A DNA stretch of 64,000 nt from a virus. Both the position numbers and the translations under genes were made by a program. The notes below the pieces were generated by a model. That model did no database searches and had not been told where the DNA came from. It was given only the letters and a program-made list of their open reading frames with translations. The stretch is taken from positions 1 through 64,000 of the IMG/VR virus record IMGVR_UViG_3300036770_008166. The stretch is one strand, 5' to 3'. The first letter of the stretch is position 1. Every line of letters begins with the position of its first letter. Of this stretch, positions 1 through 64,000 are shown in pieces.

Positions 1-1
1 A

Positions 2-118
2 CAGATAGCAGATCGTTATCCAGGCCGGGCGGTATGGATAGAGGTCTCCGAGGATGGCGAGAATGGTTGCCTGATCCGATATGAAACCCACCGCCCAAAT
101 CTTTCCGTCAACATCTAA
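2..118 (+). CDS. C-terminal end of QueD-like (T-fold) phage protein, truncated by window edge
   Basis: Frame 2 reads QIADRYPGRAVWIEVSEDGENGCLIRYETHRPNLSVNI*. The IEVSEDGENG motif resembles phage QueD-like proteins found in deazaguanine clusters. Confidence 0.55.
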   Translation, partial: QIADRYPGRAVWIEVSEDGENGCLIRYETHRPNLSVNI

Positions 119-130
119 AAGGACAGCGAC

Positions 131-343
131 ATGGGCAAGCCCACGTTCAAACCCAACCCTCGAATCACAGCGATCTTTGATGATCTTGAGCAGTTCTTAG
201 GATTCTGTCAAGATTTTGGTTATAGATTCAACGAAGCAGATCTCTACAACTGGAAATCCTATGCCTACCAGCAATTTAACAAGCACCTGCAAGGCAAGTT
301 CGCCAAGGACATGTGGGCTCTAGACAGCCGTAGGAGTCGTTGA
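131..343 (+). CDS. hypothetical phage protein
   Basis: 70-aa ORF with AAGGA RBS, coupled to the next gene. Confidence 0.7.
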   Translation: MGKPTFKPNPRITAIFDDLEQFLGFCQDFGYRFNEADLYNWKSYAYQQFNKHLQGKFAKDMWALDSRRSR

Positions 344-1554
344 TGCGCAGACTTTACTACATGGGGCTGGAGTCTTATGAAGCCCGCTACACTCTCCAAC
401 TCACAGAATGGAACCGGTGTGTATTTGACCGGCGTGGATTAGATGTGAGATATGTTCCTGGGCTGAATCTTGACAACAGCAAGAAGATCTCTGTGGGACA
501 GGTCCTAGACGCGCATGGTCGAAGCTACTTCGCCATGAGCCAGATGATGAACCTTGTGAGACTCATGCAACAAGGAGAAGTCACTAGCGAAGATGTTGTG
601 TACTTCGAAGACATGTTCCAGCCCGGTATCGAGAGCTTGCCCTATATTCTTGATCAAGTGCCTGCCAATCTCCGGCCTCGCATTTTCGTCCGCTGTCTTG
701 CTCAAGCCATTGACCCTGATGATTTCGTGCATGTTTGGGGCATGGCGTCGTGGATGTCAACTTATGAAAAGATGGTGAATCAGATTCCAGGTGTGACAGT
801 GCTGGCCACCAACGAAGAGATGGTAGCCCATATGCGTATCGCGGGTTGGACTGCTCCCATCTACAACATCTCAGGCTTGGCGTTTGGCAAGGAGGAAGTG
901 CTGGAGCGCGTGGGCGGTCGTGAAAAGATTCGACCATTTGCCGATCGAAAGATGCGTGTAGCCTTTGCTGCCAGATTCGATCAGGAGAAACAACCGGGCT
1001 TTTTCATGGATCTGATCGAGATGTATCGTAATCAAGGACGACATCGAGATCATATCGAATTCGCTATCTTCCAGGGTGGGCCATTGCGATCCAATAATCC
1101 CGACTATGTAGATCAAGCCCGCACACTGGCCGATCTAGGTGCCCTTTCTATCTACGACAATCTAACAAAAAATGATTACTATGCTCTGCTCAATGATACT
1201 CGCGTGCTCTTTAATTGCGCCCTTCAAGATTGGGTTTCCAACACAGTCAGCGAAGCAGACGCTCTTGGGTGTAATGTTCTATACCCTGCTTATCGGTCTT
1301 TCCCTGAGACTTTTGCTAATGACCCTAACCGACTTTATGTTCCTTGGTCTATAGATGATGCATTCACCAAACTGGAACTTTTGCTGGACGAGCCACATCA
1401 CAACATGGGCCTGATCTCTGATTGGAACGATGGCACTATCGATCGCATCGTTGACATCATCACAGGGCAAGGTGAACAGTGGAATCGGTCTGGCAATCGC
1501 TACAGAGACCATGTGCCAACACCTAAGTACCACGTAATTAAAATCGAGGAGTAA
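340..1554 (+). CDS. GT-B glycosyltransferase (family 1/4-like), possible DNA/base glycosyltransferase
   Basis: C-terminal RFDQEKQP...QDWVSNTVSEADALGCNVLYP...FPE matches the GT-B nucleotide-sugar binding region. Confidence 0.7.
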   Translation: MMRRLYYMGLESYEARYTLQLTEWNRCVFDRRGLDVRYVPGLNLDNSKKISVGQVLDAHGRSYFAMSQMMNLVRLMQQGEVTSEDVVYFEDMFQPGIESLPYILDQVPANLRPRIFVRCLAQAIDPDDFVHVWGMASWMSTYEKMVNQIPGVTVLATNEEMVAHMRIAGWTAPIYNISGLAFGKEEVLERVGGREKIRPFADRKMRVAFAARFDQEKQPGFFMDLIEMYRNQGRHRDHIEFAIFQGGPLRSNNPDYVDQARTLADLGALSIYDNLTKNDYYALLNDTRVLFNCALQDWVSNTVSEADALGCNVLYPAYRSFPETFANDPNRLYVPWSIDDAFTKLELLLDEPHHNMGLISDWNDGTIDRIVDIITGQGEQWNRSGNRYRDHVPTPKYHVIKIEE

Positions 1555-1556
1555 GC

Positions 1557-2510
1557 ATGAAAAACTGCGTGTTGGTCACAGGTGCAGCCGGATACATCGG
1601 CGGCCAGACCATGCTGGCCTTGAGAGATCAGGGATTCAAAGTAATCGCAGTAGACACACGTCCCTTGCCACAGCATCTAAGATCAGTTGCAGATCGATTC
1701 CTGCAAGAAGATTTTGCCAATACCTATGCGCTGGATCAGATACGCGATCAAAACCCGCAGGCCATAGTGCATTGTGCAGGTACCAGCCTGGTTGGTCCCA
1801 GCGTGACCAACCCTGAACTTTACTTCCGCAACAACTTTGTCAAGACCAAGACCTTGCTGGATTACTTGGTAAAGAATCGCATCCGGAGCCGTGTGATCTT
1901 TTCATCATCGGCCGCCACTTATGGCAATCCTGTGATGACTCCCTGTAGCGAACAAGATCCCACCATGCCGGTAAGTCCCTACGGTGAAAGCAAGCTCATG
2001 ATAGAGATGATGCTGAGATCCTATCAGCAGGCCTATGGCATCGACTATGTGGCTTTTCGTTATTTCAATGCCTGCGGAGCAGATCCTCAGGTACGACATG
2101 GCCAGGAGCCCAATGCCACACACATCATTGCCCGAGTGCTAGAAAGCATACGCGACAACAAACCCTTCACTCTTTATGGTGACACCTATGCCACACCAGA
2201 TGGTACCTGTGTGCGTGATTACGTGCATGTGGCTGATATCGCTCGAGCACATGTGATGGCGGTGGATCGCACAGTACCTTCCAGTGTGTACAATCTGGGC
2301 ACCAGCAACGGTGCCAGCAATCGAGAGATCATCGCCATGGCCGAACGAGTCACTGGTAAGGCAGTGGATATCCGGGTGGGTGCTATACGAGCAGGAGATC
2401 CTGCTGTGCTTACCGCATCGGCGTCCTTGTTCAACAATACTACCACTTGGGTGCCACAGTACGATCTCGAAGAGATGGTACAACATGCCTGGGCATGGTA
2501 TGTTCGATAA
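1557..2510 (+). CDS. galE: UDP-glucose 4-epimerase
   Basis: TGAAGYIG, FSSSAATYG, YGESK, RYFNACGA and DGTCVRDYVHV motifs. Confidence 0.9.
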   Translation: MKNCVLVTGAAGYIGGQTMLALRDQGFKVIAVDTRPLPQHLRSVADRFLQEDFANTYALDQIRDQNPQAIVHCAGTSLVGPSVTNPELYFRNNFVKTKTLLDYLVKNRIRSRVIFSSSAATYGNPVMTPCSEQDPTMPVSPYGESKLMIEMMLRSYQQAYGIDYVAFRYFNACGADPQVRHGQEPNATHIIARVLESIRDNKPFTLYGDTYATPDGTCVRDYVHVADIARAHVMAVDRTVPSSVYNLGTSNGASNREIIAMAERVTGKAVDIRVGAIRAGDPAVLTASASLFNNTTTWVPQYDLEEMVQHAWAWYVR

Positions 2511-3078
2511 GATCTCGGAATTCGAAGTAGCATTAGCAGCCTATACCGGCGCTCCTTATGCCATAATGACCGACTGCTGCACTCATGCCATTGAGCTGTG
2601 TCTGCGGCATGAACGATCAAACTGGGTATCTTTTACGGCTCATACCTATCTCAGTATTCCAATGCTGATGCATAAACTGGGTATCAAATATGATTTGGTA
2701 GACGAAGACTGGTGTGGAGAATATCGATTCCACAACAGCCGTGTATGGGATTCAGCACGTAGGCTCGAACGTGATATGTATCGCGCTGGCATGATGCAGT
2801 GCCTAAGTTTTGGTCATGGAAAGCCTTTACATGTAGGCCGTGGTGGTGCTATACTGCTAGATGATGTTGATGCTTACAGGATCATATTGGCGCAGAGATA
2901 TGATGGCCGTAATCTCAAAATCTCACCGTGGCAGGATCAGAAAGTTTTTCGAGTGGGTTATCATTACCGACCTACCATAGAAGAAGCAGTCAAAGCACTA
3001 GAATTGCTCGATAGTGTTGATGAACGACCTAAATATGTTTCATATCCGGATCTAAGGCAAATCCGGATCATTGATTGA
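2500..3078 (+). CDS. short DegT/DnrJ/EryC1/StrS-family PLP aminotransferase-like protein
   Basis: FEVALAAYTGAPYAI..CCTHAIEL, DSA and SFGHGKPL..GRGGAIL. Likely start is ATG 2500, overlapping the galE stop. Confidence 0.7.
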   Translation: MFDKISEFEVALAAYTGAPYAIMTDCCTHAIELCLRHERSNWVSFTAHTYLSIPMLMHKLGIKYDLVDEDWCGEYRFHNSRVWDSARRLERDMYRAGMMQCLSFGHGKPLHVGRGGAILLDDVDAYRIILAQRYDGRNLKISPWQDQKVFRVGYHYRPTIEEAVKALELLDSVDERPKYVSYPDLRQIRIID

Positions 3079-3112
3079 TGGCGATCCACCGCCCTAACTC
3101 GGAGAACGATGA

Positions 3113-3847
3113 ATGATAGCAAAATTTAACGAATACGCACAGACAAAAGAAAACAAAGGCACTTACCTCAGTGATGCCATCCGGCAGAACATGCGAAGCC
3201 AAGGCAAGCGGTTCTGGGCCGGCGACAACATCTCGGACTATGTGTATCCGGAGATGAAAAAAGTGCTCATCGACGAAGCCACCGAAGCGTTTGAACTGGT
3301 GCTGGATCGGCTCTTGATCGATCGTGAAACCGATCCCAACAGCAAGGGCACCGCCCGGCGCCTTGCCAAGATGTACTTCAACGAAATCATGGAGGGTAGA
3401 TATGAACCAGCACCCGACTGCACAGCGTTTCCTAACGACAGCGAGGACCGCTACACAGGCATGCTTGTGGTTCGCAGTGAAATTCGCAGTATGTGTAGTC
3501 ATCATCACCAACCCGTTGTTGGCGTTGCTTATATTGGCATTCTGGCTGCAGAAAAACTGATTGGGCTGAGCAAATACACACGCATCGCACAATGGTGCAG
3601 CCGGCGTGGTACGCTACAGGAAGAACTCTGCAATGACATCGCGCGTGAAATCATGCGGGCCACTGATAGCAAAGATGTTGGTGTGTATATCCAGGCCACG
3701 CATGGCTGTTGCGAGAATCGCGGCATCATGGCCCACTCCAGCCTCACACAGACCACCGTGCTACATGGTGCGTTCCGCACAGACCCTGCGGTGAAAAAAG
3801 AATTCATCGACAACATCAAACTCCAGCAAGATTTTGCTCCCAGATAA
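3113..3847 (+). CDS. folE: GTP cyclohydrolase I
   Basis: TARRLAKMY, SMCSHHHQP, IGLSKYTRI, QEEL and HGCCENRG motifs. Confidence 0.95.
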   Translation: MIAKFNEYAQTKENKGTYLSDAIRQNMRSQGKRFWAGDNISDYVYPEMKKVLIDEATEAFELVLDRLLIDRETDPNSKGTARRLAKMYFNEIMEGRYEPAPDCTAFPNDSEDRYTGMLVVRSEIRSMCSHHHQPVVGVAYIGILAAEKLIGLSKYTRIAQWCSRRGTLQEELCNDIAREIMRATDSKDVGVYIQATHGCCENRGIMAHSSLTQTTVLHGAFRTDPAVKKEFIDNIKLQQDFAPR

Positions 3848-4272
3848 TGCCCGAACCACGCGACCAGTTTCTCAAACACTACAGCCTAAATCAGGCCCAA
3901 CTAGAAGGTGTGGCACCTTGGGATGATCTCGAATTCAATCTCAATGGTATCCGGGTGTTCCGAGATCGTTATCCTGTGACACCCGGACATCTCTTGTTCG
4001 TGCCTGAATACGATGCCATCGACAACATCACAGAAGCATTCCGTATGGCCCTGATCCGCGGCACTGCCATGGTCAGGCGCGGTGATTGCGATGCCTTCAA
4101 CATCGGCATCAACATGGGCCCAGAGGCTGGCCAGACCGTGATGTATCCACACATTCACCTCATCCCCCGACGTGCAGGCGATGTAGAGGATCCTGTGGGC
4201 GGTGTGCGAGCTACGATTCCCGGCCAGGCCAATTACAAGAAACCCGAGTATAAAAACCCTACAGATAAATAA
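3847..4272 (+). CDS. HIT family nucleotide hydrolase
   Basis: DRYPVTPGHLLFVP and AGQTVMYPHIHLIPRR. Start ATG 3847 overlaps the folE stop. Confidence 0.85.
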   Translation: MPEPRDQFLKHYSLNQAQLEGVAPWDDLEFNLNGIRVFRDRYPVTPGHLLFVPEYDAIDNITEAFRMALIRGTAMVRRGDCDAFNIGINMGPEAGQTVMYPHIHLIPRRAGDVEDPVGGVRATIPGQANYKKPEYKNPTDK

Positions 4273-4279
4273 TGCGTCA

Positions 4280-4317
4280 AGTGGACTCCGGCATTCATCC
4301 CACTCTAAAAATTCTGC
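4280..4317 (+). promoter_or_regulatory. candidate cis-regulatory hairpin/pseudoknot in queD leader
   Basis: AGTGG/CCACT stem, 15-nt loop, A5 tract, then TTCTGC able to pair with loop GCA. Confidence 0.35.
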
Positions 4318-4343
4318 ATGTCTTGCTAACATAGGAGACAAAA

Positions 4344-4874
4344 ATGGCAATGTACGTTTCAACTAAAACTTATGGCACAGATCGTGGACTTTCATGCTGT
4401 TTCCGTCAATGGCGTAGCACTCACAGTCATTGCAGCCTATTGCATGGTTATAGCATTGGCATCCGTCTCGTATTTGAGTCTAGTACCCTTGATGATCGCA
4501 ATTGGGTTATGGACTTCGGCGGATTGAAGGCCTTCAAAGACTGGGCAGATCACATGTTTGATCACACCCTGATCATAGCCAAAGACGATCCTCATCTCCC
4601 CATGTTCCTCAAGATGGCCGAACTGGGCCTGCAGGATCAGGGCGGTGTGTGTGATCTCAGACTGGTAGAGGCGGTAGGCTGCGAAAAGTTTGCAGAACTG
4701 GCATACAATGTCATGAACGACATATTAGAAACGTATCAGCGCGGCGAAGAATGGCATCACATCGGACTCGATAGGAAGAGTTATGATGCTCGATATCCAG
4801 TAGGTCAAGGTGTGCGCCTGCGTTCCGCGGAAGTTTTTGAACATGAAGGAAATTCTGCTATCTATGAAGGCTGA
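4344..4874 (+). CDS. queD: 6-carboxy-5,6,7,8-tetrahydropterin synthase
   Basis: HCSLLHGY, WVMDFGGLK, FDHT, GCEKFAE and EVFEHEGNSA motifs; AGGAG RBS. Confidence 0.9.
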   Translation: MAMYVSTKTYGTDRGLSCCFRQWRSTHSHCSLLHGYSIGIRLVFESSTLDDRNWVMDFGGLKAFKDWADHMFDHTLIIAKDDPHLPMFLKMAELGLQDQGGVCDLRLVEAVGCEKFAELAYNVMNDILETYQRGEEWHHIGLDRKSYDARYPVGQGVRLRSAEVFEHEGNSAIYEG

Positions 4875-5745
4875 CTCAACTCACAAATATGACATAGCCA
4901 TTTTGTTGGCCACACGAGGTCGTACAGTGGCCCTGGATCGCAGCATCCACAGCATAGTAGATCTAGCAGATGATATCAGCAGAGTGCAGATCATGTTTGC
5001 CCTGGATCGTGATGACGACGTGGGTCAGCATCATTTCCGGCATCACTTGCAGCCATGGATGGCAGATCACAAGGTAAACTACACTGCCATGCTGTTTGAT
5101 CCCATGGGTTATATAAGGTTAAATGTCTACAATAATAAAATGGCTGCACGTTCCGATGCCCGTTGGTTCGTGATCTGGAACGACGACGCCATCATGGAGA
5201 CCCAGGGCTGGGACACGGAGATCATGCGGTACGATGGCGAATTCCGGCTTTTGGCGTTCCATACACATAGAGATCACCCCTATTCAATATTTCCGATCCT
5301 ACCTCGCAAATGGTACGACCTTTTGGGGTATATTTCGCCTCATCAGGCACAGGATGCATGGTTGAGCCAACAGGCCTACATGCTGGACATCTGGCAGCGC
5401 ATACCGGTCAATGTGCTGCACGATCGATTCGATCTCACCGGCAACAACAAAGATCGCACATTCTTGGATCGCGCCATGCTGGAGGGCAGGCCAGCCGATC
5501 CCAACGATTTCCACAGCCGAGCCATGATGGACCTCCGGCACAGAGACTGTGCCAAACTGGCTACCTATATCCGCAACGTGCTGGGTGGCGATGTCACTTT
5601 TTTCCAACGCATCTTTGAAGGCAAGCAGGATCCCTGGCAGAAGCTCAAAGAAAATGATGTGAACAATCAGATGGTGCAGTTTGAAAATCCACATCGCCAT
5701 TTTGGCCAATCCACTGGTGCAGCCAGCAGTGTAAATACTGCATGA
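4864..5745 (+). CDS. GT-A (family 2-like) glycosyltransferase
   Basis: IAILLATRGR N-terminus, D.DD, and IWNDD DxD-like motif. Confidence 0.6.
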   Translation: MKADSTHKYDIAILLATRGRTVALDRSIHSIVDLADDISRVQIMFALDRDDDVGQHHFRHHLQPWMADHKVNYTAMLFDPMGYIRLNVYNNKMAARSDARWFVIWNDDAIMETQGWDTEIMRYDGEFRLLAFHTHRDHPYSIFPILPRKWYDLLGYISPHQAQDAWLSQQAYMLDIWQRIPVNVLHDRFDLTGNNKDRTFLDRAMLEGRPADPNDFHSRAMMDLRHRDCAKLATYIRNVLGGDVTFFQRIFEGKQDPWQKLKENDVNNQMVQFENPHRHFGQSTGAASSVNTA

Positions 5746-7751
5746 CCTACAATGTAGCCTGGGTGCAACCAAATTTCCAGCAGGGCCCCAAGGAATTCAA
5801 CGCACACTATCTGCCTTATTCGGCTGGTGTGATCTGGAGCTATGCCGTATCTGATCCTTGGATACGCGACAACTTCCGTTGCACAGACATGATCTGGCGC
5901 CGAGAAGCCATAGAACCTTTGGCCCAACGCCTGGCTCAGAATGATATCTGCACGTTCAGTACCTATGTGTGGAACCATCAATACAACTACAACCTGGCAC
6001 GCCGCATCAAGGAGCTCAATCCAGAGTGCATGATCATATTTGGTGGGCCTGAGCCCGCCATCACGGATCCTGACATATTCCGCAAGGAACCCTACATGGA
6101 TCTCATCATCTGCTTCGAAGGTGAGATCACATATCGTAATGTGTTGCTACGATATGAAACACGCGATTGGGAGAGCCTGCCTGGGCTCCTGATCAATCGC
6201 GATGGCGAGGCTGTAAAAACCGAAGATGCCAAACGCATCGAAAGCCTGGCCGAAATCCCCAGTCCCTATCTCACCGGAGTATTCGACGAGATCATAGCCG
6301 CCAATCCCGACGTAGAATGGAACGGCACCCTGGAAACCAATCGTGGTTGTCCTTTCGCCTGTACCTTCTGCGACTGGGGCAGCCTCACCTACAACAAGGT
6401 TAAGCACTTTGGGCTGGAGCGAGTGTTTGATGAACTGGAATGGATGGCGCAGCATCGTTGCGGTTTCATAAGCATTACCGATGCCAACTTCGGCATGTTT
6501 CCCGAGCGTGACAACATGATCGCGGACAAGATCATCGAGATACAGGAACGCTATGGTTATCCCAAGACCTTTAGCGTGGCCTGGGCCAAGAATCAAAAAC
6601 GCGAAGTGGTGGACATCGTCAAAAAACTCTTAGACGCCCCCGGGTTCAACCAGGGTCTCACCCTGAGCGTGCAGAGCTTGGATGTGGATGTGCTTGAGAA
6701 CATCCGCAGAAAGAACATGGAGATGAACAAGCTGGAAGAAGTGTTTGAGCTATGCGAACAGCGCAACATTCCTACCTATACCGAACTGATCCTGGGTCTG
6801 CCTGGAGAAACCTTGACCAGTTGGAAAGAAAACTTTTGGCGCCTGTTCCGCATGGGCAATCACACTGGGCTAACTGTGTTCCAGGCACAACTGTTGGAAA
6901 ATGCTGAAATGAATCTGCTGCAGAAAAAACTGTACCAGATCAAAGGACAGAGAGTCACAGATTATTTTTCCGGCAGCTACTCAAACGAACACATCGAAGA
7001 AGGCATCGACATCATTGTCAGCACCAAAGATCTTCCGTTTGAGACCATGCTGGATGCGGAAATTTTCTCGTGGTATATCAATACCTTCCACATCAACGGT
7101 GTTAGCACTATCCTAAGCCGTATCGTCTACAAGTATCTCGGCATAGATTATCAAGAATTCTACGAAGATTTGTTTGAATTTCTACAGCACGATGAATGGT
7201 GGCAAAGTGAACAAACAGAAACACGCCAGTATTTTTCAAACTGGATGACCCAGGGGCGCATACATCACCCCAATGTTGGCGGTATTGAAATCCATGGTTG
7301 GAACCTCATTCACCGAACCATACTGAACATGCATGTGGAAAAGAAATACGATCATGTTTTTGATCTGCTGGAACGGTTTGCCTCTCGCTATGATCTTCCA
7401 AAAGATTTGCTTGAGGACGCTATGCGTTTCCAAAGGCACTATCTCATAGCCTACGATCAGAAAAAACAATATCCGATGCAGTTAGATACCCAATTCAATA
7501 TCTGGGAATATCTCACGTTCGATGAAGACTTGACACAGCAGCCTGCTTGTTATATAATGGACTTTCCGGAAGACAAAGACATGAGCTTTCCGAGATTCCT
7601 GGAACTGTTCTATTTTGCACGCAGGAGGAATTTTGGCAAGGCCACAGTGGAAAGATCACACAGTGAAAATCACAAAATTGACATGGCAAGACGTGGAAGG
7701 ACAGGTTCAAGAAATCCTGCGCCAGATGCAACAACAGAGCTGGTTACCTGA
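5742..7751 (+). CDS. cobalamin-binding radical SAM protein (class B methylase-like)
   Basis: N-terminal FSTYVWN...FGGPE...EGE B12 domain, ETNRGCPFACTFC, DANFG and ELILGLPGET. Confidence 0.85.
   Translation: MTYNVAWVQPNFQQGPKEFNAHYLPYSAGVIWSYAVSDPWIRDNFRCTDMIWRREAIEPLAQRLAQNDICTFSTYVWNHQYNYNLARRIKELNPECMIIFGGPEPAITDPDIFRKEPYMDLIICFEGEITYRNVLLRYETRDWESLPGLLINRDGEAVKTEDAKRIESLAEIPSPYLTGVFDEIIAANPDVEWNGTLETNRGCPFACTFCDWGSLTYNKVKHFGLERVFDELEWMAQHRCGFISITDANFGMFPERDNMIADKIIEIQERYGYPKTFSVAWAKNQKREVVDIVKKLLDAPGFNQGLTLSVQSLDVDVLENIRRKNMEMNKLEEVFELCEQRNIPTYTELILGLPGETLTSWKENFWRLFRMGNHTGLTVFQAQLLENAEMNLLQKKLYQIKGQRVTDYFSGSYSNEHIEEGIDIIVSTKDLPFETMLDAEIFSWYINTFHINGVSTILSRIVYKYLGIDYQEFYEDLFEFLQHDEWWQSEQTETRQYFSNWMTQGRIHHPNVGGIEIHGWNLIHRTILNMHVEKKYDHVFDLLERFASRYDLPKDLLEDAMRFQRHYLIAYDQKKQYPMQLDTQFNIWEYLTFDEDLTQQPACYIMDFPEDKDMSFPRFLELFYFARRRNFGKATVERSHSENHKIDMARRGRTGSRNPAPDATTELVT
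7530..7558 (+). promoter_or_regulatory. consensus sigma70 promoter inside the radical SAM gene, upstream of PRTase/queE
   Basis: TTGACA-N17-TATAAT, a perfect consensus. Confidence 0.65.
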
Positions 7752-8133
7752 CTACATCGTAGGCATCACGCGAGGTGGCCTGGTACCCGCAAATCTCATG
7801 AGCCAGTACCTGCAGATACCCATGCACACACTCCGTGTAAGCCTGCGCGATTCGGTGGAAGGTTGCGAAAGCAATTTTTGGATGCAGGAAGATGCCTGCA
7901 ATCACAAGCGAATCCTGATCGTGGATGACATCAATGATAGCGGTGCTACTTTGAACTGGATCCTCGATGACTGGGGCGCCAAGGTACCGTGGAATCGCTC
8001 AGTGCGAGTGGCAGTGCTGTACGACAACGAATCAAGTGATTCTAGAATCACTCCGGACTTTTCGGCTGTGACCATCAACAAAGCCGATGTAGATGAATGG
8101 ATAGACTTTCCCTGGGAATCATGGTGGCATTGA
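7663..8133 (+). CDS. type I phosphoribosyltransferase (xanthine/guanine PRT-like)
   Basis: IVGITRGGL, ILIVDDINDSGAT PRPP loop and WIDFPWE. Probable GTG start at 7663. Confidence 0.85.
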   Translation: MKITKLTWQDVEGQVQEILRQMQQQSWLPDYIVGITRGGLVPANLMSQYLQIPMHTLRVSLRDSVEGCESNFWMQEDACNHKRILIVDDINDSGATLNWILDDWGAKVPWNRSVRVAVLYDNESSDSRITPDFSAVTINKADVDEWIDFPWESWWH

Positions 8134-8178
8134 TGCCCGGTGCGTGTGTAGTAAAACTTCAAAATTTGTGAGAACAAA

Positions 8179-9024
8179 ATGAAATTCAAGGTCAGTGAAA
8201 TATTCTATTCCGCACAGGGCGAAGGCCGCTACGTGGGTGTGCCCAGCATCTTTCTACGCATGTTTGGCTGCAACTTTACCTGTTCGGGGTTTGGCTGCCG
8301 GCCGGGCGAGCGCAGTGTCGAAGCAGACGAAGTGGCCAAACGCATCGAGCTGTACAAGACCTTTGAAGAATTGCCTTTGGTAGACACTGGCTGTGACAGT
8401 TATGCATCCTGGCATCCGGCCTTCAAGCACTTGTCCCCCAACTACACTGCCACAGAACTATGCGACCGCATGGCGGAATCGCTGCCGCACGGCAACTGGC
8501 AGCAGCCAAATGGAAACCCGGTACACCTCGTGGTCACGGGTGGAGAGCCTTTGTTGGGTTGGCAGCGTGGCTATCCGGAACTGTTTGATGCTTTGCACCA
8601 ACGTGGCCTGCGACACATCACGTTCGAAACCAATGGCACACAAGAACTGCATCGAGACTTTGCACAGTATCTTGATTCTTGGTTCGGCGAGATCACATTC
8701 TCTGTAAGCCCTAAGCTCAGTGTGAGCGGTGAGGCGTGGGAGGATGCTATCCGACCCGACGTGGTCTGGAACTATGAAACACATGGTGTGACCTATCTCA
8801 AGTTCGTGGTAGAACGCCGGGAAGATTTTGACGAGCTGGATCGTGCCGTAGACGAATATCGCCTGCGTGGATTTGCAGGGCCGGTGTTTGTGATGCCAGT
8901 GGGCGGTGTGGTGCGTGTGTATGACGACAATCGCTTGAACGTGGCCGACGAAGCGTTGCGCCGAGGTTACTGGTACAGCCCAAGACTGCATGTTGACCTT
9001 TGGGGCAATGGTTGGGGCCGATGA
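8179..9024 (+). CDS. queE: 7-carboxy-7-deazaguanine synthase (radical SAM)
   Basis: EIFYSAQGEG, LRMFGCNFTC...GCDS, TGGEPL, ETNGT, SVSPKL and SPRLH. Confidence 0.9.
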   Translation: MKFKVSEIFYSAQGEGRYVGVPSIFLRMFGCNFTCSGFGCRPGERSVEADEVAKRIELYKTFEELPLVDTGCDSYASWHPAFKHLSPNYTATELCDRMAESLPHGNWQQPNGNPVHLVVTGGEPLLGWQRGYPELFDALHQRGLRHITFETNGTQELHRDFAQYLDSWFGEITFSVSPKLSVSGEAWEDAIRPDVVWNYETHGVTYLKFVVERREDFDELDRAVDEYRLRGFAGPVFVMPVGGVVRVYDDNRLNVADEALRRGYWYSPRLHVDLWGNGWGR

Positions 9025-9287
9025 TACTGGGCTGGCAGAGAACTGCAGATCGTGCTTTCAGGATTCTTTTTGATCCATTGGATTTTGAACAGCGTGCTCG
9101 TTTTGAGTCGCGATGGAGCTTTTGCCCCCGACGCTGTTATCGCACAGGTCGATGGATCTGGGGGCCAGCTGTGAGAGCCGAGGCCATGTGGACCGGCCCT
9201 GGGGAACCCATTACAGAACGCCGATGGCTGCATCGGCATGAAGGCCTAGTCATGATGTTGAGAAGGAGTCACAATGGGACTGTTTGA
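9021..9287 (+). CDS. hypothetical protein
   Basis: ATG overlaps the queE stop; fills the gap in the operon. Confidence 0.55.
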   Translation: MILGWQRTADRAFRILFDPLDFEQRARFESRWSFCPRRCYRTGRWIWGPAVRAEAMWTGPGEPITERRWLHRHEGLVMMLRRSHNGTV

Positions 9288-9660
9288 TAGATTTCGCAAA
9301 AAACCTGTGAAACTCGCAGAGTCTAAAGACAAACCAGAACGAACAAAAAAAACCGAGAAAGATCTAGCCAATGAACGGGGAGAACCTTACGTAGCCATCC
9401 TGAGCATGGACCTCGATCCCAATAACTTGCACCAAGGATCGTTTGAACTGGATTGGAATGAAATTTTCGTTGCTCGTCTGGTCAAGGCCGGTTATATGAA
9501 AGACAAGGAGGACAGCGATGCTGACATAGTGGATCGCTGGTTCCAGAACGTGTGCCGGCACGTGGTCATGGAGACCTGGGAGCAGGAAGAAGCCATACGG
9601 CGCAGCGGCATCTATGTTCAGAGTCGCGACATTGGTGATGGCAGGAGTGAAGTATCGTGA
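9274..9660 (+). CDS. hypothetical phage protein
   Basis: 128-aa ORF with AAGGAG RBS. Confidence 0.7.
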   Translation: MGLFDRFRKKPVKLAESKDKPERTKKTEKDLANERGEPYVAILSMDLDPNNLHQGSFELDWNEIFVARLVKAGYMKDKEDSDADIVDRWFQNVCRHVVMETWEQEEAIRRSGIYVQSRDIGDGRSEVS

Positions 9661-9929
9661 TAACTGAGCGTCAGAGAGAAGTGTTGGTAATCACTCAAGA
9701 GGAGGCAGCCGAAGTTATCAAAGAAATCTCAAAGGTTTTTCGCTTTGGTATAGACCAAGCTTCACCGGATGGTGTGTCACATCGAGATCGATTACAGACA
9801 GAAATAGGTGATCTGCTCTGCATGATTGATGTCATGATAGACAATCGGTTGTTGGATCCTGTCAAGATAGAAATCGCACGCCAGGCCAAGATTGGAAAAT
9901 TGCGGAAATACAGCAGGATCTATCCGTGA
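9657..9929 (+). CDS. MazG-like nucleotide pyrophosphohydrolase
   Basis: QEEAAEV...EIGDLL all-alpha NTP-PPase motif. Confidence 0.75.
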   Translation: MITERQREVLVITQEEAAEVIKEISKVFRFGIDQASPDGVSHRDRLQTEIGDLLCMIDVMIDNRLLDPVKIEIARQAKIGKLRKYSRIYP

Positions 9930-10450
9930 TTTTCAATCACATTAAAGACCTTAAAGCACAAGGCAAGCGCATCGGTATCACGTTTTCTACCTTTGACATG
10001 TTGCATGCCGGACACATCGCCATGTTGGCCGAAGCCAAGAATCATTGTGATTATCTCATTGCTGGTCTGCAAACTGATCCCACCATCGATCGCCCCGATA
10101 CCAAGAATAAGCCAGTACAAAGCATCGTGGAACGCCAAATCCAATTGGCTGCATGTCGCTATGTGGATGAAGTGGTAGTGTACCAGACCGAGCAGGATCT
10201 CGTGGACCTGTTGCTGATCCTGCCCCTGGATGTTCGCGTGTTGGGAGTGGAGTATAAAGGCAGGCATTTCAGCGGTCGAGATGAATGTGAGCACCGAGGA
10301 ATCGAATGCATATTCAATGCTAGAGATCACAGTTTCAGTTCAAGCAGCCTGCGCAAGCGAGTGGTACAGGCCGAGATCGAAAAAAACCTTAGGAGTGGGA
10401 ACTCAGCAGCTCCTGCAGATGCCACGGACCCTTATATTCAAACTCGATGA
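9926..10450 (+). CDS. cytidylyltransferase (TagD/glycerol-3-phosphate type)
   Basis: TFDMLHAGH, AGLQTD, ER..QL..CRYVDEV and SSSSLR. Confidence 0.85.
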   Translation: MIFNHIKDLKAQGKRIGITFSTFDMLHAGHIAMLAEAKNHCDYLIAGLQTDPTIDRPDTKNKPVQSIVERQIQLAACRYVDEVVVYQTEQDLVDLLLILPLDVRVLGVEYKGRHFSGRDECEHRGIECIFNARDHSFSSSSLRKRVVQAEIEKNLRSGNSAAPADATDPYIQTR

Positions 10451-11169
10451 TCCTGTATGTAAATGGGTGTAGCCACACCGCTGCTGCCGAAGCAGTTAAT
10501 CCGCATGCATTTGCCTGCGATGACGGCGCACTCTGGCAACTGGGCCGTAGACCACATCCCGACAACGAACTGGTTAGTTGGGGCTACCAACTGAGCGGGC
10601 TGCTGGGTGCTGCGTTGGTCAATCAAAGCGAATCCGCTAGCAGCAATTATCGTATCATGCGTACCTGTCGCGCTTGGCTAGAATCCAATCCCGAAACCTG
10701 GCCGGATGTCTTGGTGATCATACAGTGGAGTACCTGGGAACGTGAAGAGTGGCTGATTGAGGATCAGTACTATCAAATCGGTGCCTCTGGTCTGGACCAT
10801 GTGCCGCCAGAATCACAAGATCAGTATCGTGAATTTGTGGTAAACGTAGATTGGTCCGAACGTGAAAGATTTTGGCATCAAGAAATCTGGCAACTGCACC
10901 GCTGGCTCAAGCGTTCGGGTATCCGCCATGTGTTCTTTAATGGCAACAACTATTTTGGTACCATATCCTATCCAAAATCCTGGGGCAGCAGCTATCTAGA
11001 TCCTTATAGCGTGCAAGGAACCTGGAATCATGTGCTTAGGTCACAGGGGTTCGATACAGTGAACACCAAGAGTTGGCATTTTGGGGCCGATGCCCATTGC
11101 TTTTGGAGTAGATATCTGTTACAATACTGCATAGACAACCATTTGGTAGAGCCATGCGATATCTCCTGA
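10447..11169 (+). CDS. SGNH/GDSL-like hypothetical protein
   Basis: LYVNGCSHT N-terminal block, SN.RI.R, QWS and C-terminal H.G..AH. Confidence 0.5.
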   Translation: MILYVNGCSHTAAAEAVNPHAFACDDGALWQLGRRPHPDNELVSWGYQLSGLLGAALVNQSESASSNYRIMRTCRAWLESNPETWPDVLVIIQWSTWEREEWLIEDQYYQIGASGLDHVPPESQDQYREFVVNVDWSERERFWHQEIWQLHRWLKRSGIRHVFFNGNNYFGTISYPKSWGSSYLDPYSVQGTWNHVLRSQGFDTVNTKSWHFGADAHCFWSRYLLQYCIDNHLVEPCDIS

Positions 11170-12161
11170 TCGACACAGCCAATATGTTTTTCCGGGCAAG
11201 ACACGTGGCCTTCAGGGCCAGCGATCCACAGGAAAAAGTAGGCTATGCACTTCACATCACATTGACCGCGATCAACAAGATGGCCCGCAAGTTCGGCCCC
11301 GATCATGTAGTGTTTGCCCTGGAAGGACGCAGCTGGCGCAAGGATTTCTACGAACCTTACAAAAAAAACCGTGCTGCGGCCCGAGCTGCATTGACCGAAA
11401 GCGAACAGGAGGAAGACCGCCTTTTCTGGGACACATATGACAGTTTCACGACTTATCTGGCCGAGCACACAAATTGTTCTGTGATACGGCACCCGGCCGC
11501 AGAAGCCGATGACATCATAGCTCGCTGGATCGCGCTACATCCTCGAGATCATCATACCATAGTTTCCAGCGACACTGATTTTGTGCAGTTGATCAACGAA
11601 AATGTTGACCAATACAATGGTATCACCGACGAACTTATCACAGTGCGCGGTATTTTTGACGCCAAGGGACGAGAGATAATCGACAAAAAAACCAAGGCAG
11701 CAAAAACAATTCCGGATCCGGAATGGTTGTTGTTTGAAAAATGCATGCGTGGTGATGCCTCGGACAATGTTTTTTCAGCGTACCCAGGTGTGAGGACCAA
11801 AGGCACCCGGAACAAGGTGGGTCTCGAAGAAGCCTTCCAAGATAGAACCAACAAAGGTTATGCCTGGAACAATCTCATGCTACAACGCTGGACTGATCAC
11901 AACGGAACAGAACACAGAGTGTTGGATGACTATCAGCGTAATCGACAATTGATCGATCTGCGTTCCCAGCCTGCAGAGGTAAAAGATTACGTAGACGCGG
12001 CCATACGAGATCAAATCAGTCATAGAGATGTTGGCCAGGTCGGCGTGAGATTCATGCGATTCTGCGGCCGGCACGAACTGACCAAGATCAGTGATACCGC
12101 GGATCAATACGCTAGCTGGCTTAACACCACTTACCAAGGAGTGCTTGATGATCATAGCTAA
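11154..12161 (+). CDS. T4-type RNase H / 5'-3' exonuclease (FEN family)
   Basis: LLIDTAN, SWRK..Y..YK.NR, EADDII, SSDTDF.QL and GD.SDN. Confidence 0.9.
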   Translation: MRYLLIDTANMFFRARHVAFRASDPQEKVGYALHITLTAINKMARKFGPDHVVFALEGRSWRKDFYEPYKKNRAAARAALTESEQEEDRLFWDTYDSFTTYLAEHTNCSVIRHPAAEADDIIARWIALHPRDHHTIVSSDTDFVQLINENVDQYNGITDELITVRGIFDAKGREIIDKKTKAAKTIPDPEWLLFEKCMRGDASDNVFSAYPGVRTKGTRNKVGLEEAFQDRTNKGYAWNNLMLQRWTDHNGTEHRVLDDYQRNRQLIDLRSQPAEVKDYVDAAIRDQISHRDVGQVGVRFMRFCGRHELTKISDTADQYASWLNTTYQGVLDDHS

Positions 12162-12597
12162 ACCAGTGATACCCAATCAATACTGGATATTGAAACAGGA
12201 TGATCGCAAAATCGGAAACATAGAAGCCGGCGGCGATGGTTATTCAGTCAAAATCAATAACCAAGTACAGAAGTTCAAAACCATACCCATGGTACGCAGG
12301 CGCATCAACATCGAATTTGAGTCCCCACCGCGGTCTGTGACCAAACTGCCTAAAGGTATCTATGGCTACGAAGTGCAGGGGCAACATTTCAACGAAGTCT
12401 GGAATGCCAAACTCAACGTGCCGTTGTTTACAAAAACTGCCAAAAGCAAGAGTTGGTTTGCAGCAGGATGGTACGCAGTCCGACAAGGACGACAATGGAA
12501 AACAGTGCATCAACCCAAATTGATCCTATTGGAGCGTTATGACTATCGGGGGCCATATCACACCAGAGAGCAAGCCGGTGACCCAACCTCTACGTGA
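12148..12597 (+). CDS. hypothetical phage protein
   Basis: Coupled ORF; likely start ATG 12148. Confidence 0.65.
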   Translation: MIIAKPVIPNQYWILKQDDRKIGNIEAGGDGYSVKINNQVQKFKTIPMVRRRINIEFESPPRSVTKLPKGIYGYEVQGQHFNEVWNAKLNVPLFTKTAKSKSWFAAGWYAVRQGRQWKTVHQPKLILLERYDYRGPYHTREQAGDPTST

Positions 12598-13006
12598 TGA
12601 TCTCATGGTGCAGCAACAACTGCCTTCTGGGTTTACCTTGAACGGTGCCTGGCAGCACATGGTAGCAGTTATCATGTTGAACCAGACCGGACGCAAGCCC
12701 GTGAAATCGGTGTTCCCTGTATTCATGAGCAAATGGCGCACACCTCATGGGTTCTCGCTGGCTACTGAAGATGAAGTCAAAAATGTGATCTGGCCTTTGG
12801 GCATGGTCAATGTTCGATACAATAGGCTGAAACGGATGACCGAAGACTTCTTGACTTGGGACGGTGATGATGCTACAATGCTGTATGGTATCGGCAAATA
12901 TGGTTCTGATAGTTATGAGATCTTTTTTAAACAGAACTATCAAATTGAGCCCACTGACAAAGAACTCAAAAGATATCTAGCGGAGGAAGTATATGATCAA
13001 GTATAG
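12578..13006 (+). CDS. MBD4-like HhH-GPD DNA glycosylase
   Basis: WQHMVAVIMLNQT...LYGIGKYGSDSYEIF...PTDKEL closely parallels the MBD4 glycosylase domain. Confidence 0.75.
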   Translation: MTQPLRDDLMVQQQLPSGFTLNGAWQHMVAVIMLNQTGRKPVKSVFPVFMSKWRTPHGFSLATEDEVKNVIWPLGMVNVRYNRLKRMTEDFLTWDGDDATMLYGIGKYGSDSYEIFFKQNYQIEPTDKELKRYLAEEVYDQV

Positions 13007-13355
13007 TCCTGTAAACCCAGAGTCTGCTGTAGAACGCATCGATTTCTACCGAGGAGACAAAAAGATCACCCTGGTCAATCGATTTGACGCCTATGTGGGC
13101 TATGTGGATGAGGAAGAAGACGATTTCGATCCGGACAACTATGACGAGAATCTGGGCGAGATCATGCTGTTTGTTGATGCCGAAGAAGGCGACCGTGTGG
13201 AGTTCGCAGTGGAAGGTGACATCACCGACGAGGAAAAGTCTGAGATCATTGCCGCGTTCCAGGAGGACTTTGAACACGGTGTAGAAGCCCTGGGCTGGGA
13301 CTGGTCGGATCGCGAAGTCTGGTTCTATGGACCCATCCTGTGCGAGGAAGAATGA
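12993..13355 (+). CDS. acidic hypothetical protein
   Basis: 120-aa D/E-rich ORF with GGAGG RBS. Confidence 0.65.
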   Translation: MIKYSPVNPESAVERIDFYRGDKKITLVNRFDAYVGYVDEEEDDFDPDNYDENLGEIMLFVDAEEGDRVEFAVEGDITDEEKSEIIAAFQEDFEHGVEALGWDWSDREVWFYGPILCEEE

Positions 13356-13693
13356 AAAAGTATCACATACACAACATCGGCGGTGAGGTAGTCAAAGACA
13401 ACGAAGTTTATTTGTTGAAAGACAACCACGATCTAAATAATCTCATCCTGAGTTTTACACGGTTGTATCGAGGTCAGCAAACTCGTGGCCATCGACATGA
13501 AGGACAAGAAGAAGTTTACTTTTTTGTTTACGGTCGTGGAAAGATGATAGTGGGCGAAGAAACTGATGAGCCCGTTGCTGTAGGCCCGGGAGATGTTGTT
13601 CTCATTCCCGACGGTGCTTTCCACCGTGTGATCAACGATGGCGATGGGCACATGCTGTTCAACTGTGTGTTCCAAGGCAGGAGGAATCATTAA
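13352..13693 (+). CDS. cupin domain protein
   Basis: GHRHEGQEEVY...GDVVLIPDGAFHRVIN. Confidence 0.85.
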   Translation: MKKYHIHNIGGEVVKDNEVYLLKDNHDLNNLILSFTRLYRGQQTRGHRHEGQEEVYFFVYGRGKMIVGEETDEPVAVGPGDVVLIPDGAFHRVINDGDGHMLFNCVFQGRRNH

Positions 13694-14215
13694 TGGAACG
13701 TCTGTACCGCATCACTCCCTTGGAAAAAGAAATCGGTAGAATACTTTGTGGATGTGTTTGAGCGCATGCCAGATGGCACCATCCGTGGCTTTGAAGTCAC
13801 TGAAATATGGCGCTGGGGAGTTGGCTTTCGCGAGGAAGACGAAGAGGTCTGGGCATGGGAAGTCGGCAACAATGGTGTACACTGTAGGCCCCAGATAGGT
13901 TGGGGCTGCGAACTTGACGACCTGTGTTCTGTTTATGTAAACTTCTCGGATGGATTCACCGACGCAGAGAAAGCCGATATCGAAGCCATACTGCGCTGGG
14001 AGAAGGAAGACGACGACGGACGCTGCGGCACCGGCTGGATCTATGATGGTGATCACAACTGGGAGATCGAGGACGAGCATGTGTGCATCACAGGTCCTGT
14101 GAAGATTGACTTAGTAGATGCCAATGGCTATGGTGATTCTGCTGTGCTAGAAGCCGATATTCAACCCTATGACCCTGACAACAAGCAAGATGACAAAGGG
14201 TGGCCACAAACATGA
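13693..14215 (+). pseudogene. acidic hypothetical protein with apparent +1 frameshift near its 5' end
   Basis: ATG 13693 (GGAGG RBS, coupled to the cupin stop) is out of frame with the main ORF by one A in the run at 13724-13728. Confidence 0.5.
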
Positions 14216-14424
14216 GCCTACATATCCATCGTTTCATCGATCTCATAAAGTCAGCAGAATCACGCAATCAGAAAGACCTACACATGTCATTGCGAGATGC
14301 CAAAGACCTGCATGGTGATATCACCAAGTTGCTGACCACACTAGAACAACTGCGTGCTCACAGCGTGCAGGATACCAACACAGTGGAACTACAGATCTCC
14401 GGGGGCAGCTTCAAAAACGACTAG
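14212..14424 (+). CDS. hypothetical phage protein
   Basis: Coupled ORF. Confidence 0.6.
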   Translation: MSLHIHRFIDLIKSAESRNQKDLHMSLRDAKDLHGDITKLLTTLEQLRAHSVQDTNTVELQISGGSFKND

Positions 14425-14455
14425 TTTAATCATAAATAAAACTAGGAGTACATGA

Positions 14456-14752
14456 ATGAGCCGACCCAAACCCACTGTGCTGATTGAGCACACAGATCGA
14501 AATACCTACCGGTCCGAGCAGGTGCTGGCCTCTGACGGTGTGTGGGCAGTGTTTTATCAAGGTCAGCCCATCAATCTCAAAACCGGCAACATGCTGACCC
14601 AGTATCCCGGACCCAAATACAAAAAAGTCAGTTTTTCCAATCCTGGTCATGCTATAAATCTAGCACGCAAACTGAACACCCAGTTCAAGACCGAAGACTT
14701 TACTGTGGTGCTAATGCGTTCAGGGGAGCAGGTCTTCCCCCGTGCTGGATAA
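14456..14752 (+). CDS. hypothetical phage protein
   Basis: AGGAG RBS, preceded by ATAAATA late-like motif at 14432-14438. Confidence 0.7.
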   Translation: MSRPKPTVLIEHTDRNTYRSEQVLASDGVWAVFYQGQPINLKTGNMLTQYPGPKYKKVSFSNPGHAINLARKLNTQFKTEDFTVVLMRSGEQVFPRAG

Positions 14753-15110
14753 AACAGATCTCACACACCAGATACTGGCCCTGATCAAAGATAGTTGCGA
14801 TCTCAAGGCAGGAACAGCATTGTCGCAGTGGTGGGTTGATTTCCGACCCACCGGTGGCATGCGATTGACCGACGACGGATACAAGATCTTTTCGTCCATG
14901 CTAGAACTCGAAAGCTGGCGCTTTGCAGTTGGCACTGACGTCTTGCAGCCGCGCAATTTGATCCTGCTGGATCGCAAGATGCGATTTCCTTATTATCTCC
15001 AAAGAGCACGAAGGCAACACTGGTTGCACATGTTTGGGGACAAAGAAGCCATGATGGCCACCCTGTACGGTGATATAGAGCAGTGGTTAAAGAGCCTAGA
15101 GAAGGCGTAG
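14742..15110 (+). CDS. hypothetical phage protein
   Basis: Coupled 122-aa ORF. Confidence 0.6.
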   Translation: MLDKTDLTHQILALIKDSCDLKAGTALSQWWVDFRPTGGMRLTDDGYKIFSSMLELESWRFAVGTDVLQPRNLILLDRKMRFPYYLQRARRQHWLHMFGDKEAMMATLYGDIEQWLKSLEKA

Positions 15111-16070
15111 GGCGAGTTCTTGGCAGGCCAGCCGAAACGTGAGTTCCATGCGGGCCGTGTAGTCTGACAGCACAAATTGCTGTTGCTGCTGCAGGCGTGC
15201 TTGATAAGGGCCAAGATCGATACGGCCCTGGATGAGATCTTCATTGAGCCAGAGTGCGGCTTCAGCCCTGCGGTTGTTGGCCAAAGAATCATATGACGTG
15301 TCCACAAGATCTCGGAACATATCAAATCCCAGCTCTTCACAGTCCTGCACTATGCCGGCATAACCAACAACGATAGGAATCTGGCAAGCCAGCAAAGCCA
15401 TGGTGGTTTTTTCGGTGATGATACCTGGAGCGGTATCATACTGTGTTTCGGTCACGATGTTCACGGCACATTCGCTGTACACTGGTAAAAGGCGCAGCCA
15501 GTTTTGCTCGTTTTCTGTTCCCGGATAGGTATCATAGGCCCAATCCGGCAATGGAACAGACATACCCAGACTGAGCACACCGTTGGGCCAGTGCTGCAAT
15601 ATACTCGCCACACGCTGTCGATGATCACATTTGCGGCCATTAAGACACTGCCAGGCCCGAGTCTTGGGTTTGGTGATTTTGGCTTGCCACACAGATTCTT
15701 GAGCTCGCAGATTGCGAATGACCTGCCACTCATGGCTGGCAAACTCGATAAGGTTGATAGCGCCATCATAGTATCTAGACAGAGCATGCGGCCAATGTGT
15801 CACGATCACTCTGTCACTGCGATCTCCGTAGTGCTGTTCCACCCGATTCAGCTCCAGGATGCCATGCGACGTTGCCGTCACGAAATCTTGGAAATGCAGC
15901 AGCAACACAGTGTTGGCGCGCCATTCTAGATCTGGCAGTTTCAGCGGCCAGCCTGTGTCGGCACAGTAAGGTGGTTCAAAACAGTTGTATTGAGCCACAA
16001 CATCGAACCCCATGGTAGACAGCACATGAGAAAACATCACGGTGTAATCATCGAAGTCAGCGTCAGTCAT
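15096..16070 (-). CDS. GT10-like 'ET...TEK' family protein
   Basis: CLNGR...HR and IVTET...ITEKT...PIVVG...LGFDMF...SYD, shared with 7 other ORFs in the window. Confidence 0.55.
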   Translation of the reverse strand: MTDADFDDYTVMFSHVLSTMGFDVVAQYNCFEPPYCADTGWPLKLPDLEWRANTVLLLHFQDFVTATSHGILELNRVEQHYGDRSDRVIVTHWPHALSRYYDGAINLIEFASHEWQVIRNLRAQESVWQAKITKPKTRAWQCLNGRKCDHRQRVASILQHWPNGVLSLGMSVPLPDWAYDTYPGTENEQNWLRLLPVYSECAVNIVTETQYDTAPGIITEKTTMALLACQIPIVVGYAGIVQDCEELGFDMFRDLVDTSYDSLANNRRAEAALWLNEDLIQGRIDLGPYQARLQQQQQFVLSDYTARMELTFRLACQELALRLL

Positions 16071-16680
16071 AGAACCAGGTAGAACTGAAACGAAATCCTG
16101 CAGTCAGCTCTTGGCATAACATATCTATGCAGAGCCGGGTATCGTGTAGATGATGATTGGTGCTGTTATCGCCTATTTCCAACCAGGACACAGCCCAGGG
16201 TGTTCCGGCGTCGGTACGGGTGTAAAAGAGATGAGCTGATTGCGGATCTAAATCCAAGAGGTCAAACAACTGAACCTGGCCAGTGATCTGCTGCCATCCA
16301 GCAAACTCATGCCGCTGGTCTGATCTCGCCGTGATCAAAACCGAAACAGTTGACAACGAGGGCAAGAGACTCAGGGCCATGAGGCGTGTATCACCACAGT
16401 CTACAATCAGTCGCCCACGATCGAGATGTGCCAGTATGGGTTTGCGGATAGGCATGCGATCCAGATTATGATAGATCCAACGCACTCGCACCATGCGTGC
16501 CACACAATCCTGCTGCAGATCGGTGAGATTGCGCGGATCAGGTGACATCTCCAGCAGCTGGTTGGCCCGATACATGGCTTCGGTCAGGGAGAGCACAGGC
16601 GATAGATGGTCTGTCCTGATTGAGGGGTGATACCACATGTGATAGTCAGGAGCCAGCAGCAATTGGACCTGATCGATCAT
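16063..16680 (-). CDS. hypothetical protein (possible ParB-like motif)
   Basis: IRKPIL...IVDCGDTRL. Likely start ATG 16680. Confidence 0.5.
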   Translation of the reverse strand: MIDQVQLLLAPDYHMWYHPSIRTDHLSPVLSLTEAMYRANQLLEMSPDPRNLTDLQQDCVARMVRVRWIYHNLDRMPIRKPILAHLDRGRLIVDCGDTRLMALSLLPSLSTVSVLITARSDQRHEFAGWQQITGQVQLFDLLDLDPQSAHLFYTRTDAGTPWAVSWLEIGDNSTNHHLHDTRLCIDMLCQELTAGFRFSSTWFYD

Positions 16681-17756
16681 GCAATAAGTGGAATGGTGTT
16701 GTACCACCAGGTAGCAAAATCGCTCGACCATTTTGAGCGCATTTCCGTCAAGACCTCTCGATTGTGTTTGGCTGCCTCGGCACATCTAATCTGCAGATCA
16801 CTAAATTTCATGTCCATCATGCTCTCTACCGAATCTGCTGCTTCAAATATAAAATCGACCATTTTGTCACCATAACGAGCGGTGTGGTTTTCGATCATGC
16901 TGTCGTAGCGATGGGCGATCACGTCCTGGAGCACATCAAATCCCAAACTGGTCAGTCTGGCTATCGTATGTCTCCCACTGTACAGCATCCAGGGCGCCGG
17001 CCGGCACAACACTCGAAACGTCTTTTCGCTTAGGGCAATCACATTGTCGCTACTGTAGGTCTCGGGTGTGATGTTTAACCACGCTGACACATGCACCGTT
17101 TCATGATCGAGATCGTGATTGCGCAGCGGCATGCGATCCTGCCATTGTCGAAAAGTTTCTCCATAGGTTTTGTGATATCCTTGCGCTATGTTTTCCAGGG
17201 TGTTAAATTCGCGTCGAAAATTTTCCTGTAATGCCTCGACGCTGTCATTTTTTCCTTGCCAGCTCCAACAGTTGAAATTCATGTAGTCTGTGGTGTCATG
17301 ACAACCCTGTAGATGTGCGCGTTGTATGAGTTCTAGGAACAGTAACAAGCGTTTGTTATCGATACGATTCACAGCAAAATTGAACCTGCGTTGCGGATTC
17401 CATATCGACTGGGATGGAGAATGACAATAGATACCAAAAAAACTATCCGGTAATCGAGCCACACGATATTGGGTAGGACAGTTGATCAAATTATCTGTGA
17501 TCACTATAGTATTAGGATCGAAAAGATACGGCGTTTTTGTTGACCAATCTTGGCTGCATGAGGTAAAATCATCCACCAAGCAAACAATGACCTGTTGCCC
17601 GCGGCGCTGCCAGATCTTTCCGCTGTCGCTGCACCGTTCATAGCCCAAGGCCGACAGCTGAGTGCGGAAAAAATCCATCAGCGCGTTTTCGTGCCAGATA
17701 CACTGACTCTGTTGCCAGATTTCGCTGTCGTATATGTTTTGATATGATGCAATCAT
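16677..17756 (-). CDS. GT10-like 'ET...SEK' family protein
   Basis: ITPET...LSEKTFR...PW...LGFDV...YD. Confidence 0.55.
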   Translation of the reverse strand: MIASYQNIYDSEIWQQSQCIWHENALMDFFRTQLSALGYERCSDSGKIWQRRGQQVIVCLVDDFTSCSQDWSTKTPYLFDPNTIVITDNLINCPTQYRVARLPDSFFGIYCHSPSQSIWNPQRRFNFAVNRIDNKRLLLFLELIQRAHLQGCHDTTDYMNFNCWSWQGKNDSVEALQENFRREFNTLENIAQGYHKTYGETFRQWQDRMPLRNHDLDHETVHVSAWLNITPETYSSDNVIALSEKTFRVLCRPAPWMLYSGRHTIARLTSLGFDVLQDVIAHRYDSMIENHTARYGDKMVDFIFEAADSVESMMDMKFSDLQIRCAEAAKHNREVLTEMRSKWSSDFATWWYNTIPLIA

Positions 17757-17779
17757 GCAGATACTTATTGGCTCATAGG

Positions 17780-17808
17780 TTGACCGGAAAATCATCACCT
17801 TGTATAAT
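17780..17808 (+). promoter_or_regulatory. sigma70-type promoter
   Basis: TTGACC-N17-TATAAT. Confidence 0.75.
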
Positions 17809-17814
17809 GGTTTA

Positions 17815-18014
17815 TAAAGTGCACCGGCGACATTTGACAGCGTGAGTGATGTTGGGGGTCAAGCCTCCCAGAGGCCCGAGCAGCCGGTGCCGTGAATGCT
17901 TTGTTCTGCTCGCCCCGCTCCTGTGGTGCCACTGGACGCGCCAACCAATCACTTGGTCCAGAGTAGGTAAGTGCTTGCTAACCCCTAAAGTTAGTGCGCA
18001 CTTACCTACTTTTT
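17815..18014 (+). ncRNA. candidate stand-alone structured ncRNA
   Basis: Lies between a promoter and a terminator with no plus-strand ORF in the track. Stems: GCACCGGC/GCCGGTGC, GGGGG/CTCCC, CTGGAC/GTCCAG. Confidence 0.5.
17962..18014 (+). terminator. long hairpin plus T tract
   Basis: AGTAGGTAAGTGC/GCACTTACCTACT 13-bp stem, inner CTAAC/GTTAG, then TTTT. Confidence 0.6.
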
Positions 18015-18021
18015 CTATGAC

Positions 18022-18050
18022 TTGACCAGAAATGCCTTTTCTGATATAAT
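18022..18050 (+). promoter_or_regulatory. sigma70-type promoter driving a probably leaderless mRNA
   Basis: TTGACC-N17-TATAAT with the ATG 7 nt downstream and no RBS. Confidence 0.75.
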
Positions 18051-18056
18051 AACAAT

Positions 18057-18401
18057 ATGGAAATGAAAAAAGCACCCCGCAAAAAACGCACAGATCGTAC
18101 CCACATCGTGTACCGTATCCAATCTGGCTCGGACTTCTATATCGGAGTCACTGCCAAGACTGAGTCAACAGTGTTGAAGAGTGTGAGGGTGCGCATGAAC
18201 AAACATCTGTATCGTAGCCGGTCAGAAGATAAATCCTGGGCACTGTACGAGGCTCTCCGTGATCGTGGTCCGGAGTGCTTTTCCTACTCTATCGTGAGTG
18301 TGGTGCGTGGCAAGACCGCGGCGCATCATGTGGAGCGTGCCCTGATCCGCGAACTGCGCCCCACGCTGAACACCGACGTGAGAGAAAGGCAGGCAGTATG
18401 A
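18057..18401 (+). CDS. small GIY-YIG nuclease-like protein
   Basis: HIVYRI...FYIGVT...R...H...E..LI....P.LN. Confidence 0.7.
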
Positions 18402-18622
18402 ACGAACGAATCCGAAAACTTGCTGAACAGGCTGGTGCTACATTAAATGAGGGGTTCGATGGCAACAAGAATTTTGTTTATGCAATTACAACGAGCCCAG
18501 AAGAATTGAAAAAATTCGCCGAGTTGATCGTGCGAGAATGCATGGATAATTTGGCATGGCATGGGCATGATGAAGCAGTTAGCCAGTTGGATTGGTTTCT
18601 GCATCATAAAATTCGGAGTTGA
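18398..18622 (+). CDS. hypothetical phage protein
   Basis: [13 protein letters not shown]...[10 protein letters not shown]; coupled start. Confidence 0.65.
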
Positions 18623-18625
18623 AGA

Positions 18626-18958
18626 GTGACTGAAAGACTGATCCGCGATGGTTCGGTGGCGGTGCTGTACTCGCCGGGCTATGGTGCTGGGTGGTCGACC
18701 TGGTGCCAGGAGGATGTGACGATGCGGCTGAGCATGCTGTTCGATCCGCAGATCGCGGATATCCGGGATCGGAGTGACGCAGACTGGAAGGAAAAAGCCC
18801 AAGCCATCGCCCTCGTAAAATATCCAGAGGCATATATAGGTGGGCTCTCGGATCTTGAAGTACGGTGGTTGCCGGTGGGCACCCAGTTCCGTGTGCTAGA
18901 ATACGATGGAAGCGAAAGCGTAGAGGTCAACGGAGAAATAGAATGGATCACAGCATGA
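18626..18958 (+). CDS. hypothetical phage protein
   Basis: VAVLYSPGYGAGWSTW...EYDGSE. Confidence 0.7.
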   Translation: MTERLIRDGSVAVLYSPGYGAGWSTWCQEDVTMRLSMLFDPQIADIRDRSDADWKEKAQAIALVKYPEAYIGGLSDLEVRWLPVGTQFRVLEYDGSESVEVNGEIEWITA

Positions 18959-19089
18959 CTCGAGCGAAACAACAGATAAGACAGCGCAACTGGGTGGCCA
19001 AAAACAATCGCAATCGTTCTGCGCGCCATCGTGTGGCCACGGACTATCAACGACAACCCAAGCATCGCAACCAGGAGGAACAGGCATGA
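18955..19089 (+). CDS. small basic phage protein
   Basis: RNWVAKNN...H...YQRQPKH; coupled on both sides. Confidence 0.55.
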   Translation: MTRAKQQIRQRNWVAKNNRNRSARHRVATDYQRQPKHRNQEEQA

Positions 19090-19313
19090 TCGAACTTACC
19101 GGACTTTCGCCCCTGCAACAGGAACTGGCCGAACGCATGTGGAACATGAACAGCATGGATGAAATCGTGGCCTGGATACAGATGATGCCTCGATCGGTGG
19201 CCTTGCAGGCCTACATCGTGATGCAGATGATCATAGCGGCCGAGATCGATCGTCAGGCCGAGGACGATTTATCCGCAGCCAATGCCATCATTGATCGGAT
19301 CCGCTCATGCTGA
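19086..19313 (+). CDS. hypothetical phage protein
   Basis: AGGAGG RBS; coupled. Confidence 0.65.
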   Translation: MIELTGLSPLQQELAERMWNMNSMDEIVAWIQMMPRSVALQAYIVMQMIIAAEIDRQAEDDLSAANAIIDRIRSC

Positions 19314-20002
19314 AATACGAGACCATCTATGAAGTGTCTGGGGCTCGTCGACGCCTGGGCAACCGTGCTCATCGCAGGGACCCTTATGCCTGGCGACAGG
19401 ACGGACGCAATCGCGACCAGGATCAACTCGCCTTGTTCACGTTTGAGACTCCGGCCTTGGCAGACAGCGCCCACAATCTCGACTTCCTAATGGCACAGGC
19501 CCGGGGTCATGATCAACGCTATGTGGTCCTGACTGACACCAAGATACAGGTCGCGGGCGAACATGACACAGAACATGTGGCTAACGCGATAGCGCCCCGG
19601 GCATGGCAGCAGGATTTTGCAGAATGGCAGGATGCCAATCATTACGGCAGCGCACCCACAGTGGAAGACACCCGACTGGGCAGCGTGGTGACCTTGCATT
19701 CCTGGCGCCACTGCTTCTGTTTGAAAGAGCATCAAGGCGTGTATGATGTGGCTACGGGTCAACGCATGACCCGTCGTGAAGACATCATCCGTGCGTTCTG
19801 GTCGTTAGGTTTCGCTACCTGGCGTGGTCGCCCTTACAGCATCGCCCGACTGCGCTGGAGCGGCGAGCGCGAAGAACTGGAAGAACTTACTAGTCTGGCC
19901 GGTCGTTACTGGCACAATCGAAATCTCACAGACGTGGCCAAAAAGATCACCAGTGCTCACCGTAGTATCAACCGCTACGCGGCTTGGCCTGGATCATGGT
20001 AG
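19307..20002 (+). CDS. hypothetical protein
   Basis: 231-aa ORF in operon. Confidence 0.65.
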   Translation: MLKYETIYEVSGARRRLGNRAHRRDPYAWRQDGRNRDQDQLALFTFETPALADSAHNLDFLMAQARGHDQRYVVLTDTKIQVAGEHDTEHVANAIAPRAWQQDFAEWQDANHYGSAPTVEDTRLGSVVTLHSWRHCFCLKEHQGVYDVATGQRMTRREDIIRAFWSLGFATWRGRPYSIARLRWSGEREELEELTSLAGRYWHNRNLTDVAKKITSAHRSINRYAAWPGSW

Positions 20003-20011
20003 GATTGCTGT

Positions 20012-20230
20012 ATGGATGACATCGAATCACGTTTCCCTTATGAATGCCGCACATCGCATTCTCATGATGAAGTGGTGCCTTGGTGTGAAGAACATTTTGG
20101 TGAGTTCGACGATCGCTGGTATAGATACGGTACTGACATAGCCCATGGCCTCTGGAACTGGCCCATTGTCGATTACTATCGCTTCCGCGATGAGCAGGCA
20201 GCCATATTGTTCCAACTGAAGTGGTCTTGA
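20012..20230 (+). CDS. small hypothetical phage protein
   Basis: WC.E.FG...FRDEQAAILFQLKWS C-terminal motif. Confidence 0.6.
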   Translation: MDDIESRFPYECRTSHSHDEVVPWCEEHFGEFDDRWYRYGTDIAHGLWNWPIVDYYRFRDEQAAILFQLKWS

Positions 20231-20493
20231 TACCCAGGCACCGTGCCCATGACTTGGTGCTCTGGCTGGATCGGGAGGTCAGCGCCAATCGTCCTTATGC
20301 CATGCCCGATGCTGAGCGCACCGCGGCGAGCCGTTTCAATCCCTACTACGTGAGTGCCACGGCACAGATCGCGATCTGGCAGGGCGAGGGGGATCTCTGG
20401 CGGGTGCGACAGAGCAGCCGCGATCGCTGGCTCCAGGTGGAGTGCCAAGATCCTCACATCGAGACCGTGATCGGGCTGCGGTTCGGAGAATAA
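20221..20493 (+). CDS. hypothetical protein
   Basis: Coupled ORF ending the operon. Confidence 0.5.
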   Translation: MVLIPRHRAHDLVLWLDREVSANRPYAMPDAERTAASRFNPYYVSATAQIAIWQGEGDLWRVRQSSRDRWLQVECQDPHIETVIGLRFGE

Positions 20494-20658
20494 AAAACCG
20501 TTCTAGGGCGGTGCTGACCATTTGGCCTATTGTACGCCGTCAGCTAGCGAGGTATTGTACCGCTGCCATACCGAAACCGACAAAGGTTATGCTCACCATG
20601 ATCCCTGCTTGTATTATCACAGGGATCACGCAGAGCATCAACACTCGGTCAGCGATGT

Positions 20659-21669
20659 TCACCGCTGGATCTGGTTCCAAACACGCTGCCGGATCTGCTC
20701 TGTGAGAGCGTCAGGCAAGGGCACATAGTCCAGTTCCAGCGCGGCTTTCTTACCGTTGCGGAATGACCAGTCAAAGAATTTCAGCACTTCTGCTGACGCT
20801 GCCTTGTTCTCTGGATCCCGGTACATGATGATGAAACTGGCAGTAGAGATAGGCCAGGCCGTGGCACCGGGTTGGTCCACGATGGAGATTCCCATGCCCG
20901 GAGTGGAGAACCAATCTGCGCCAGCGGCAGCCGCAGCAAAGGTGGTGTCATCTGGACGCACGAACTTGCCGTCCCGGTTCTGCATCTGGAAGTAGGGCAG
21001 ATTGTTCTTCTTGGCATAGGCATATTCCACATAGCCGATGGCACCCTTCACACGGGCTACGTTGGCGGCCACGCCCTCGTTGCCCTTGCCGCCGATGGAA
21101 GAGGCTGCAGGCCACTTCACGGCAGCACCCTTGCCAACCTTCTCAGCCCACAGTTTGGAACTTACAGTGAGATAGTCAGTGAAGTTGAAAGTGGTGCCCG
21201 AGCCGTCTGCACGATGCACCACGGTGATGGTCTGGTCAGGCAGTTTCTTGCCCGGATTCAAGGCAGCAATCTTGGGATCGTTCCAGTTCACGATCCAGCC
21301 CATGAACATCTCAGCCAGCACAGCACCTGTGATGCGCAGTTCGCCCTGGGCGAAGCCATCCAGATTGAAGATAGGCACTGTGCCACCGATCACGGCGGGA
21401 AACTGCACCTGACCACGCTCGGCCAACTTGTCACCGGCCACAGGAGCATCAGTGGCTCCAAAGGTCACAGTCTTGCCGTTGATCTGGCGGATGCCGCCGG
21501 ACGAACCGATGCTCTGATAGTTCAGTGACACGCCAGAGTCTTTCTTGTACATCTCGGCCCATTTGGCGTAAATGGGATAAGGGAACGTGGCGCCTGCGCC
21601 CGTGATGGTCGTGGCCCAGGCCACGGTACCCATGGTCATGCAGGCCAGGGCAGCGATGATTTTCTTCAT
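20659..21669 (-). CDS. pstS: phosphate ABC transporter substrate-binding protein
   Basis: Signal peptide, GAGATFPYP, YQSIGSSGG, HRADGSGTT and GKGNEGV; AAGGAG RBS. Confidence 0.95.
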   Translation of the reverse strand: MKKIIAALACMTMGTVAWATTITGAGATFPYPIYAKWAEMYKKDSGVSLNYQSIGSSGGIRQINGKTVTFGATDAPVAGDKLAERGQVQFPAVIGGTVPIFNLDGFAQGELRITGAVLAEMFMGWIVNWNDPKIAALNPGKKLPDQTITVVHRADGSGTTFNFTDYLTVSSKLWAEKVGKGAAVKWPAASSIGGKGNEGVAANVARVKGAIGYVEYAYAKKNNLPYFQMQNRDGKFVRPDDTTFAAAAAGADWFSTPGMGISIVDQPGATAWPISTASFIIMYRDPENKAASAEVLKFFDWSFRNGKKAALELDYVPLPDALTEQIRQRVWNQIQR

Positions 21670-21711
21670 TGATTTCTCCTTGTAATAGTGCGATAGCACT
21701 AAACCTACTTA

Positions 21712-21740
21712 GTGACCGTTATATTACAATATTATGACTG
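21712..21740 (-). promoter_or_regulatory. Pho box (three 11-bp-period half sites) upstream of pstS
   Basis: Minus strand reads CAGTCATAATA-TTGTAATATAA-CGGTCAC, versus PhoB consensus CTGTCAT-N4. Confidence 0.75.
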
Positions 21741-22730
21741 TGTGGGCACCAGGTTGTCCCGGAATATCTCCCAGGCCCGCTGCCATGACCAACGTTCACT
21801 GCCTTGCCATACCGATCTGCGATCCAACTCAATGGCCTGCTGTGTTGCTCGCCAGAGATCCCTATGCATCACGCCTGTGACACCGGCATCGATCACGTCC
21901 AAGGGTCCGGGCGCAGGGTAGGCCGCCACTGGAGTGCCACAGGCCATGGCTTCGATCATGACGATGCCGAAGGTCTCCCAACGGCTAGGGAACACGAACG
22001 CATCTGCCATCTGATAGTACGAGGCCAGTTCTCGCCCGGTCTTGAACCCTACGAACTCTACTTCAGGATAACGGCGTTCATACTCTGCTCGCATGGGACC
22101 GTCTCCTACCATGATCTTCCTGTAGCCTGCCGCGGGCATGGCCAGGAAATCTTCCAGATTCTTTTCTTCGCTCACCCGGCTTACACACACCAACACACCG
22201 GTTCCTGATCCACCCAGACGAGGAGTAAAGATGTCTCGATCCACCCCGCGGGTCCATGCGATCACATTGCCGCTGAAGCCCTGATCCTGCAGTTCCGACA
22301 CCATGGTTTCCGTCGTGGTCAGCACACGGCCAGCATGGCGATGGAACCAACGCACATAGCTCCAGGTTATGGCTTCGGGCACACCTACCAACTGATGTAT
22401 GGCTTCAGGAAAGCGAGTGTGGTAAGCAGTATTGTAGCGAAGACCACGTTTTGAAAGATATTTTCTAGCGCACAGACCCACAGGACCCTCTGTGGCGATG
22501 TGGATATGATCCGCACCTGCCGCCTCAATCTTCTCGCCCATTTCCCGGGGAATGGCAATCTTGAGTTCGTTGTAGCCAGGACAATCAAAGTAGCGGAACT
22601 GCCCGGGATCAATGTAAACAATGCTATATCCCGCCAGAACCGCATGAGCTTCAATGTTTTTGTAGGTAGTGACCACGCCATTGATCTGATCCGGTAGGTT
22701 GTCTGTTATGATGAGGATCGTTTTTGACAT
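21732..22730 (-). CDS. GT4 glycosyltransferase (Agt-like glycolipid synthase)
   Basis: QINGVVTT, HIATEGPVG, YHTRFPE, SRVSEEKN and FPSRWETFGIVMIEAMACGTPVAA. Confidence 0.8.
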   Translation of the reverse strand: MSKTILIITDNLPDQINGVVTTYKNIEAHAVLAGYSIVYIDPGQFRYFDCPGYNELKIAIPREMGEKIEAAGADHIHIATEGPVGLCARKYLSKRGLRYNTAYHTRFPEAIHQLVGVPEAITWSYVRWFHRHAGRVLTTTETMVSELQDQGFSGNVIAWTRGVDRDIFTPRLGGSGTGVLVCVSRVSEEKNLEDFLAMPAAGYRKIMVGDGPMRAEYERRYPEVEFVGFKTGRELASYYQMADAFVFPSRWETFGIVMIEAMACGTPVAAYPAPGPLDVIDAGVTGVMHRDLWRATQQAIELDRRSVWQGSERWSWQRAWEIFRDNLVPTQS

Positions 22731-22885
22731 TGGGCGTCTATCCGGAACGATCGGAATTTCAGTTCCCATCTAATGGATTCCGCTGCTGCCTGGCACGCTG
22801 CCTGGCTGGGCATCTCGATCTCCACCCTTCCTGGAACGTCTTGGGGATCGTTCATGTGTACCGCCAGTATGATCAGTATCCACAT
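22706..22885 (-). CDS. small secreted/membrane protein (59 aa)
   Basis: MWILIILAVHMNDPQDVPGRVEI...C...C with AAGGAG upstream. Below the ORF-track cutoff. Confidence 0.45.
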   Translation of the reverse strand: MWILIILAVHMNDPQDVPGRVEIEMPSQAACQAAAESIRWELKFRSFRIDAQCQKRSSS

Positions 22886-23639
22886 CGTCCTTCTCCTTGG
22901 TCCAGGTCACTATCTCCCAGCGACCGTCATGATGTTCTACTAGAGCGGTACAGGATTCTACCCAGTCACCGTCGTTCATGTAGCGTATGCCGTCAATATC
23001 TTTGATCTCTGCGTGATGTATGTGTCCACAGATCACTCCGTCGAATCCACGCTTGCGGCAGTAGGTGGCCAGGTTGCGTTCAAACTCAAATATGAAATCC
23101 ACGGCCTTTTTGACTCTGTGTTTGAGATAACGGCTCAGGCTCCAATAGCCCAGACCTAACCTGCGGCGTATGGCGTTAAAACGGCTGTTGAGATCCAGCA
23201 CGAAGTCATAGGCCTTGTCGCCCAGGAAACCCAGCCAAGGAGCCAGGCGTGTGATGCCATCGAACATGTCTCCATGCACCACCAGATAGCGATGGCCATC
23301 TGCGCCCTGATGTTCAGCCTGATTGGCTATCTCGATCTGGCCAAATGATATGCCAAACGGTATCATGGGTCTCAAGAACTCGTCGTGGTTGCCTGCTATG
23401 AACACCACCCGGGTGCCGCGTTTGGCATGTCCCAGTATGCGACGAACCACGTTGGTGTGTGATTGTTTCCAGCGCCACCGGTTCTGCTGTATCTTCCAGG
23501 CGTCGATGATGTCGCCCACAAGATACAGGGTGTCGCAGGTGTGATGTTTGAGGAAGTTGTTGAGCCGGTCTGCCTGGCAATCTCGGGTGCCAAGATGCAC
23601 GTCGGAAATGAATATGCTTCGGTAGGTATGCGGCATCAC
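22770..23639 (-). CDS. LpxH-like metallophosphoesterase, PlcP-type phospholipase C
   Basis: ISDVHLG, LVGDIID, GNHD, HGD, CGHIH and NDGDWVES; adjacent to GT4 and pstS. Confidence 0.8.
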   Translation of the reverse strand: MMPHTYRSIFISDVHLGTRDCQADRLNNFLKHHTCDTLYLVGDIIDAWKIQQNRWRWKQSHTNVVRRILGHAKRGTRVVFIAGNHDEFLRPMIPFGISFGQIEIANQAEHQGADGHRYLVVHGDMFDGITRLAPWLGFLGDKAYDFVLDLNSRFNAIRRRLGLGYWSLSRYLKHRVKKAVDFIFEFERNLATYCRKRGFDGVICGHIHHAEIKDIDGIRYMNDGDWVESCTALVEHHDGRWEIVTWTKEKDDVDTDHTGGTHERSPRRSRKGGDRDAQPGSVPGSSGIH

Positions 23640-23678
23640 ACAAATATTTACTGTGATGCCGCTGCCTGTTAAAGACTA

Positions 23679-24617
23679 CTATGACCGAATTGTGACTACT
23701 CTGGTCTTCCAAAGGCTGTACGCGATACCGCCCGCTATCAAACCAAATGTAAGGCCCAGCGTGAGCAGGGCCGGCAACTTGATGCCGATCATCATGAGCA
23801 CGATCTTGATGCCGATCAAGACCAGGATCAAGGCCAAGGCATACTTGAGATAGTGGAAACGATGTATCATCGCCGACAGGGCAAAGTACAAGGCTCTGAG
23901 TCCGAGGATAGCAAAGATGTTTGATGTATACACCAAGAACGGATCCTGCGTTATGGCCAGGATGGCCGGTACCGAATCCACTGCAAATATGATGTCAGCG
24001 AAGTTCACCAGGACCAAGGCCACCAACAACGGAGTAAAGTATCGGACGCCGTTTTCTTTGAACCAGAAACTGTGCCCACGATACTCCTTGGTGAGATTCA
24101 TCTTGCTCTTCATCCAGCGATAGATCACGCTGTTCTCAAAGTCCGGACCATCGTTCTCTTTGACATACAGCATCTTGACGCCTGTGTAGATCAAGAACGC
24201 GCCAAAGAACCACAAGATCCACTGCCACTCTGACACAGCCGCGGCACCAAACCCTATGAATATAGCCCGGAACACCAGGGCCATGAGTATGCCCCATACC
24301 AACACTCGATGCTCGTAGATCCTTGGTATTCCTAAGAAAGCGAATATCAGTGCGAACACGAAAACGTTGTCCAGGCTCAGGCTTTTTTCTACCAGGAATC
24401 CGGTATAGTACAGCAAGGCATCGTCTGGGCCACGCCACCACCATACGCCCAGACCAAACAACAGGGCAATGGCGATGTAGAAGGCCGATAACCAGAGACT
24501 TTCTTTGACACCGATTTCGTGATCAGTTTTGTGCAGCACACCAAGATCAAAGGCCAACAGAGCAAACACTATGAGCAGGAAAACAGCCCAGGGCAACAGG
24601 GTCATGAATTCCATCAT
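23679..24617 (-). CDS. TerC/Alx family membrane protein (Mn homeostasis)
   Basis: EKSLSLDNVFVF, DIIFAVDSVPA and SNIFAILGLRALYF. Confidence 0.9.
   Translation of the reverse strand: MMEFMTLLPWAVFLLIVFALLAFDLGVLHKTDHEIGVKESLWLSAFYIAIALLFGLGVWWWRGPDDALLYYTGFLVEKSLSLDNVFVFALIFAFLGIPRIYEHRVLVWGILMALVFRAIFIGFGAAAVSEWQWILWFFGAFLIYTGVKMLYVKENDGPDFENSVIYRWMKSKMNLTKEYRGHSFWFKENGVRYFTPLLVALVLVNFADIIFAVDSVPAILAITQDPFLVYTSNIFAILGLRALYFALSAMIHRFHYLKYALALILVLIGIKIVLMMIGIKLPALLTLGLTFGLIAGGIAYSLWKTRVVTIRS
23681..23698 (-). promoter_or_regulatory. Pho box upstream of the plcP-like gene
   Basis: Minus strand reads TAGTCAC-AATT-CGGTCAT, 11-bp period. Confidence 0.55.
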
Positions 24618-24742
24618 CGGATCCTAAAACGAGCGTGGCCGATGATCCAGTCTTGCTGTGTAGGATCCAGTCGTTTGATTATCGCGTACAGTGAGGCTAC
24701 AACTAAGAATGGCAGTGATGCCAATGAGGCAAAGGTACCCAT
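24614..24742 (-). CDS. 42-aa small protein between riboswitch and terC
   Basis: AAGGAG RBS; MGTFASLASLPFLVVASLYAIIKRLDPTQQDWIIGHARFRIR*; stop overlaps the terC ATG. Confidence 0.55.
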   Translation of the reverse strand: MGTFASLASLPFLVVASLYAIIKRLDPTQQDWIIGHARFRIR

Positions 24743-24761
24743 TTCTCTCTCCTTGAGTAAA

Positions 24762-24847
24762 ATGGTCTTGCCTCTTCGTTCGCAGACCGGGTATCTCTAC
24801 CGTGTTGACGATCTGCAAAGCCCACCCTTGGGCTGGCTACTCCCCAT
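24762..24847 (-). promoter_or_regulatory. yybP-ykoY (Mn2+) riboswitch
   Basis: Minus strand reads ATGGGGAGTAGC...CGTCAACA...GGCAAGACCAT, upstream of terC. Confidence 0.85.
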
Positions 24848-24858
24848 AGATATTTATG

Positions 24859-24887
24859 TTGACCGCAAGAGAAAGATATGCTACAAT
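24859..24887 (+). promoter_or_regulatory. sigma70-type promoter for tRNA(CAT)
   Basis: TTGACC-N17-TACAAT. Confidence 0.7.
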
Positions 24888-24896
24888 AGTTCATTG

Positions 24897-24971
24897 GCCC
24901 CGGTAGCTTAATGGTAAAGCAATCGACTCATAATCGACAGAGTGCGGGTTCAATTCCTGCCCGGGGCACCA
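24897..24971 (+). tRNA. tRNA with CAT anticodon (Ile2-like, or elongator Met)
   Basis: GCCCCGG/CCGGGGC acceptor, GACTCATAATCG arm as in tRNA-Ile2, TTCAA T-loop, CCA. Confidence 0.85.
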
Positions 24972-24989
24972 CTGAACAGAGGAATCACC

Positions 24990-25190
24990 ATGAAAAAAGA
25001 AATTTTGAAGGCAGTGCGCGGTAATCTTGAAGCGCGCATACGCGATGGAGAAATCCGCATCGCAGTGCTGTTGGCCAACCCTACAGTGATTCCTGATCAC
25101 ATGAACATCACCGAAAGCATCGAGCAAGAACTAGAACGCATGGCCGATGCCGCAGACAAACTGGCTGTGCTGGAGAAACACTTTGAGTGA
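24990..25190 (+). CDS. hypothetical phage protein
   Basis: GAGGA RBS; 66 aa. Confidence 0.6.
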   Translation: MKKEILKAVRGNLEARIRDGEIRIAVLLANPTVIPDHMNITESIEQELERMADAADKLAVLEKHFE

Positions 25191-25200
25191 CGGCAAAAAA

Positions 25201-25416
25201 ATGCGGATAGAATTCGCACCTGGTGCGTTTGACACATTCGATGGAACTCAAGAGGAACTGGATGCCTTGGTAGCCGAACTTGAACGCATGGCCGAATCCG
25301 GCGAACTGGAAGCGAACTCCGTGGCCTTGGAAGACTGGGACGACCTCGACGACCAAGATCGCGACATCATTGCCGATGCTTTGGAACGTATGCAACCGCC
25401 GCGCAGCCTTAACTAA
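25201..25416 (+). CDS. acidic hypothetical protein
   Basis: IEFAPGAFDTFDGTQEELD. Confidence 0.6.
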   Translation: MRIEFAPGAFDTFDGTQEELDALVAELERMAESGELEANSVALEDWDDLDDQDRDIIADALERMQPPRSLN

Positions 25417-25449
25417 ATTATGATCCATTTACCAACGGTAAATACCAAA

Positions 25450-25696
25450 TTGTTGTAATTCCTTCAATGAGGATGTGTTCAAGACGCGGGTTCGAATCCC
25501 GCCACCTCCACCCAAGTATATCGAAAAGTGTATTTGGGTGGGGGTGCTCCGGCAATCGATTGGGCAAGCAATCAAAGACGGCAACAGGAGAGTCGACTGA
25601 CCTAATCAGCGAAAAACCATAGACGCCAATGACAGTGTCTACGCACGGGCCGCTTGAACCCTGCCGGGGTAGCTATACCTTGTAACCCAAAATAGC
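25450..25696 (+). ncRNA. ssrA: circularly permuted (two-piece) tmRNA, tag (A)ANDSVYARAA
   Basis: T-arm and CACCTCC-A-CC (to 25512) precede GGGGGTG (25540), giving G3-U70. Tag ORF at 25625-25657; 3' pseudoknot. Ends approximate. Confidence 0.85.
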
Positions 25697-25722
25697 GATA
25701 GGCCTTAGGGCCTATCTTTTTT
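25697..25722 (+). terminator. intrinsic terminator
   Basis: GATAGGCC-TTAG-GGCCTATC-TTTTTT. Confidence 0.85.
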
Positions 25723-25725
25723 CCC

Positions 25726-25762
25726 ATTACGATAGTCTATGATGCCCATAGAAAAAAATAAT
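25726..25762 (+). promoter_or_regulatory. OxyR-like operator upstream of ahpCD
   Basis: ATTA-N7-CTAT-N7-ATAG-N7-TAAT, followed by TTGACT-N18-TATAGT. Confidence 0.55.
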
Positions 25763-25865
25763 GAAAAATCAAGAAAAAACATTGACTCTATGATATATAA
25801 TCGTGTATAGTAGAAACACTGAGACAGGGTGTCTCAATCGACGAAATAAAGGAACCCCAAAAAAT

Positions 25866-26426
25866 ATGAAAACCGTAGGCGACAAAATCGAACCATTCAT
25901 CGTGACAGGTGTAAATCCTGGCAGCGACAAGTTTTTTGACATCACCGAACACAGTTTCGCAGGCAAGTGGCGAGTGATCGTGTTTTATCCCAAAGACTTC
26001 ACATTCGTGTGTCCCACGGAGATCGTGGCATACGACCGATTGTTCAAGGACTTTGAGGAGCGTGACGCTGTGTTGCTCACAGGATCGACTGACAACGAGT
26101 TCTGCAAACTGGGCTGGCAGGCTGCGCACAAAGATCTTGCCAAGATCCGTCATGTACAATTTGCCGACACACAGCGTGGCGAACTGAGCCTGGTTGATCA
26201 ATTGGGTGTGTTCTTTGCTCCCGCAGGGGCCGCACTCCGCGCTACTTTCATCGTGGACCCTGAGGGCGTGATCCAGCATGTCACAGTGAACAATCTCAAT
26301 GTTGGCCGCAGTGCCGAAGAAACGCTGCGTGTGCTGGATGCGCTACAGACCGGCGAACTGTGCGAATGCAACCGTCAGGTGGGTGCTGACACACTTGAGA
26401 GTAAAAAACTCAAGAAGGCCACTTGA
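25866..26426 (+). CDS. ahpC: peroxiredoxin
   Basis: FYPKDFTFVCPTEI, RATFIVDPEG and VGRSAEETLR..DALQ. Confidence 0.95.
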   Translation: MKTVGDKIEPFIVTGVNPGSDKFFDITEHSFAGKWRVIVFYPKDFTFVCPTEIVAYDRLFKDFEERDAVLLTGSTDNEFCKLGWQAAHKDLAKIRHVQFADTQRGELSLVDQLGVFFAPAGAALRATFIVDPEGVIQHVTVNNLNVGRSAEETLRVLDALQTGELCECNRQVGADTLESKKLKKAT

Positions 26427-26428
26427 TC

Positions 26429-26941
26429 ATGCAGTGGGTTGATCAACTCAAAGAAGGCCTGCCCGACTACGCCAAGGACACTCGGCTCAACATCGATGCC
26501 GTGGTCAAACGATCAACATTGGTCGCGGAAGAAGCCGAAGCCGTGGCCTTGGCTGCTGTGTTTGCCACAGGCAATACAAAATTGTGGACCTGGATGCAGA
26601 TCCAGATTGCCGATCAACGGGAGGCCGAGGCTGCGATCACTGCCGCATCGTTGATGGCCATGAACAATGTTTGGTATCCCTATGTTGAGATGGCAGATGA
26701 TGCCAATCTCACAGGACTACCGGCACAGTTGAGGATGAACGCTATAGCCACCCACGGTGGCACCACCAAGGCTCGTTTCGAAGCCTATAGTTTGGCCGCT
26801 AGTATCGTAGGCAAATGTCATTTCTGTGTGAAAGCACACTATGAAACGCTGAAGACGGAAGGTTACACAGTGGAGCAACTGAGAGATATTGGTCGGATCG
26901 CGGCTGTGATGACTGCAGTGAGCCGGGTAATGGCTTCCTAA
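26429..26941 (+). CDS. ahpD: alkylhydroperoxidase AhpD
   Basis: LPDYAKD, MAMNNVWY, LRMN and CHFCVKAH. Confidence 0.9.
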   Translation: MQWVDQLKEGLPDYAKDTRLNIDAVVKRSTLVAEEAEAVALAAVFATGNTKLWTWMQIQIADQREAEAAITAASLMAMNNVWYPYVEMADDANLTGLPAQLRMNAIATHGGTTKARFEAYSLAASIVGKCHFCVKAHYETLKTEGYTVEQLRDIGRIAAVMTAVSRVMAS

Positions 26942-26948
26942 TCAGAGG

Positions 26949-26977
26949 TTGACAGGTATAAATAAAACCAGTACAAT
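26949..26977 (+). promoter_or_regulatory. sigma70 promoter with nested T4-late motif
   Basis: TTGACA-N17-TACAAT; TATAAATA at 26957-26964. Confidence 0.75.
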
Positions 26978-26984
26978 TATGACT

Positions 26985-27077
26985 ATGATGAACTTCGCTC
27001 ACCGCAATCAAACAACCACACTGGCACTAGAGTGGCTGTGTGGCTATGACCTGATTGATTGGGAGGGGTCCAGGTAG
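26985..27077 (+). CDS. putative attenuator leader peptide MMNFAHRNQTTTLALEWLCGYDLIDWEGSR
   Basis: Short ORF at the predicted TSS (alternative in-frame ATG 26979). Its 3' end forms the 5' arm of an antiterminator. Confidence 0.65.
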   Translation: MMNFAHRNQTTTLALEWLCGYDLIDWEGSR

Positions 27078-27108
27078 ATCGAATTGTAAACGATTAGAAC
27101 CTACAAGG

Positions 27109-27142
27109 ACCCTGGCATAAACACCCAGGGTTTTTTGTTTTT
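27109..27142 (+). terminator. attenuator terminator overlapping an antiterminator
   Basis: ACCCTGG/CCAGGGT plus TTTTTGTTTTT. The 5' arm is shared with the GGGGTCC(27065-71)/GGACCCT(27107-13) helix. Confidence 0.75.
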
Positions 27143-27264
27143 GGCGCCAGGTAACGAGGACCAGCCAGCGCGGTACAAAAGGGCAAACGGGCGGACAAGA
27201 CCCATGAAAGATCGGCGATCCCGATCCGGTAAGACTCTTGGGCAGGACACGATCCTGTCTATGG

Positions 27265-27293
27265 TTGACCACAAAACTCTTTTCGTGTAGAAT
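27265..27293 (+). promoter_or_regulatory. internal sigma70-type promoter overlapped by an inverted repeat
   Basis: TTGACC-N17-TAGAAT; ACCACAAAAC (27268-77) / GTTTTGTGGT (27296-305). Confidence 0.5.
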
Positions 27294-27304
27294 GTGTTTT
27301 GTGG

Positions 27305-27539
27305 TACCATATTGAAGCGCATTTTGATGCCTATAGGGTCGTGGAATTGATCACCCACGATACGGCAAGAGATGAGTGCGCTTCGATATGGTAAGAGAGG
27401 GGTGGCAAGTAAGTGTTCTCTTATGCACTGAGGGCTGGAATTCCCGAGCCGGCAACACCGGCACCATATCAAAACACATTGGAGATAAGCAGGAACAGAT
27501 CCGGATCTGGTCGCCTCGTCCAGTGTGTTTTGTTATGGT
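27305..27539 (+). repeat. two related long hairpins in the tRNA-array leader
   Basis: TACCATATTGAAGCGCATT/AGTGCGCTTCGATATGGTA and ACCATATCAAAACACATTGGA/TCCAGTGTGTTTTGTTATGGT. Confidence 0.7.
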
Positions 27540-27543
27540 TTCT

Positions 27544-27626
27544 GGATGACGGGCGGCATTGGCGACCGCAGGTGACTGTAAATCACTGCCTTCGGGAACG
27601 GGGTTCGATTCCCTGGTCATCCACCA
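27544..27626 (+). tRNA. tRNA-Tyr(GTA)
   Basis: GGATGAC/GTCATCC, loop CTGTAAA, long variable arm, TTCGA, CCA. Confidence 0.9.
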
Positions 27627-27632
27627 AGTTTT

Positions 27633-27659
27633 GCACAGTTCGGCTATTGGTTAGGACAT
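27633..27659 (+). pseudogene. 5' fragment of a tRNA (Glu-like) truncated before the endonuclease gene
   Basis: GCACAGT-TC-GGCTATTGGTTAGGAC-AT reads as acceptor 5' strand plus D-arm, then an abrupt shift to AT-rich sequence. Confidence 0.5.
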
Positions 27660-27699
27660 GTAAATCATTATTTTTTGACAAGTTCGAATAAATACGATT

Positions 27700-28473
27700 A
27701 TGAACACTTGTCCTAAATGTAATGTAAACCACACAAAGCCTGGAAAATTTTGTTCTCGTTCTTGTGCTAATAGCAGAGGTCCCAGAACTGAAGAATTCAA
27801 ACAGAGCGTAAGTAAAAAATTATTTGGCAGGAAAGGTATCTCGAATGTAAACAAAGGGCTATACCTGGTAGAAAGAATCACCACTAAATGTTTACAATGT
27901 AAAATCGAATTTTTCACAAAGATTACAAAACCAACAAAATATTGTTCGAATGATTGTTGGAGACAACAATCCGGAGGATATAGGCCAGGGTCAGGAAGAA
28001 GTAAATCGGGATACTACAAAGGTATCTATTGCGGTTCTTCATATGAACTTTGTTGGGTGATTTACAACATTGATCACGGAATTAAATTTAAAAGATTCCC
28101 AGGAGTAATAGAAAACGCCGAATTAAAGTATTATCCTGATTTCATTCTCGATGATCGCAAAACCATTGTTGAGATAAAAGGGTTTGAGGATAAGCAGTCG
28201 GTTGATAAAAAAACAAAACTAGCAGAAAGTGTTGGATACATTGTTAATGTCTATCGTAAAGACGACTTGAAATATGCTTTCGATTATGTCAAAAAAGCAT
28301 ACAATACGACAAGGTATCATACATTATATGATCAATACAGTCCGTCGTATCATTACACATGCAATCATTGCTCTACCGAATTCAGTAGAGATAAAAAATT
28401 GAAAACCGATGTAGTTTTTTGTTCTCGGCAATGTGCAGGAAAAGGTCATAGAGGTAAAAAGTTGTCCCTATAG
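27700..28473 (+). mobile_element. free-standing putative homing endonuclease (Zn-ribbon repeats plus PD-(D/E)xK)
   Basis: CPKC..KFCSRSC, CLQC..YCSNDC, SSYEL..YYPDF..VEIKG and CNHC..FCSRQC. Visibly AT-rich; lies inside the tRNA array. Confidence 0.7.
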
Positions 28474-28540
28474 ATTACGCTGGTTAGATCACTTCCCTTT
28501 CAAGGAAGCGGACCGGGATCGTCACCCGGTGGGGACGCCA
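28464..28540 (+). tRNA. tRNA-Glu(TTC)
   Basis: GTCCCTA/TGGGGAC, CTTCC-CTTTCAA-GGAAG, atypical T-loop ATCGTCA, CCA. Confidence 0.85.
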
Positions 28541-28640
28541 TAAAACAAGTCCTAGCGACAGTGCTCAACGGGCGCGCAAGCCGACCGATCTGGCTAGGCC
28601 AAGCGGGACCAGCAACCTCCCGCTTGATGACAATGAGTTT

Positions 28641-28715
28641 GGTCCGTTAGTTAAACGGTTATAATTCTGGCTTGTCACGCCAGGGTCAGGAGTTCGACTC
28701 TCCTACGGACCGCCA
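28641..28715 (+). tRNA. tRNA-Asp(GTC)
   Basis: GGTCCGT/ACGGACC, CTGGC-TTGTCAC-GCCAG, CCA. Confidence 0.9.
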
Positions 28716-28721
28716 GTCCAT

Positions 28722-28797
28722 GTATCGGTAGTGTCAACGGTTAGCACGGCAGCCTCCAAATCTGCTTGTGAGGGTTCGAATCCTTCCCGGTACGCCA
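28722..28797 (+). tRNA. tRNA-Trp(CCA)
   Basis: GTATCGG/CCGGTAC, loop CTCCAAA, TTCGAA, CCA. Confidence 0.9.
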
Positions 28798-28813
28798 AAC
28801 GATCCAATCTTTG

Positions 28814-28888
28814 GCCGGTGTAGCACAGTGGCAATGCGCTCGCCTTGTAAGCGAGATATCGGGAGTTCGATTCTCTCCACCGGCACCA
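28814..28888 (+). tRNA. tRNA-Thr(TGT)
   Basis: GCCGGTG/CACCGGC, CTCGC-CTTGTAA-GCGAG, CCA. Confidence 0.9.
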
Positions 28889-28893
28889 AACAT

Positions 28894-28967
28894 CTCGGCG
28901 TGGCCGATCGTCCAGGCACGGGTCTGCAAAACCCGCTAGGCAGGTTAGACTCCTGCCGCCGAGTCCA
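28894..28967 (+). tRNA. tRNA-Cys(GCA)
   Basis: CTCGGCG/CGCCGAG, CGGGT-CTGCAAA-ACCCG, U73, CCA. Confidence 0.9.
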
Positions 28968-29020
28968 CTTATCAGGCAATGCCCACCGGCCTTGTAAGCC
29001 AGCCTCTTGCCTGACACCCA

Positions 29021-29094
29021 GCGGCGGTAGTATAATGGTATTATGACAGCCTTCCAAGCTGATGACGCGGGTTCGATTCCCGCTCGCCGCTCCA
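29021..29094 (+). tRNA. tRNA-Gly(TCC)
   Basis: GCGGCGG/TCGCCGC, CAGC-CTTCCAA-GCTG, U73, CCA. Confidence 0.9.
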
Positions 29095-29116
29095 CTTATT
29101 TCAAAGGAGATTGATC

Positions 29117-29164
29117 ATGTCTGTAGAAGAATACTGGCAATGGATCCGTGATAATGTACAATGA
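29117..29164 (+). CDS. 15-aa micro-ORF MSVEEYWQWIRDNVQ
   Basis: Strong AAAGGAGA RBS directly after tRNA-Gly. Confidence 0.35.
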   Translation: MSVEEYWQWIRDNVQ

Positions 29165-29195
29165 ACTTAATTCAGGTTAATTACTAAGAAAGGAT

Positions 29196-29804
29196 ATGAC
29201 TATGCCAGCTGTATTTCTAGTATCAGACACACATTTCGGTCACAGCGGTGTCTGTAGATTCACCCGCGACGACGGTACCAAGCTGCGTCCTTGGACCGAT
29301 CCTGACGAGATGGATGAACATCTGGTGCGTGTGTGGAACGAGCGTGTGCGGCCACAGGACAAAGTGTATCACCTTGGAGACGTTGTGATCAATCGTAAAG
29401 CCCTGCGAACTCTGTCTAGGCTCAACGGAGACAAGGTCTTGATTCGCGGTAATCATGACATCTTTCGGGACGATGAGTATCGCGAATACTTCCGTGAACT
29501 GAGAGCTTATCATGTCATGAACGGCATGATACTCAGCCATATTCCTGTGCATGAAGCCAGCCTGGGTCGCTTTGGTGTTAACATCCACGGACACCTGCAC
29601 TATCAGCGCGTGCGGCGTGCCCGTGGGGTCAATTCCCGGACTGGAGAGATCTTATATTCAGATGACATCGATACGCGCTATCATTGTGTGTGCGTGGAAC
29701 AGACTCCGGATTTTGCGCCGATCTTGTTTGAAGATGCGATCCGGAGGATCAAGGCCGAAGGCGGCACAGTGGGATTTCGCAACGGCAATGGTCCGGTGAT
29801 GTAG
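29196..29804 (+). CDS. calcineurin-like metallophosphoesterase
   Basis: SDTHFGH, HLGD, GNHD, LSHIP and HGHLH. Confidence 0.9.
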   Translation: MTMPAVFLVSDTHFGHSGVCRFTRDDGTKLRPWTDPDEMDEHLVRVWNERVRPQDKVYHLGDVVINRKALRTLSRLNGDKVLIRGNHDIFRDDEYREYFRELRAYHVMNGMILSHIPVHEASLGRFGVNIHGHLHYQRVRRARGVNSRTGEILYSDDIDTRYHCVCVEQTPDFAPILFEDAIRRIKAEGGTVGFRNGNGPVM

Positions 29805-29892
29805 TGCAACAGCAGCGATCCAAACCACAGAACGCAAGGTTTCCGCCCACTCTAATCGGGAGTCGAATTATTACTGGCCAGGCCAAACACAG

Positions 29893-29921
29893 TTGACAAT
29901 ACGATCAACCTGTGTCATAAT
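29893..29921 (+). promoter_or_regulatory. sigma70-type promoter for rpoZ
   Basis: TTGACA-N17-CATAAT. Confidence 0.65.
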
Positions 29922-29948
29922 GTTTATCTGACATGATAGGAGCGATTA

Positions 29949-30200
29949 ATGGCAAGGATTTCTAGCGAACTGGCAGCACGAGCAGTAGGCAGCAAGTATG
30001 ATCTTATCTTGATTGGCGCAAGACGCGCACGCGAACTGAACCGTGGTTGGCGACCCACAGTGACCTGTGACAATGGTGCTGTGGTAACGGCCCTGCGCGA
30101 GATCGAAGCCGGCCATATCGGCCGGGATTATCTGTTGAAACCTCTCAATCTCGATCGGCGAGAACGACCTCCCGCCGATGCTCATCATGGTAGACTATAG
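29949..30200 (+). CDS. rpoZ: RNA polymerase omega subunit homolog
   Basis: MARISSE.A...VGSKYDLILIGARRAREL..G...VTALREIEAG. Confidence 0.85.
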   Translation: MARISSELAARAVGSKYDLILIGARRARELNRGWRPTVTCDNGAVVTALREIEAGHIGRDYLLKPLNLDRRERPPADAHHGRL

Positions 30201-30210
30201 GAGAACCAAT

Positions 30211-30609
30211 TTGGAATTTTTACCTGTACTAGAACTGATCGATAGACTTTGTATTGCCAGGGTCAAACACAAACGTACCAATGGCGCCAACCAAGTTGAA
30301 TTAGATTGGTATGAGGATAAGTTCCGCCAGCTAACACAAAGTGCCGAACTTGATTACAATGTAGATGCCATGACTGCGATCCACAATGCCATATGGGAAC
30401 TGGAATGGCAACTCAAAACTGGTGTGGAGCAACAGTTGTCTTTGGAAGAAATCGGACGCAGAGCCATCCGCATCCGAGACTACAACAACAAACGCATCAG
30501 TTTCAAAAACTCTATCGCCAGTCTCTTAGGTCATCCTGTGAGAGAATTTAAACACGATCATCTCAGCGAGGACACCATGGTCCGAACTGTTCACGATCGG
30601 AACAAATAG
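30211..30609 (+). CDS. hypothetical protein (DUF4254/DUF6165-like)
   Basis: ELIDRLCIARVK...IWELE...NNKR...KNSI. Probable TTG start after AGGAGA. Confidence 0.55.
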   Translation: MEFLPVLELIDRLCIARVKHKRTNGANQVELDWYEDKFRQLTQSAELDYNVDAMTAIHNAIWELEWQLKTGVEQQLSLEEIGRRAIRIRDYNNKRISFKNSIASLLGHPVREFKHDHLSEDTMVRTVHDRNK

Positions 30610-30831
30610 GATCCATGGTCAAGCCCGTGAGAGAAAGCAGGCTTGCCACCGTCCCAACTGTGAGGGAATGTTTACCACCCTGGGCTCTGCTGTATCCGTA
30701 ATACGGAGGTGCTCCGTGGCTGGAGATGAACATGCCGCAGGGGATGTCAAGGCTGAGTTGGTAGCTCAGCAAAGGCTGGTTGAGCCAGCGTTGGCATCTT
30801 AAACACAGCACAGTGGGCTTGACCATGGATC
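30610..30831 (+). ncRNA. candidate structured RNA closed by a 17-bp perfect inverted repeat
   Basis: GATCCATGGTCAAGCCC...GGGCTTGACCATGGATC with internal multibranch helices. Confidence 0.55.
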
Positions 30832-31006
30832 AAGAGCAATGCTTGTAGTCAGACAGGTAGGACGCAGACAATGCATCATCTCGCCTGGGCCTCTTGTTCC
30901 CATGATATATAATCAACATGGATCCACAGCGATGTTAGGGTCTGCAAAGCCCGCGATGCATTAGAAGCATCGGCCTCTCGCTGCCATGACAACTCAGGAG
31001 ATAGCA

Positions 31007-31168
31007 ATGAGCATCAAAGGATTGAAAGAAGCCCTGGCCCGGAAACAGGCACAGCAACTGCCAGACGGCACTGTGAAAGACAGTGCAGGAACCAAAGTCA
31101 CGCCTACCGCACCTGTGCGAGTGGGCGGTAGCAAACCCCAGAAAAAAGCCGCTGGTCGAGGACGTTGA
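31007..31168 (+). CDS. small basic protein
   Basis: AGGAG RBS; K/R-rich, ends KKAAGRGR. Confidence 0.55.
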   Translation: MSIKGLKEALARKQAQQLPDGTVKDSAGTKVTPTAPVRVGGSKPQKKAAGRGR

Positions 31169-31248
31169 TAGATGCAAAAAAGAAAGCATGATACATTGCG
31201 TATCTATCTTGTATCATCCGCAATCAGTCTTTAACACCAATTCATCAA

Positions 31249-32136
31249 ATGCACAAGACAGCATCGTTATCAAGTATTACTAACAGATGGCAAGAATTTT
31301 ACAAAGCGATCCGCGACCCAAGCTGGCCAGAGTGTTATAATGAACATCATTTTCATCAACTGCCCTACCGAATACAACAAGAAATCATCAATGATCATAA
31401 TGGAATGTCATTCGTATCATTGCAGGCTGCTGACATCGAATACATAAACACCAACTTGCAGTCAGAAAGTTTTAATGCCTATGCCAACATTGAATTCAAC
31501 CCAGATCAACAATTTCGTATCACGGACGATTTTGTGGTGTATTATACTCAATGTTTGGAAGGCGATGGAACCACCAACGGACAAGATTTCCCCAATGTGA
31601 TCAGACACTTTTATCCACAACGTAAATTCCAACATTGTCTAGACTGGTGTTCTGGGGCAGGATTCATAGGTTTTCGCTTACTATCAGATGGCATATGCGA
31701 TCGGCTTACACTGCAGGATTGCCATCAACCAGCGATAGATGCCTGTAAGTACACGATGCAAAGAATGCCGGCCGAATATCAACAAAAAACACAGGCAATC
31801 TGCAGCGCAGATCTATCTTATCTCGACGACACCATGGTATTCGATCTGGTGGTCGGTAATCCCCCGCCCCTCTTTTACCAGCCAGAGTTCGCATCATGGT
31901 TTGATCCTAATTACGCTAGAATTTTGATAGATCCTGGATGGCGGGCCCATCATGATTTTCTGGCTAACATAGCCCATAATCTCGCACCTGATGGTGTGAT
32001 CTTGCTGAAAAATTTTCAGCAAGTATCAATCAAACAGTATGAACCTCTGTTGGCAAAAAATGGTTTGACTGTCACGCGTGCATTCAAAGAAGTTTTTAGC
32101 CCGTCCTTGTGGTATCTTGAACTAGGTCGGATCTAA
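31249..32136 (+). CDS. class I SAM-dependent methyltransferase
   Basis: LDWCSGAGFIG and FDLVVGNPP. Confidence 0.8.
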   Translation: MHKTASLSSITNRWQEFYKAIRDPSWPECYNEHHFHQLPYRIQQEIINDHNGMSFVSLQAADIEYINTNLQSESFNAYANIEFNPDQQFRITDDFVVYYTQCLEGDGTTNGQDFPNVIRHFYPQRKFQHCLDWCSGAGFIGFRLLSDGICDRLTLQDCHQPAIDACKYTMQRMPAEYQQKTQAICSADLSYLDDTMVFDLVVGNPPPLFYQPEFASWFDPNYARILIDPGWRAHHDFLANIAHNLAPDGVILLKNFQQVSIKQYEPLLAKNGLTVTRAFKEVFSPSLWYLELGRI

Positions 32137-32648
32137 TGCTGCGTATGGCGAGGATCGACGTCGTGACAGAACACTGCGTGATTGATGTCATCATCGACAA
32201 TGCACTGTATCACAATCAGGTGGTGTCGTCTGGCATGAACAGTGTACAAATCCAATTGCCCACTCTCACTGCAACTTTCTGCCGCATGCAAATCAATTGT
32301 TCAGAGGGGAGTTGCCAGATTGGTAAAGTTCAGTTCAATCATAGTTGGACAATGAACACTGTGTTTGCTCAACTTCATCCGTCTCTATATGACTTGATCT
32401 TGGATAACGATTTTGATATCAGTAGATTGACCGCAGCCGAGCTGGACTTGGTTGAACGATACGGTATGTTCATGTGCTCTGGCCATAATGATTATCAAGG
32501 ATGGTCTGAGTTCAGATTAAATGTTTGTATCGACGGTCAGTCACAACCTTTGCGGGATATAAATGATAATTCACATCATTACGCACTGAATCAAGGCCAG
32601 AGCATGACGTTCGATCTAACTGTGCCAAGGGCGGCATGCTCGATCTAG
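32136..32648 (+). CDS. hypothetical protein
   Basis: Coupled 170-aa ORF. Confidence 0.6.
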   Translation: MLRMARIDVVTEHCVIDVIIDNALYHNQVVSSGMNSVQIQLPTLTATFCRMQINCSEGSCQIGKVQFNHSWTMNTVFAQLHPSLYDLILDNDFDISRLTAAELDLVERYGMFMCSGHNDYQGWSEFRLNVCIDGQSQPLRDINDNSHHYALNQGQSMTFDLTVPRAACSI

Positions 32649-33385
32649 ATTCCAGGTTCGCTCATTTTGTGCGCGGCAAAATGCAGAATCCACACTTGCA
32701 ATACGCGCAGATAGCGCAGAGTGCTTGCAAATGGGCCTACAGCGATCGGTTGCGTATCAAGACGCAACTGATAGATAATATTGAGCTCATCAAGAATCGA
32801 AGAGTATTAGATTTAGGTTGCCATGATGGAATTCTAAGTGAAGCCATGGATCAATTGGGAGCTAGGTCGGTGATAGCTACCAATGTAAGACAAGACATGA
32901 TTGATCTGGTAAATCAATGTCTCAAAGAACTTCCGGTACCCACACTGGTCACAGTGATCAAACACGACCTGTATGATCTAGACACATTGGACCTGTTGCT
33001 GGAACAAAGCGACACTATACATTTCTCTGGCACAGTCATGCATCTCAATCATCATTATCAGCTTTTTTATCATCTGTGTAATAATCGACCAGATCACATG
33101 ATTTTGGACTCTATCTATTATGATCAATCATGGCATCATGCCACGCCTTTACAGACATGGCGTCTTGAATCTATGGAAGATGTGCTCTTCGGACATGACC
33201 AAAAATCGCAAACAACTGATGGCAAAATCTTTGTAGGCACGCCTAATCTTTGCTGGTATCGACAGATGTTAGACATGTTCGGGTGGCAATTGGTCGAGCA
33301 TCATGACCTCGCTTATGTCCACTTTGAAGAAAAGCTGCGCCGGAGATCTGTGATGGTATGTCAAAGACGTAAGAAATCGCCATGA
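32636..33385 (+). CDS. class I SAM-dependent methyltransferase
   Basis: RVLDLGCHDG...GARSV...G.VMHL. Confidence 0.75.
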   Translation: MLDLDSRFAHFVRGKMQNPHLQYAQIAQSACKWAYSDRLRIKTQLIDNIELIKNRRVLDLGCHDGILSEAMDQLGARSVIATNVRQDMIDLVNQCLKELPVPTLVTVIKHDLYDLDTLDLLLEQSDTIHFSGTVMHLNHHYQLFYHLCNNRPDHMILDSIYYDQSWHHATPLQTWRLESMEDVLFGHDQKSQTTDGKIFVGTPNLCWYRQMLDMFGWQLVEHHDLAYVHFEEKLRRRSVMVCQRRKKSP

Positions 33386-34626
33386 GCAAAATTAATCGTA
33401 TCACCTTTGCCAGCGCATTTGGAACGCTGTTTGAATGGTATGATTTTTTGATCTATGGTATTGCGGCTGCACTGGTTTTCAACACCCTGTTTTTTCCACA
33501 GGTAGATCCAATCACCGGAATGTTAGCATCATTGCTGACATTTTCAGTGGGATTTATTGCTCGACCAGTAGGAGGTATCTTGTTTGGGCATTTGGGAGAT
33601 CGCATCGGCCGGAAAAAAACCCTGATGTTAACGATGTTAATCATGGGCATGGCCACATTTGGCATTGGGATTTTGCCCACATATCAAAGTATCGGAGTAT
33701 GGGCGGCGGTGTTGCTGGTAGTGTTGCGATTACTGCAAGGACTAGCATTTGGTGGCGAATGGTCTGGAGCCAGTGTCATGATTCTCGAGCATGCTCCGCT
33801 GCGCCGTCGGGGGTTTTATACCAGTTTTATACAAATGGGTTATCCATTGGGGTTGCTGTGTGCCACTGGAATATATGCCTTGATCACTAGGCTTCCAGAA
33901 CAAGAATTTTTAGAATGGGGTTGGCGCATTCCGTTTATATTGAGCATGCTATTGGTGGCCATTGGAATCTGGGTGCGCTGGGGACTGGATGAAACTCCGG
34001 CCTTCCAAGAATTGTCATCTACTGGTGCCATTTCCAAAACGCCATTGTTAGACGTATTGCAACAGCCCAAAGATCTATTGATTGCAATGGGACTCAAAAT
34101 AACCGAAGTCTCTTGGGCGTATCTATTGACAGTGTTCGCCGTGGTGTACGCTGTCAACAATTTATCAATAGCTCGCAGCGATATGATGCATGCCATATTG
34201 ATAGCCAGCGTTATCAATGTCATTGCTATTCCGGTGTTTGGATGGTTGAGTGACGTGGTAGGCCGTAGACAAATCTATATCATGGGATCGATCATCACTG
34301 TGATAATAGCCTTTCCAGTCTGGCAGGCATTGTCCAGTGGACACTTGTTGGAAGCAATGATAGCGGGACTGGTTCTAGGCAATGCTTTGATGATGGCACC
34401 ATTGGCTGCATACCTTCCAGAGTTATTTCCGGCCAGCACGAGATATACCGGTAGTGGTATAGGATGTCAGATGGCAGCAGCCTTGGGTGGCGGAATCTTG
34501 CCAGTCGCTGCCACTGCTTTGGCCACTACCTATGGAATATCAACAGTGAGTATACTGATGATTGTGCTTGGATTGATCACTCTGTATTCGGCGTATCATG
34601 CGCCGAGGCAGATAGACAAATCTTAA
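33382..34626 (+). CDS. MFS transporter, metabolite:H+ symporter (ShiA/ProP-like)
   Basis: EWYDF, ARPVGG..FGHLGDRIGRK, RLLQGLAFGGEW, GWRIPF and ETPAF. Confidence 0.9.
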   Translation: MSKINRITFASAFGTLFEWYDFLIYGIAAALVFNTLFFPQVDPITGMLASLLTFSVGFIARPVGGILFGHLGDRIGRKKTLMLTMLIMGMATFGIGILPTYQSIGVWAAVLLVVLRLLQGLAFGGEWSGASVMILEHAPLRRRGFYTSFIQMGYPLGLLCATGIYALITRLPEQEFLEWGWRIPFILSMLLVAIGIWVRWGLDETPAFQELSSTGAISKTPLLDVLQQPKDLLIAMGLKITEVSWAYLLTVFAVVYAVNNLSIARSDMMHAILIASVINVIAIPVFGWLSDVVGRRQIYIMGSIITVIIAFPVWQALSSGHLLEAMIAGLVLGNALMMAPLAAYLPELFPASTRYTGSGIGCQMAAALGGGILPVAATALATTYGISTVSILMIVLGLITLYSAYHAPRQIDKS

Positions 34627-34636
34627 ATCACCACTG

Positions 34637-35797
34637 ATGTATCATTACAATCACAAAGGTATCTATCGAGTTGGCAATCACACATATGCCAACAAATTAG
34701 CAGCGTGCTTGGAACTTAATGCCATAAATCACGATCTCAAGACTGGGCATCAACTGCACTGGGATTATCATGAACATGCATTTGATCAAGCCCAATGGCA
34801 ACAGGAACCCCCGGTGGCGATAAAGGACCTTTACAGAGAGCGGGCTCTGCAGTTGAGAGAAAACTATGATCATTTGGTGTTGTTCTATTCAGGAGGTGCT
34901 GACAGCCATACCATATTGAATACTTTTGTCACGAATAACATACATCTGGATGAGATTTTCTTGTATGGAGCATTCAAAGCTGAAGAAAAAATAAATCAAA
35001 AATTGGGCTGGTCGCGAAATCCTGGGTATTTCACACGCGAAGTCGCTTACATCGCTAAGCCTATGTTAGAACGCTTACAAAACACTCACAAGTTCAAAAT
35101 TACAGTTTGGGATTGGACCGACAGGACGATAGAAGCACTGAACAATCCAGATTGGTTTTGGGATGTAGGCACTAGATTCGCGCCCGATGCTGTACCTCGT
35201 CAATACCTGCACGAAGCCTTTAGACACAATGACAGATTTGAAGGCAAGGGCAAAAAAGTAGCATTCATATTTGGGGTCGATAAACCTCGATTGTTTCGTG
35301 ACGATACGTCGGTGTATTTCGCATTCATTGACACCATGTTGACCACTGCAGTTGGCAACAACAGCGACATCCACGGCCGTTATTGGGAAAACGATGAGTA
35401 TTTTTATTGGACACCAAACTTGCCAGCCATTCCCATCAAGCAGGCTCATCTGATTTACAACTACCTAAAACAACACAATCGATTGCACGAACTGACCCAT
35501 GTCAACAACAAAAATCAATTCCACATGGCTGACTACTATCACATGATCCACCCCATCATATATCCGGATTGGAACAATAGCACGTGGCAAATCAAAAAAA
35601 GCACCAACTCAGTGACCGATGAATTTGGCCAATGGTTTTTTGACCTGGCGCCCGATCACAGTAAAAAACAATGGCGAAACGGAATTTTGCAAATGGAGCG
35701 ATTGATCGGTCAAAGGCATTTCAATGATCAAACGGTTTGGCAAGGTCTGGTGGGCTGTTATAGCAAACTTTATCGAATTGGAGCGGTTGACCAATAA
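34637..35797 (+). CDS. adenine nucleotide alpha-hydrolase (PP-loop) family protein
   Basis: VLFYSGGADS and G.DKP. Confidence 0.6.
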   Translation: MYHYNHKGIYRVGNHTYANKLAACLELNAINHDLKTGHQLHWDYHEHAFDQAQWQQEPPVAIKDLYRERALQLRENYDHLVLFYSGGADSHTILNTFVTNNIHLDEIFLYGAFKAEEKINQKLGWSRNPGYFTREVAYIAKPMLERLQNTHKFKITVWDWTDRTIEALNNPDWFWDVGTRFAPDAVPRQYLHEAFRHNDRFEGKGKKVAFIFGVDKPRLFRDDTSVYFAFIDTMLTTAVGNNSDIHGRYWENDEYFYWTPNLPAIPIKQAHLIYNYLKQHNRLHELTHVNNKNQFHMADYYHMIHPIIYPDWNNSTWQIKKSTNSVTDEFGQWFFDLAPDHSKKQWRNGILQMERLIGQRHFNDQTVWQGLVGCYSKLYRIGAVDQ

Positions 35798-35888
35798 ATG
35801 TCCGTCCGGCTATAATATATACATGCTTCAAACACTATGTCTTAGGTGCCGGTTATAAATCTTTCAATACGCACATCCGGGATCACTG

Positions 35889-35917
35889 TTGACCAACAAT
35901 TAGCTGTTCAGTATAGT
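35889..35917 (+). promoter_or_regulatory. sigma70-type promoter (a second one at 35787-35816)
   Basis: TTGACC-N17-TATAGT; upstream TTGACC-N18-TATAAT. Confidence 0.65.
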
Positions 35918-35953
35918 TTATACACAACAACCAACTAGAAAAGGATTGATTCT

Positions 35954-37045
35954 ATGTCCGTAGAAACCCGTACCGTGACCGCGGTTGGTGCCCGCCGTGC
36001 TGTAATGAAGTGCTTCGCCAAAAAACGTCCCATGTTCCTGTGGGGGCCTCCTGGCATTGGCAAATCGGAAGTGGTGGCCCAGATCACCCAAGAACTGGGT
36101 GGCTTCATGATCGATCTGCGCCTGGGCCAGATGGATCCCACCGACATCCGCGGCATTCCGTTTTTCAATCGCGAGCTCAACAAGATGGACTGGGCACCGC
36201 CCATTGATCTGCCGGATGCGGAATTGGCCAGCCAGTATCCCATCGTGGTGTTGTTCATGGACGAGATGAACTCGGCTGCACCTGCGGTGCAGGCAGCGGC
36301 CTATCAGTTGGTGCTGAATCGGCGCATCGGCAAATATGTGTTGCCGGACAATGTCGTGATGGTGGCCGCAGGCAACCGCGAGTCAGACAAAGGCGTCACG
36401 TACCGCATGCCCACGCCCTTGGCCAATCGTTTTGTGCATGTGGAGATGCGAGCAGATTTCGCGACCTGGCAGGACTGGGCAGTGACACACGGGATCCACA
36501 AGGATGTAGTGGGCTACCTTTCGTTCGCCAAGCAGGATCTCTACGACTTTGATGCCAAATCCTCCAGCCGTGCCTTTGCCACACCACGATCCTGGTGCTT
36601 TGTCAGCGAACTCCTGGAAGACGAAGATCTCGACGACGTCACAGCCACTGATCTCATTGCTGGTACCATCGGTGAAGGTCTGGCTGTCAAGTTCCAGGCT
36701 CATCGCCGGATCTCGGGCAAATTGCCCCGGCCCGAGGACATCCTTTCAGGCAAAGAAAAAGAACTACAGGTCAAAGAAGTGTCGGCCATGTACAGCCTGG
36801 TGATCAGCCTGTGCTACGAACTCAAGGATGCTCTGGAAGTTCGCAAGGTGGACCAAAAAGAGTTCCATGCCATGGCAGACAACTTCTTCGGCTACATGAT
36901 GAAGAACTTCGAGACCGAACTGGTTGTTATGGGTGCTCGCATCGCGCTGACCACTTACAATCTGCCGTTCCAGCCCACCAAGCTCAAGAACTTTGATGAG
37001 TTCCACCAGCGGTACGGCAAATACATCCTGCAAGCTAACAGTTGA
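35954..37045 (+). CDS. MoxR-like AAA+ ATPase
   Basis: GPPGIGKS, LFMDE, AAGN, LANRF and TPRSW. Confidence 0.9.
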   Translation: MSVETRTVTAVGARRAVMKCFAKKRPMFLWGPPGIGKSEVVAQITQELGGFMIDLRLGQMDPTDIRGIPFFNRELNKMDWAPPIDLPDAELASQYPIVVLFMDEMNSAAPAVQAAAYQLVLNRRIGKYVLPDNVVMVAAGNRESDKGVTYRMPTPLANRFVHVEMRADFATWQDWAVTHGIHKDVVGYLSFAKQDLYDFDAKSSSRAFATPRSWCFVSELLEDEDLDDVTATDLIAGTIGEGLAVKFQAHRRISGKLPRPEDILSGKEKELQVKEVSAMYSLVISLCYELKDALEVRKVDQKEFHAMADNFFGYMMKNFETELVVMGARIALTTYNLPFQPTKLKNFDEFHQRYGKYILQANS

Positions 37046-37053
37046 ATTAGGAT

Positions 37054-37815
37054 ATGAAAGATACCATACTGATTGTGGGTGACAGTTGGGGTATCGGCGA
37101 ATGGGATGGCCCAGACGGTATGGACAGGATCTGGCAGGTTCCTGTCTCGCATGCCGGTCTACAACACTTCTTATCGGAAAAAAACCAAAAAGTGATCAAT
37201 CTTTGTAGGCCAGGCGGAAGTAATGCCGATAGTTGGCACACTTGCTTGGCGGCGTTGACCAACAATCCAGATCTACAGAATGCTTTAAGATTCATAATCG
37301 TGTTTCAAACAGAATGGCAACGAGATATCTGTGAACATTGGCACATTGCCGAGGCTAAAGATTTTTGCCTCAAAGAGTTGAAATCTCGATGGATTTCAAG
37401 GATGTATTTAAAGATGTCTCAGCTCAGTGTAAGATATGATCTGCCGATATATTTTATAGGAGGGGCAAGCGACACTGTCTGGATGTCAAATTTTGAACAT
37501 GAATACCCAGGTCTCCAGATAGCCTGCCAAAGCATGACTAATTTTATGATCAATGATGACCACCGGATTGAGCATCCTATCATGATCAGTGTACACGCAC
37601 CATTGTTAGACAGCATTTGTTCGCTGAAGTCTGACAATCTATCTGCTATTGACAAAGAATTTGTGCTTCACGAAATTGAACAAAGTCGACGCAGACTGGA
37701 TATCTGGAGTCGCTATCCCCAATGGTTCTGGCCAGACAGTACACATGCCAATCGTCGTGGTCATAAAAAACTTTTTGATTATCTTTGCGCAACCATACCA
37801 AACTTTTTAATTTAG
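37054..37815 (+). CDS. SGNH/GDSL hydrolase-like protein
   Basis: IVGDSW...G.SN...D.TH.N..GH. Confidence 0.6.
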
Positions 37816-38051
37816 ATCAAACTGCGCGGCTCGCATCCAGGGTCCGGATCGAATTCCGACCCTACAGCCACGGTGAAGTCCATGATCTACTAAGAGAGGT
37901 CGCTTTGGATTTTGGTCCACCCGGTGACCGTCGCCGATGGCGATTTGAAACTGCACAGACTCCGGACACCCAAATCAATGCGTGGATCATAGATTTCCTG
38001 TTCCCAGATCCTCATGATGCCATGATATTTGGTCTAAAATATTCGAGATGA
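37785..38051 (+). CDS. small hypothetical phage protein (start uncertain)
   Basis: C-terminal [14 protein letters not shown] resembles 20012-20230. Confidence 0.5.
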
Positions 38052-39221
38052 TCAGCCCAACAATGTTTGTTTCGCTTTTTCAAAATCTGCCGGTATGGGT
38101 AGATCTCGACCGTCAATCCGACCATTGTTCCAGATTCTAAGGCACTGACCAAAATTGTCTACCAGCTCGCTGACAATGAGGCTGGGAAACACATTATAGA
38201 AATGCCAGCGATTGTGTTCCAGTACCGGCAGCATGTCTTGATAGAGATCACGTAGTTGACAGGTGGGCATGCTGGAGATTCGGACTATTTCGTTGGCTAT
38301 GGCATCCAGTCTTTGATCGTGATCCAACATGCGATCATAACTTTCGTCGATCCATTTATCAAAGGTCTGGAATCCGTACTGTCTCAGATACTGCAGGTTG
38401 CCCGGTGCGGCCACCAACAGGAAAGGCCGTTTGGCCACGATGGGCTTGAAAACTTTTTCAGTGAGATGTTGTTTTGGCTCGTAAAAAACCGTTTCGTTGA
38501 CCACATGAAACAGAGAAGTCTGCCAAAGTTGATATTCTCGAGCCCCAAATCTAGCACTGAGATTCCCGTTTGCCGTGATGCGATCCAACTGCCAAGGCAG
38601 ACGCAAGGTGGAATCAAGGTGTCGTTCGATTAGATTCCGGCTTTGGACAGATACTTGAGTATACATGCTGGCTAGTTCTGTCATGACATCACGCGAATCT
38701 GCATGAAAACTGATCGATCCCTTGTGGGCCACTTCTCGGTCCAGCAGTCTTGCCAACAATGAAATACGATATGATCTACGATGTGATATGAGATGATTGA
38801 GCGATAAGAATGCATTTTGTATGGCATGATCGACGTCAACATGCCGTGCATCACGATACCAATCCAGCGCGGCAAATCCATGATAGAAAAAATACCAATC
38901 CAACATGGATCGATCTTTACAGATCTGGCGCTTGATCTCAGAATGTTCGCTGTTAGCTAAAATTTTCAATTTCTTTACAGACCATGATGCGTGCAGTGCT
39001 ATACCGAGATCATATGCATGGCCTAGATCATGGTTCCAGAGCGGCTCTTGATCAAAATGGAACAACACATGATTAAGATCTGCCTGGCTGTGATACGGAA
39101 ACCATTCTTTTTGACTGAGATGATCCTGTGTACCCCAGGGATAATAATACCAACAGTCCAATCCGGCAGGCTGCAGGAGATTTTGGAACAGCACCCAATA
39201 GAAATTCTCAACTGAAATCAT
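38052..39221 (-). CDS. GT10-like 'ET...TEK' family protein
   Basis: VVNETVF...LTEKVFKPI...PF...GFQTF..WIDESYD. Confidence 0.6.
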   Translation of the reverse strand: MISVENFYWVLFQNLLQPAGLDCWYYYPWGTQDHLSQKEWFPYHSQADLNHVLFHFDQEPLWNHDLGHAYDLGIALHASWSVKKLKILANSEHSEIKRQICKDRSMLDWYFFYHGFAALDWYRDARHVDVDHAIQNAFLSLNHLISHRRSYRISLLARLLDREVAHKGSISFHADSRDVMTELASMYTQVSVQSRNLIERHLDSTLRLPWQLDRITANGNLSARFGAREYQLWQTSLFHVVNETVFYEPKQHLTEKVFKPIVAKRPFLLVAAPGNLQYLRQYGFQTFDKWIDESYDRMLDHDQRLDAIANEIVRISSMPTCQLRDLYQDMLPVLEHNRWHFYNVFPSLIVSELVDNFGQCLRIWNNGRIDGRDLPIPADFEKAKQTLLG

Positions 39222-39266
39222 ATCAATATGTACCACAAGGGCGCACACCACGTAATAATACAGCAC

Positions 39267-39295
39267 TTGACCAGAAAATCCCAATATCATATAAT
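39267..39295 (+). promoter_or_regulatory. sigma70-type promoter
   Basis: TTGACC-N17-TATAAT. Confidence 0.75.
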
Positions 39296-39317
39296 AATTA
39301 CAATATAGGAGAGATCA

Positions 39318-40595
39318 ATGACTGCTGCCGCAACAGATACCACCAACAAAGACGACGCCAAACGCTTTGCCAATCTCATTGGGCCCATGGATGCCAAAGT
39401 GGATCGCGAAGTGCGTGAACTCCTGGTCACTGCCCGCGTGGGCATGTTGCTCCGGGCTTCGTTCTTTGGCAACCTGGCCACCCGACTCAAGCTGGTGAAT
39501 GCGGACGAATGGTGCGCCACTGCTGCCACCGACGGCAGAAACTTTTACTACAACAGCCGCTTCATCAAGATGTTGAAGCCCAAAGAGATCGAATTCTTGT
39601 TCGGTCATGAGGTCTTGCATTGTGTGTATGATCATTTTGGTCGCCGTGGTGAGCGCGATCCACAGCTCTGGAACGTGGCCAACGATTTCTGTGTGAACGG
39701 CGATCTAAAGAAACATAGAGTGGGTGAATTCATCACGTCGGTGCCTTGTCTGTACGATCAGAAATACGAAGGCAAATCGTCGGAAGAGATCTATGACATC
39801 CTGTATGAAAATGCCGAAAAGATTTCCATCGATGACCTCATCGATCGTGTGCTGGACGAACACATGGATGGTGAAACCGAAAGTAATGGCTCTGGCAAAA
39901 AGTCGGGAGAAGGCAAAGGACGTCCGCGGCTGAGCGAAGAAGAAAAAGCCAAGATCCGTGACGAGATCAAGGAAGCCATGCTCAGTGCCGCACAGACCTG
40001 CGATGCCGGCAACTTGCCCGCAGGCATTAAGCGCCTGATCCAAAATCTCACTGAGCCCAAGATGAACTGGCGCGAACTGCTCCGCATGCAGTTGGAGAGC
40101 ACCATCAAGTCAGACTACACCTTTGCCCGGCTCAGCCGCAAGGGCTGGCATCATGAGGCCATCCTGCCTGGCATGAAGACCACCGATGCCATCGACATAG
40201 CCATCGGCATCGACATGTCAGGTTCGATCTCTGACGCCCAGGGTCGAGACTTCCTGGCCGAAGTGCAGGGCATCATGGAAGCATTTGATAGTTATCGCAT
40301 CCATGTGGTGTGCTTTGACACTGAAATCTACAATCCCCGGCAATATGATTCAGACAATCTCGAAGACATCACGGACTATGAATTGGCCGGCGGTGGTGGC
40401 ACGGACTTCGAGTGTGTATTCAACTATCTCAAAGACAATGACATCGAGCCCAAGAAACTGGTGATGTTCACAGATGGCTATCCATTCGGATCCTGGGGTG
40501 ATGAGAACTACGCGGATACCGTATGGATCATCCATGGCAATCCCACGCCAGATCCTCCGTTTGGCGTCTGGGCCAAGTACGGCGACACCGACTGA
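39318..40595 (+). CDS. DUF2201-type metallopeptidase-VWA protein (MoxR partner)
   Basis: TAATDG, HEVLH, WN.A.D, IDMSGS, GGGGTDF and FTDG. Confidence 0.85.
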   Translation: MTAAATDTTNKDDAKRFANLIGPMDAKVDREVRELLVTARVGMLLRASFFGNLATRLKLVNADEWCATAATDGRNFYYNSRFIKMLKPKEIEFLFGHEVLHCVYDHFGRRGERDPQLWNVANDFCVNGDLKKHRVGEFITSVPCLYDQKYEGKSSEEIYDILYENAEKISIDDLIDRVLDEHMDGETESNGSGKKSGEGKGRPRLSEEEKAKIRDEIKEAMLSAAQTCDAGNLPAGIKRLIQNLTEPKMNWRELLRMQLESTIKSDYTFARLSRKGWHHEAILPGMKTTDAIDIAIGIDMSGSISDAQGRDFLAEVQGIMEAFDSYRIHVVCFDTEIYNPRQYDSDNLEDITDYELAGGGGTDFECVFNYLKDNDIEPKKLVMFTDGYPFGSWGDENYADTVWIIHGNPTPDPPFGVWAKYGDTD

Positions 40596-40613
40596 TTTCG
40601 CCAGAATCACTCT

Positions 40614-40647
40614 AAACCCTGCTGATTTCCGTTGGCAGGGTTTTTTT
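40614..40647 (+). terminator. intrinsic terminator
   Basis: AAACCCTGC...GCAGGG-TTTTTTT. Confidence 0.75.
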
Positions 40648-40664
40648 GTGGCGTAAATATCTAT

Positions 40665-40847
40665 ATGGAACCCCAACAATTGACTGTGGCCGATATCGCT
40701 TCTATCAAAAGCTTGATTGAGGCCGCCTGTGGTCGAGGCACATTTCGAGCATCCGAGCTGAGCACTGTAGGTGCTCTGTACGACAAACTGGATGCTTTTT
40801 TAAACCAAGCCGCGGCAGCGGCCACTCAAGGAGATCAAAATGCTTAA
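40665..40847 (+). CDS. hypothetical phage protein
   Basis: LTVADI...RGTFRASEL..VG..YDKL; preceded by GTAAATA. Confidence 0.65.
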   Translation: MEPQQLTVADIASIKSLIEAACGRGTFRASELSTVGALYDKLDAFLNQAAAAATQGDQNA

Positions 40848-41529
40848 ACACATAGGCCGACACGGAGACCGCAAAGTAGCTATCGTATTCAGAGAAATAC
40901 CCGGTGAAGATCACATGTGTCTGGTGATCTATCCCGATGTGCTACCAACTCCTATCCACGATACTGTGATGAAAGTGTTAGAAAGCCCGGTAGGACAACA
41001 AGAAAGTGTGTTAGCTGATGCTCTGCACCGGAACCTGTTGCCGGACGGCCGAGCCATCCTGGAGGCTCTGCACAAGGAAGGCATGCTCAAAAAGGTCAGC
41101 ACAGAGCATATCATCATGACACCCACGGCCAACAGCACCGTGAGACTGGATGAGCTTAATCGACTGGTACGAGAAATGGAGCAAGGTGAAGGCGCCCGCA
41201 AACGCATGGCTGAATTAGACGCCAGTGCCGGTCTGGTAGATCCACAGACCAAACGCCGGGCAGAAGCCGAATTCAAATCACAACAGCAGCAAAAGGCAAC
41301 CAATCCCACTGATACCCTGGATGATAAAACCCTGGCTACAAACATGCTATCACAGGCAAAACGCATGGAAGTAGAGGCTCGAGGCTTGATAGCTGAAGCT
41401 GCTCGAATGAAGAAAGAAGCCGAACGCATGTTTCCTGGAGTGATGGTCACTGAAATCTCAGAAGCTCCAGCAGTTCAAACCAAAGCACGTGGACGAAAAC
41501 GAGCGGTGGCTGCAGATGCAGTTCAGTGA
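40840..41529 (+). CDS. hypothetical phage protein
   Basis: AAGGAG RBS; 229 aa. Confidence 0.7.
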   Translation: MLKHIGRHGDRKVAIVFREIPGEDHMCLVIYPDVLPTPIHDTVMKVLESPVGQQESVLADALHRNLLPDGRAILEALHKEGMLKKVSTEHIIMTPTANSTVRLDELNRLVREMEQGEGARKRMAELDASAGLVDPQTKRRAEAEFKSQQQQKATNPTDTLDDKTLATNMLSQAKRMEVEARGLIAEAARMKKEAERMFPGVMVTEISEAPAVQTKARGRKRAVAADAVQ

Positions 41530-41818
41530 TGAATTCATAACCAAATGGGAACACATTATCAAAGGTGTTGACGCCACTGAGGTGCCCATTGAATGCATCA
41601 AAAAAGTTGTGATCAAACTGTCAAATCGCAGACAACGTACCATCAACATAACGTCTCTAAAAAAACAGGGTCTAGCATTCGACGAGATAGAGATGGTGTT
41701 GGCTCGAAATTTAATGGACTATGATGACGAGCTCAGGGACATTGACTTTATACTGGACGTAGGTGCAGTGGCCGAAATTATACAGCCAGAAACAGATAAA
41801 TTGCTTAAGAATTTGTAA
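41516..41818 (+). CDS. hypothetical phage protein
   Basis: Coupled ORF upstream of thyX. Confidence 0.6.
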   Translation: MQFSDEFITKWEHIIKGVDATEVPIECIKKVVIKLSNRRQRTINITSLKKQGLAFDEIEMVLARNLMDYDDELRDIDFILDVGAVAEIIQPETDKLLKNL

Positions 41819-42501
41819 TGCATGTTCGCCTGGTATCCTATTCACGACCCACAGAGGAATTTGCCGAACACGGTATCACAGATGCGCAGGAACTTATTGC
41901 GTATTGCGCCCGTGTCAGCAACCCCGCCAACCAATTCAATACAGAGACATCAGAGAAGCTTATCCGATATCTTATCAAACACGCACACTGGAGTCCCCTC
42001 GAGATGGTGTCTGCTTGCATGGAGATCACTACAACCAGAGACATCGCGCGGCAGATACTGCGACACAGATCGTTTTCCTTCCAAGAGTTCTCACAGCGAT
42101 ATGCCGACCCGGTACAAGACCTCGAGTTTGAATTGCGGCCTGCCCGACTGCAAGACGCCAAAAACAGACAGAACAGCGTGGAACTGGACCTCCGAGATCC
42201 AGATCAAAGAGAATTGGCACGTCTATGGGTGGAAAAACAACAGGCTGTCATTAGAGCCGCTCGAGATGCCTATACCTGGGCTATCACGAATGGCATAGCC
42301 AAAGAGCAGGCTCGTGCCGTGTTGCCCGAAGGAAACACCCAGAGCCGCCTGTACATGAATGGCACCCTGCGATCATGGGTGCATTTCATCGAACTCAGGA
42401 GTGCCAACGGCACGCAGTTGGAGCACCAGGCAGTGGCGCGATCCTGTGCAGAGGTGATCGCTACTGTGTTCCCCATGGCCGCCGAATTCGTAGGCCAGTA
42501 G
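41818..42501 (+). CDS. thyX: flavin-dependent thymidylate synthase
   Basis: HWSPLE, RQILRHRSFSFQEFSQRY and EQARAVLP. Confidence 0.95.
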   Translation: MHVRLVSYSRPTEEFAEHGITDAQELIAYCARVSNPANQFNTETSEKLIRYLIKHAHWSPLEMVSACMEITTTRDIARQILRHRSFSFQEFSQRYADPVQDLEFELRPARLQDAKNRQNSVELDLRDPDQRELARLWVEKQQAVIRAARDAYTWAITNGIAKEQARAVLPEGNTQSRLYMNGTLRSWVHFIELRSANGTQLEHQAVARSCAEVIATVFPMAAEFVGQ

Positions 42502-42519
42502 CACAGTATCTGCTATACT

Positions 42520-42777
42520 GTGAGCATGAAGATCACTTTCCATACCTTTACCATGGGCGACGTGGAAGATCCTGACATCTATGCGGCCGAACCTATCTAT
42601 CGATGGCAACAGACTGAGCAGGGAACATGGGCGATGGAGCACGCGCATGATCTCACCTATTACACAGGAGCCGATCCTCACGGTTTTGGATATCTGATCA
42701 GCATCAGAGGCACTGTCAATGACCCCCGACGAGTCACGGAGTATTTCCTAAGATGGCCCAAGCAAGAAAAATCCTAG
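42520..42777 (+). CDS. hypothetical phage protein
   Basis: MGDVEDPDIYAA...YFLRW. Confidence 0.6.
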   Translation: MSMKITFHTFTMGDVEDPDIYAAEPIYRWQQTEQGTWAMEHAHDLTYYTGADPHGFGYLISIRGTVNDPRRVTEYFLRWPKQEKS

Positions 42778-43742
42778 TCACAGGAGGTCTTGGCCTGATT
42801 GGACACAATGTAGTCCGGCGACTGCACGACCAAGGTCACGAAGTCATCGTGACAGATATCTGCACCAACTACGGCATCGTGCCGCAGAGCGAAATCGACT
42901 ATCTTGTCCGAGAACGCAGGCAAAGATTAGATCCTAACACGCGAGTTTATGACATAGACATCGCGGATCAGGTAGGCATGGACAACCTCATGCGCAGCCA
43001 TCGATTTGATACCGTGATACACATGGCCAGCTTTCCCCGGCAGAAAGTTGTGAACGCTGATCCCATGCGTGGCAGCCGCACCATGAGCGAAGGGCTACTG
43101 AATCTCCTAGAACTAAGCTCAAGGCATGGGGTAGACAGATTCGTGTACATCTCATCCAGCATGGTGTATGGCGACTTTGCGGATCAGATGCGCGAGGATG
43201 CTGTGTGCAGACCTCAAGGTCAATATGGCATCATGAAACTGGCAGGAGAGTGGTTGGTGCGTGACTACACCCGGCGAGGCAGTTTTGATCATGTCGTAAT
43301 TCGTCCCAGTGCTGTTTATGGTGAACTGGACGTGGAGGATCGCGTGATTTCTCGGTTTATGCTCACGGCCCTGCGTGGAGGGGTATTGAAAGTCAACGGC
43401 GCCACCGAAACCTTGGATTTTACCTATGTAGAGGACGCCGCTGATGGCATCGTGAGTGCTGCCCTGCTACCAGTAGCCCGCAACAAGACCTACAACATCA
43501 CCAAGAGTCATTCCTGGAGCCTGCTAGATGCTGCCCGGCTGGCAGTAAGTATAGCTGGTCAAGGCTCAGTAGAAGTAAGAGACAAGGATGCTGATTTCCC
43601 CAGTCGAGGAGCGCTCAACATTGATGCTGCACGACGAGACCTCGGGTTCAATCCCCGGGTAGACATCGAAGAAGGATTCCAAAGATATCATGACTGGTTC
43701 CGAGGTTCCACTTACTGGAAGCAGCAGTTGAAACAATCATGA
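42753..43742 (+). CDS. NAD-dependent nucleotide-sugar epimerase/dehydratase
   Basis: TGGLGLIG, ISSSMVYG, YGIMK and DFTYVED. Confidence 0.9.
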   Translation: MAQARKILVTGGLGLIGHNVVRRLHDQGHEVIVTDICTNYGIVPQSEIDYLVRERRQRLDPNTRVYDIDIADQVGMDNLMRSHRFDTVIHMASFPRQKVVNADPMRGSRTMSEGLLNLLELSSRHGVDRFVYISSSMVYGDFADQMREDAVCRPQGQYGIMKLAGEWLVRDYTRRGSFDHVVIRPSAVYGELDVEDRVISRFMLTALRGGVLKVNGATETLDFTYVEDAADGIVSAALLPVARNKTYNITKSHSWSLLDAARLAVSIAGQGSVEVRDKDADFPSRGALNIDAARRDLGFNPRVDIEEGFQRYHDWFRGSTYWKQQLKQS

Positions 43743-44845
43743 CGGGACTGACGATACCGTTTGTAGGTCTGACCAAGCAATACAACAATCTCCGCACCGA
43801 GATCCTGGATGTCACCGATGAGGTCTTGCGATCAGGATCTCTCATGGACGGCAACTTCACGGCCGAATTTGAAAACTGGTTGGCCAGGCGCAACAGTGTA
43901 AAATATGCTGTGACCTGCCACTCCGGTACCCAGGCCTTGGAAATCATCGCTCACTATTACGGCACACAACACACTATGCCTAACCCGCCCACAGTGCTCA
44001 TCCCCGCGGTTACCTATGTGGCCACCGCCAATGCGTTCATGCGCGCAGGCTGGTCGGTACATTTTGTTGATGTAGATGCTTTGGGTATTTTTGACATGCG
44101 GTCGATACCAGATATAAGTTATCAGGCCATGGTCTTGGTAGGACTATATGGTGCTGCCATCACGCACATCGGCGATACCAAGATCTGGCGACAGACAGTG
44201 CTACGTGATGGCCTGGTGATAGAGGACGCTGCACAGCACTGGCTCTCCAGCGGTGCCATCAGGATCGGCCAGGCCGCGGCCATCAGTTTCGATCCCATGA
44301 AGAATCTCGCGGCATATGGCAACGGCGGTGCTGTTGTGACCAATGATGCTGATCTTTATCGGTATGCCAAGGCCTGGCGCAACAACGGCAAACCCGACCA
44401 TCATCATGCTGGTACCAACAGCAGGATGAGCGAGATAGACTGTGCCGGGCTCTTGGTCAAAACCCGCCATATCGACGATTGGCAGCAGCGTCGAGCCAAG
44501 ATAGCGCAGTTCTGGATAGACAAGTTGCAGTCATCCACTGTACGCTGTCTTATTAATCGTGACAACTGGCACGACCATTGTTATCACAAGTTCGTGATTG
44601 ATGTGGAAGCCCGCGACATCCTTCAACGCAATCTGGCCATACGAGGCATAGAAACACGCGTGCATTACAGCCAACCCCTGCACGAAATAGATATCTATCG
44701 CCAGTGGCCAGGGCCTTCATTCCTTAGTTCTGCTTCGGCACTGTGTCGCCGGGTGCTAAGCCTGCCGATTTATCCTGAGCTCACTGATCTACAGGTAGAA
44801 TACATAGCAGATCAGGTACGAGACTGCGTGACCAGTTCAGGATGA
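43739..44845 (+). CDS. DegT/DnrJ/EryC1/StrS sugar aminotransferase
   Basis: SGTQAL, IEDAAQ, SFDPMKNL..GNGG, NSRM and LSLPIYP. Confidence 0.9.
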   Translation: MTGLTIPFVGLTKQYNNLRTEILDVTDEVLRSGSLMDGNFTAEFENWLARRNSVKYAVTCHSGTQALEIIAHYYGTQHTMPNPPTVLIPAVTYVATANAFMRAGWSVHFVDVDALGIFDMRSIPDISYQAMVLVGLYGAAITHIGDTKIWRQTVLRDGLVIEDAAQHWLSSGAIRIGQAAAISFDPMKNLAAYGNGGAVVTNDADLYRYAKAWRNNGKPDHHHAGTNSRMSEIDCAGLLVKTRHIDDWQQRRAKIAQFWIDKLQSSTVRCLINRDNWHDHCYHKFVIDVEARDILQRNLAIRGIETRVHYSQPLHEIDIYRQWPGPSFLSSASALCRRVLSLPIYPELTDLQVEYIADQVRDCVTSSG

Positions 44846-47844
44846 ATCATCATGGCATATGCACTCAACCATGACCATTCGTAGCTCTTTTTTAATTCTG
44901 CGAAATCCCCGTCTACTTGATCGTAGTAGGCCAATGCATCTTGTGCGCCACAGGCGCTCCATGATGCGAAATTTCCTGCACCCTCAGAACACCAACGGCG
45001 GATACGATATTCGCTTTCCACGTCTGGCAAGCTGGCACGCAGCTTGAGTACTTCTCGGAAAGCTGTGCGCCATGTGGTCCAGGCATCCACATCGTAGCGA
45101 GCCACGCCTGACAGTATCGGCACCACTTCATGCGCATCATCTAGGGTAAAGTCTAGCCCGCGGCCAGGGTTTCTCAAGGTCAGTCGTCGGTTGTAGGCGA
45201 TCATGGCCTGGTGCCCGTACTCCAATTGATTCACAGGATTGTAGGCATGGAAGATGTAGTGTTTGGCCTGCTGCAGCCGATCTGGCTGCCATGCCCAGTC
45301 AAAATCGGCCATGACCTCCAGCTTGGCAAACACCGCAAAGAACCATGGCGTTTGGCTGGCATCAGCGGCAGCATGATAGGCAGCCACTCTGCCTTTGACT
45401 CCATCTACTCTTACACACCGATTTGGTTGCCCTTGCTTGTGATGCAGCAGCGCGCCCCAGTTCAGATCGGCATTGGCTTCCCCGTTGGATATGAATACTA
45501 TGTCCAAGGGCTCGCAGGCATTGTCGCCAAGGTGTGTTTTGTCGATCACAGCATAGTCATAGACCTGTTGTCGTATGCGACCTGTGACTTCTCTGGGCAC
45601 AATCACAGCACAGCTGCCTGGATCCAATGGAGTCACGGCCTTGACATCATCACGCCAGAGATTCACAGCGGGTATCCGAGCTGGTCGATCTTGCGTCGTA
45701 GTAAACAGCGTCAACGGCGCACGCAAAATAGCTGTTCGGATGGGCTCTACATGTGAATCTTCTTGATGTACCATCACTGGTATGGATCTGCGCGGCACAG
45801 ACACACTGACAAAATTCACATCGTACCATTCCAACAGTTTGCATTTGGCTGCTCGTTCTCGGAAAGTGGGCACATGCATGAAAAACGTATCGCCGAACTT
45901 TTGATCGTCCGAGGCAAATACATGCAGCATGCTAGCCTGCCATTGCTCAGGATACCATGTCCAATCAAATTTTGTGTAGTCACAGATACTGCTCACTATC
46001 CAGATCCATTCTGCATCAACTGTGGCAGCTACGCGACGCAGGGTGTCCAGATAGTTGTTCACATATCTCACACATTTTATCACGGGCACTGTTTTGACCA
46101 ATGCCTGTGCCAGTTCAGGCGCGTGTCCATCCAGATGATCCAACACTACCACAGGTGCCCGGCTGGCAACTACTTCTACTCGTACCTGCTCAACATACTT
46201 GCGTTCAGTGGCCCCTGGCACATGATATTCGGGCCCACCGGTTTTTTGATGTTGGCTACCAAACTCATAGATGAAAGGCTGCTCTGTGGCATCTGGATGC
46301 CAGGTCCAGTCAAAATCCGCTATTAGCGCGGCAAGATCTCCGGGCAATTGCCAGTACGGATCCTGCGAAGTTTTTCGGCATCTAAACGCCGATGCATATT
46401 TTACTTCTGTGGCTCTTGGCATATTGTACACTGCCCCGCCGGTCTTCTGCCACTGTGTACCAAACTGATAGATATAGGGCGGCGAACCTGGGTCAGGCCT
46501 CCAAGTGGTATCTACCGAATCCGGATCAATACCTTGGGGCACTGTCCAGGCAGCGGGATTTGGTAAAAGATTTGCTCGCACGTTTGCCACGTACTTGCGT
46601 TCAGTGGCTCCGGGCATCCGGTATTCCAGGGTGGGCCAGATTTCTGCCGGCCACCATTGATTACCGAACACATAGATATAGGGCGGATCTCCGGGATCGG
46701 GTTGCCACGAAGGATCCCAGACGCATGATTCTATAGGGTACCAATAATCATTGGGATTCCTAGTGAGCCTGGCCTGTGGCGAAGGCATGAACTTTCGCTC
46801 AGTGGCTCCGGGTACCCGGAATTCTACAGTGGGCATCTTTTCTGCTGGCCACCACTGATTTCCGAACACATAGATGTAAGGCGGATCTCCCGGATCTGGT
46901 TCCCAAGAAAAATCAAACTCACAATCTATCAGTACCTGAAACAAGGATGGATCAGATTGGCGCTGTGCTCGAGGAGCGGCAAGATATTTTGTTTGCGTGG
47001 CTCCGGGCACAGTGTACATGGCACTGATCCTTTTTTCAGCTGGCCACCACTGATTGCCAAACACATAGGTCATGGGTGGATCGCTGGGATCGGGCCGCCA
47101 ACGGCGCACAGGATCATCGGCCGCAAGATCGTCTAAGATTCGCATGCCTTGATCAGGCCGGGTACGAACAGAAAAATCTGTCGCATATTTTATTTGTGTA
47201 GCACCGGGCACATGATACTGTGCACCACCTGTGCGGTTCCATCCCCACTCTACCGGAAATTCATAGATATAGGGTGGTGCGACAGGATTAGGAACCCATG
47301 ATCTGTCGATGCTGTCTGGATCGATCCAATCTGGTATGTGCCACAGTGCAGGATCGCTGCGTGTGCGGTAAGTGACCAAATCGCTATGTTTGACTTGTGT
47401 GGCTCCCTCGACACGATAGACCACGCCACCGATGTTGTCCCAATGCCACGGTGACGCAAAATGCCACACATAGGGCGGGTCTGCTGGATCTGGATGCCAG
47501 GAGAAATCCACAGATTCTGGGTCCACATACGGAGGCACTTCCCATGCAGCAGGATCCGGCCTTCGTTGGATGGTGTTGGCATGATAGTGGGTATCAACAT
47601 AGCCTGCAGCCGGAACAAGATATATACCGGCATCTTTTTGATGCTGGCTGGCCCAGGCATGCCGTTGGGTGGCCTGCCATGGTGGTGGTTCCCAAAGCCA
47701 ATCCCAGTCAGTGAGATCCGCTAAGTAATGCACCCACCAAAAAAATCTAGTTCGAGCCCGTGACTGTGCATCCGTTATACTTTCAGCAGACTGTTCATGC
47801 AGACCTAACCGCGGTGATCGACCATGATAAAAAATATCAAACAT
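44812..47844 (-). CDS. large W/P-rich repeat protein with C-terminal GT-A-like domain
   Basis: About 7 clear and 3 degenerate W.PDP.DPPYIY.FG.QW...PGAT..KY repeats; C-terminal DIVFISNGE...RVDGVKG..AAY.AAA. Confidence 0.7.
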   Translation of the reverse strand: MFDIFYHGRSPRLGLHEQSAESITDAQSRARTRFFWWVHYLADLTDWDWLWEPPPWQATQRHAWASQHQKDAGIYLVPAAGYVDTHYHANTIQRRPDPAAWEVPPYVDPESVDFSWHPDPADPPYVWHFASPWHWDNIGGVVYRVEGATQVKHSDLVTYRTRSDPALWHIPDWIDPDSIDRSWVPNPVAPPYIYEFPVEWGWNRTGGAQYHVPGATQIKYATDFSVRTRPDQGMRILDDLAADDPVRRWRPDPSDPPMTYVFGNQWWPAEKRISAMYTVPGATQTKYLAAPRAQRQSDPSLFQVLIDCEFDFSWEPDPGDPPYIYVFGNQWWPAEKMPTVEFRVPGATERKFMPSPQARLTRNPNDYWYPIESCVWDPSWQPDPGDPPYIYVFGNQWWPAEIWPTLEYRMPGATERKYVANVRANLLPNPAAWTVPQGIDPDSVDTTWRPDPGSPPYIYQFGTQWQKTGGAVYNMPRATEVKYASAFRCRKTSQDPYWQLPGDLAALIADFDWTWHPDATEQPFIYEFGSQHQKTGGPEYHVPGATERKYVEQVRVEVVASRAPVVVLDHLDGHAPELAQALVKTVPVIKCVRYVNNYLDTLRRVAATVDAEWIWIVSSICDYTKFDWTWYPEQWQASMLHVFASDDQKFGDTFFMHVPTFRERAAKCKLLEWYDVNFVSVSVPRRSIPVMVHQEDSHVEPIRTAILRAPLTLFTTTQDRPARIPAVNLWRDDVKAVTPLDPGSCAVIVPREVTGRIRQQVYDYAVIDKTHLGDNACEPLDIVFISNGEANADLNWGALLHHKQGQPNRCVRVDGVKGRVAAYHAAADASQTPWFFAVFAKLEVMADFDWAWQPDRLQQAKHYIFHAYNPVNQLEYGHQAMIAYNRRLTLRNPGRGLDFTLDDAHEVVPILSGVARYDVDAWTTWRTAFREVLKLRASLPDVESEYRIRRWCSEGAGNFASWSACGAQDALAYYDQVDGDFAELKKSYEWSWLSAYAMMIHPELVTQSRT

Positions 47845-48937
47845 GATCAGGATAGACGAACTTTATAATCACACCTTCTGGCCTTGGATCGAAAAAAACT
47901 GCCCTGGTACCAGAGTATTTTTTTGTGACCCGTTCGGTTATACCCAACCAGAAAATCTTTTCAATCATGGCAGCGATCTCATCCAGGAAGCTGACTATGT
48001 TTTTTTCCATGATCAAGAACCTATCCAGATAGAAGCTCACCGTGCGTTGTTTGATGATGTGGTGCGCAGGAACATGGACATCCAGCCCGCACCTCAGGGT
48101 CGTGTGGTGGTGAGTGAAAAGGGAGATCATGTTGCTGAACTGTGCGATATTTACGGTTGGAAGTCCAGTTATTATTTTTTCCACGGATGGGCCTGTCTTG
48201 ATTGGTATCGCGGATATGACCGCACGTTCCTTTTTCCGCCGCCTGACAGTCGCCGCCGGCCCACACGCACTTTCATGAGTCCCAATCGCATCGTCGGAGG
48301 ACAGAGAGATCATAGGGTTCTTTTCATTTATCACTGTATCAAAAAAAATCTTTTGCAAAACAATATATCTGCTCCAAAAATCTGCCCACATGAAAACGTT
48401 CACATCAAAGATCTGGCTCTGCGTTATGTTAACACATATCCTGACATTGTGCAAGCACTCCAATCTGCCGAGCTACCTTGGTTATTTCCTGACGAAGTCA
48501 CACAGGAAATGACCAGCTGCTGGTTGGACAATTTTGATGTGGCCATGGACAGCATGATCTATGTGCCTACAGAAACTGTGTATTTTGGCAATCGCACTCA
48601 TCTCACTGAAAAAACTTTCAAGGCCATAGCATTGGGCATGCCATTCATTCTGATAGCGGCTGCTGGCAGCCTGGACTATCTCAAACACTATGGATTCCAG
48701 AGTTTTGGCACAGTTTGGGACGAAAGCTATGATCAAGAAACCAACGATCTACGACGTCTCGAGATGGTGACAGATCTTTTGCGTGACATAGAACAGCAGA
48801 GCGACCGAGAAAAACATCAGATCTGGCGCTATGCCATGCACGTGGCCCAGCACAACTGGAATCATTTTTATCATGGCGGTTTCGAACGGGTGCTCTGGCA
48901 GGAAATGACCAACATGCTGAGCGAGTTCAATGCTTAA
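47843..48937 (+). CDS. GT10-like 'ET...TEK' family protein
   Basis: VPTETVY...LTEKTFKAI...PF...GFQSF..VWDESYD. Confidence 0.6.
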   Translation: MIRIDELYNHTFWPWIEKNCPGTRVFFCDPFGYTQPENLFNHGSDLIQEADYVFFHDQEPIQIEAHRALFDDVVRRNMDIQPAPQGRVVVSEKGDHVAELCDIYGWKSSYYFFHGWACLDWYRGYDRTFLFPPPDSRRRPTRTFMSPNRIVGGQRDHRVLFIYHCIKKNLLQNNISAPKICPHENVHIKDLALRYVNTYPDIVQALQSAELPWLFPDEVTQEMTSCWLDNFDVAMDSMIYVPTETVYFGNRTHLTEKTFKAIALGMPFILIAAAGSLDYLKHYGFQSFGTVWDESYDQETNDLRRLEMVTDLLRDIEQQSDREKHQIWRYAMHVAQHNWNHFYHGGFERVLWQEMTNMLSEFNA

Positions 48938-50117
48938 CTTGGTCACCGATTCCATCATCAAGGGTCGTATCTATCCTGCAGGAGCTAAATGGCAGGCACG
49001 ACCTTACACCCAAGCCTGGCGACAGTTTGGCAATCATTGGCCCTATACCACGCCATTGCGCATGCAGGAGTATTGCGAACAACACGGCGTGGCTTTGAAT
49101 ATTTTTTACCCCGAACAGGTATTGCCGTCAAACACCTTTTACGCTGTATGTCTGGGTTTTTTTGATTTCTCCATAGACTATGTGAATCTGCTGCCAAAAA
49201 ACATAATGGCATTGCTCCGATCCAGCCGGATCAAACTGTTGTTCATGTATCATGAAGGGGACAATCCTTCACAAATCAAACAAAGATTAGATGCTCTATG
49301 CCAACTTCATGACCTCCCCAATCGTTGTTATGTGTTTGTGAGCTCTAATTCATCCGCGGCACGTTTACCAGGGTTTGTGCATTTTGATGATTTTGAGCTC
49401 TGGTATTGGCAACGCAATCGTGATCAAGTGGCCACAGAGATACACCGCGGGGCAAGGCCATATGATTTCACCGTACTGTGTCGCGAACACAAATGGTGGA
49501 GGGCCACAGTGATGGCGGATCTCTGGCGACATCATCTACTGGATCGCAGCCTCTGGAGCTACTGCCATACACCAGACGACGATAATGATCATGACTGTCC
49601 TATCGAAATAGATCGCATATCTCAGCTGAGATACCATCGCGCAAAATTTTTAGAGATCTTGCCCAAATTTTGCGACAGTCTGACCGATCATCAAAGGAAC
49701 GATCATTCACAATCTCCTGAATCTTTGTTTTCCCAGTCTTATATGAATGTGATAATTGAGAGTCAGTTTGATGTCGACAACAGCAGCGGAGTTTTCCTTA
49801 CTGAAAAAACATTCAAACCCATCAAACACGGACAACCTTTTTTCATTGCTGGTGCTGTAGGCAGTTTGCAACAACTGCGTGCGTTGGGCTACAGGACGTT
49901 TGATTCCGTGCTAGACAATGCTTATGACGAAGAGCGTGATCATACCCAGCGGTGGTGCCTGCTGCTACAGGCTATCCAGCGTGCCTACAAAATTGGTCTA
50001 GATCGTATCTTTGCTGCCTGCCTGCCAGACATTGAACACAATCAACAGCTATTCTTGCAACACAAAAAAGACAGATTAAATACCGCGATACAACAGATCA
50101 ATGACCAATACTGTTAA
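48930..50117 (+). CDS. GT10-like 'ES...TEK' family protein
   Basis: VIIES...LTEKTFKPI...PF...GYRTF..LDNAYD. Confidence 0.6.
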   Translation: MLNLVTDSIIKGRIYPAGAKWQARPYTQAWRQFGNHWPYTTPLRMQEYCEQHGVALNIFYPEQVLPSNTFYAVCLGFFDFSIDYVNLLPKNIMALLRSSRIKLLFMYHEGDNPSQIKQRLDALCQLHDLPNRCYVFVSSNSSAARLPGFVHFDDFELWYWQRNRDQVATEIHRGARPYDFTVLCREHKWWRATVMADLWRHHLLDRSLWSYCHTPDDDNDHDCPIEIDRISQLRYHRAKFLEILPKFCDSLTDHQRNDHSQSPESLFSQSYMNVIIESQFDVDNSSGVFLTEKTFKPIKHGQPFFIAGAVGSLQQLRALGYRTFDSVLDNAYDEERDHTQRWCLLLQAIQRAYKIGLDRIFAACLPDIEHNQQLFLQHKKDRLNTAIQQINDQYC

Positions 50118-51129
50118 TTCCTATACCAGCTGGCAACCGTTGGAGACCGTGATAGTGGGCAGAGCATACAGCCCCGACTACTTTGACTTCATCGATGATG
50201 TCCAGGTCAGGAACCAACTGCAACAGATCTTGACCGAGACCGAAGAAGATCTGGACAATCTCGCACGTGTGATCCAGAGTTTTGGTGCCGAAGTGCTGAG
50301 GCCAGATCTCCCTGACAAAGATCAGTTCGTGTGGTTCCAGACCGAAGGTGGAGGTGCACCGCTACCACCACTGACACCCAGAGACTGGCAGATTACCTTG
50401 GGTGATCGGTTATTGCGTGTATTGGCCATGCCCGAACTGGACAGCATTTGCGACAGATATGGTGATCAGGTAATCAATCCGCACCGTGAGCAATGGGACG
50501 CAGATTGCATCTTGAATGGAGCATCAGCATCTTGTATTGTGCGAGTAGGGCGTGACGTATTTTTTGATAATTCTGATTTCCTACGCCCGGAGCAAACTCA
50601 ATGGATAGTGGACAACGTGCTGGATTCTCGCTATCGAGTCCACGAAGCAGTAACAGATGGTCACGGGGATGCTGTGTTTGCTATACTGAAACCCGGAGTC
50701 ATACTTTCCAGCAAACATGATGTCAATCTAGATCTTGCCAGAGACTTCCCAGGATGGGATGTGTGCAAAATCTGGGATGCCAGCATCTGGGCGGCCATGG
50801 AAGTAGGGAAATTCAAATACGAATCTAACCCCGGAGCATGGTATGTGCAAGGCCAGACACCCACCGCAGAGTTTACCCAGTTTGTTGACACCTATCTCGC
50901 CAAGTGGACTGGCTTTGTGGCAGAAACTGTGTTTGATGTAAACTGCCTGGTGTTAGACGAGAACCATGTGATATTCAGCGCCTATAATCGAGATGTTTTT
51001 GAGTTTTGCAAACGGCATCGCATAGAACCAATCATCTGCGAATTGCGTCACAGTTATTTCTGGGACGGTGGTATCAGTTGTTGCACGCAGGATCTTTGTC
51101 GTCGTGGCGGTCTTGAAACTTATCTATAG
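50101..51129 (+). CDS. amidinotransferase (glycine/inosamine-phosphate amidinotransferase-like)
   Basis: VNSYTSWQPLETVIVG, TPRD, HGD, DVN.L and DGGISCCT.DL.R pentein motifs. Confidence 0.75.
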   Translation: MTNTVNSYTSWQPLETVIVGRAYSPDYFDFIDDVQVRNQLQQILTETEEDLDNLARVIQSFGAEVLRPDLPDKDQFVWFQTEGGGAPLPPLTPRDWQITLGDRLLRVLAMPELDSICDRYGDQVINPHREQWDADCILNGASASCIVRVGRDVFFDNSDFLRPEQTQWIVDNVLDSRYRVHEAVTDGHGDAVFAILKPGVILSSKHDVNLDLARDFPGWDVCKIWDASIWAAMEVGKFKYESNPGAWYVQGQTPTAEFTQFVDTYLAKWTGFVAETVFDVNCLVLDENHVIFSAYNRDVFEFCKRHRIEPIICELRHSYFWDGGISCCTQDLCRRGGLETYL

Positions 51130-51332
51130 GTCTTTCTACCCCATTGAACTAGGTTCCAGATCCGCTCGTGAAAATAATACAAGATTGTATTAGCTATCAA
51201 CTGGATCATAGCAATTGTACCCGCGGTTCCAATGCTGCCGCCAATAATCCACGCTATAACGAACGTAGCAAAACTGCCCGTGAACCGCCAGGTCAAGGCC
51301 TTCGCTATGCTACGACCACGTGTGTCATTCAA
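51120..51332 (-). CDS. DUF2061-like small membrane protein
   Basis: RSIAKALTWR...YYFHERIW...WG. Confidence 0.75.
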   Translation of the reverse strand: MNDTRGRSIAKALTWRFTGSFATFVIAWIIGGSIGTAGTIAMIQLIANTILYYFHERIWNLVQWGRKTYR

Positions 51333-52158
51333 GTCCCATCTCTTTTCTTATCTTCGTGGCGGAAATAGCGTGTGTAGCATCGTCAAATCTTTCTTGCTCT
51401 ATCCGGTAACCCACGTCTCTACCGTAAGTTATATTGACGATGTTGGGCACTACCTGGATCTCATATTGTCCTTGATAGAGAGGGTCCAGGTCTCGCCTGA
51501 TAGCGTCTTTTACTGTAGACCACGAAAAAGGATTTGACTGATTCCAGCCCTGGCAATCACGGATCATGATACAGACTTGTCCGGTTTTCGCTATGGCTCG
51601 CTCAAACAATGCCCTGTGGCCGGCATGCCAAGGTTGCCAGCGACCCAACATCTGTACAGTTTCTTTCTTCCAGTCAAACACCGGCCTGCGGCGCCGTTCC
51701 AGGATATGCTCGCCCACGAATTCTGCCCACTTCTCGGCACGCTGTTCCGTGATGCGGAAGTCATACACTTCAGGTGGCACAAACATTCGGTTTGTGTCCA
51801 CAAATCTGCCAGCATCAATGGTATCCATCCATATAGTCCAATCGGCTTTGAAATTGTGACGCATCTCGGCCAAGGGTGCCACGAAGTCCACTACAACAAA
51901 ATCGGCCCAACTTTTGCCTGCCAATTCACGCATGCGATGGCTCTGACGTATGCGACCGTCTTGGCTGAAATCCCAGTCATTGAATCTTTGCCGGACCTCG
52001 TCGGCATTGAACCGTTCCACTGTTGCTCGACTGTCAAATAGACTTTCAGACTCGGAATGGTAAAAATCACTGTGAGCCTCGAGATATTGTTTGAGGTGGT
52101 CCGCAAAATAGGTTTTACCTGATCCTGGCAGACCCATTACTAGTATTTTTTGTGTCAT
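51325..52158 (-). CDS. APS-kinase-like domain fused to a cytidylyltransferase-like (HxGH) domain
   Basis: MGLPGSGKT, NADEVR..DWDFS..GR.RQ, then LGRWQPWHAGH...ISATKIR. Confidence 0.8.
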   Translation of the reverse strand: MTQKILVMGLPGSGKTYFADHLKQYLEAHSDFYHSESESLFDSRATVERFNADEVRQRFNDWDFSQDGRIRQSHRMRELAGKSWADFVVVDFVAPLAEMRHNFKADWTIWMDTIDAGRFVDTNRMFVPPEVYDFRITEQRAEKWAEFVGEHILERRRRPVFDWKKETVQMLGRWQPWHAGHRALFERAIAKTGQVCIMIRDCQGWNQSNPFSWSTVKDAIRRDLDPLYQGQYEIQVVPNIVNITYGRDVGYRIEQERFDDATHAISATKIRKEMGLE

Positions 52159-53639
52159 GAAAATACCTTTACGTTATAAAGTTGTTGAAATTTGTCAGCA
52201 TCCTCGCGATCATTGACCATGGGTTCGCCACGGATGTTGAGGCTGGTGTTCAGCAGCATGGGACAACCAGTGAGCGCATACCAAGCTTCCAGCAGCCTTC
52301 GTATGCCAGATCCATCCTGCGGCACAGTCTGCACACGCGCTGTACCATCCGCATGCGTAATTGCTGGGAATGATCGCGCGTCTCGTACCCGGGCCACGGT
52401 CTGCATGTATCTGCTGGTGGTAAAACCGCGTGGCATGTCAAAATAGTCCGTGACATGCTCTTCCAGGATGGCAGGAGCGAAAGGTCGGAACTTTTGCCTG
52501 CGTTTGATCTCGTTCACTCGATCTTTGATTTCCGGTCCTCTGGGGTCTGCGAGCAGACTGCGATTGCCCAATGCGCGCGGACCAAACTCAGCACGGCCGC
52601 TAGCCACACCAGCAATAGCATGGGCACAGAGATGATCAACAACAGCACGCACAGGATAAGGCCCAGGGATATCATGGCCAAGATAAGCATGGCGCCACCT
52701 AAGTCTTCCGCCATGAGAAAGAGCCGCTGCGCCCAAGCTTGACCCTGCGTCTCCGGGGTTGGGCATGATCCAGATGTTTTCATAGATATCTCCTATTCTT
52801 GCGTTGGCCACACAGTTCAGGGCCACTCCGCCCATGTATACCAGATTATCACTGCTCACAAGGCTGCGGGCCCGTATCATGACATTGCGTATCATCTGTT
52901 CCGTGAGATGTTGTGCAGCCGCGGCCAAATCTTCGGGCTTGTAGAAATCAAGTTCGTACTCGTCAAATCCTATGTGCAGATTGCGTCGCATGGTCAGATC
53001 GATCATGCTTTCCACGCATTGATCTCGCAGCCAGGCAGTGCCGAGACCATTGCCATAGGCTGCCATGCCCATGGTGATGTATTCTTCTTCCATGGGTTTA
53101 AGTCCCACAGCCCGGGTTATGGCGCTGTAAAACAATCCAATGCTGTGCGGATAACCTTGGCGCCACACGCGCCGATAATGTGCGCGACCACGCTCATCAT
53201 ACCAGGCTCGAAATATACTGATGGTGTCCATCTCTCCGATGGCATCTATGACCACTACCGCAGCATCTCGGAACGGCGAAGTTTGGAATCCTGCAGCGGC
53301 ATGGCTGAGATGATGCGGCCACGAGCGTTCACGATTGGCCGCACGCTGATACCAGGCACCTAGATGCCGTCTGATGGCTTGACCGGTGGTCCAAGGACCA
53401 TACTGTCTCTGGCCGCTGCGCCATTGTTGCCAGTTGTGCAACCATGGACGTTCATAGAATGCCACATCGTTTATGTCAAAATCGCAGCATTCACGCAAAA
53501 GGTCTGGATGTATGTTTGGATCATTCTTGATCTTGCTGTATCTCTCTGAATGGCCGGCAAATAGGATATCCCCTCGATCACTCAGCACAGTCACGGCAGC
53601 ATCATGAAATCCTGCGCTGATGCCTAGTATGGTTTTCAT
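52155..53639 (-). CDS. carbamoyltransferase (NodU/CmcH/TobZ family)
   Basis: FHDAA, ERY, HHLSHAA, GGVALN, GDAG, EFGPRALGNRS, FRPFAP and LNTSLN..GEP. Confidence 0.92.
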   Translation of the reverse strand: MKTILGISAGFHDAAVTVLSDRGDILFAGHSERYSKIKNDPNIHPDLLRECCDFDINDVAFYERPWLHNWQQWRSGQRQYGPWTTGQAIRRHLGAWYQRAANRERSWPHHLSHAAAGFQTSPFRDAAVVVIDAIGEMDTISIFRAWYDERGRAHYRRVWRQGYPHSIGLFYSAITRAVGLKPMEEEYITMGMAAYGNGLGTAWLRDQCVESMIDLTMRRNLHIGFDEYELDFYKPEDLAAAAQHLTEQMIRNVMIRARSLVSSDNLVYMGGVALNCVANARIGDIYENIWIMPNPGDAGSSLGAAALSHGGRLRWRHAYLGHDIPGPYPVRAVVDHLCAHAIAGVASGRAEFGPRALGNRSLLADPRGPEIKDRVNEIKRRQKFRPFAPAILEEHVTDYFDMPRGFTTSRYMQTVARVRDARSFPAITHADGTARVQTVPQDGSGIRRLLEAWYALTGCPMLLNTSLNIRGEPMVNDREDADKFQQLYNVKVFS

Positions 53640-53777
53640 GTTGCAATCTTTTCATGATATGCTGTCTTTCTTGATCGCTATAACTGGTCCACGATGCGAT
53701 TTCTTGCAAGGTCTTTCCTCCACATCCGAGGCAACGATTGTTGGCATTTGAAAGAGCTTGATACACGACGTGATCAT
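53602..53777 (-). pseudogene. degenerate DUF1289-like gene
   Basis: RCLGCGGKTLQEIASW..YSDQER is out of frame with the coupled start MITSCIKL. Confidence 0.35.
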
Positions 53778-53875
53778 TTATAGATGAATGGATCTCGTTT
53801 GCGCAATTCCTTCAGTTTTTTGCGATACCGTATTTCAAGACGTATACGATCTATGATTTTTTTGATCCAATTCAT
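53774..53875 (-). CDS. 33-aa basic protein MNWIKKIIDRIRLEIRYRKKLKELRKRDPFIYK
   Basis: GAGGAG RBS; coupled to the upstream stop. Confidence 0.6.
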   Translation of the reverse strand: MNWIKKIIDRIRLEIRYRKKLKELRKRDPFIYK

Positions 53876-55005
53876 TTCTGTCTCCTCAGGGCCATTTCCT
53901 GTATTTGCCGATGCTGATAATCTCGATCACTCCAGTGATACGGATACTCGTTTGACGCATCATTGGTACGGATAGCCAACACGTCTGTGTAGTTAGTCAA
54001 CATTTGCACTATGGTTGCATGATCCTGGGTACCAAATGACGCTACAAGATCCACCTGGCCGATCTTGGGATGACCAATGGTGAGTTCTGGATCACCTGGA
54101 TCAAAACCATTGTGACTCAGCCAAGATCTAAAGTTTTGCAGCTGGGTTTGGCGCCACTCAAATTTTTGTGGATTCCGGCCCCATTCGATATCAAAGTCAC
54201 CCGCGGCTTCGGTCTGTCCACGCATGGTGGTACTGACCAATTCAGCAACGTTCCGTCCCTCATCACAGAAGACTTCCCAATGGTGTTTTCCAACAGCTTT
54301 GTTGACGCCAACATATACTGCTCCAGTATCGCGATTTAGGGTGCCAATACCGAACAGTTCAAAATCCTGTGAGTCAAGCGCAAATCTGGGTGCTTCTAGC
54401 CAACACATCAGTTGGCTAGGGCATAACCAATCTGGAGCTTCGCGCTGTTTTCGATAGCTCAGTGCCCAGGATTCAAATTCGTGACACAACAAATTCAACT
54501 GTCTGATATGCCATCTGGTGTCATCGTTGGCACGTAGATAAAATTTGCTGGGATTGCCACTGATACCTTGTAGATCTTCGAAATATCGATGCAACCAGTT
54601 AAGACGATCTTGTATGACGTTTCTACCGCAGGCACGTCCGTACCTGGGATCATCACTTATGGTGTTGGCCAGTAAAAATTCATCATCAATGCGATACCCT
54701 ATGTCAGCTTGGTTGATGGCCTGGATGCTCTGATTGATCCGGTCACAGATGAACGCACCATTTCTATCACTGTCTGGGAACCCCATGAAGCAAAAATTTT
54801 TTTCAAGATGGAAATTATCTCGCAACAAATGATTCAAAGCCTGCAACCATTTGCCGGCCAGAGAATTATCTGCAACATCTATGAAAATCGACAGTGGCAC
54901 CGACTGCCTATTACGCAGCACCATTTCGATTCTATCTAATGTTTTGCCACCATCCATATATGTCCTGATCTTGTTGTAAAATATCTTGCATGGTATATCG
55001 GTCAT
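53872..55005 (-). CDS. hypothetical protein (true start probably ~54930)
   Basis: Long ORF in the minus-strand operon; LN.LH.YFE and LN.LCHE.E. Confidence 0.65.
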   Translation of the reverse strand: MTDIPCKIFYNKIRTYMDGGKTLDRIEMVLRNRQSVPLSIFIDVADNSLAGKWLQALNHLLRDNFHLEKNFCFMGFPDSDRNGAFICDRINQSIQAINQADIGYRIDDEFLLANTISDDPRYGRACGRNVIQDRLNWLHRYFEDLQGISGNPSKFYLRANDDTRWHIRQLNLLCHEFESWALSYRKQREAPDWLCPSQLMCWLEAPRFALDSQDFELFGIGTLNRDTGAVYVGVNKAVGKHHWEVFCDEGRNVAELVSTTMRGQTEAAGDFDIEWGRNPQKFEWRQTQLQNFRSWLSHNGFDPGDPELTIGHPKIGQVDLVASFGTQDHATIVQMLTNYTDVLAIRTNDASNEYPYHWSDRDYQHRQIQEMALRRQK

Positions 55006-56263
55006 CGCGGATCGACTCTAGCCGCAAAATCCGGGCTTTGCCTCGACGCAATGCCTGCTCATAATCATGGGGCCATTGTTCTGCGAAGGTAGGTCGTGTT
55101 TTCAATTGCTGTAGGGTATCACGCAGGGCACCCGTGACATAGGCCGACAACGAATCTACTTTTTGATCCAGCACGGTCCTGGGCAAGGCCAACGGACTCA
55201 AGATGATGTCGGGTGAAAAACTGAATATGACCTTGCTTAACACATCAACACCAAACCGCTGAGCCAGTGCCTGTACGTTCCTGACTTCGAACAGACCTGG
55301 CAAAGTCAGGGTAAAATCGATCCTCATCTGCCGGGGGGATTTTTGTTGGTCCACGCCTCGTTGGAAATTCTCACACCAGTGCGCAAAATCAAGCCCTGTG
55401 CGTATATATTCACCTGTTGCTCCGGTTCCGTCGAGGCTGGCACAGATCTGCCAGTCCCGTAAATGCGAGAGAATATCCTGGTAAAGATCCAGGCCGCGAT
55501 AGCGCACACGGCTAAGATTAGTGTTGTAACGAGCATAAACATTGGCACCATCCCCCAGTTCTATTATGCGGCGCATGTACCGCCAGTGCTGTTCATACAT
55601 CAAGGGTTCGCCGCCTACCCAGTACACTTCTTCCACACGATGCTGTTCTACTGCTTCAGCAAATTCTTGTTCGACCTGTGTGTCTTGGAATTTGCTGATT
55701 TGGTCTCGCACTTCGGGCATCATCCAGGCATTCTTAGGATTGCTCCAGTCGATCATGTCATGCTGACGTTGTTCACTCTCCCAAGCGCTGCTCAACATGT
55801 CCCCGCACATGCGACATTTGAAATTACAAAGATTTGAGAAACGATAGTCCCAACTCACTGGCAACATGGTTGTATAACCATCTGGTTCGGTAGCTGCCAT
55901 GGCATCATGATATTTGTGGTCGAACAGACGATTAAAATACGTGCGATATACATCGGTATTGAGCAGTTTGTTGTTGCACACATCGCATTCGGGCAATGTT
56001 TCACCTGCCATCATGCGACGACGCACACTGCGCATATGATCGCTGTTCCAATGTTGCACGAGAGTCATGGGGTGATATCGACCCGTGCCAGATTCAGTAT
56101 CAATGTATTGACGGAAATTCTGCGCTGGCTCACGACTGGCACAGCACATTCTACGCTCGGTCTGGGGGCTGAGATAGGTATGTGTCCAGGGTGCCATGCA
56201 CAGAGTTTCGGGTCTACTGGCTGTCAAAGTCGTATCCGTATATCTTGGCCAGCTCGGGCTCAA
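54932..56263 (-). CDS. twitch/SPASM radical SAM protein
   Basis: CMAPW..CC..CDVC, SNLCNFKCRMC, GGEP and YNTN. Confidence 0.85.
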   Translation of the reverse strand: MSPSWPRYTDTTLTASRPETLCMAPWTHTYLSPQTERRMCCASREPAQNFRQYIDTESGTGRYHPMTLVQHWNSDHMRSVRRRMMAGETLPECDVCNNKLLNTDVYRTYFNRLFDHKYHDAMAATEPDGYTTMLPVSWDYRFSNLCNFKCRMCGDMLSSAWESEQRQHDMIDWSNPKNAWMMPEVRDQISKFQDTQVEQEFAEAVEQHRVEEVYWVGGEPLMYEQHWRYMRRIIELGDGANVYARYNTNLSRVRYRGLDLYQDILSHLRDWQICASLDGTGATGEYIRTGLDFAHWCENFQRGVDQQKSPRQMRIDFTLTLPGLFEVRNVQALAQRFGVDVLSKVIFSFSPDIILSPLALPRTVLDQKVDSLSAYVTGALRDTLQQLKTRPTFAEQWPHDYEQALRRGKARILRLESIRDDRYTMQDILQQDQDIYGWWQNIR

Positions 56264-57434
56264 CTAGGGCCATGTTCTGATTCCGTTTGCGATCTAGATC
56301 GCGTATCTTCATGCGCAGCATGAAGCCATCGGTACTGGCACCGGCCTGCATGAAGTCTATCACACGATCAAATTCTGCTTTGAACTGTTCCGGTACAGCA
56401 GACGATCTAATTTTGTGTTCGATAAGTTTTTTAGCATGATCAGGTAATGTAGCGATACTGAAATACCATGCATCATGCATCATGTTCCAGTGAACGAAAT
56501 CAAACTGTTGCTGCTGTGCCCATTCGGCAAACTCCGGCAAATAAAAAACATTGAACACATTGATGGTGCAGCACGCCTGCAATGTAATGTTGTTTGATCG
56601 GGCCTTGAGTTCCTGAAACCGGTGTATGTTGTCGAGCACCACGGACCACTCAGCATTGGTGCGTTGATATTCAAATCGCTTGCCGAGATCGTCAAGGCTG
56701 AATGCTATTTCTACCAGGCGGAAATGCGGCCAGATCTCTAGAGCTTGCTGGGGGAAATGTGTGCCATTGGTGTTGTAATGTATCTCGATGTTGCCGGCAA
56801 CACCTTGGTCCACCAGGCTTTTCAACATGTCGAAATGTTCGGATATCATGAAAGGCTCGCCACCGGTAAATTCGATGTATTTTATGTCCTTGGATATTCG
56901 TGCAATCTCGGGCCAAAAATCTGAATTCTCGCGCGGCCAGGCCCCGGCTCTGAGCATCTGATAAGCGAAGGATTTTTTCCTATCGGCATCTGGCGGCATA
57001 TCATTGATTTCTTCTGCGGCAATCTGGCTGCTGCTCCATGAACCACAGATGCGGCATTTGAGATTGCAGATATTGCCCAGTTTAAGATCAAGAAACATCA
57101 AGGGCTTGGCCTCGGTGCTCCACTCTTGATCAGTGATCATGTGCTTGAGTCTGTCCAGAGTGTGCATGCGCTTGCTGGTACGACCCGAGCGTTCTTCGTT
57201 CCAGCATTTTCGACAGGTCTGGGGGCGTTGGCCGGCCAAGAACTGCGATCTAAGATTTTGCATGTAGGCACTGTTGCGGATACGATCAAATTGAGTATTC
57301 TGCAGTTGGAACTTGTTGCCATCTTCGTCGGTGATTTCGTCATCGGTCAAACAGCAAGGCCTCACTGTGCCGATGGGGCTGGCCTCTAGGCTGACCCAGG
57401 GCAGAACACAGAATTTATCGTTGGGCAGTTTCAT
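56214..57434 (-). CDS. twitch/SPASM radical SAM protein
   Basis: CVLPW..PCC..CRKC, GNICNLKCRIC, GGEP and YNTN. Confidence 0.85.
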   Translation of the reverse strand: MKLPNDKFCVLPWVSLEASPIGTVRPCCLTDDEITDEDGNKFQLQNTQFDRIRNSAYMQNLRSQFLAGQRPQTCRKCWNEERSGRTSKRMHTLDRLKHMITDQEWSTEAKPLMFLDLKLGNICNLKCRICGSWSSSQIAAEEINDMPPDADRKKSFAYQMLRAGAWPRENSDFWPEIARISKDIKYIEFTGGEPFMISEHFDMLKSLVDQGVAGNIEIHYNTNGTHFPQQALEIWPHFRLVEIAFSLDDLGKRFEYQRTNAEWSVVLDNIHRFQELKARSNNITLQACCTINVFNVFYLPEFAEWAQQQQFDFVHWNMMHDAWYFSIATLPDHAKKLIEHKIRSSAVPEQFKAEFDRVIDFMQAGASTDGFMLRMKIRDLDRKRNQNMALVEPELAKIYGYDFDSQ

Positions 57435-58690
57435 AACAAGGCCTCTAGCTCCGGTACAGCATCACGCCAGTTTTCACGGCGTAGATTATCTAATTGATTG
57501 GTCTTTTTCCAAAATGTTTCCAGCAACCTGGTGTTATCTGTGGCCATGAGAAAATTGATCGAGGATTCGAACCCCACAGTGGCACGAGTAAGTCGGTCCT
57601 GAGGTCTCAGCCATTCCAGATGCTCTTCAAATTTGACACGTAATCTCTGTTTGTATTTCATGGGTGCGATATCTATGCGATAATGCACCGGATCTTGCAA
57701 AAGATTCACATTGAGATCTTGTGCCCGTATCAATCCACGTTCTGTCCAAGCTCGATGAAAGTCCGGCAGGTGCCAAGCATTCATGATTGACAGCGTAGGA
57801 GAGATATAAAAATCTACGTTGGGGCACATATCCAGCATCCTGCGACGATTATCCTCTACCACTACCCAGTCCGTACCCTTGCGGATGTATTCGGCTCTTG
57901 GTCCCATGGCGTCCAGACTGGCTCCAACTGCCACGCTGTGGAATTTCCGCCAGTAATCAAACACCGAACGCTCTTTGAGTTTCGTCTGTGTGAAGTTGGT
58001 ATTGTAGATCAAGCGTACATCAAATCGTTCTCTGCGTTCCAGTTCTTCCAGGATGCGATAGTGCTCGTCCATCATGAGAGGTTCGCCGCCAGCGAAATAG
58101 ATCTGTTCCACATAGTCAATGTGGGGCAACAACTGTTCCCACATGTCGGTCTCTGTCTGTCCGGCATAGTTCAAGGGAACATTGTTGCCGCGCCATTCTG
58201 GTCCGGCCAATCGTGCTTGATCCTGATACCACGAACTGGAAAAAATATGACCACAACTGCGACAACGTAGATTGCAGAGATTACTGAAGCGTATGTCCCA
58301 ATAGGTCATCTCGAACGGAGTGGTAGACAATTTCTTGATGTGATGTCCATGATGCTTGTTGGCACTGCGTCGTCCGCTGAAGAAACCCGACTGCTCTTGT
58401 TCGTAGCATCTGGTGCAGGCAGCATTAGGCGTTTCTGATAGCATGTCCTGCCGCAACTTTTTCATGGCGTCGCCATGCCATATCTCCTCCAATGTGTTTT
58501 CTTTGCAGTGTCCTACTGGGTATGCCATTTCGGCGTGGCAACAAGGATAGGCTTCCCCAGTGGGATAGGCATGAAGGTGTATCCAGGGATAGATACAGAA
58601 TGTTTTGGATTTTTTTAGCAGGAACTCTTCGCGTTCGGTGAGTTCTATGGGTTTCACTAAATCACTGCTGTTGTAATTATAAGCTATCAT
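57431..58690 (-). CDS. twitch/SPASM radical SAM protein
   Basis: CIYPW..PCC..CTRC, SNLCNLRCRSC, GGEP and YNTN. Confidence 0.85.
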   Translation of the reverse strand: MIAYNYNSSDLVKPIELTEREEFLLKKSKTFCIYPWIHLHAYPTGEAYPCCHAEMAYPVGHCKENTLEEIWHGDAMKKLRQDMLSETPNAACTRCYEQEQSGFFSGRRSANKHHGHHIKKLSTTPFEMTYWDIRFSNLCNLRCRSCGHIFSSSWYQDQARLAGPEWRGNNVPLNYAGQTETDMWEQLLPHIDYVEQIYFAGGEPLMMDEHYRILEELERRERFDVRLIYNTNFTQTKLKERSVFDYWRKFHSVAVGASLDAMGPRAEYIRKGTDWVVVEDNRRRMLDMCPNVDFYISPTLSIMNAWHLPDFHRAWTERGLIRAQDLNVNLLQDPVHYRIDIAPMKYKQRLRVKFEEHLEWLRPQDRLTRATVGFESSINFLMATDNTRLLETFWKKTNQLDNLRRENWRDAVPELEALL

Positions 58691-60017
58691 ACCATTCTTT
58701 CAGTCGGGGAAACGTAGACGTGAAATCTTTGTCTCTGCGATTGTCATACTGCTGATAGAACTCCCTGAAATCATTATGCAGTTTCGGCATTTCAAACGCG
58801 TCCGAATGTGGAGTTTTCACAGTGTCAAGATAGTCTATCAAACGTTGCACATGATTGATCTCGTGCTCCTGTAATACAGGATCATCGCGATTGAGCTCCA
58901 GCCAGGTTATGAGATTGATACGATGACGATCTCGTATCTCTCTTGGCAGCACCAACGGGCTCTGGAAGCTGGGAAAACGCAGGATGTTCAAGGTAAAGTT
59001 CACCCGATTCCGGCCGTAGATTTTTTTCAACAGCAACAGGTGGTCGAGATATTCGGGGAGGCTTTCCAAACACAGCGCATTGATGGTACACATGCTGTGT
59101 ACTGCCCGCACAGGTGAATCCTCTGCCATGAGGATGTTCTGCACATTGTGATTCCAGGTCTGCCAATCCAGACCATCTCGGATGTATTCGGCCTGATCAC
59201 CTACAGCTTCATTAGAGGTGTAGATATCTAGTTCGATTCCCTGGCAGCTGTCCAGGAGCCTCTGCACTGTGCTCCAATCCAGGCTGAGATTACTATTGAT
59301 AGCAAGACGCGTCTTGCTTCGGCCAGGATTCGCGCGGAACCAGTCCAGGAGCTGCCAGGTGTAGCCAGACATGAGAGGTTCCCCACCGGTGATACGCAGT
59401 TCCTCCAGCGTGCGATGAAGATCGGTTTCCCACCACGCAAAGAAAGCATCCACGTACGGATTAGGTTCTCCAAAACGAAAAAGTTGAGCACTATCATGAC
59501 TGTGAGTGAAATGGTTTCGGCCATCAGAAATGAGATTCTGGTAGGGTCCACGGTTCCTGATGTCCTTAACCCATGTGCTAGAAAAAGCAGGATTACAGTA
59601 AGAGCAAGCGAGCTGGCAAGTGCGATCAAAGCTGATCTCCAGGGTCTTGAGATCGATATCCTGATCTGCTGGCGTGCCAGCAGCCTCGCGTAGGTCATGT
59701 ATTTCATAGATCTTTGATTTATATATGCGATCGCTCACAGCATCGCGGCCCATGTCTTCGATCTTCCAGCAGTATTCGCAACCAGCAGGTCTACGCCCGG
59801 CCTGCATGTCCGCTCGATCCTGTTTCTTTTGTGGTGTATTGTGCAGCAGTCGAGGATTGGTTTTCACTGCTTCGAGGTCCACCTGGTGTGCCGGTGGATG
59901 ATGGCAGCTGGTGGTCTGACCAGAACCCAGCCAGATAGTGGCATTGTACCATTTGGCTGCGCAGAAACTGGCGGAGATAGGATCCAGCACCTGCTGGCGG
60001 AATTCAATGTCTTGCAT
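58677..60017 (-). CDS. twitch/SPASM radical SAM protein
   Basis: CAAKW..SCHHP..CEYC, CQLACSYC and GGEP. Confidence 0.85.
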   Translation of the reverse strand: MQDIEFRQQVLDPISASFCAAKWYNATIWLGSGQTTSCHHPPAHQVDLEAVKTNPRLLHNTPQKKQDRADMQAGRRPAGCEYCWKIEDMGRDAVSDRIYKSKIYEIHDLREAAGTPADQDIDLKTLEISFDRTCQLACSYCNPAFSSTWVKDIRNRGPYQNLISDGRNHFTHSHDSAQLFRFGEPNPYVDAFFAWWETDLHRTLEELRITGGEPLMSGYTWQLLDWFRANPGRSKTRLAINSNLSLDWSTVQRLLDSCQGIELDIYTSNEAVGDQAEYIRDGLDWQTWNHNVQNILMAEDSPVRAVHSMCTINALCLESLPEYLDHLLLLKKIYGRNRVNFTLNILRFPSFQSPLVLPREIRDRHRINLITWLELNRDDPVLQEHEINHVQRLIDYLDTVKTPHSDAFEMPKLHNDFREFYQQYDNRRDKDFTSTFPRLKEWYDSL

Positions 60018-61113
60018 CTAGGAAATCAATGATTGTTTGGGGTAAAATTGCGCGCTCTCTTTGATTGTGATAGCGCAAGTGCTGTTGGTTATATTTACAG
60101 GTTTCCTCAGTAGCGTCCAAAAAACTGGCAGCACCATTGGACACGATGTCTTTGATCACTTTCACAATGTCTTGCATACGCTGCTCTGGATCTGTGACAG
60201 AATCGAAACTTTCGTCAATCAGATGTCCAAATGTGCGAAATCCTGCACGGTGCAGATCGCGATAATATCCGGCATTGGCCGCTACCACAAAGGGATGCGC
60301 CATAATCATGGGTTTCCAGATTTTTTCGGTGCGAAATGTGTAAGGATAATCGTAAATGGTTTCCGTGACTACACTGAAATAGGTATCGGTATAAGCCTGC
60401 GGATTGATTATGGCATCACCCCATGTGTTATTGAACAGTTGGTGCTTGACAAATCCACCATCTAGTAGATTTGCAGTGAGATTAGGGCGAGCTCGTTCTA
60501 TTTCGTATTCAGGCGGGAGCAAACGTATTGGTTCGAGTTTTGTAGTTTGCAATGTGCTGGTAAATTGCATCTCTACACGACTGCCAAGATTGGTCCACAG
60601 CGCTCGCTGCAAGAGTCCCTGATCTCGTAGCACATCGATGAGATATTTCCTGTGTGGGCGCAAACGACCATTAAGAAACAGGAAATCATAAGGTCGGCCA
60701 TGGCCGTGACGAACATCCTGTTGTGCAGCCGCGAGATTTTCTGTGTACTCACAAATATTGCTGAAATAACAATCGGTTTTGATGTAGTCAAATTCGCATG
60801 CCATGTCTCCCGATGTTAACAGCAAGATCTGCCCCGCACGCACCAGATTTTCTATCCTTAGTCGCTGGAGTTGCAAAAGCACAGTTTCGCTTCCTTCGGC
60901 AGGATTACAAAACACGATGCGTCCTGGATATCGCTCTGCGAGCTCACACACTCGATACCAATTTTCTTTGATTTGTACGCGACCTAGTATGGTCACGCTA
61001 TCAGCATCGAATTCCAGTTCAGAAAACCGCCAAAATTCAACATCGGCGTAGTGTTTGAGTAAATCGTAGACTTCACTCCATTGATCTAACACAATGCGAT
61101 GATTACCTAGCAT
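60004..61113 (-). CDS. GT10-like 'ET...TEK' family protein
   Basis: FLFLNGR.R.HR and VVTET...RTEKIWKP...PF...GFRTF..IDESFD. Confidence 0.6.
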   Translation of the reverse strand: MLGNHRIVLDQWSEVYDLLKHYADVEFWRFSELEFDADSVTILGRVQIKENWYRVCELAERYPGRIVFCNPAEGSETVLLQLQRLRIENLVRAGQILLLTSGDMACEFDYIKTDCYFSNICEYTENLAAAQQDVRHGHGRPYDFLFLNGRLRPHRKYLIDVLRDQGLLQRALWTNLGSRVEMQFTSTLQTTKLEPIRLLPPEYEIERARPNLTANLLDGGFVKHQLFNNTWGDAIINPQAYTDTYFSVVTETIYDYPYTFRTEKIWKPMIMAHPFVVAANAGYYRDLHRAGFRTFGHLIDESFDSVTDPEQRMQDIVKVIKDIVSNGAASFLDATEETCKYNQQHLRYHNQRERAILPQTIIDFLDARH

Positions 61114-62506
61114 GATACTCACATTGTTGCCACCAGTCGCGCATTTCTGGAAACGTGGCAAGAAAATCTGTATTACGACGCCTATCGTGCTCAGAGAAAA
61201 ATCTGTAGAAATCGGCTCGGCACCGTTTGAGATATTGTGCGTCTAGTTTTGCTCCATCTCTCATCCAGGCAATGTCTCGTTCTAATCTTTGTATCTCGAA
61301 ATCTTTGAATCCTTGAAACGGGGCGTCAGGCCGTTCATGTTGACGTATCATCCAAGCCCAAAGGTGGTCCAGCCGATCTGCATAACTTTCTGGCAAGATC
61401 TGTAGGCTCTGCCATTCGGGCTTCCTCAGTACCGGAGTATCAAACCACACACGTTGATATGTTTGATTATAGGTGCGGCGGAGTCCTAGTATACCGGCAA
61501 ACAGTTTGTCTAGGCTGGTCACAGATAGATTGTTCATGGTCACGATAAAGGTCAGGCTATTTCTGTATGGTATCTCATTGAGAAACTGATTCACTCGATC
61601 CCATAAAAGTTCAAAATCCAAACCGTGCCGCATATACTCGGCTTGCAGGGCCCATCCGTCGATGCTGACATACTGCATAAAATGTTCAAGAATCGGTTGG
61701 TCACACAATCGCTTCACGTAGTCTTTGTAGCGTTGCCACAATTTCTCTTCCACAGAGAAATTGCTGGTCACACAGAGATGCAGATCAAGTTTAGGATTGG
61801 CCAGCACATAATCAAACACACGGTAGGTATTGCGATCCATGAGTGGTTCTCCGCCTGTCATGCGAAAGTGTGTTAGTTCAGGATACAGGTCGGGCCACCA
61901 ATCCCAGAAAGCTTCGACCCAGGGATTATGTTCACGAGCAGGAATAGGACGGCGGTCGCCTAGAAAATGATCTGGATGATTGTGCGGGGTGCTGGTAGGA
62001 TAAGCACCTAGGCGTTGAATTTCGTCTTGCCAGGTGGATGAAAATTGTGGACTACAATAGCTGCACCGGAGATTGCAAACATGATTGAAGTTGACTTCTA
62101 CATAGCTGGGTGTCACATCATTCTCATCTCCGGTGAAAGCAATGATCCGATCAAAATCTCGACTCGCCCAGGGTTCTCCTGATCTGTAATGACGATCACT
62201 CATCTGTCCAAGATCTTCCATGTTCCAACAGTATTGGCATTCAGCAGGACGCTGGCCCTCTAGCATCATCTTTCGCTGTAGTTTCTTGTGTGTGGTATTG
62301 TGCAAAGCGCTGGGACGACGCCCGATTTCGGTCACGGGTATACGGTGCAGAGGCGGATGATAGCAGGAATTGTTAAGACCGGTTGGGAGATGGAGACTGA
62401 CCTGCTTCCATTTGGCTAAACATAACGCAGATCCTAGTTTCTCTTTCATTACATGTGCAGCAGATAGAAAATCACTGGATTTTGTTGGCGAAGCAAGATC
62501 AGACAT
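61103..62506 (-). CDS. twitch/SPASM radical SAM protein
   Basis: CLAKW..SCYHP..CQYC, CNLRCSYC and GGEP. Confidence 0.85.
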   Translation of the reverse strand: MSDLASPTKSSDFLSAAHVMKEKLGSALCLAKWKQVSLHLPTGLNNSCYHPPLHRIPVTEIGRRPSALHNTTHKKLQRKMMLEGQRPAECQYCWNMEDLGQMSDRHYRSGEPWASRDFDRIIAFTGDENDVTPSYVEVNFNHVCNLRCSYCSPQFSSTWQDEIQRLGAYPTSTPHNHPDHFLGDRRPIPAREHNPWVEAFWDWWPDLYPELTHFRMTGGEPLMDRNTYRVFDYVLANPKLDLHLCVTSNFSVEEKLWQRYKDYVKRLCDQPILEHFMQYVSIDGWALQAEYMRHGLDFELLWDRVNQFLNEIPYRNSLTFIVTMNNLSVTSLDKLFAGILGLRRTYNQTYQRVWFDTPVLRKPEWQSLQILPESYADRLDHLWAWMIRQHERPDAPFQGFKDFEIQRLERDIAWMRDGAKLDAQYLKRCRADFYRFFSEHDRRRNTDFLATFPEMRDWWQQCEYHAR

Positions 62507-63680
62507 AGGCTTTACCCATCTCTTGATTTATTAAAGCATTCCATGTTCGGTAGATTTGGTTAGGTATTTGTTTGCATATTTCATCCATTTTCAGACAATT
62601 GTTTGCAAATCTGTCTTTTTTTGCTTGCCACAATTTGTCAAGATCTGTGGAACCATCCAGCAAGTGCAAGTTATCATCCAACGCCTTCAATAACCTAACG
62701 CCCGGATCCTTGATTCGATCGTACTCATGATTGATCACATCATCAAACGTATCTATTCCGAGATCCCGCAAATATTGCACCGTCCCTGTGCAGTTAATAT
62801 GGATTAAAAAATTACATCCATAAACGGCCTGCAATTCTTTTTCCGTGACAAACAACCCCGGTTCACCAAACAGCGTGCCTGTCACTATTTCTAATCTGGT
62901 TTGCTGTCGGATCGGCGCTAAATGTTTTTCTCCGTTGATTCTAACGGCATCGGTCAATCGAATGTTGTCGAAGATTGCAGAATCCCCAAACGGTGGAAGT
63001 CGTGACCTGTTGAACGAATTTTGAATCAAACGCTGATACCCTTGATCTAGATATTCATAGACATCTCGGTCCCATGTGTATGTGAGAAAATTATATATGT
63101 GTTCGAATTGTTGGCATCTTTTTACGAAGACATCGCTGGCGGTAATAAAAGCCATACGGTCCAGTTGTCTGGCTAACAAATATGATAAAACTCCTACACG
63201 ATGCCACCAGATGTCGTTGTTGCACATCACATAGGAATATTGATTTGGCATTTTGTCGCAGGCGTACATAGGTACGGACTTTCTTGCAAGGCCATTCCAC
63301 CAATAAGGGCCTGCTACTACCTTGAGATTATTGACATCAACCATGGCCTGCGTGATGAGATGTTCCGTAAGCAGCAAAAAAGTTTTATCCGGATTCGCGC
63401 TACAGATCTTTTCAAGTTCCAAAAGACCGAGAGGTTTTGAATCCTGATACCAATTATATTCACGATCGATACACAATGCATCACTGGTGATAAGGATCAC
63501 GATTGGTTTGCAGAAAGCCTGTCTGCACAAATTCGGCCAGACATCTGTGCCTGGACCGTGATGCACAGCATAACACTCAGCTTTTGTCCAGTCTACCCCT
63601 GCCAGCAATAAGTCAATGTCCAATGAGTCCTCGATCGTGGACATCACCGCACTATCAATATAAGTGCAATCTATTTTCAT
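62499..63680 (-). CDS. divergent GT10-like family protein
   Basis: IVTGT...VTEKE...LRDLGIDTF..INHEYD. Confidence 0.5.
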   Translation of the reverse strand: MKIDCTYIDSAVMSTIEDSLDIDLLLAGVDWTKAECYAVHHGPGTDVWPNLCRQAFCKPIVILITSDALCIDREYNWYQDSKPLGLLELEKICSANPDKTFLLLTEHLITQAMVDVNNLKVVAGPYWWNGLARKSVPMYACDKMPNQYSYVMCNNDIWWHRVGVLSYLLARQLDRMAFITASDVFVKRCQQFEHIYNFLTYTWDRDVYEYLDQGYQRLIQNSFNRSRLPPFGDSAIFDNIRLTDAVRINGEKHLAPIRQQTRLEIVTGTLFGEPGLFVTEKELQAVYGCNFLIHINCTGTVQYLRDLGIDTFDDVINHEYDRIKDPGVRLLKALDDNLHLLDGSTDLDKLWQAKKDRFANNCLKMDEICKQIPNQIYRTWNALINQEMGKAYV

Positions 63681-63681
63681 A

Positions 63682-63999
63682 TCAACAAAAAATCTCTCTT
63701 AGTTTTTCATACCTCAATTGCATAAAAATCTCATAATTATGCTCCAGCACAGATTGCATATCATTTAAAATGACACGACATTTTTCATGATTCCAATCTG
63801 CAATTTCATCCAAGAGCTCAACTATCATCTTGATCCTGGTTTGATCCGTCTGTCCATCATAATCTTCAGACCACCACCGACCAAAAGTCTGGAATCCCAA
63901 TTTTCGTAAATGATACAAATAACTACCTGTACCTAGCACTATGAAAGGACGACGCGCAATGATGCAGCGCCAGAGTTTTTCTGTGACTAAAAAATTATT
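63682..63999 (-). CDS. C-terminus of GT10-like family protein (5' end outside window)
   Basis: VTEKLWRCI..RPF...LRKLGFQTF..WSEDYD. Confidence 0.6.
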   Translation of the reverse strand, partial: NNFLVTEKLWRCIIARRPFIVLGTGSYLYHLRKLGFQTFGRWWSEDYDGQTDQTRIKMIVELLDEIADWNHEKCRVILNDMQSVLEHNYEIFMQLRYEKLREIFC

Positions 64000-64000
64000 G

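Follow-up and report, generated by a model that had tools for sequence, protein, structure and literature searches.

Why phages carry tRNA genes, and at what point they use them, is debated; codon-usage matching, the replacement of degraded host tRNAs and escape from anticodon nucleases have all been put forward. Leader-peptide attenuation, for its part, is a textbook mechanism of amino-acid operons that also controls a few genes of the translation apparatus. The locus described here raises the question of whether the two meet, that is, whether a phage tRNA array may be headed by a switch that reads the position of a ribosome on a short ORF. The window analysed, a 64,000-nt stretch of a 115-kb record (IMGVR_UViG_3300036770_008166), comes from a giant uncultured phage and contains a seven-tRNA array spanning 27544-29094; the record as a whole holds a single further tRNA (Met) and a tmRNA. 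A preliminary description of this DNA, made from the letters alone, had proposed a leader-peptide attenuator whose codons match the tRNAs Tyr, Glu, Asp, Trp, Thr, Cys and Gly downstream, and all seven of these tRNAs were found. On the evidence set out below, we regard ribosome-mediated (leader-peptide) transcription attenuation, acting ahead of the array, as the likely function of the region.

The cassette opens with a promoter (P1), continues with a 30-codon ORF and an antiterminator/terminator region, and then reaches a structured RNA (RNA X); a second promoter (P2) stands between RNA X and the tRNA array (Table 1). P1, with its boxes at 26949-54 (TTGACA) and 26972-77 (TACAAT), was the joint-best promoter in a 5-kb scan, and its spacer carries an invariant ATAAATAAA that resembles the T4 late-promoter motif TATAAATA (26957-64), so that the promoter and its nested motif lie where they had been placed. 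The same is true of the leader ORF with its TAG stop codon. The leader ATG has no Shine-Dalgarno sequence; as it stands only 7 nt past the −10 box, the mRNA is probably leaderless. The terminator that had been claimed, CCCTGG/CCAGGG with its T tract at 27110-27142, was recovered by a hairpin search; a consensus terminator scan missed it because loops were limited to 8 nt there. The second promoter-like sequence, flagged earlier as a possible bypass, is likewise present and conserved: the −35 box, the spacing and the −10 box are kept while the spacers vary in relatives L216, L233, L195, L225, L203 and L218. Since P2 is conserved and lies 3′ of the attenuator, the tRNAs can be transcribed without the switch, and the attenuator is not their sole route of expression. 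Between P2 and tRNA-Tyr there are two long stable hairpins, and related stems adjoin tRNAs in L216, L004, L233, L197 and L225. The HNH-like ORF is an insertion in the array and no part of the switch.

Table 1. Features of the cassette and the tRNA array, in positions of the window.
Feature	Positions	Strand	Evidence or remarks
Promoter P1, TTGACA-N17-TACAAT	26949..26977	+	11/12 match; layout kept in relatives
Leader ORF, 30 codons + TAG	26985..27077	+	homologous ORFs in 82 distinct relatives
Antiterminator helix	27065..27113	+	fold energy, covariation, partial-transcript folds
Weak intrinsic terminator	27107..27142	+	6-bp core CCCUGG/CCAGGG, 9-nt loop, T run; hairpin search
RNA X, ~110-nt structured RNA	27147..27258	+	conserved loops, covarying stems
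Promoter P2, TTGACC-N17-TAGAAT	27265..27293	+	10/12 match; 3′ of attenuator
Two long stable hairpins, P2 to tRNA-Tyr	27305..27540 (27305-27395, 27463-27540)	+	−100 kcal/mol, z = −5.9
tRNA-Tyr (GTA)	27544..27626	+	
AT-rich ORF, HNH homing endonuclease-like	27700..28473	+	phrog_1271, E = 2.6e-10
tRNA-Glu (TTC), Asp (GTC), Trp (CCA), Thr (TGT), Cys (GCA), Gly (TCC)	28464..29094	+	

Folding confirmed the antiterminator that had been proposed, and with it the mutual exclusion of the two structures. The helix pairs 27065-71 with 27107-13 and GUAG (27074-77) with CUAC (27101-04). Its 5′ arm (27065-77) takes in the stop codon of the leader together with the four sense codons before it, and its 3′ arm (27101-13) overlaps the 5′ arm of the terminator, 27107-13 being common to both. 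When both hairpins are free to form, the antiterminator is the minimum-energy fold, at −20.4 kcal/mol (z = −3.6; 0/200 shuffles as stable) against −13.5 kcal/mol for the extended stem of the terminator. Folded at full length, the leader of the window does not stand out (z = −1.8). The ORF region is structured, but only two competing hairpins are evident, and neither a pause hairpin nor a 1:2-type helix to keep ribosome and polymerase in step could be made out, which counts against an attenuator.

To what extent this arrangement is shared could not be read from simple similarity. A blastn search of 26400-29200 against GenBank phages returned tRNA-sized matches only and no relative, and the leader gave almost no blastn matches in the first 160 related loci because it diverges fast; its homologues were obtained only through pattern scans and profile searches. 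The first 30 modules were collected with a promoter pattern and nhmmer, and a further 82 distinct modules by anchoring on RNA X, a step in which leader composition played no part. A palindromic pattern was also tried and dropped, as it returned mostly unrelated hairpins. Many related phages have the promoter-ORF-antiterminator-terminator unit at the 5′ end of their tRNA arrays, and the comparative search identified the cassette of the window as one copy of a unit kept across freshwater jumbo phages. The modules of both sets all lie upstream of the tRNA arrays and on the same strand, and the genes upstream of them differ. A terminator was found in 29 of the first 30 modules, always with its stem 24-33 nt from the stop codon, the exception being L225, whose T run is interrupted. 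In an automated census of RNA X sites, 32 of the 117 usable ones were without terminator or without ORF according to a simple detector.

Conservation of the leader, on which the preliminary description had let its reading depend, was borne out: the ORF is kept open in all 82 distinct relatives and measures 27-62 codons, although indels have occurred and the sequence has diverged strongly, and the other frames over the same region contain 1-8 stops. Covariation of the helices had likewise been named as a check, and for the antiterminator compensatory changes are present. Among 21 relatives, 95.6% of the cells are paired and both sides have changed in 5 of the 11 pairs; at most 1/500 shuffles were as good, and slid controls were paired at 22-54%. 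In folds of truncated transcripts, the 5′ arm of the terminator and the end of the ORF are base-paired in 29/30 modules and, in the RNA X-anchored set, in 57/82 as compared with 36% of shuffled controls; the truncated native folds exceed shuffled ones in stability by a mean of 10.3 kcal/mol.

These results bear on the idea that the unit is simply a self-contained micro-gene, or a small RNA, that brings its own terminator and acts in trans, while the tRNAs are transcribed from P2 and other promoters; adjacency to the array would then reflect gene order, not control. From P1 to the terminator the unit is indeed compact (~155 nt), P2 is conserved behind the terminator, and there is a precedent in Sinorhizobium, where attenuator-derived RNAs and leader peptides are reported to have trans functions (PMC6614838, PMC7298713). 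A plain micro-gene, however, would not be expected to have a peptide whose sequence is poorly conserved between subfamilies while its composition is conserved, nor a covarying helix that includes its stop codon and competes with the terminator. We therefore consider this explanation improbable.

If the unit is an attenuator, the composition of the leader should tell what it senses. The window's leader uses 17 kinds of amino acid, Lys, Pro and Val being absent. The codon counts of the preliminary description all proved correct: the seven isotypes of the array are absent from codons 1-9 and occupy 13 of codons 10-30, all seven are represented within codons 10-22, and ACC and GGC are the two codons that the phage anticodons cannot read. 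The claim that the leader matches the seven tRNAs holds with a qualification. All seven anticodons are sampled, as against 4.1 ± 1.2 in random 30-codon gene segments (P = 0.017 for 7/7), and for its own seven isotypes this leader ranks first among 21 cluster representatives and second among all 82 leaders. On the other side, ten further amino acids have no tRNA in the array, so the leader is not written solely in the seven isotypes, and taken alone its enrichment for them is modest (13/29 against 0.32 expected, P = 0.10). The strong evidence for a composition match comes from the relatives, not from the window alone.

All 20 amino acids are present in 53 of the 82 leaders and 19 in another 16. 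When the leaders were grouped by BLOSUM62 alignment at 50% identity into 38 clusters, 18 clusters had an all-20 leader, compared with 1.34 expected by chance; the same completeness was seen in 0.8% of 42-mers from real proteins and in 9/851 short ORFs of the same loci. The array anticodons are sampled by their own leader in 16/16, 15/15 and 21/22 cases in relatives. With one representative per cluster, the fractions of each leader devoted to its own tRNA block summed to 9.52, against 8.25 ± 0.29 after permutation (0/20,000); co-variation between leader and array, which had been suggested as a check, thus extends beyond permuted controls. Amino acids missing from a leader are rarely among the tRNA isotypes of its block (odds ratio 6.1, p = 9e-8, uncorrected for phylogeny). 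Strict one-to-one matching was considered and rejected, since the leader of L216 is without Val, yet a Val tRNA is present on the same contig. Judging from these sequences, the usual design of the family is an all-20 leader, of which the window's leader is a shortened version. Overall, the core of the earlier reading, an attenuator tuned to many tRNAs, is supported by the recurrence of the unit, the open ORF, the covariation and the tracking of composition.

What computation shows are the elements of the cassette and how far they are conserved, the covariation of the helix and the statistics of leader composition; translation of the leader, the control of termination by ribosome position and the cause of a shortage are inferences. 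The mRNA from P1 would start at or beside the leader ATG and would adopt one of two mutually exclusive folds, either the antiterminator, built from the end of the ORF and the 5′ half of the terminator, or the terminator itself. In an untranslated RNA, or with a ribosome stalled anywhere from codon 2 to about codon 22, the antiterminator, as the more stable fold, would form and polymerase would continue past RNA X and P2 to transcribe the tRNA genes. A ribosome at the stop codon would instead cover the 5′ arm of the antiterminator, and the terminator would form and end transcription at 27131-42. Among public sequencing runs, none of RNA is listed for this DNA. Since the leaders sample nearly all amino acids, and the reduced ones the isotypes of the array they head, the switch would work as an OR gate that senses how well many charged tRNAs are supplied, and would also feed back negatively on tRNA production by the phage itself, while P2 would supply a baseline independent of the attenuator. 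Because leaders usually spell all 20 amino acids, the phage probably makes more tRNAs when ribosomes are short of any amino acid. One point against this is that most amino acids are represented by a single codon, which would make the switch less sensitive than classical attenuators with their runs of codons.

The same completeness could also mean that the leader is a general sensor of translation status, the all-20 peptide serving as an average test message and the response not being specific to particular tRNAs. Host shut-off, a shortage of ribosomes, ribosome-targeting antibiotics, or indeed any slowing or lack of initiation would then be triggers. Such a reading finds a footing in the fold, because the antiterminator is the default of the untranslated RNA and any loss of translation would switch the genes on, as well as in the single occurrence of most amino acids; moreover, phages with full arrays and all-20 leaders offer no isotype resolution. 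What makes us think it unlikely, albeit the most serious of the alternatives, is that reduced leaders follow the isotypes of their own block, that the leaders of second blocks (L049 and L235b) are without the amino acids served by the first blocks, and that an average message has no need of the full set of 20 far above chance.

RNA X, which lies between the terminator and the tRNAs and was absent from the preliminary description, deserves attention of its own. The AACGAGG loop of its hairpin is invariant, as is AAACGGGCGG, and additional stems covary. Its distance past the leader stop is ~72-91 nt or ~250-294 nt, and once 470 nt. Neither RNA X nor the leader was matched in Rfam, at gathering or at permissive thresholds (E up to 10), over 26800-29200 and 27138-27300. 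The RNA X pattern gave 116 viral matches, 90 of which were confirmed by the RNA X profile; in cellular genomes, where the pattern gave at least 120 matches, none of those listed passed the profile, and these are chance matches. A conserved ATGAA in RNA X was considered as an ORF start and discarded, as 1-nt indels shift the frame among relatives and the stems covary. In relatives, a small ORF of 52-59 residues that has a Shine-Dalgarno sequence lies just behind the terminator, ahead of RNA X; roughly half of the first 30 modules have it, as do most of a set of 85. Its product had no Pfam or PHROG family match.

Lying directly behind the terminator, RNA X may be the real target of the switch or an additional one. 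In its strongest form, this alternative holds that the switch mainly controls RNA X, together with the small protein in most relatives, and not the tRNAs; RNA X might, for instance, alter polymerase so that it transcribes the untranslated array processively, or it might have a role in trans. Consistent with it, RNA X follows the leader in 28/30 modules, upstream of P2, its loops are invariant and its stems covary, and the small ORF sits in many modules between it and the terminator. But RNA X has no family match, and the composition of the leader tracks tRNA content, which indicates the tRNAs as the regulated output. As a replacement for control of the tRNAs we judge this alternative very improbable; as an extra layer it is compatible with the attenuator.

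We found no published description of such a tRNA-array switch in the literature. Among the closest architectures is that of the enterobacterial amino-acid operons (trp, his, leu, phe), including multivalent ones such as ilvGMEDA, whose leader senses Ile, Leu and Val, and thr, whose leader senses Thr and Ile. In both, a short ORF near the promoter is followed by an intrinsic terminator and by an antiterminator that excludes it depending on ribosome position, and the leader is written in the amino acids sensed, several at once. There, however, the regulated genes encode biosynthetic enzymes, whereas here they are tRNA genes in a phage; the leaders there contain runs of one to three kinds of amino acid, here up to all 20, mostly once each; and here the mRNA is probably leaderless, with just the two competing hairpins. 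None of the Rfam leader families matched the leader of the window. The pheM-pheST operon of Escherichia coli, in which leader-peptide attenuation senses one amino acid and controls phenylalanyl-tRNA synthetase, is alike in that a gene of the translation apparatus is attenuated and its output relieves the shortage sensed, but it governs a synthetase for one amino acid and not tRNA genes. T-box riboswitches share the sensing of tRNA charging and the choice between terminator and antiterminator upstream of translation-related genes. They bind uncharged tRNA directly, without ribosome or ORF, whereas an ORF and a ribosome would be used here, and no Rfam T-box match was obtained in 26800-29200 or 27138-27300 with E up to 10. 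In Anabaena sp. PCC 7120, the trn operon is a long tRNA array that is normally silent and is induced when translation is impaired (PMC8421152); it is an accessory array responding to impaired translation, as would be the case here, but a cellular one, and the words leader, attenuator and terminator are absent from that paper. The Anabaena array is of the repressor-controlled type (TrcR); on reading through the sequence of the window, repeats of the kind expected for such control were not noticed at P1 or P2. Finally, in antibiotic-responsive attenuators such as the mef/mel, vmlR and msrD leaders, a ribosome that stalls within the short leader ORF is reported to lift termination further downstream (PMC4335068, PMC9226507, PMC10314930). 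General translation stress switches genes on in these systems, as it would here, but they rely on drug-specific stalling at defined nascent-peptide motifs and govern resistance genes, whereas conservation here is of composition and not of a stalling motif.

Tentatively, we would extend this to the whole cassette, which could be a translation-takeover cassette of jumbo phages, in which a pangram-leader OR gate, co-evolving with its tRNA block where arrays are split or reduced, and coupled to RNA X as a phage-specific structured RNA not described before and usually to a small protein, governs how far polymerase reaches into the untranslated array. Independently of this, RNA X may represent a new family of structured RNAs. 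At ~190 nt, the cassette is compact enough to be tested in a cell-free system, without culturing the phage. If this extended reading is true, these would be the first tRNA genes shown to be under leader-peptide attenuation, accompanied by a new RNA family. The switch would also be a natural sensor for the shortage of any amino acid or tRNA. These phages would then express their tRNAs on demand, reading the pool of charged tRNAs by means of a test message.

The preliminary description had read the region ahead of the tRNA array as a leader-peptide attenuator, and all the elements that it listed were found in place (Table). The promoter P1 matches the sigma-70 consensus at 11 of 12 positions, and the 30-codon leader ORF starts 7 nt past the -10 box; its ATG is not preceded by a Shine-Dalgarno sequence. 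The terminator, in which a 6-bp GC core closes a 9-nt loop and precedes a T run, has a fold of -13.5 kcal/mol and was missed by a consensus scan only because of the size of its loop. The antiterminator (-20.4 kcal/mol, z = -3.6) is the minimum-energy fold where both hairpins are possible. The codon counts were also correct: the seven isotypes of the array all occur within codons 10-22, and the phage anticodons read 11 of the 13 matching codons. As detailed below, conservation, covariation and composition statistics support the core of the attenuator reading. Within the P1 spacer, the window and its relatives share an invariant ATAAATAAA that contains TATAAATA, which we take to be the T4 late-promoter motif; ATAAATAAA may constitute a second, phage-specific promoter overlapping P1.

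Features of the cassette, its surroundings and related loci (window coordinates unless a locus is named)
Feature	Position	Remarks
Permuted tmRNA and AhpC/AhpD-like peroxiredoxin pair	25395-25748, 25803-26941	just 5′ of the cassette; tmRNA of betaproteobacterial type (171 bits)
Promoter P1	26949-26977	
Invariant segment of P1 spacer	26957-26964	
Leader ORF	26985-27077	ATG 26985; TAG 27075-77
Antiterminator	27065-77 with 27101-13	
Terminator	27107-27142	
RNA X	27147-27258	~110 nt; structured RNA directly 3′ of the terminator, before the tRNA array
Promoter P2	27265-27293	TTGACC-N17-TAGAAT; 3′ of RNA X
Long hairpins	27305-27395, 27463-27540	
tRNA-Tyr	27544-27626	
HNH-homing-endonuclease-like ORF	27700-28473	AT-rich; between tRNA-Tyr and tRNA-Glu; phrog_1271, E = 2.6e-10
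tRNA-Tyr-like sequence	L004:6240-6325	GTA anticodon
Second-block leader	L049:8733-8855	
Small-protein ORFs (examples)	L203:9287-9442 (-), L228:3300-3476 (+), L232:11882-12055 (+), L227:705-875 (+)	

The source record is 115 kb long, the window being its first 64 kb, yet it is only 33% complete according to CheckV and thus derives from a jumbo phage. The leader diverges too fast for its homologues to be detected by blastn. The neighbouring AhpD and phosphoesterase genes place the phage in a very large family of freshwater jumbo phages, mosaic in make-up and with tRNA arrays that vary greatly. Scanning for patterns in the stop region and across the P1-ATG junction, and then searching with an nhmmer profile, yielded 30 distinct modules, that is, units of promoter, ORF, antiterminator and terminator. 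Whenever the contig was long enough, the module was located at the 5′ head of a same-strand tRNA array; the gene 5′ of it varies (AhpD, a 503-residue ORF, tRNA-Met, tmRNA and others). A further census was anchored on RNA X so as to be independent of the leader. Scanning for a pattern of this RNA gave at least 120 viral stretches, in which modules were detected by geometry only: a terminator had to lie 5′ of RNA X, and 20-40 nt had to separate its stem from the stop of a preceding ORF. Among the matches listed, the census comprised 85 modules with 82 distinct leaders; this simple detector, which keeps the longest candidate ORF and so carries a mild bias, found no terminator or no ORF at 32 of the 117 usable anchors listed. 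The leader ORF is open in all modules despite indels (30-53 codons in the first 30, 27-62 in the larger set), and the remaining five frames mostly contain 1-8 stops. Peptides are strongly divergent between subfamilies, with 12 clusters at 50% identity in the first set and 38 in the larger one. The closest relative of the window leader, that of locus L004, shares its ATGATG start and TAG position and has 13 extra in-frame codons.

Terminators are uniformly weak across modules (6-7 bp core, 9-nt loop, -8 to -18 kcal/mol) and lie 24-33 nt past the leader stop in the first module set. Each module was also folded as an RNA ending at the terminator loop and so still lacking the 3′ arm; in 29 of 30 such folds, the terminator 5′ arm was base-paired to the last part of the ORF. 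This helix comes in two classes, its 5′ arm covering the stop codon (-10 to +1/+4) in one and extending from -23 to -10 in the other. Covariation had been proposed as a mark of both helices: it was found in the antiterminator and not in the terminator stem, because the latter hardly varies. Across an alignment of 21 class-one modules, 95.6% of the cells are paired, and 5 of the 11 pairs vary at both positions, as exemplified by 27070/27108, which is C-G in the window (GGGUCC/GGACCC) and U-A in the related locus L227 (GGGUCUG/CAGACCC). At most 1 of 500 shuffles performed equally well, and slid controls were 22-54% paired. In the larger set, among the matches listed, the pairing in folds of this kind, strictly defined, occurred in 57 of 82 modules compared with 36% of shuffled controls; native folds exceeded shuffled ones in stability by 10.3 kcal/mol on average and had the lower energy in 81 of 82.

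Although the peptide sequences diverge, leader composition is conserved. The norm of the family is a leader containing all 20 amino acids, which corrects the earlier view centred on seven isotypes. All 20 were present in 20 of the first 30 leaders, and 19 in another 7; the corresponding figures in the census, among the matches listed, were 53 and 16 of 85 modules. By chance, this would be expected in 0.9-2.6% of random peptides of 38-43 residues with the composition of the phage family, and it occurred in 0.8% of 42-mers from real proteins and in 9 of 851 short ATG ORFs from the same loci. Clusters at 50% identity with at least one such member numbered 18 of 38 among the census matches listed, against 1.34 expected.

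The proposal that the leader codons match the seven-tRNA array was borne out in part. The match is real, since the window leader samples 7 of 7 array anticodons compared with 4.1 ± 1.2 in gene segments (P = 0.017) and, among the census matches listed, ranks 2nd of 82 leaders for its own seven-isotype set (z = 2.85). However, it is only partial: the leader also contains ten amino acids for which the array has no tRNA, and its raw enrichment for the seven isotypes is 13/29 versus 0.32 expected (P = 0.10). Other leaders sampled 16/16, 15/15, 21/22 and 23/27 array anticodons, far above gene-segment controls. For large arrays headed by leaders with all 20 amino acids the comparison is powerless. 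In incomplete leaders, the absent amino acids are rarely among the isotypes of the block, the array headed by one module (odds ratio 6.1, p = 9e-8, uncorrected for relatedness and with many blocks cut by contig ends). Leader content did follow array content beyond shuffled controls, as the preliminary description had suggested examining. In a permutation test to which each cluster contributed a single representative (21 blocks, ≥4 tRNAs, ≤14 isotypes, among the matches listed), own-block fractions summed to 9.52 versus 8.25 ± 0.29 (0/20,000 permutations), with the window leader ranking 1st of the 21. Contig L235 carries two modules, at 8360 and 12457 (oriented coordinates), and the leader of the second lacks Cys, Glu, His and Tyr, four first-block isotypes. 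A similar second-block leader in L049 lacks Cys, Asp, Glu, Val and Tyr and heads a block of Lys, Lys, Ser, Arg, Trp, Pro, Gln and Ser. Both leaders lack amino acids served by the first blocks and have the top scores for the Lys/Ser/Arg/Trp/Pro/Gln set. The match is not strict, as the L216 leader lacks Val, yet a Val tRNA is present on that contig.

To the elements first described we add RNA X, which is part of the cassette. It contains a hairpin with a covarying stem and a loop, AACGAGG, that never varies, together with a variable hairpin, an invariant AAACGGGCGG and additional covarying stems. By nhmmer, 28 of the first 30 modules have it, and the loci contain it almost nowhere else; among the matches listed, pattern matches were confirmed as RNA X in 90 of 116 viral and 0 of 120 cellular loci. 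An Rfam search gave no match, and RNA X is a candidate for a new, conserved and phage-specific RNA family. In roughly half of the initial 30 modules, and in most of the 85 among the matches listed, the stretch separating the terminator from RNA X encodes a small protein of 52-59 residues with a Shine-Dalgarno sequence; this protein is absent from the window and gave no Pfam or PHROG match. Its ORF starts at most ~45 nt past the terminator stem, mostly 10-25 nt, and the protein may be the first product of read-through. As for P2, a bypass of which the preliminary description had warned, at least six relatives retain its -35 box, spacing and -10 box but differ in spacer sequence, which argues that it is a real promoter that can probably drive the tRNAs independently of the attenuator.

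The local gene order is tRNA-Met, permuted tmRNA, ahpC and ahpD homologues, leader region, seven tRNAs and metallophosphoesterase, and no further tRNAs were found in the whole 115-kb record. In L227, a tmRNA lies immediately 5′ of the module. The tRNA-Tyr of the window was called by ARAGORN and fell below threshold with the Rfam tRNA model; the tRNA-Tyr-like sequence of L004 was called by neither. The 3′-terminal 10 nt of the HNH-endonuclease-like ORF also form the start of tRNA-Glu. The two long hairpins are very stable (joint z = -5.9) and have related stem sequences, and similar stems adjoin tRNAs in five related loci (L216, L004, L233, L197 and L225); the hairpins may serve for processing or protection.

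Full-text searches of the literature gave no paper that connects tRNA arrays of phages to leader peptides or attenuation. Functionally, the closest parallel is the trn array of Anabaena, a tRNA array induced by translational stress; its control differs, resting on promoter repeats and the repressor TrcR, and neither leader nor attenuator is mentioned in its paper (PMC8421152).

We infer that the switch is controlled by the ribosome. On leader RNA that is free, or with a ribosome stalled upstream, the antiterminator would form and polymerase would read through, whereas a ribosome at the stop would cover 27065-77, so that the terminator forms and transcription ends. Given the usual ribosome footprint, A-site codons up to ~22 would leave the 5′ arm of the antiterminator free, and stalls within the last ~7 codons would be invisible to the switch. 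The switch would therefore be on by default and off with efficient translation. Any link to anticodon nucleases is conjecture; the switch itself would place the tRNA output of the phage under feedback control.
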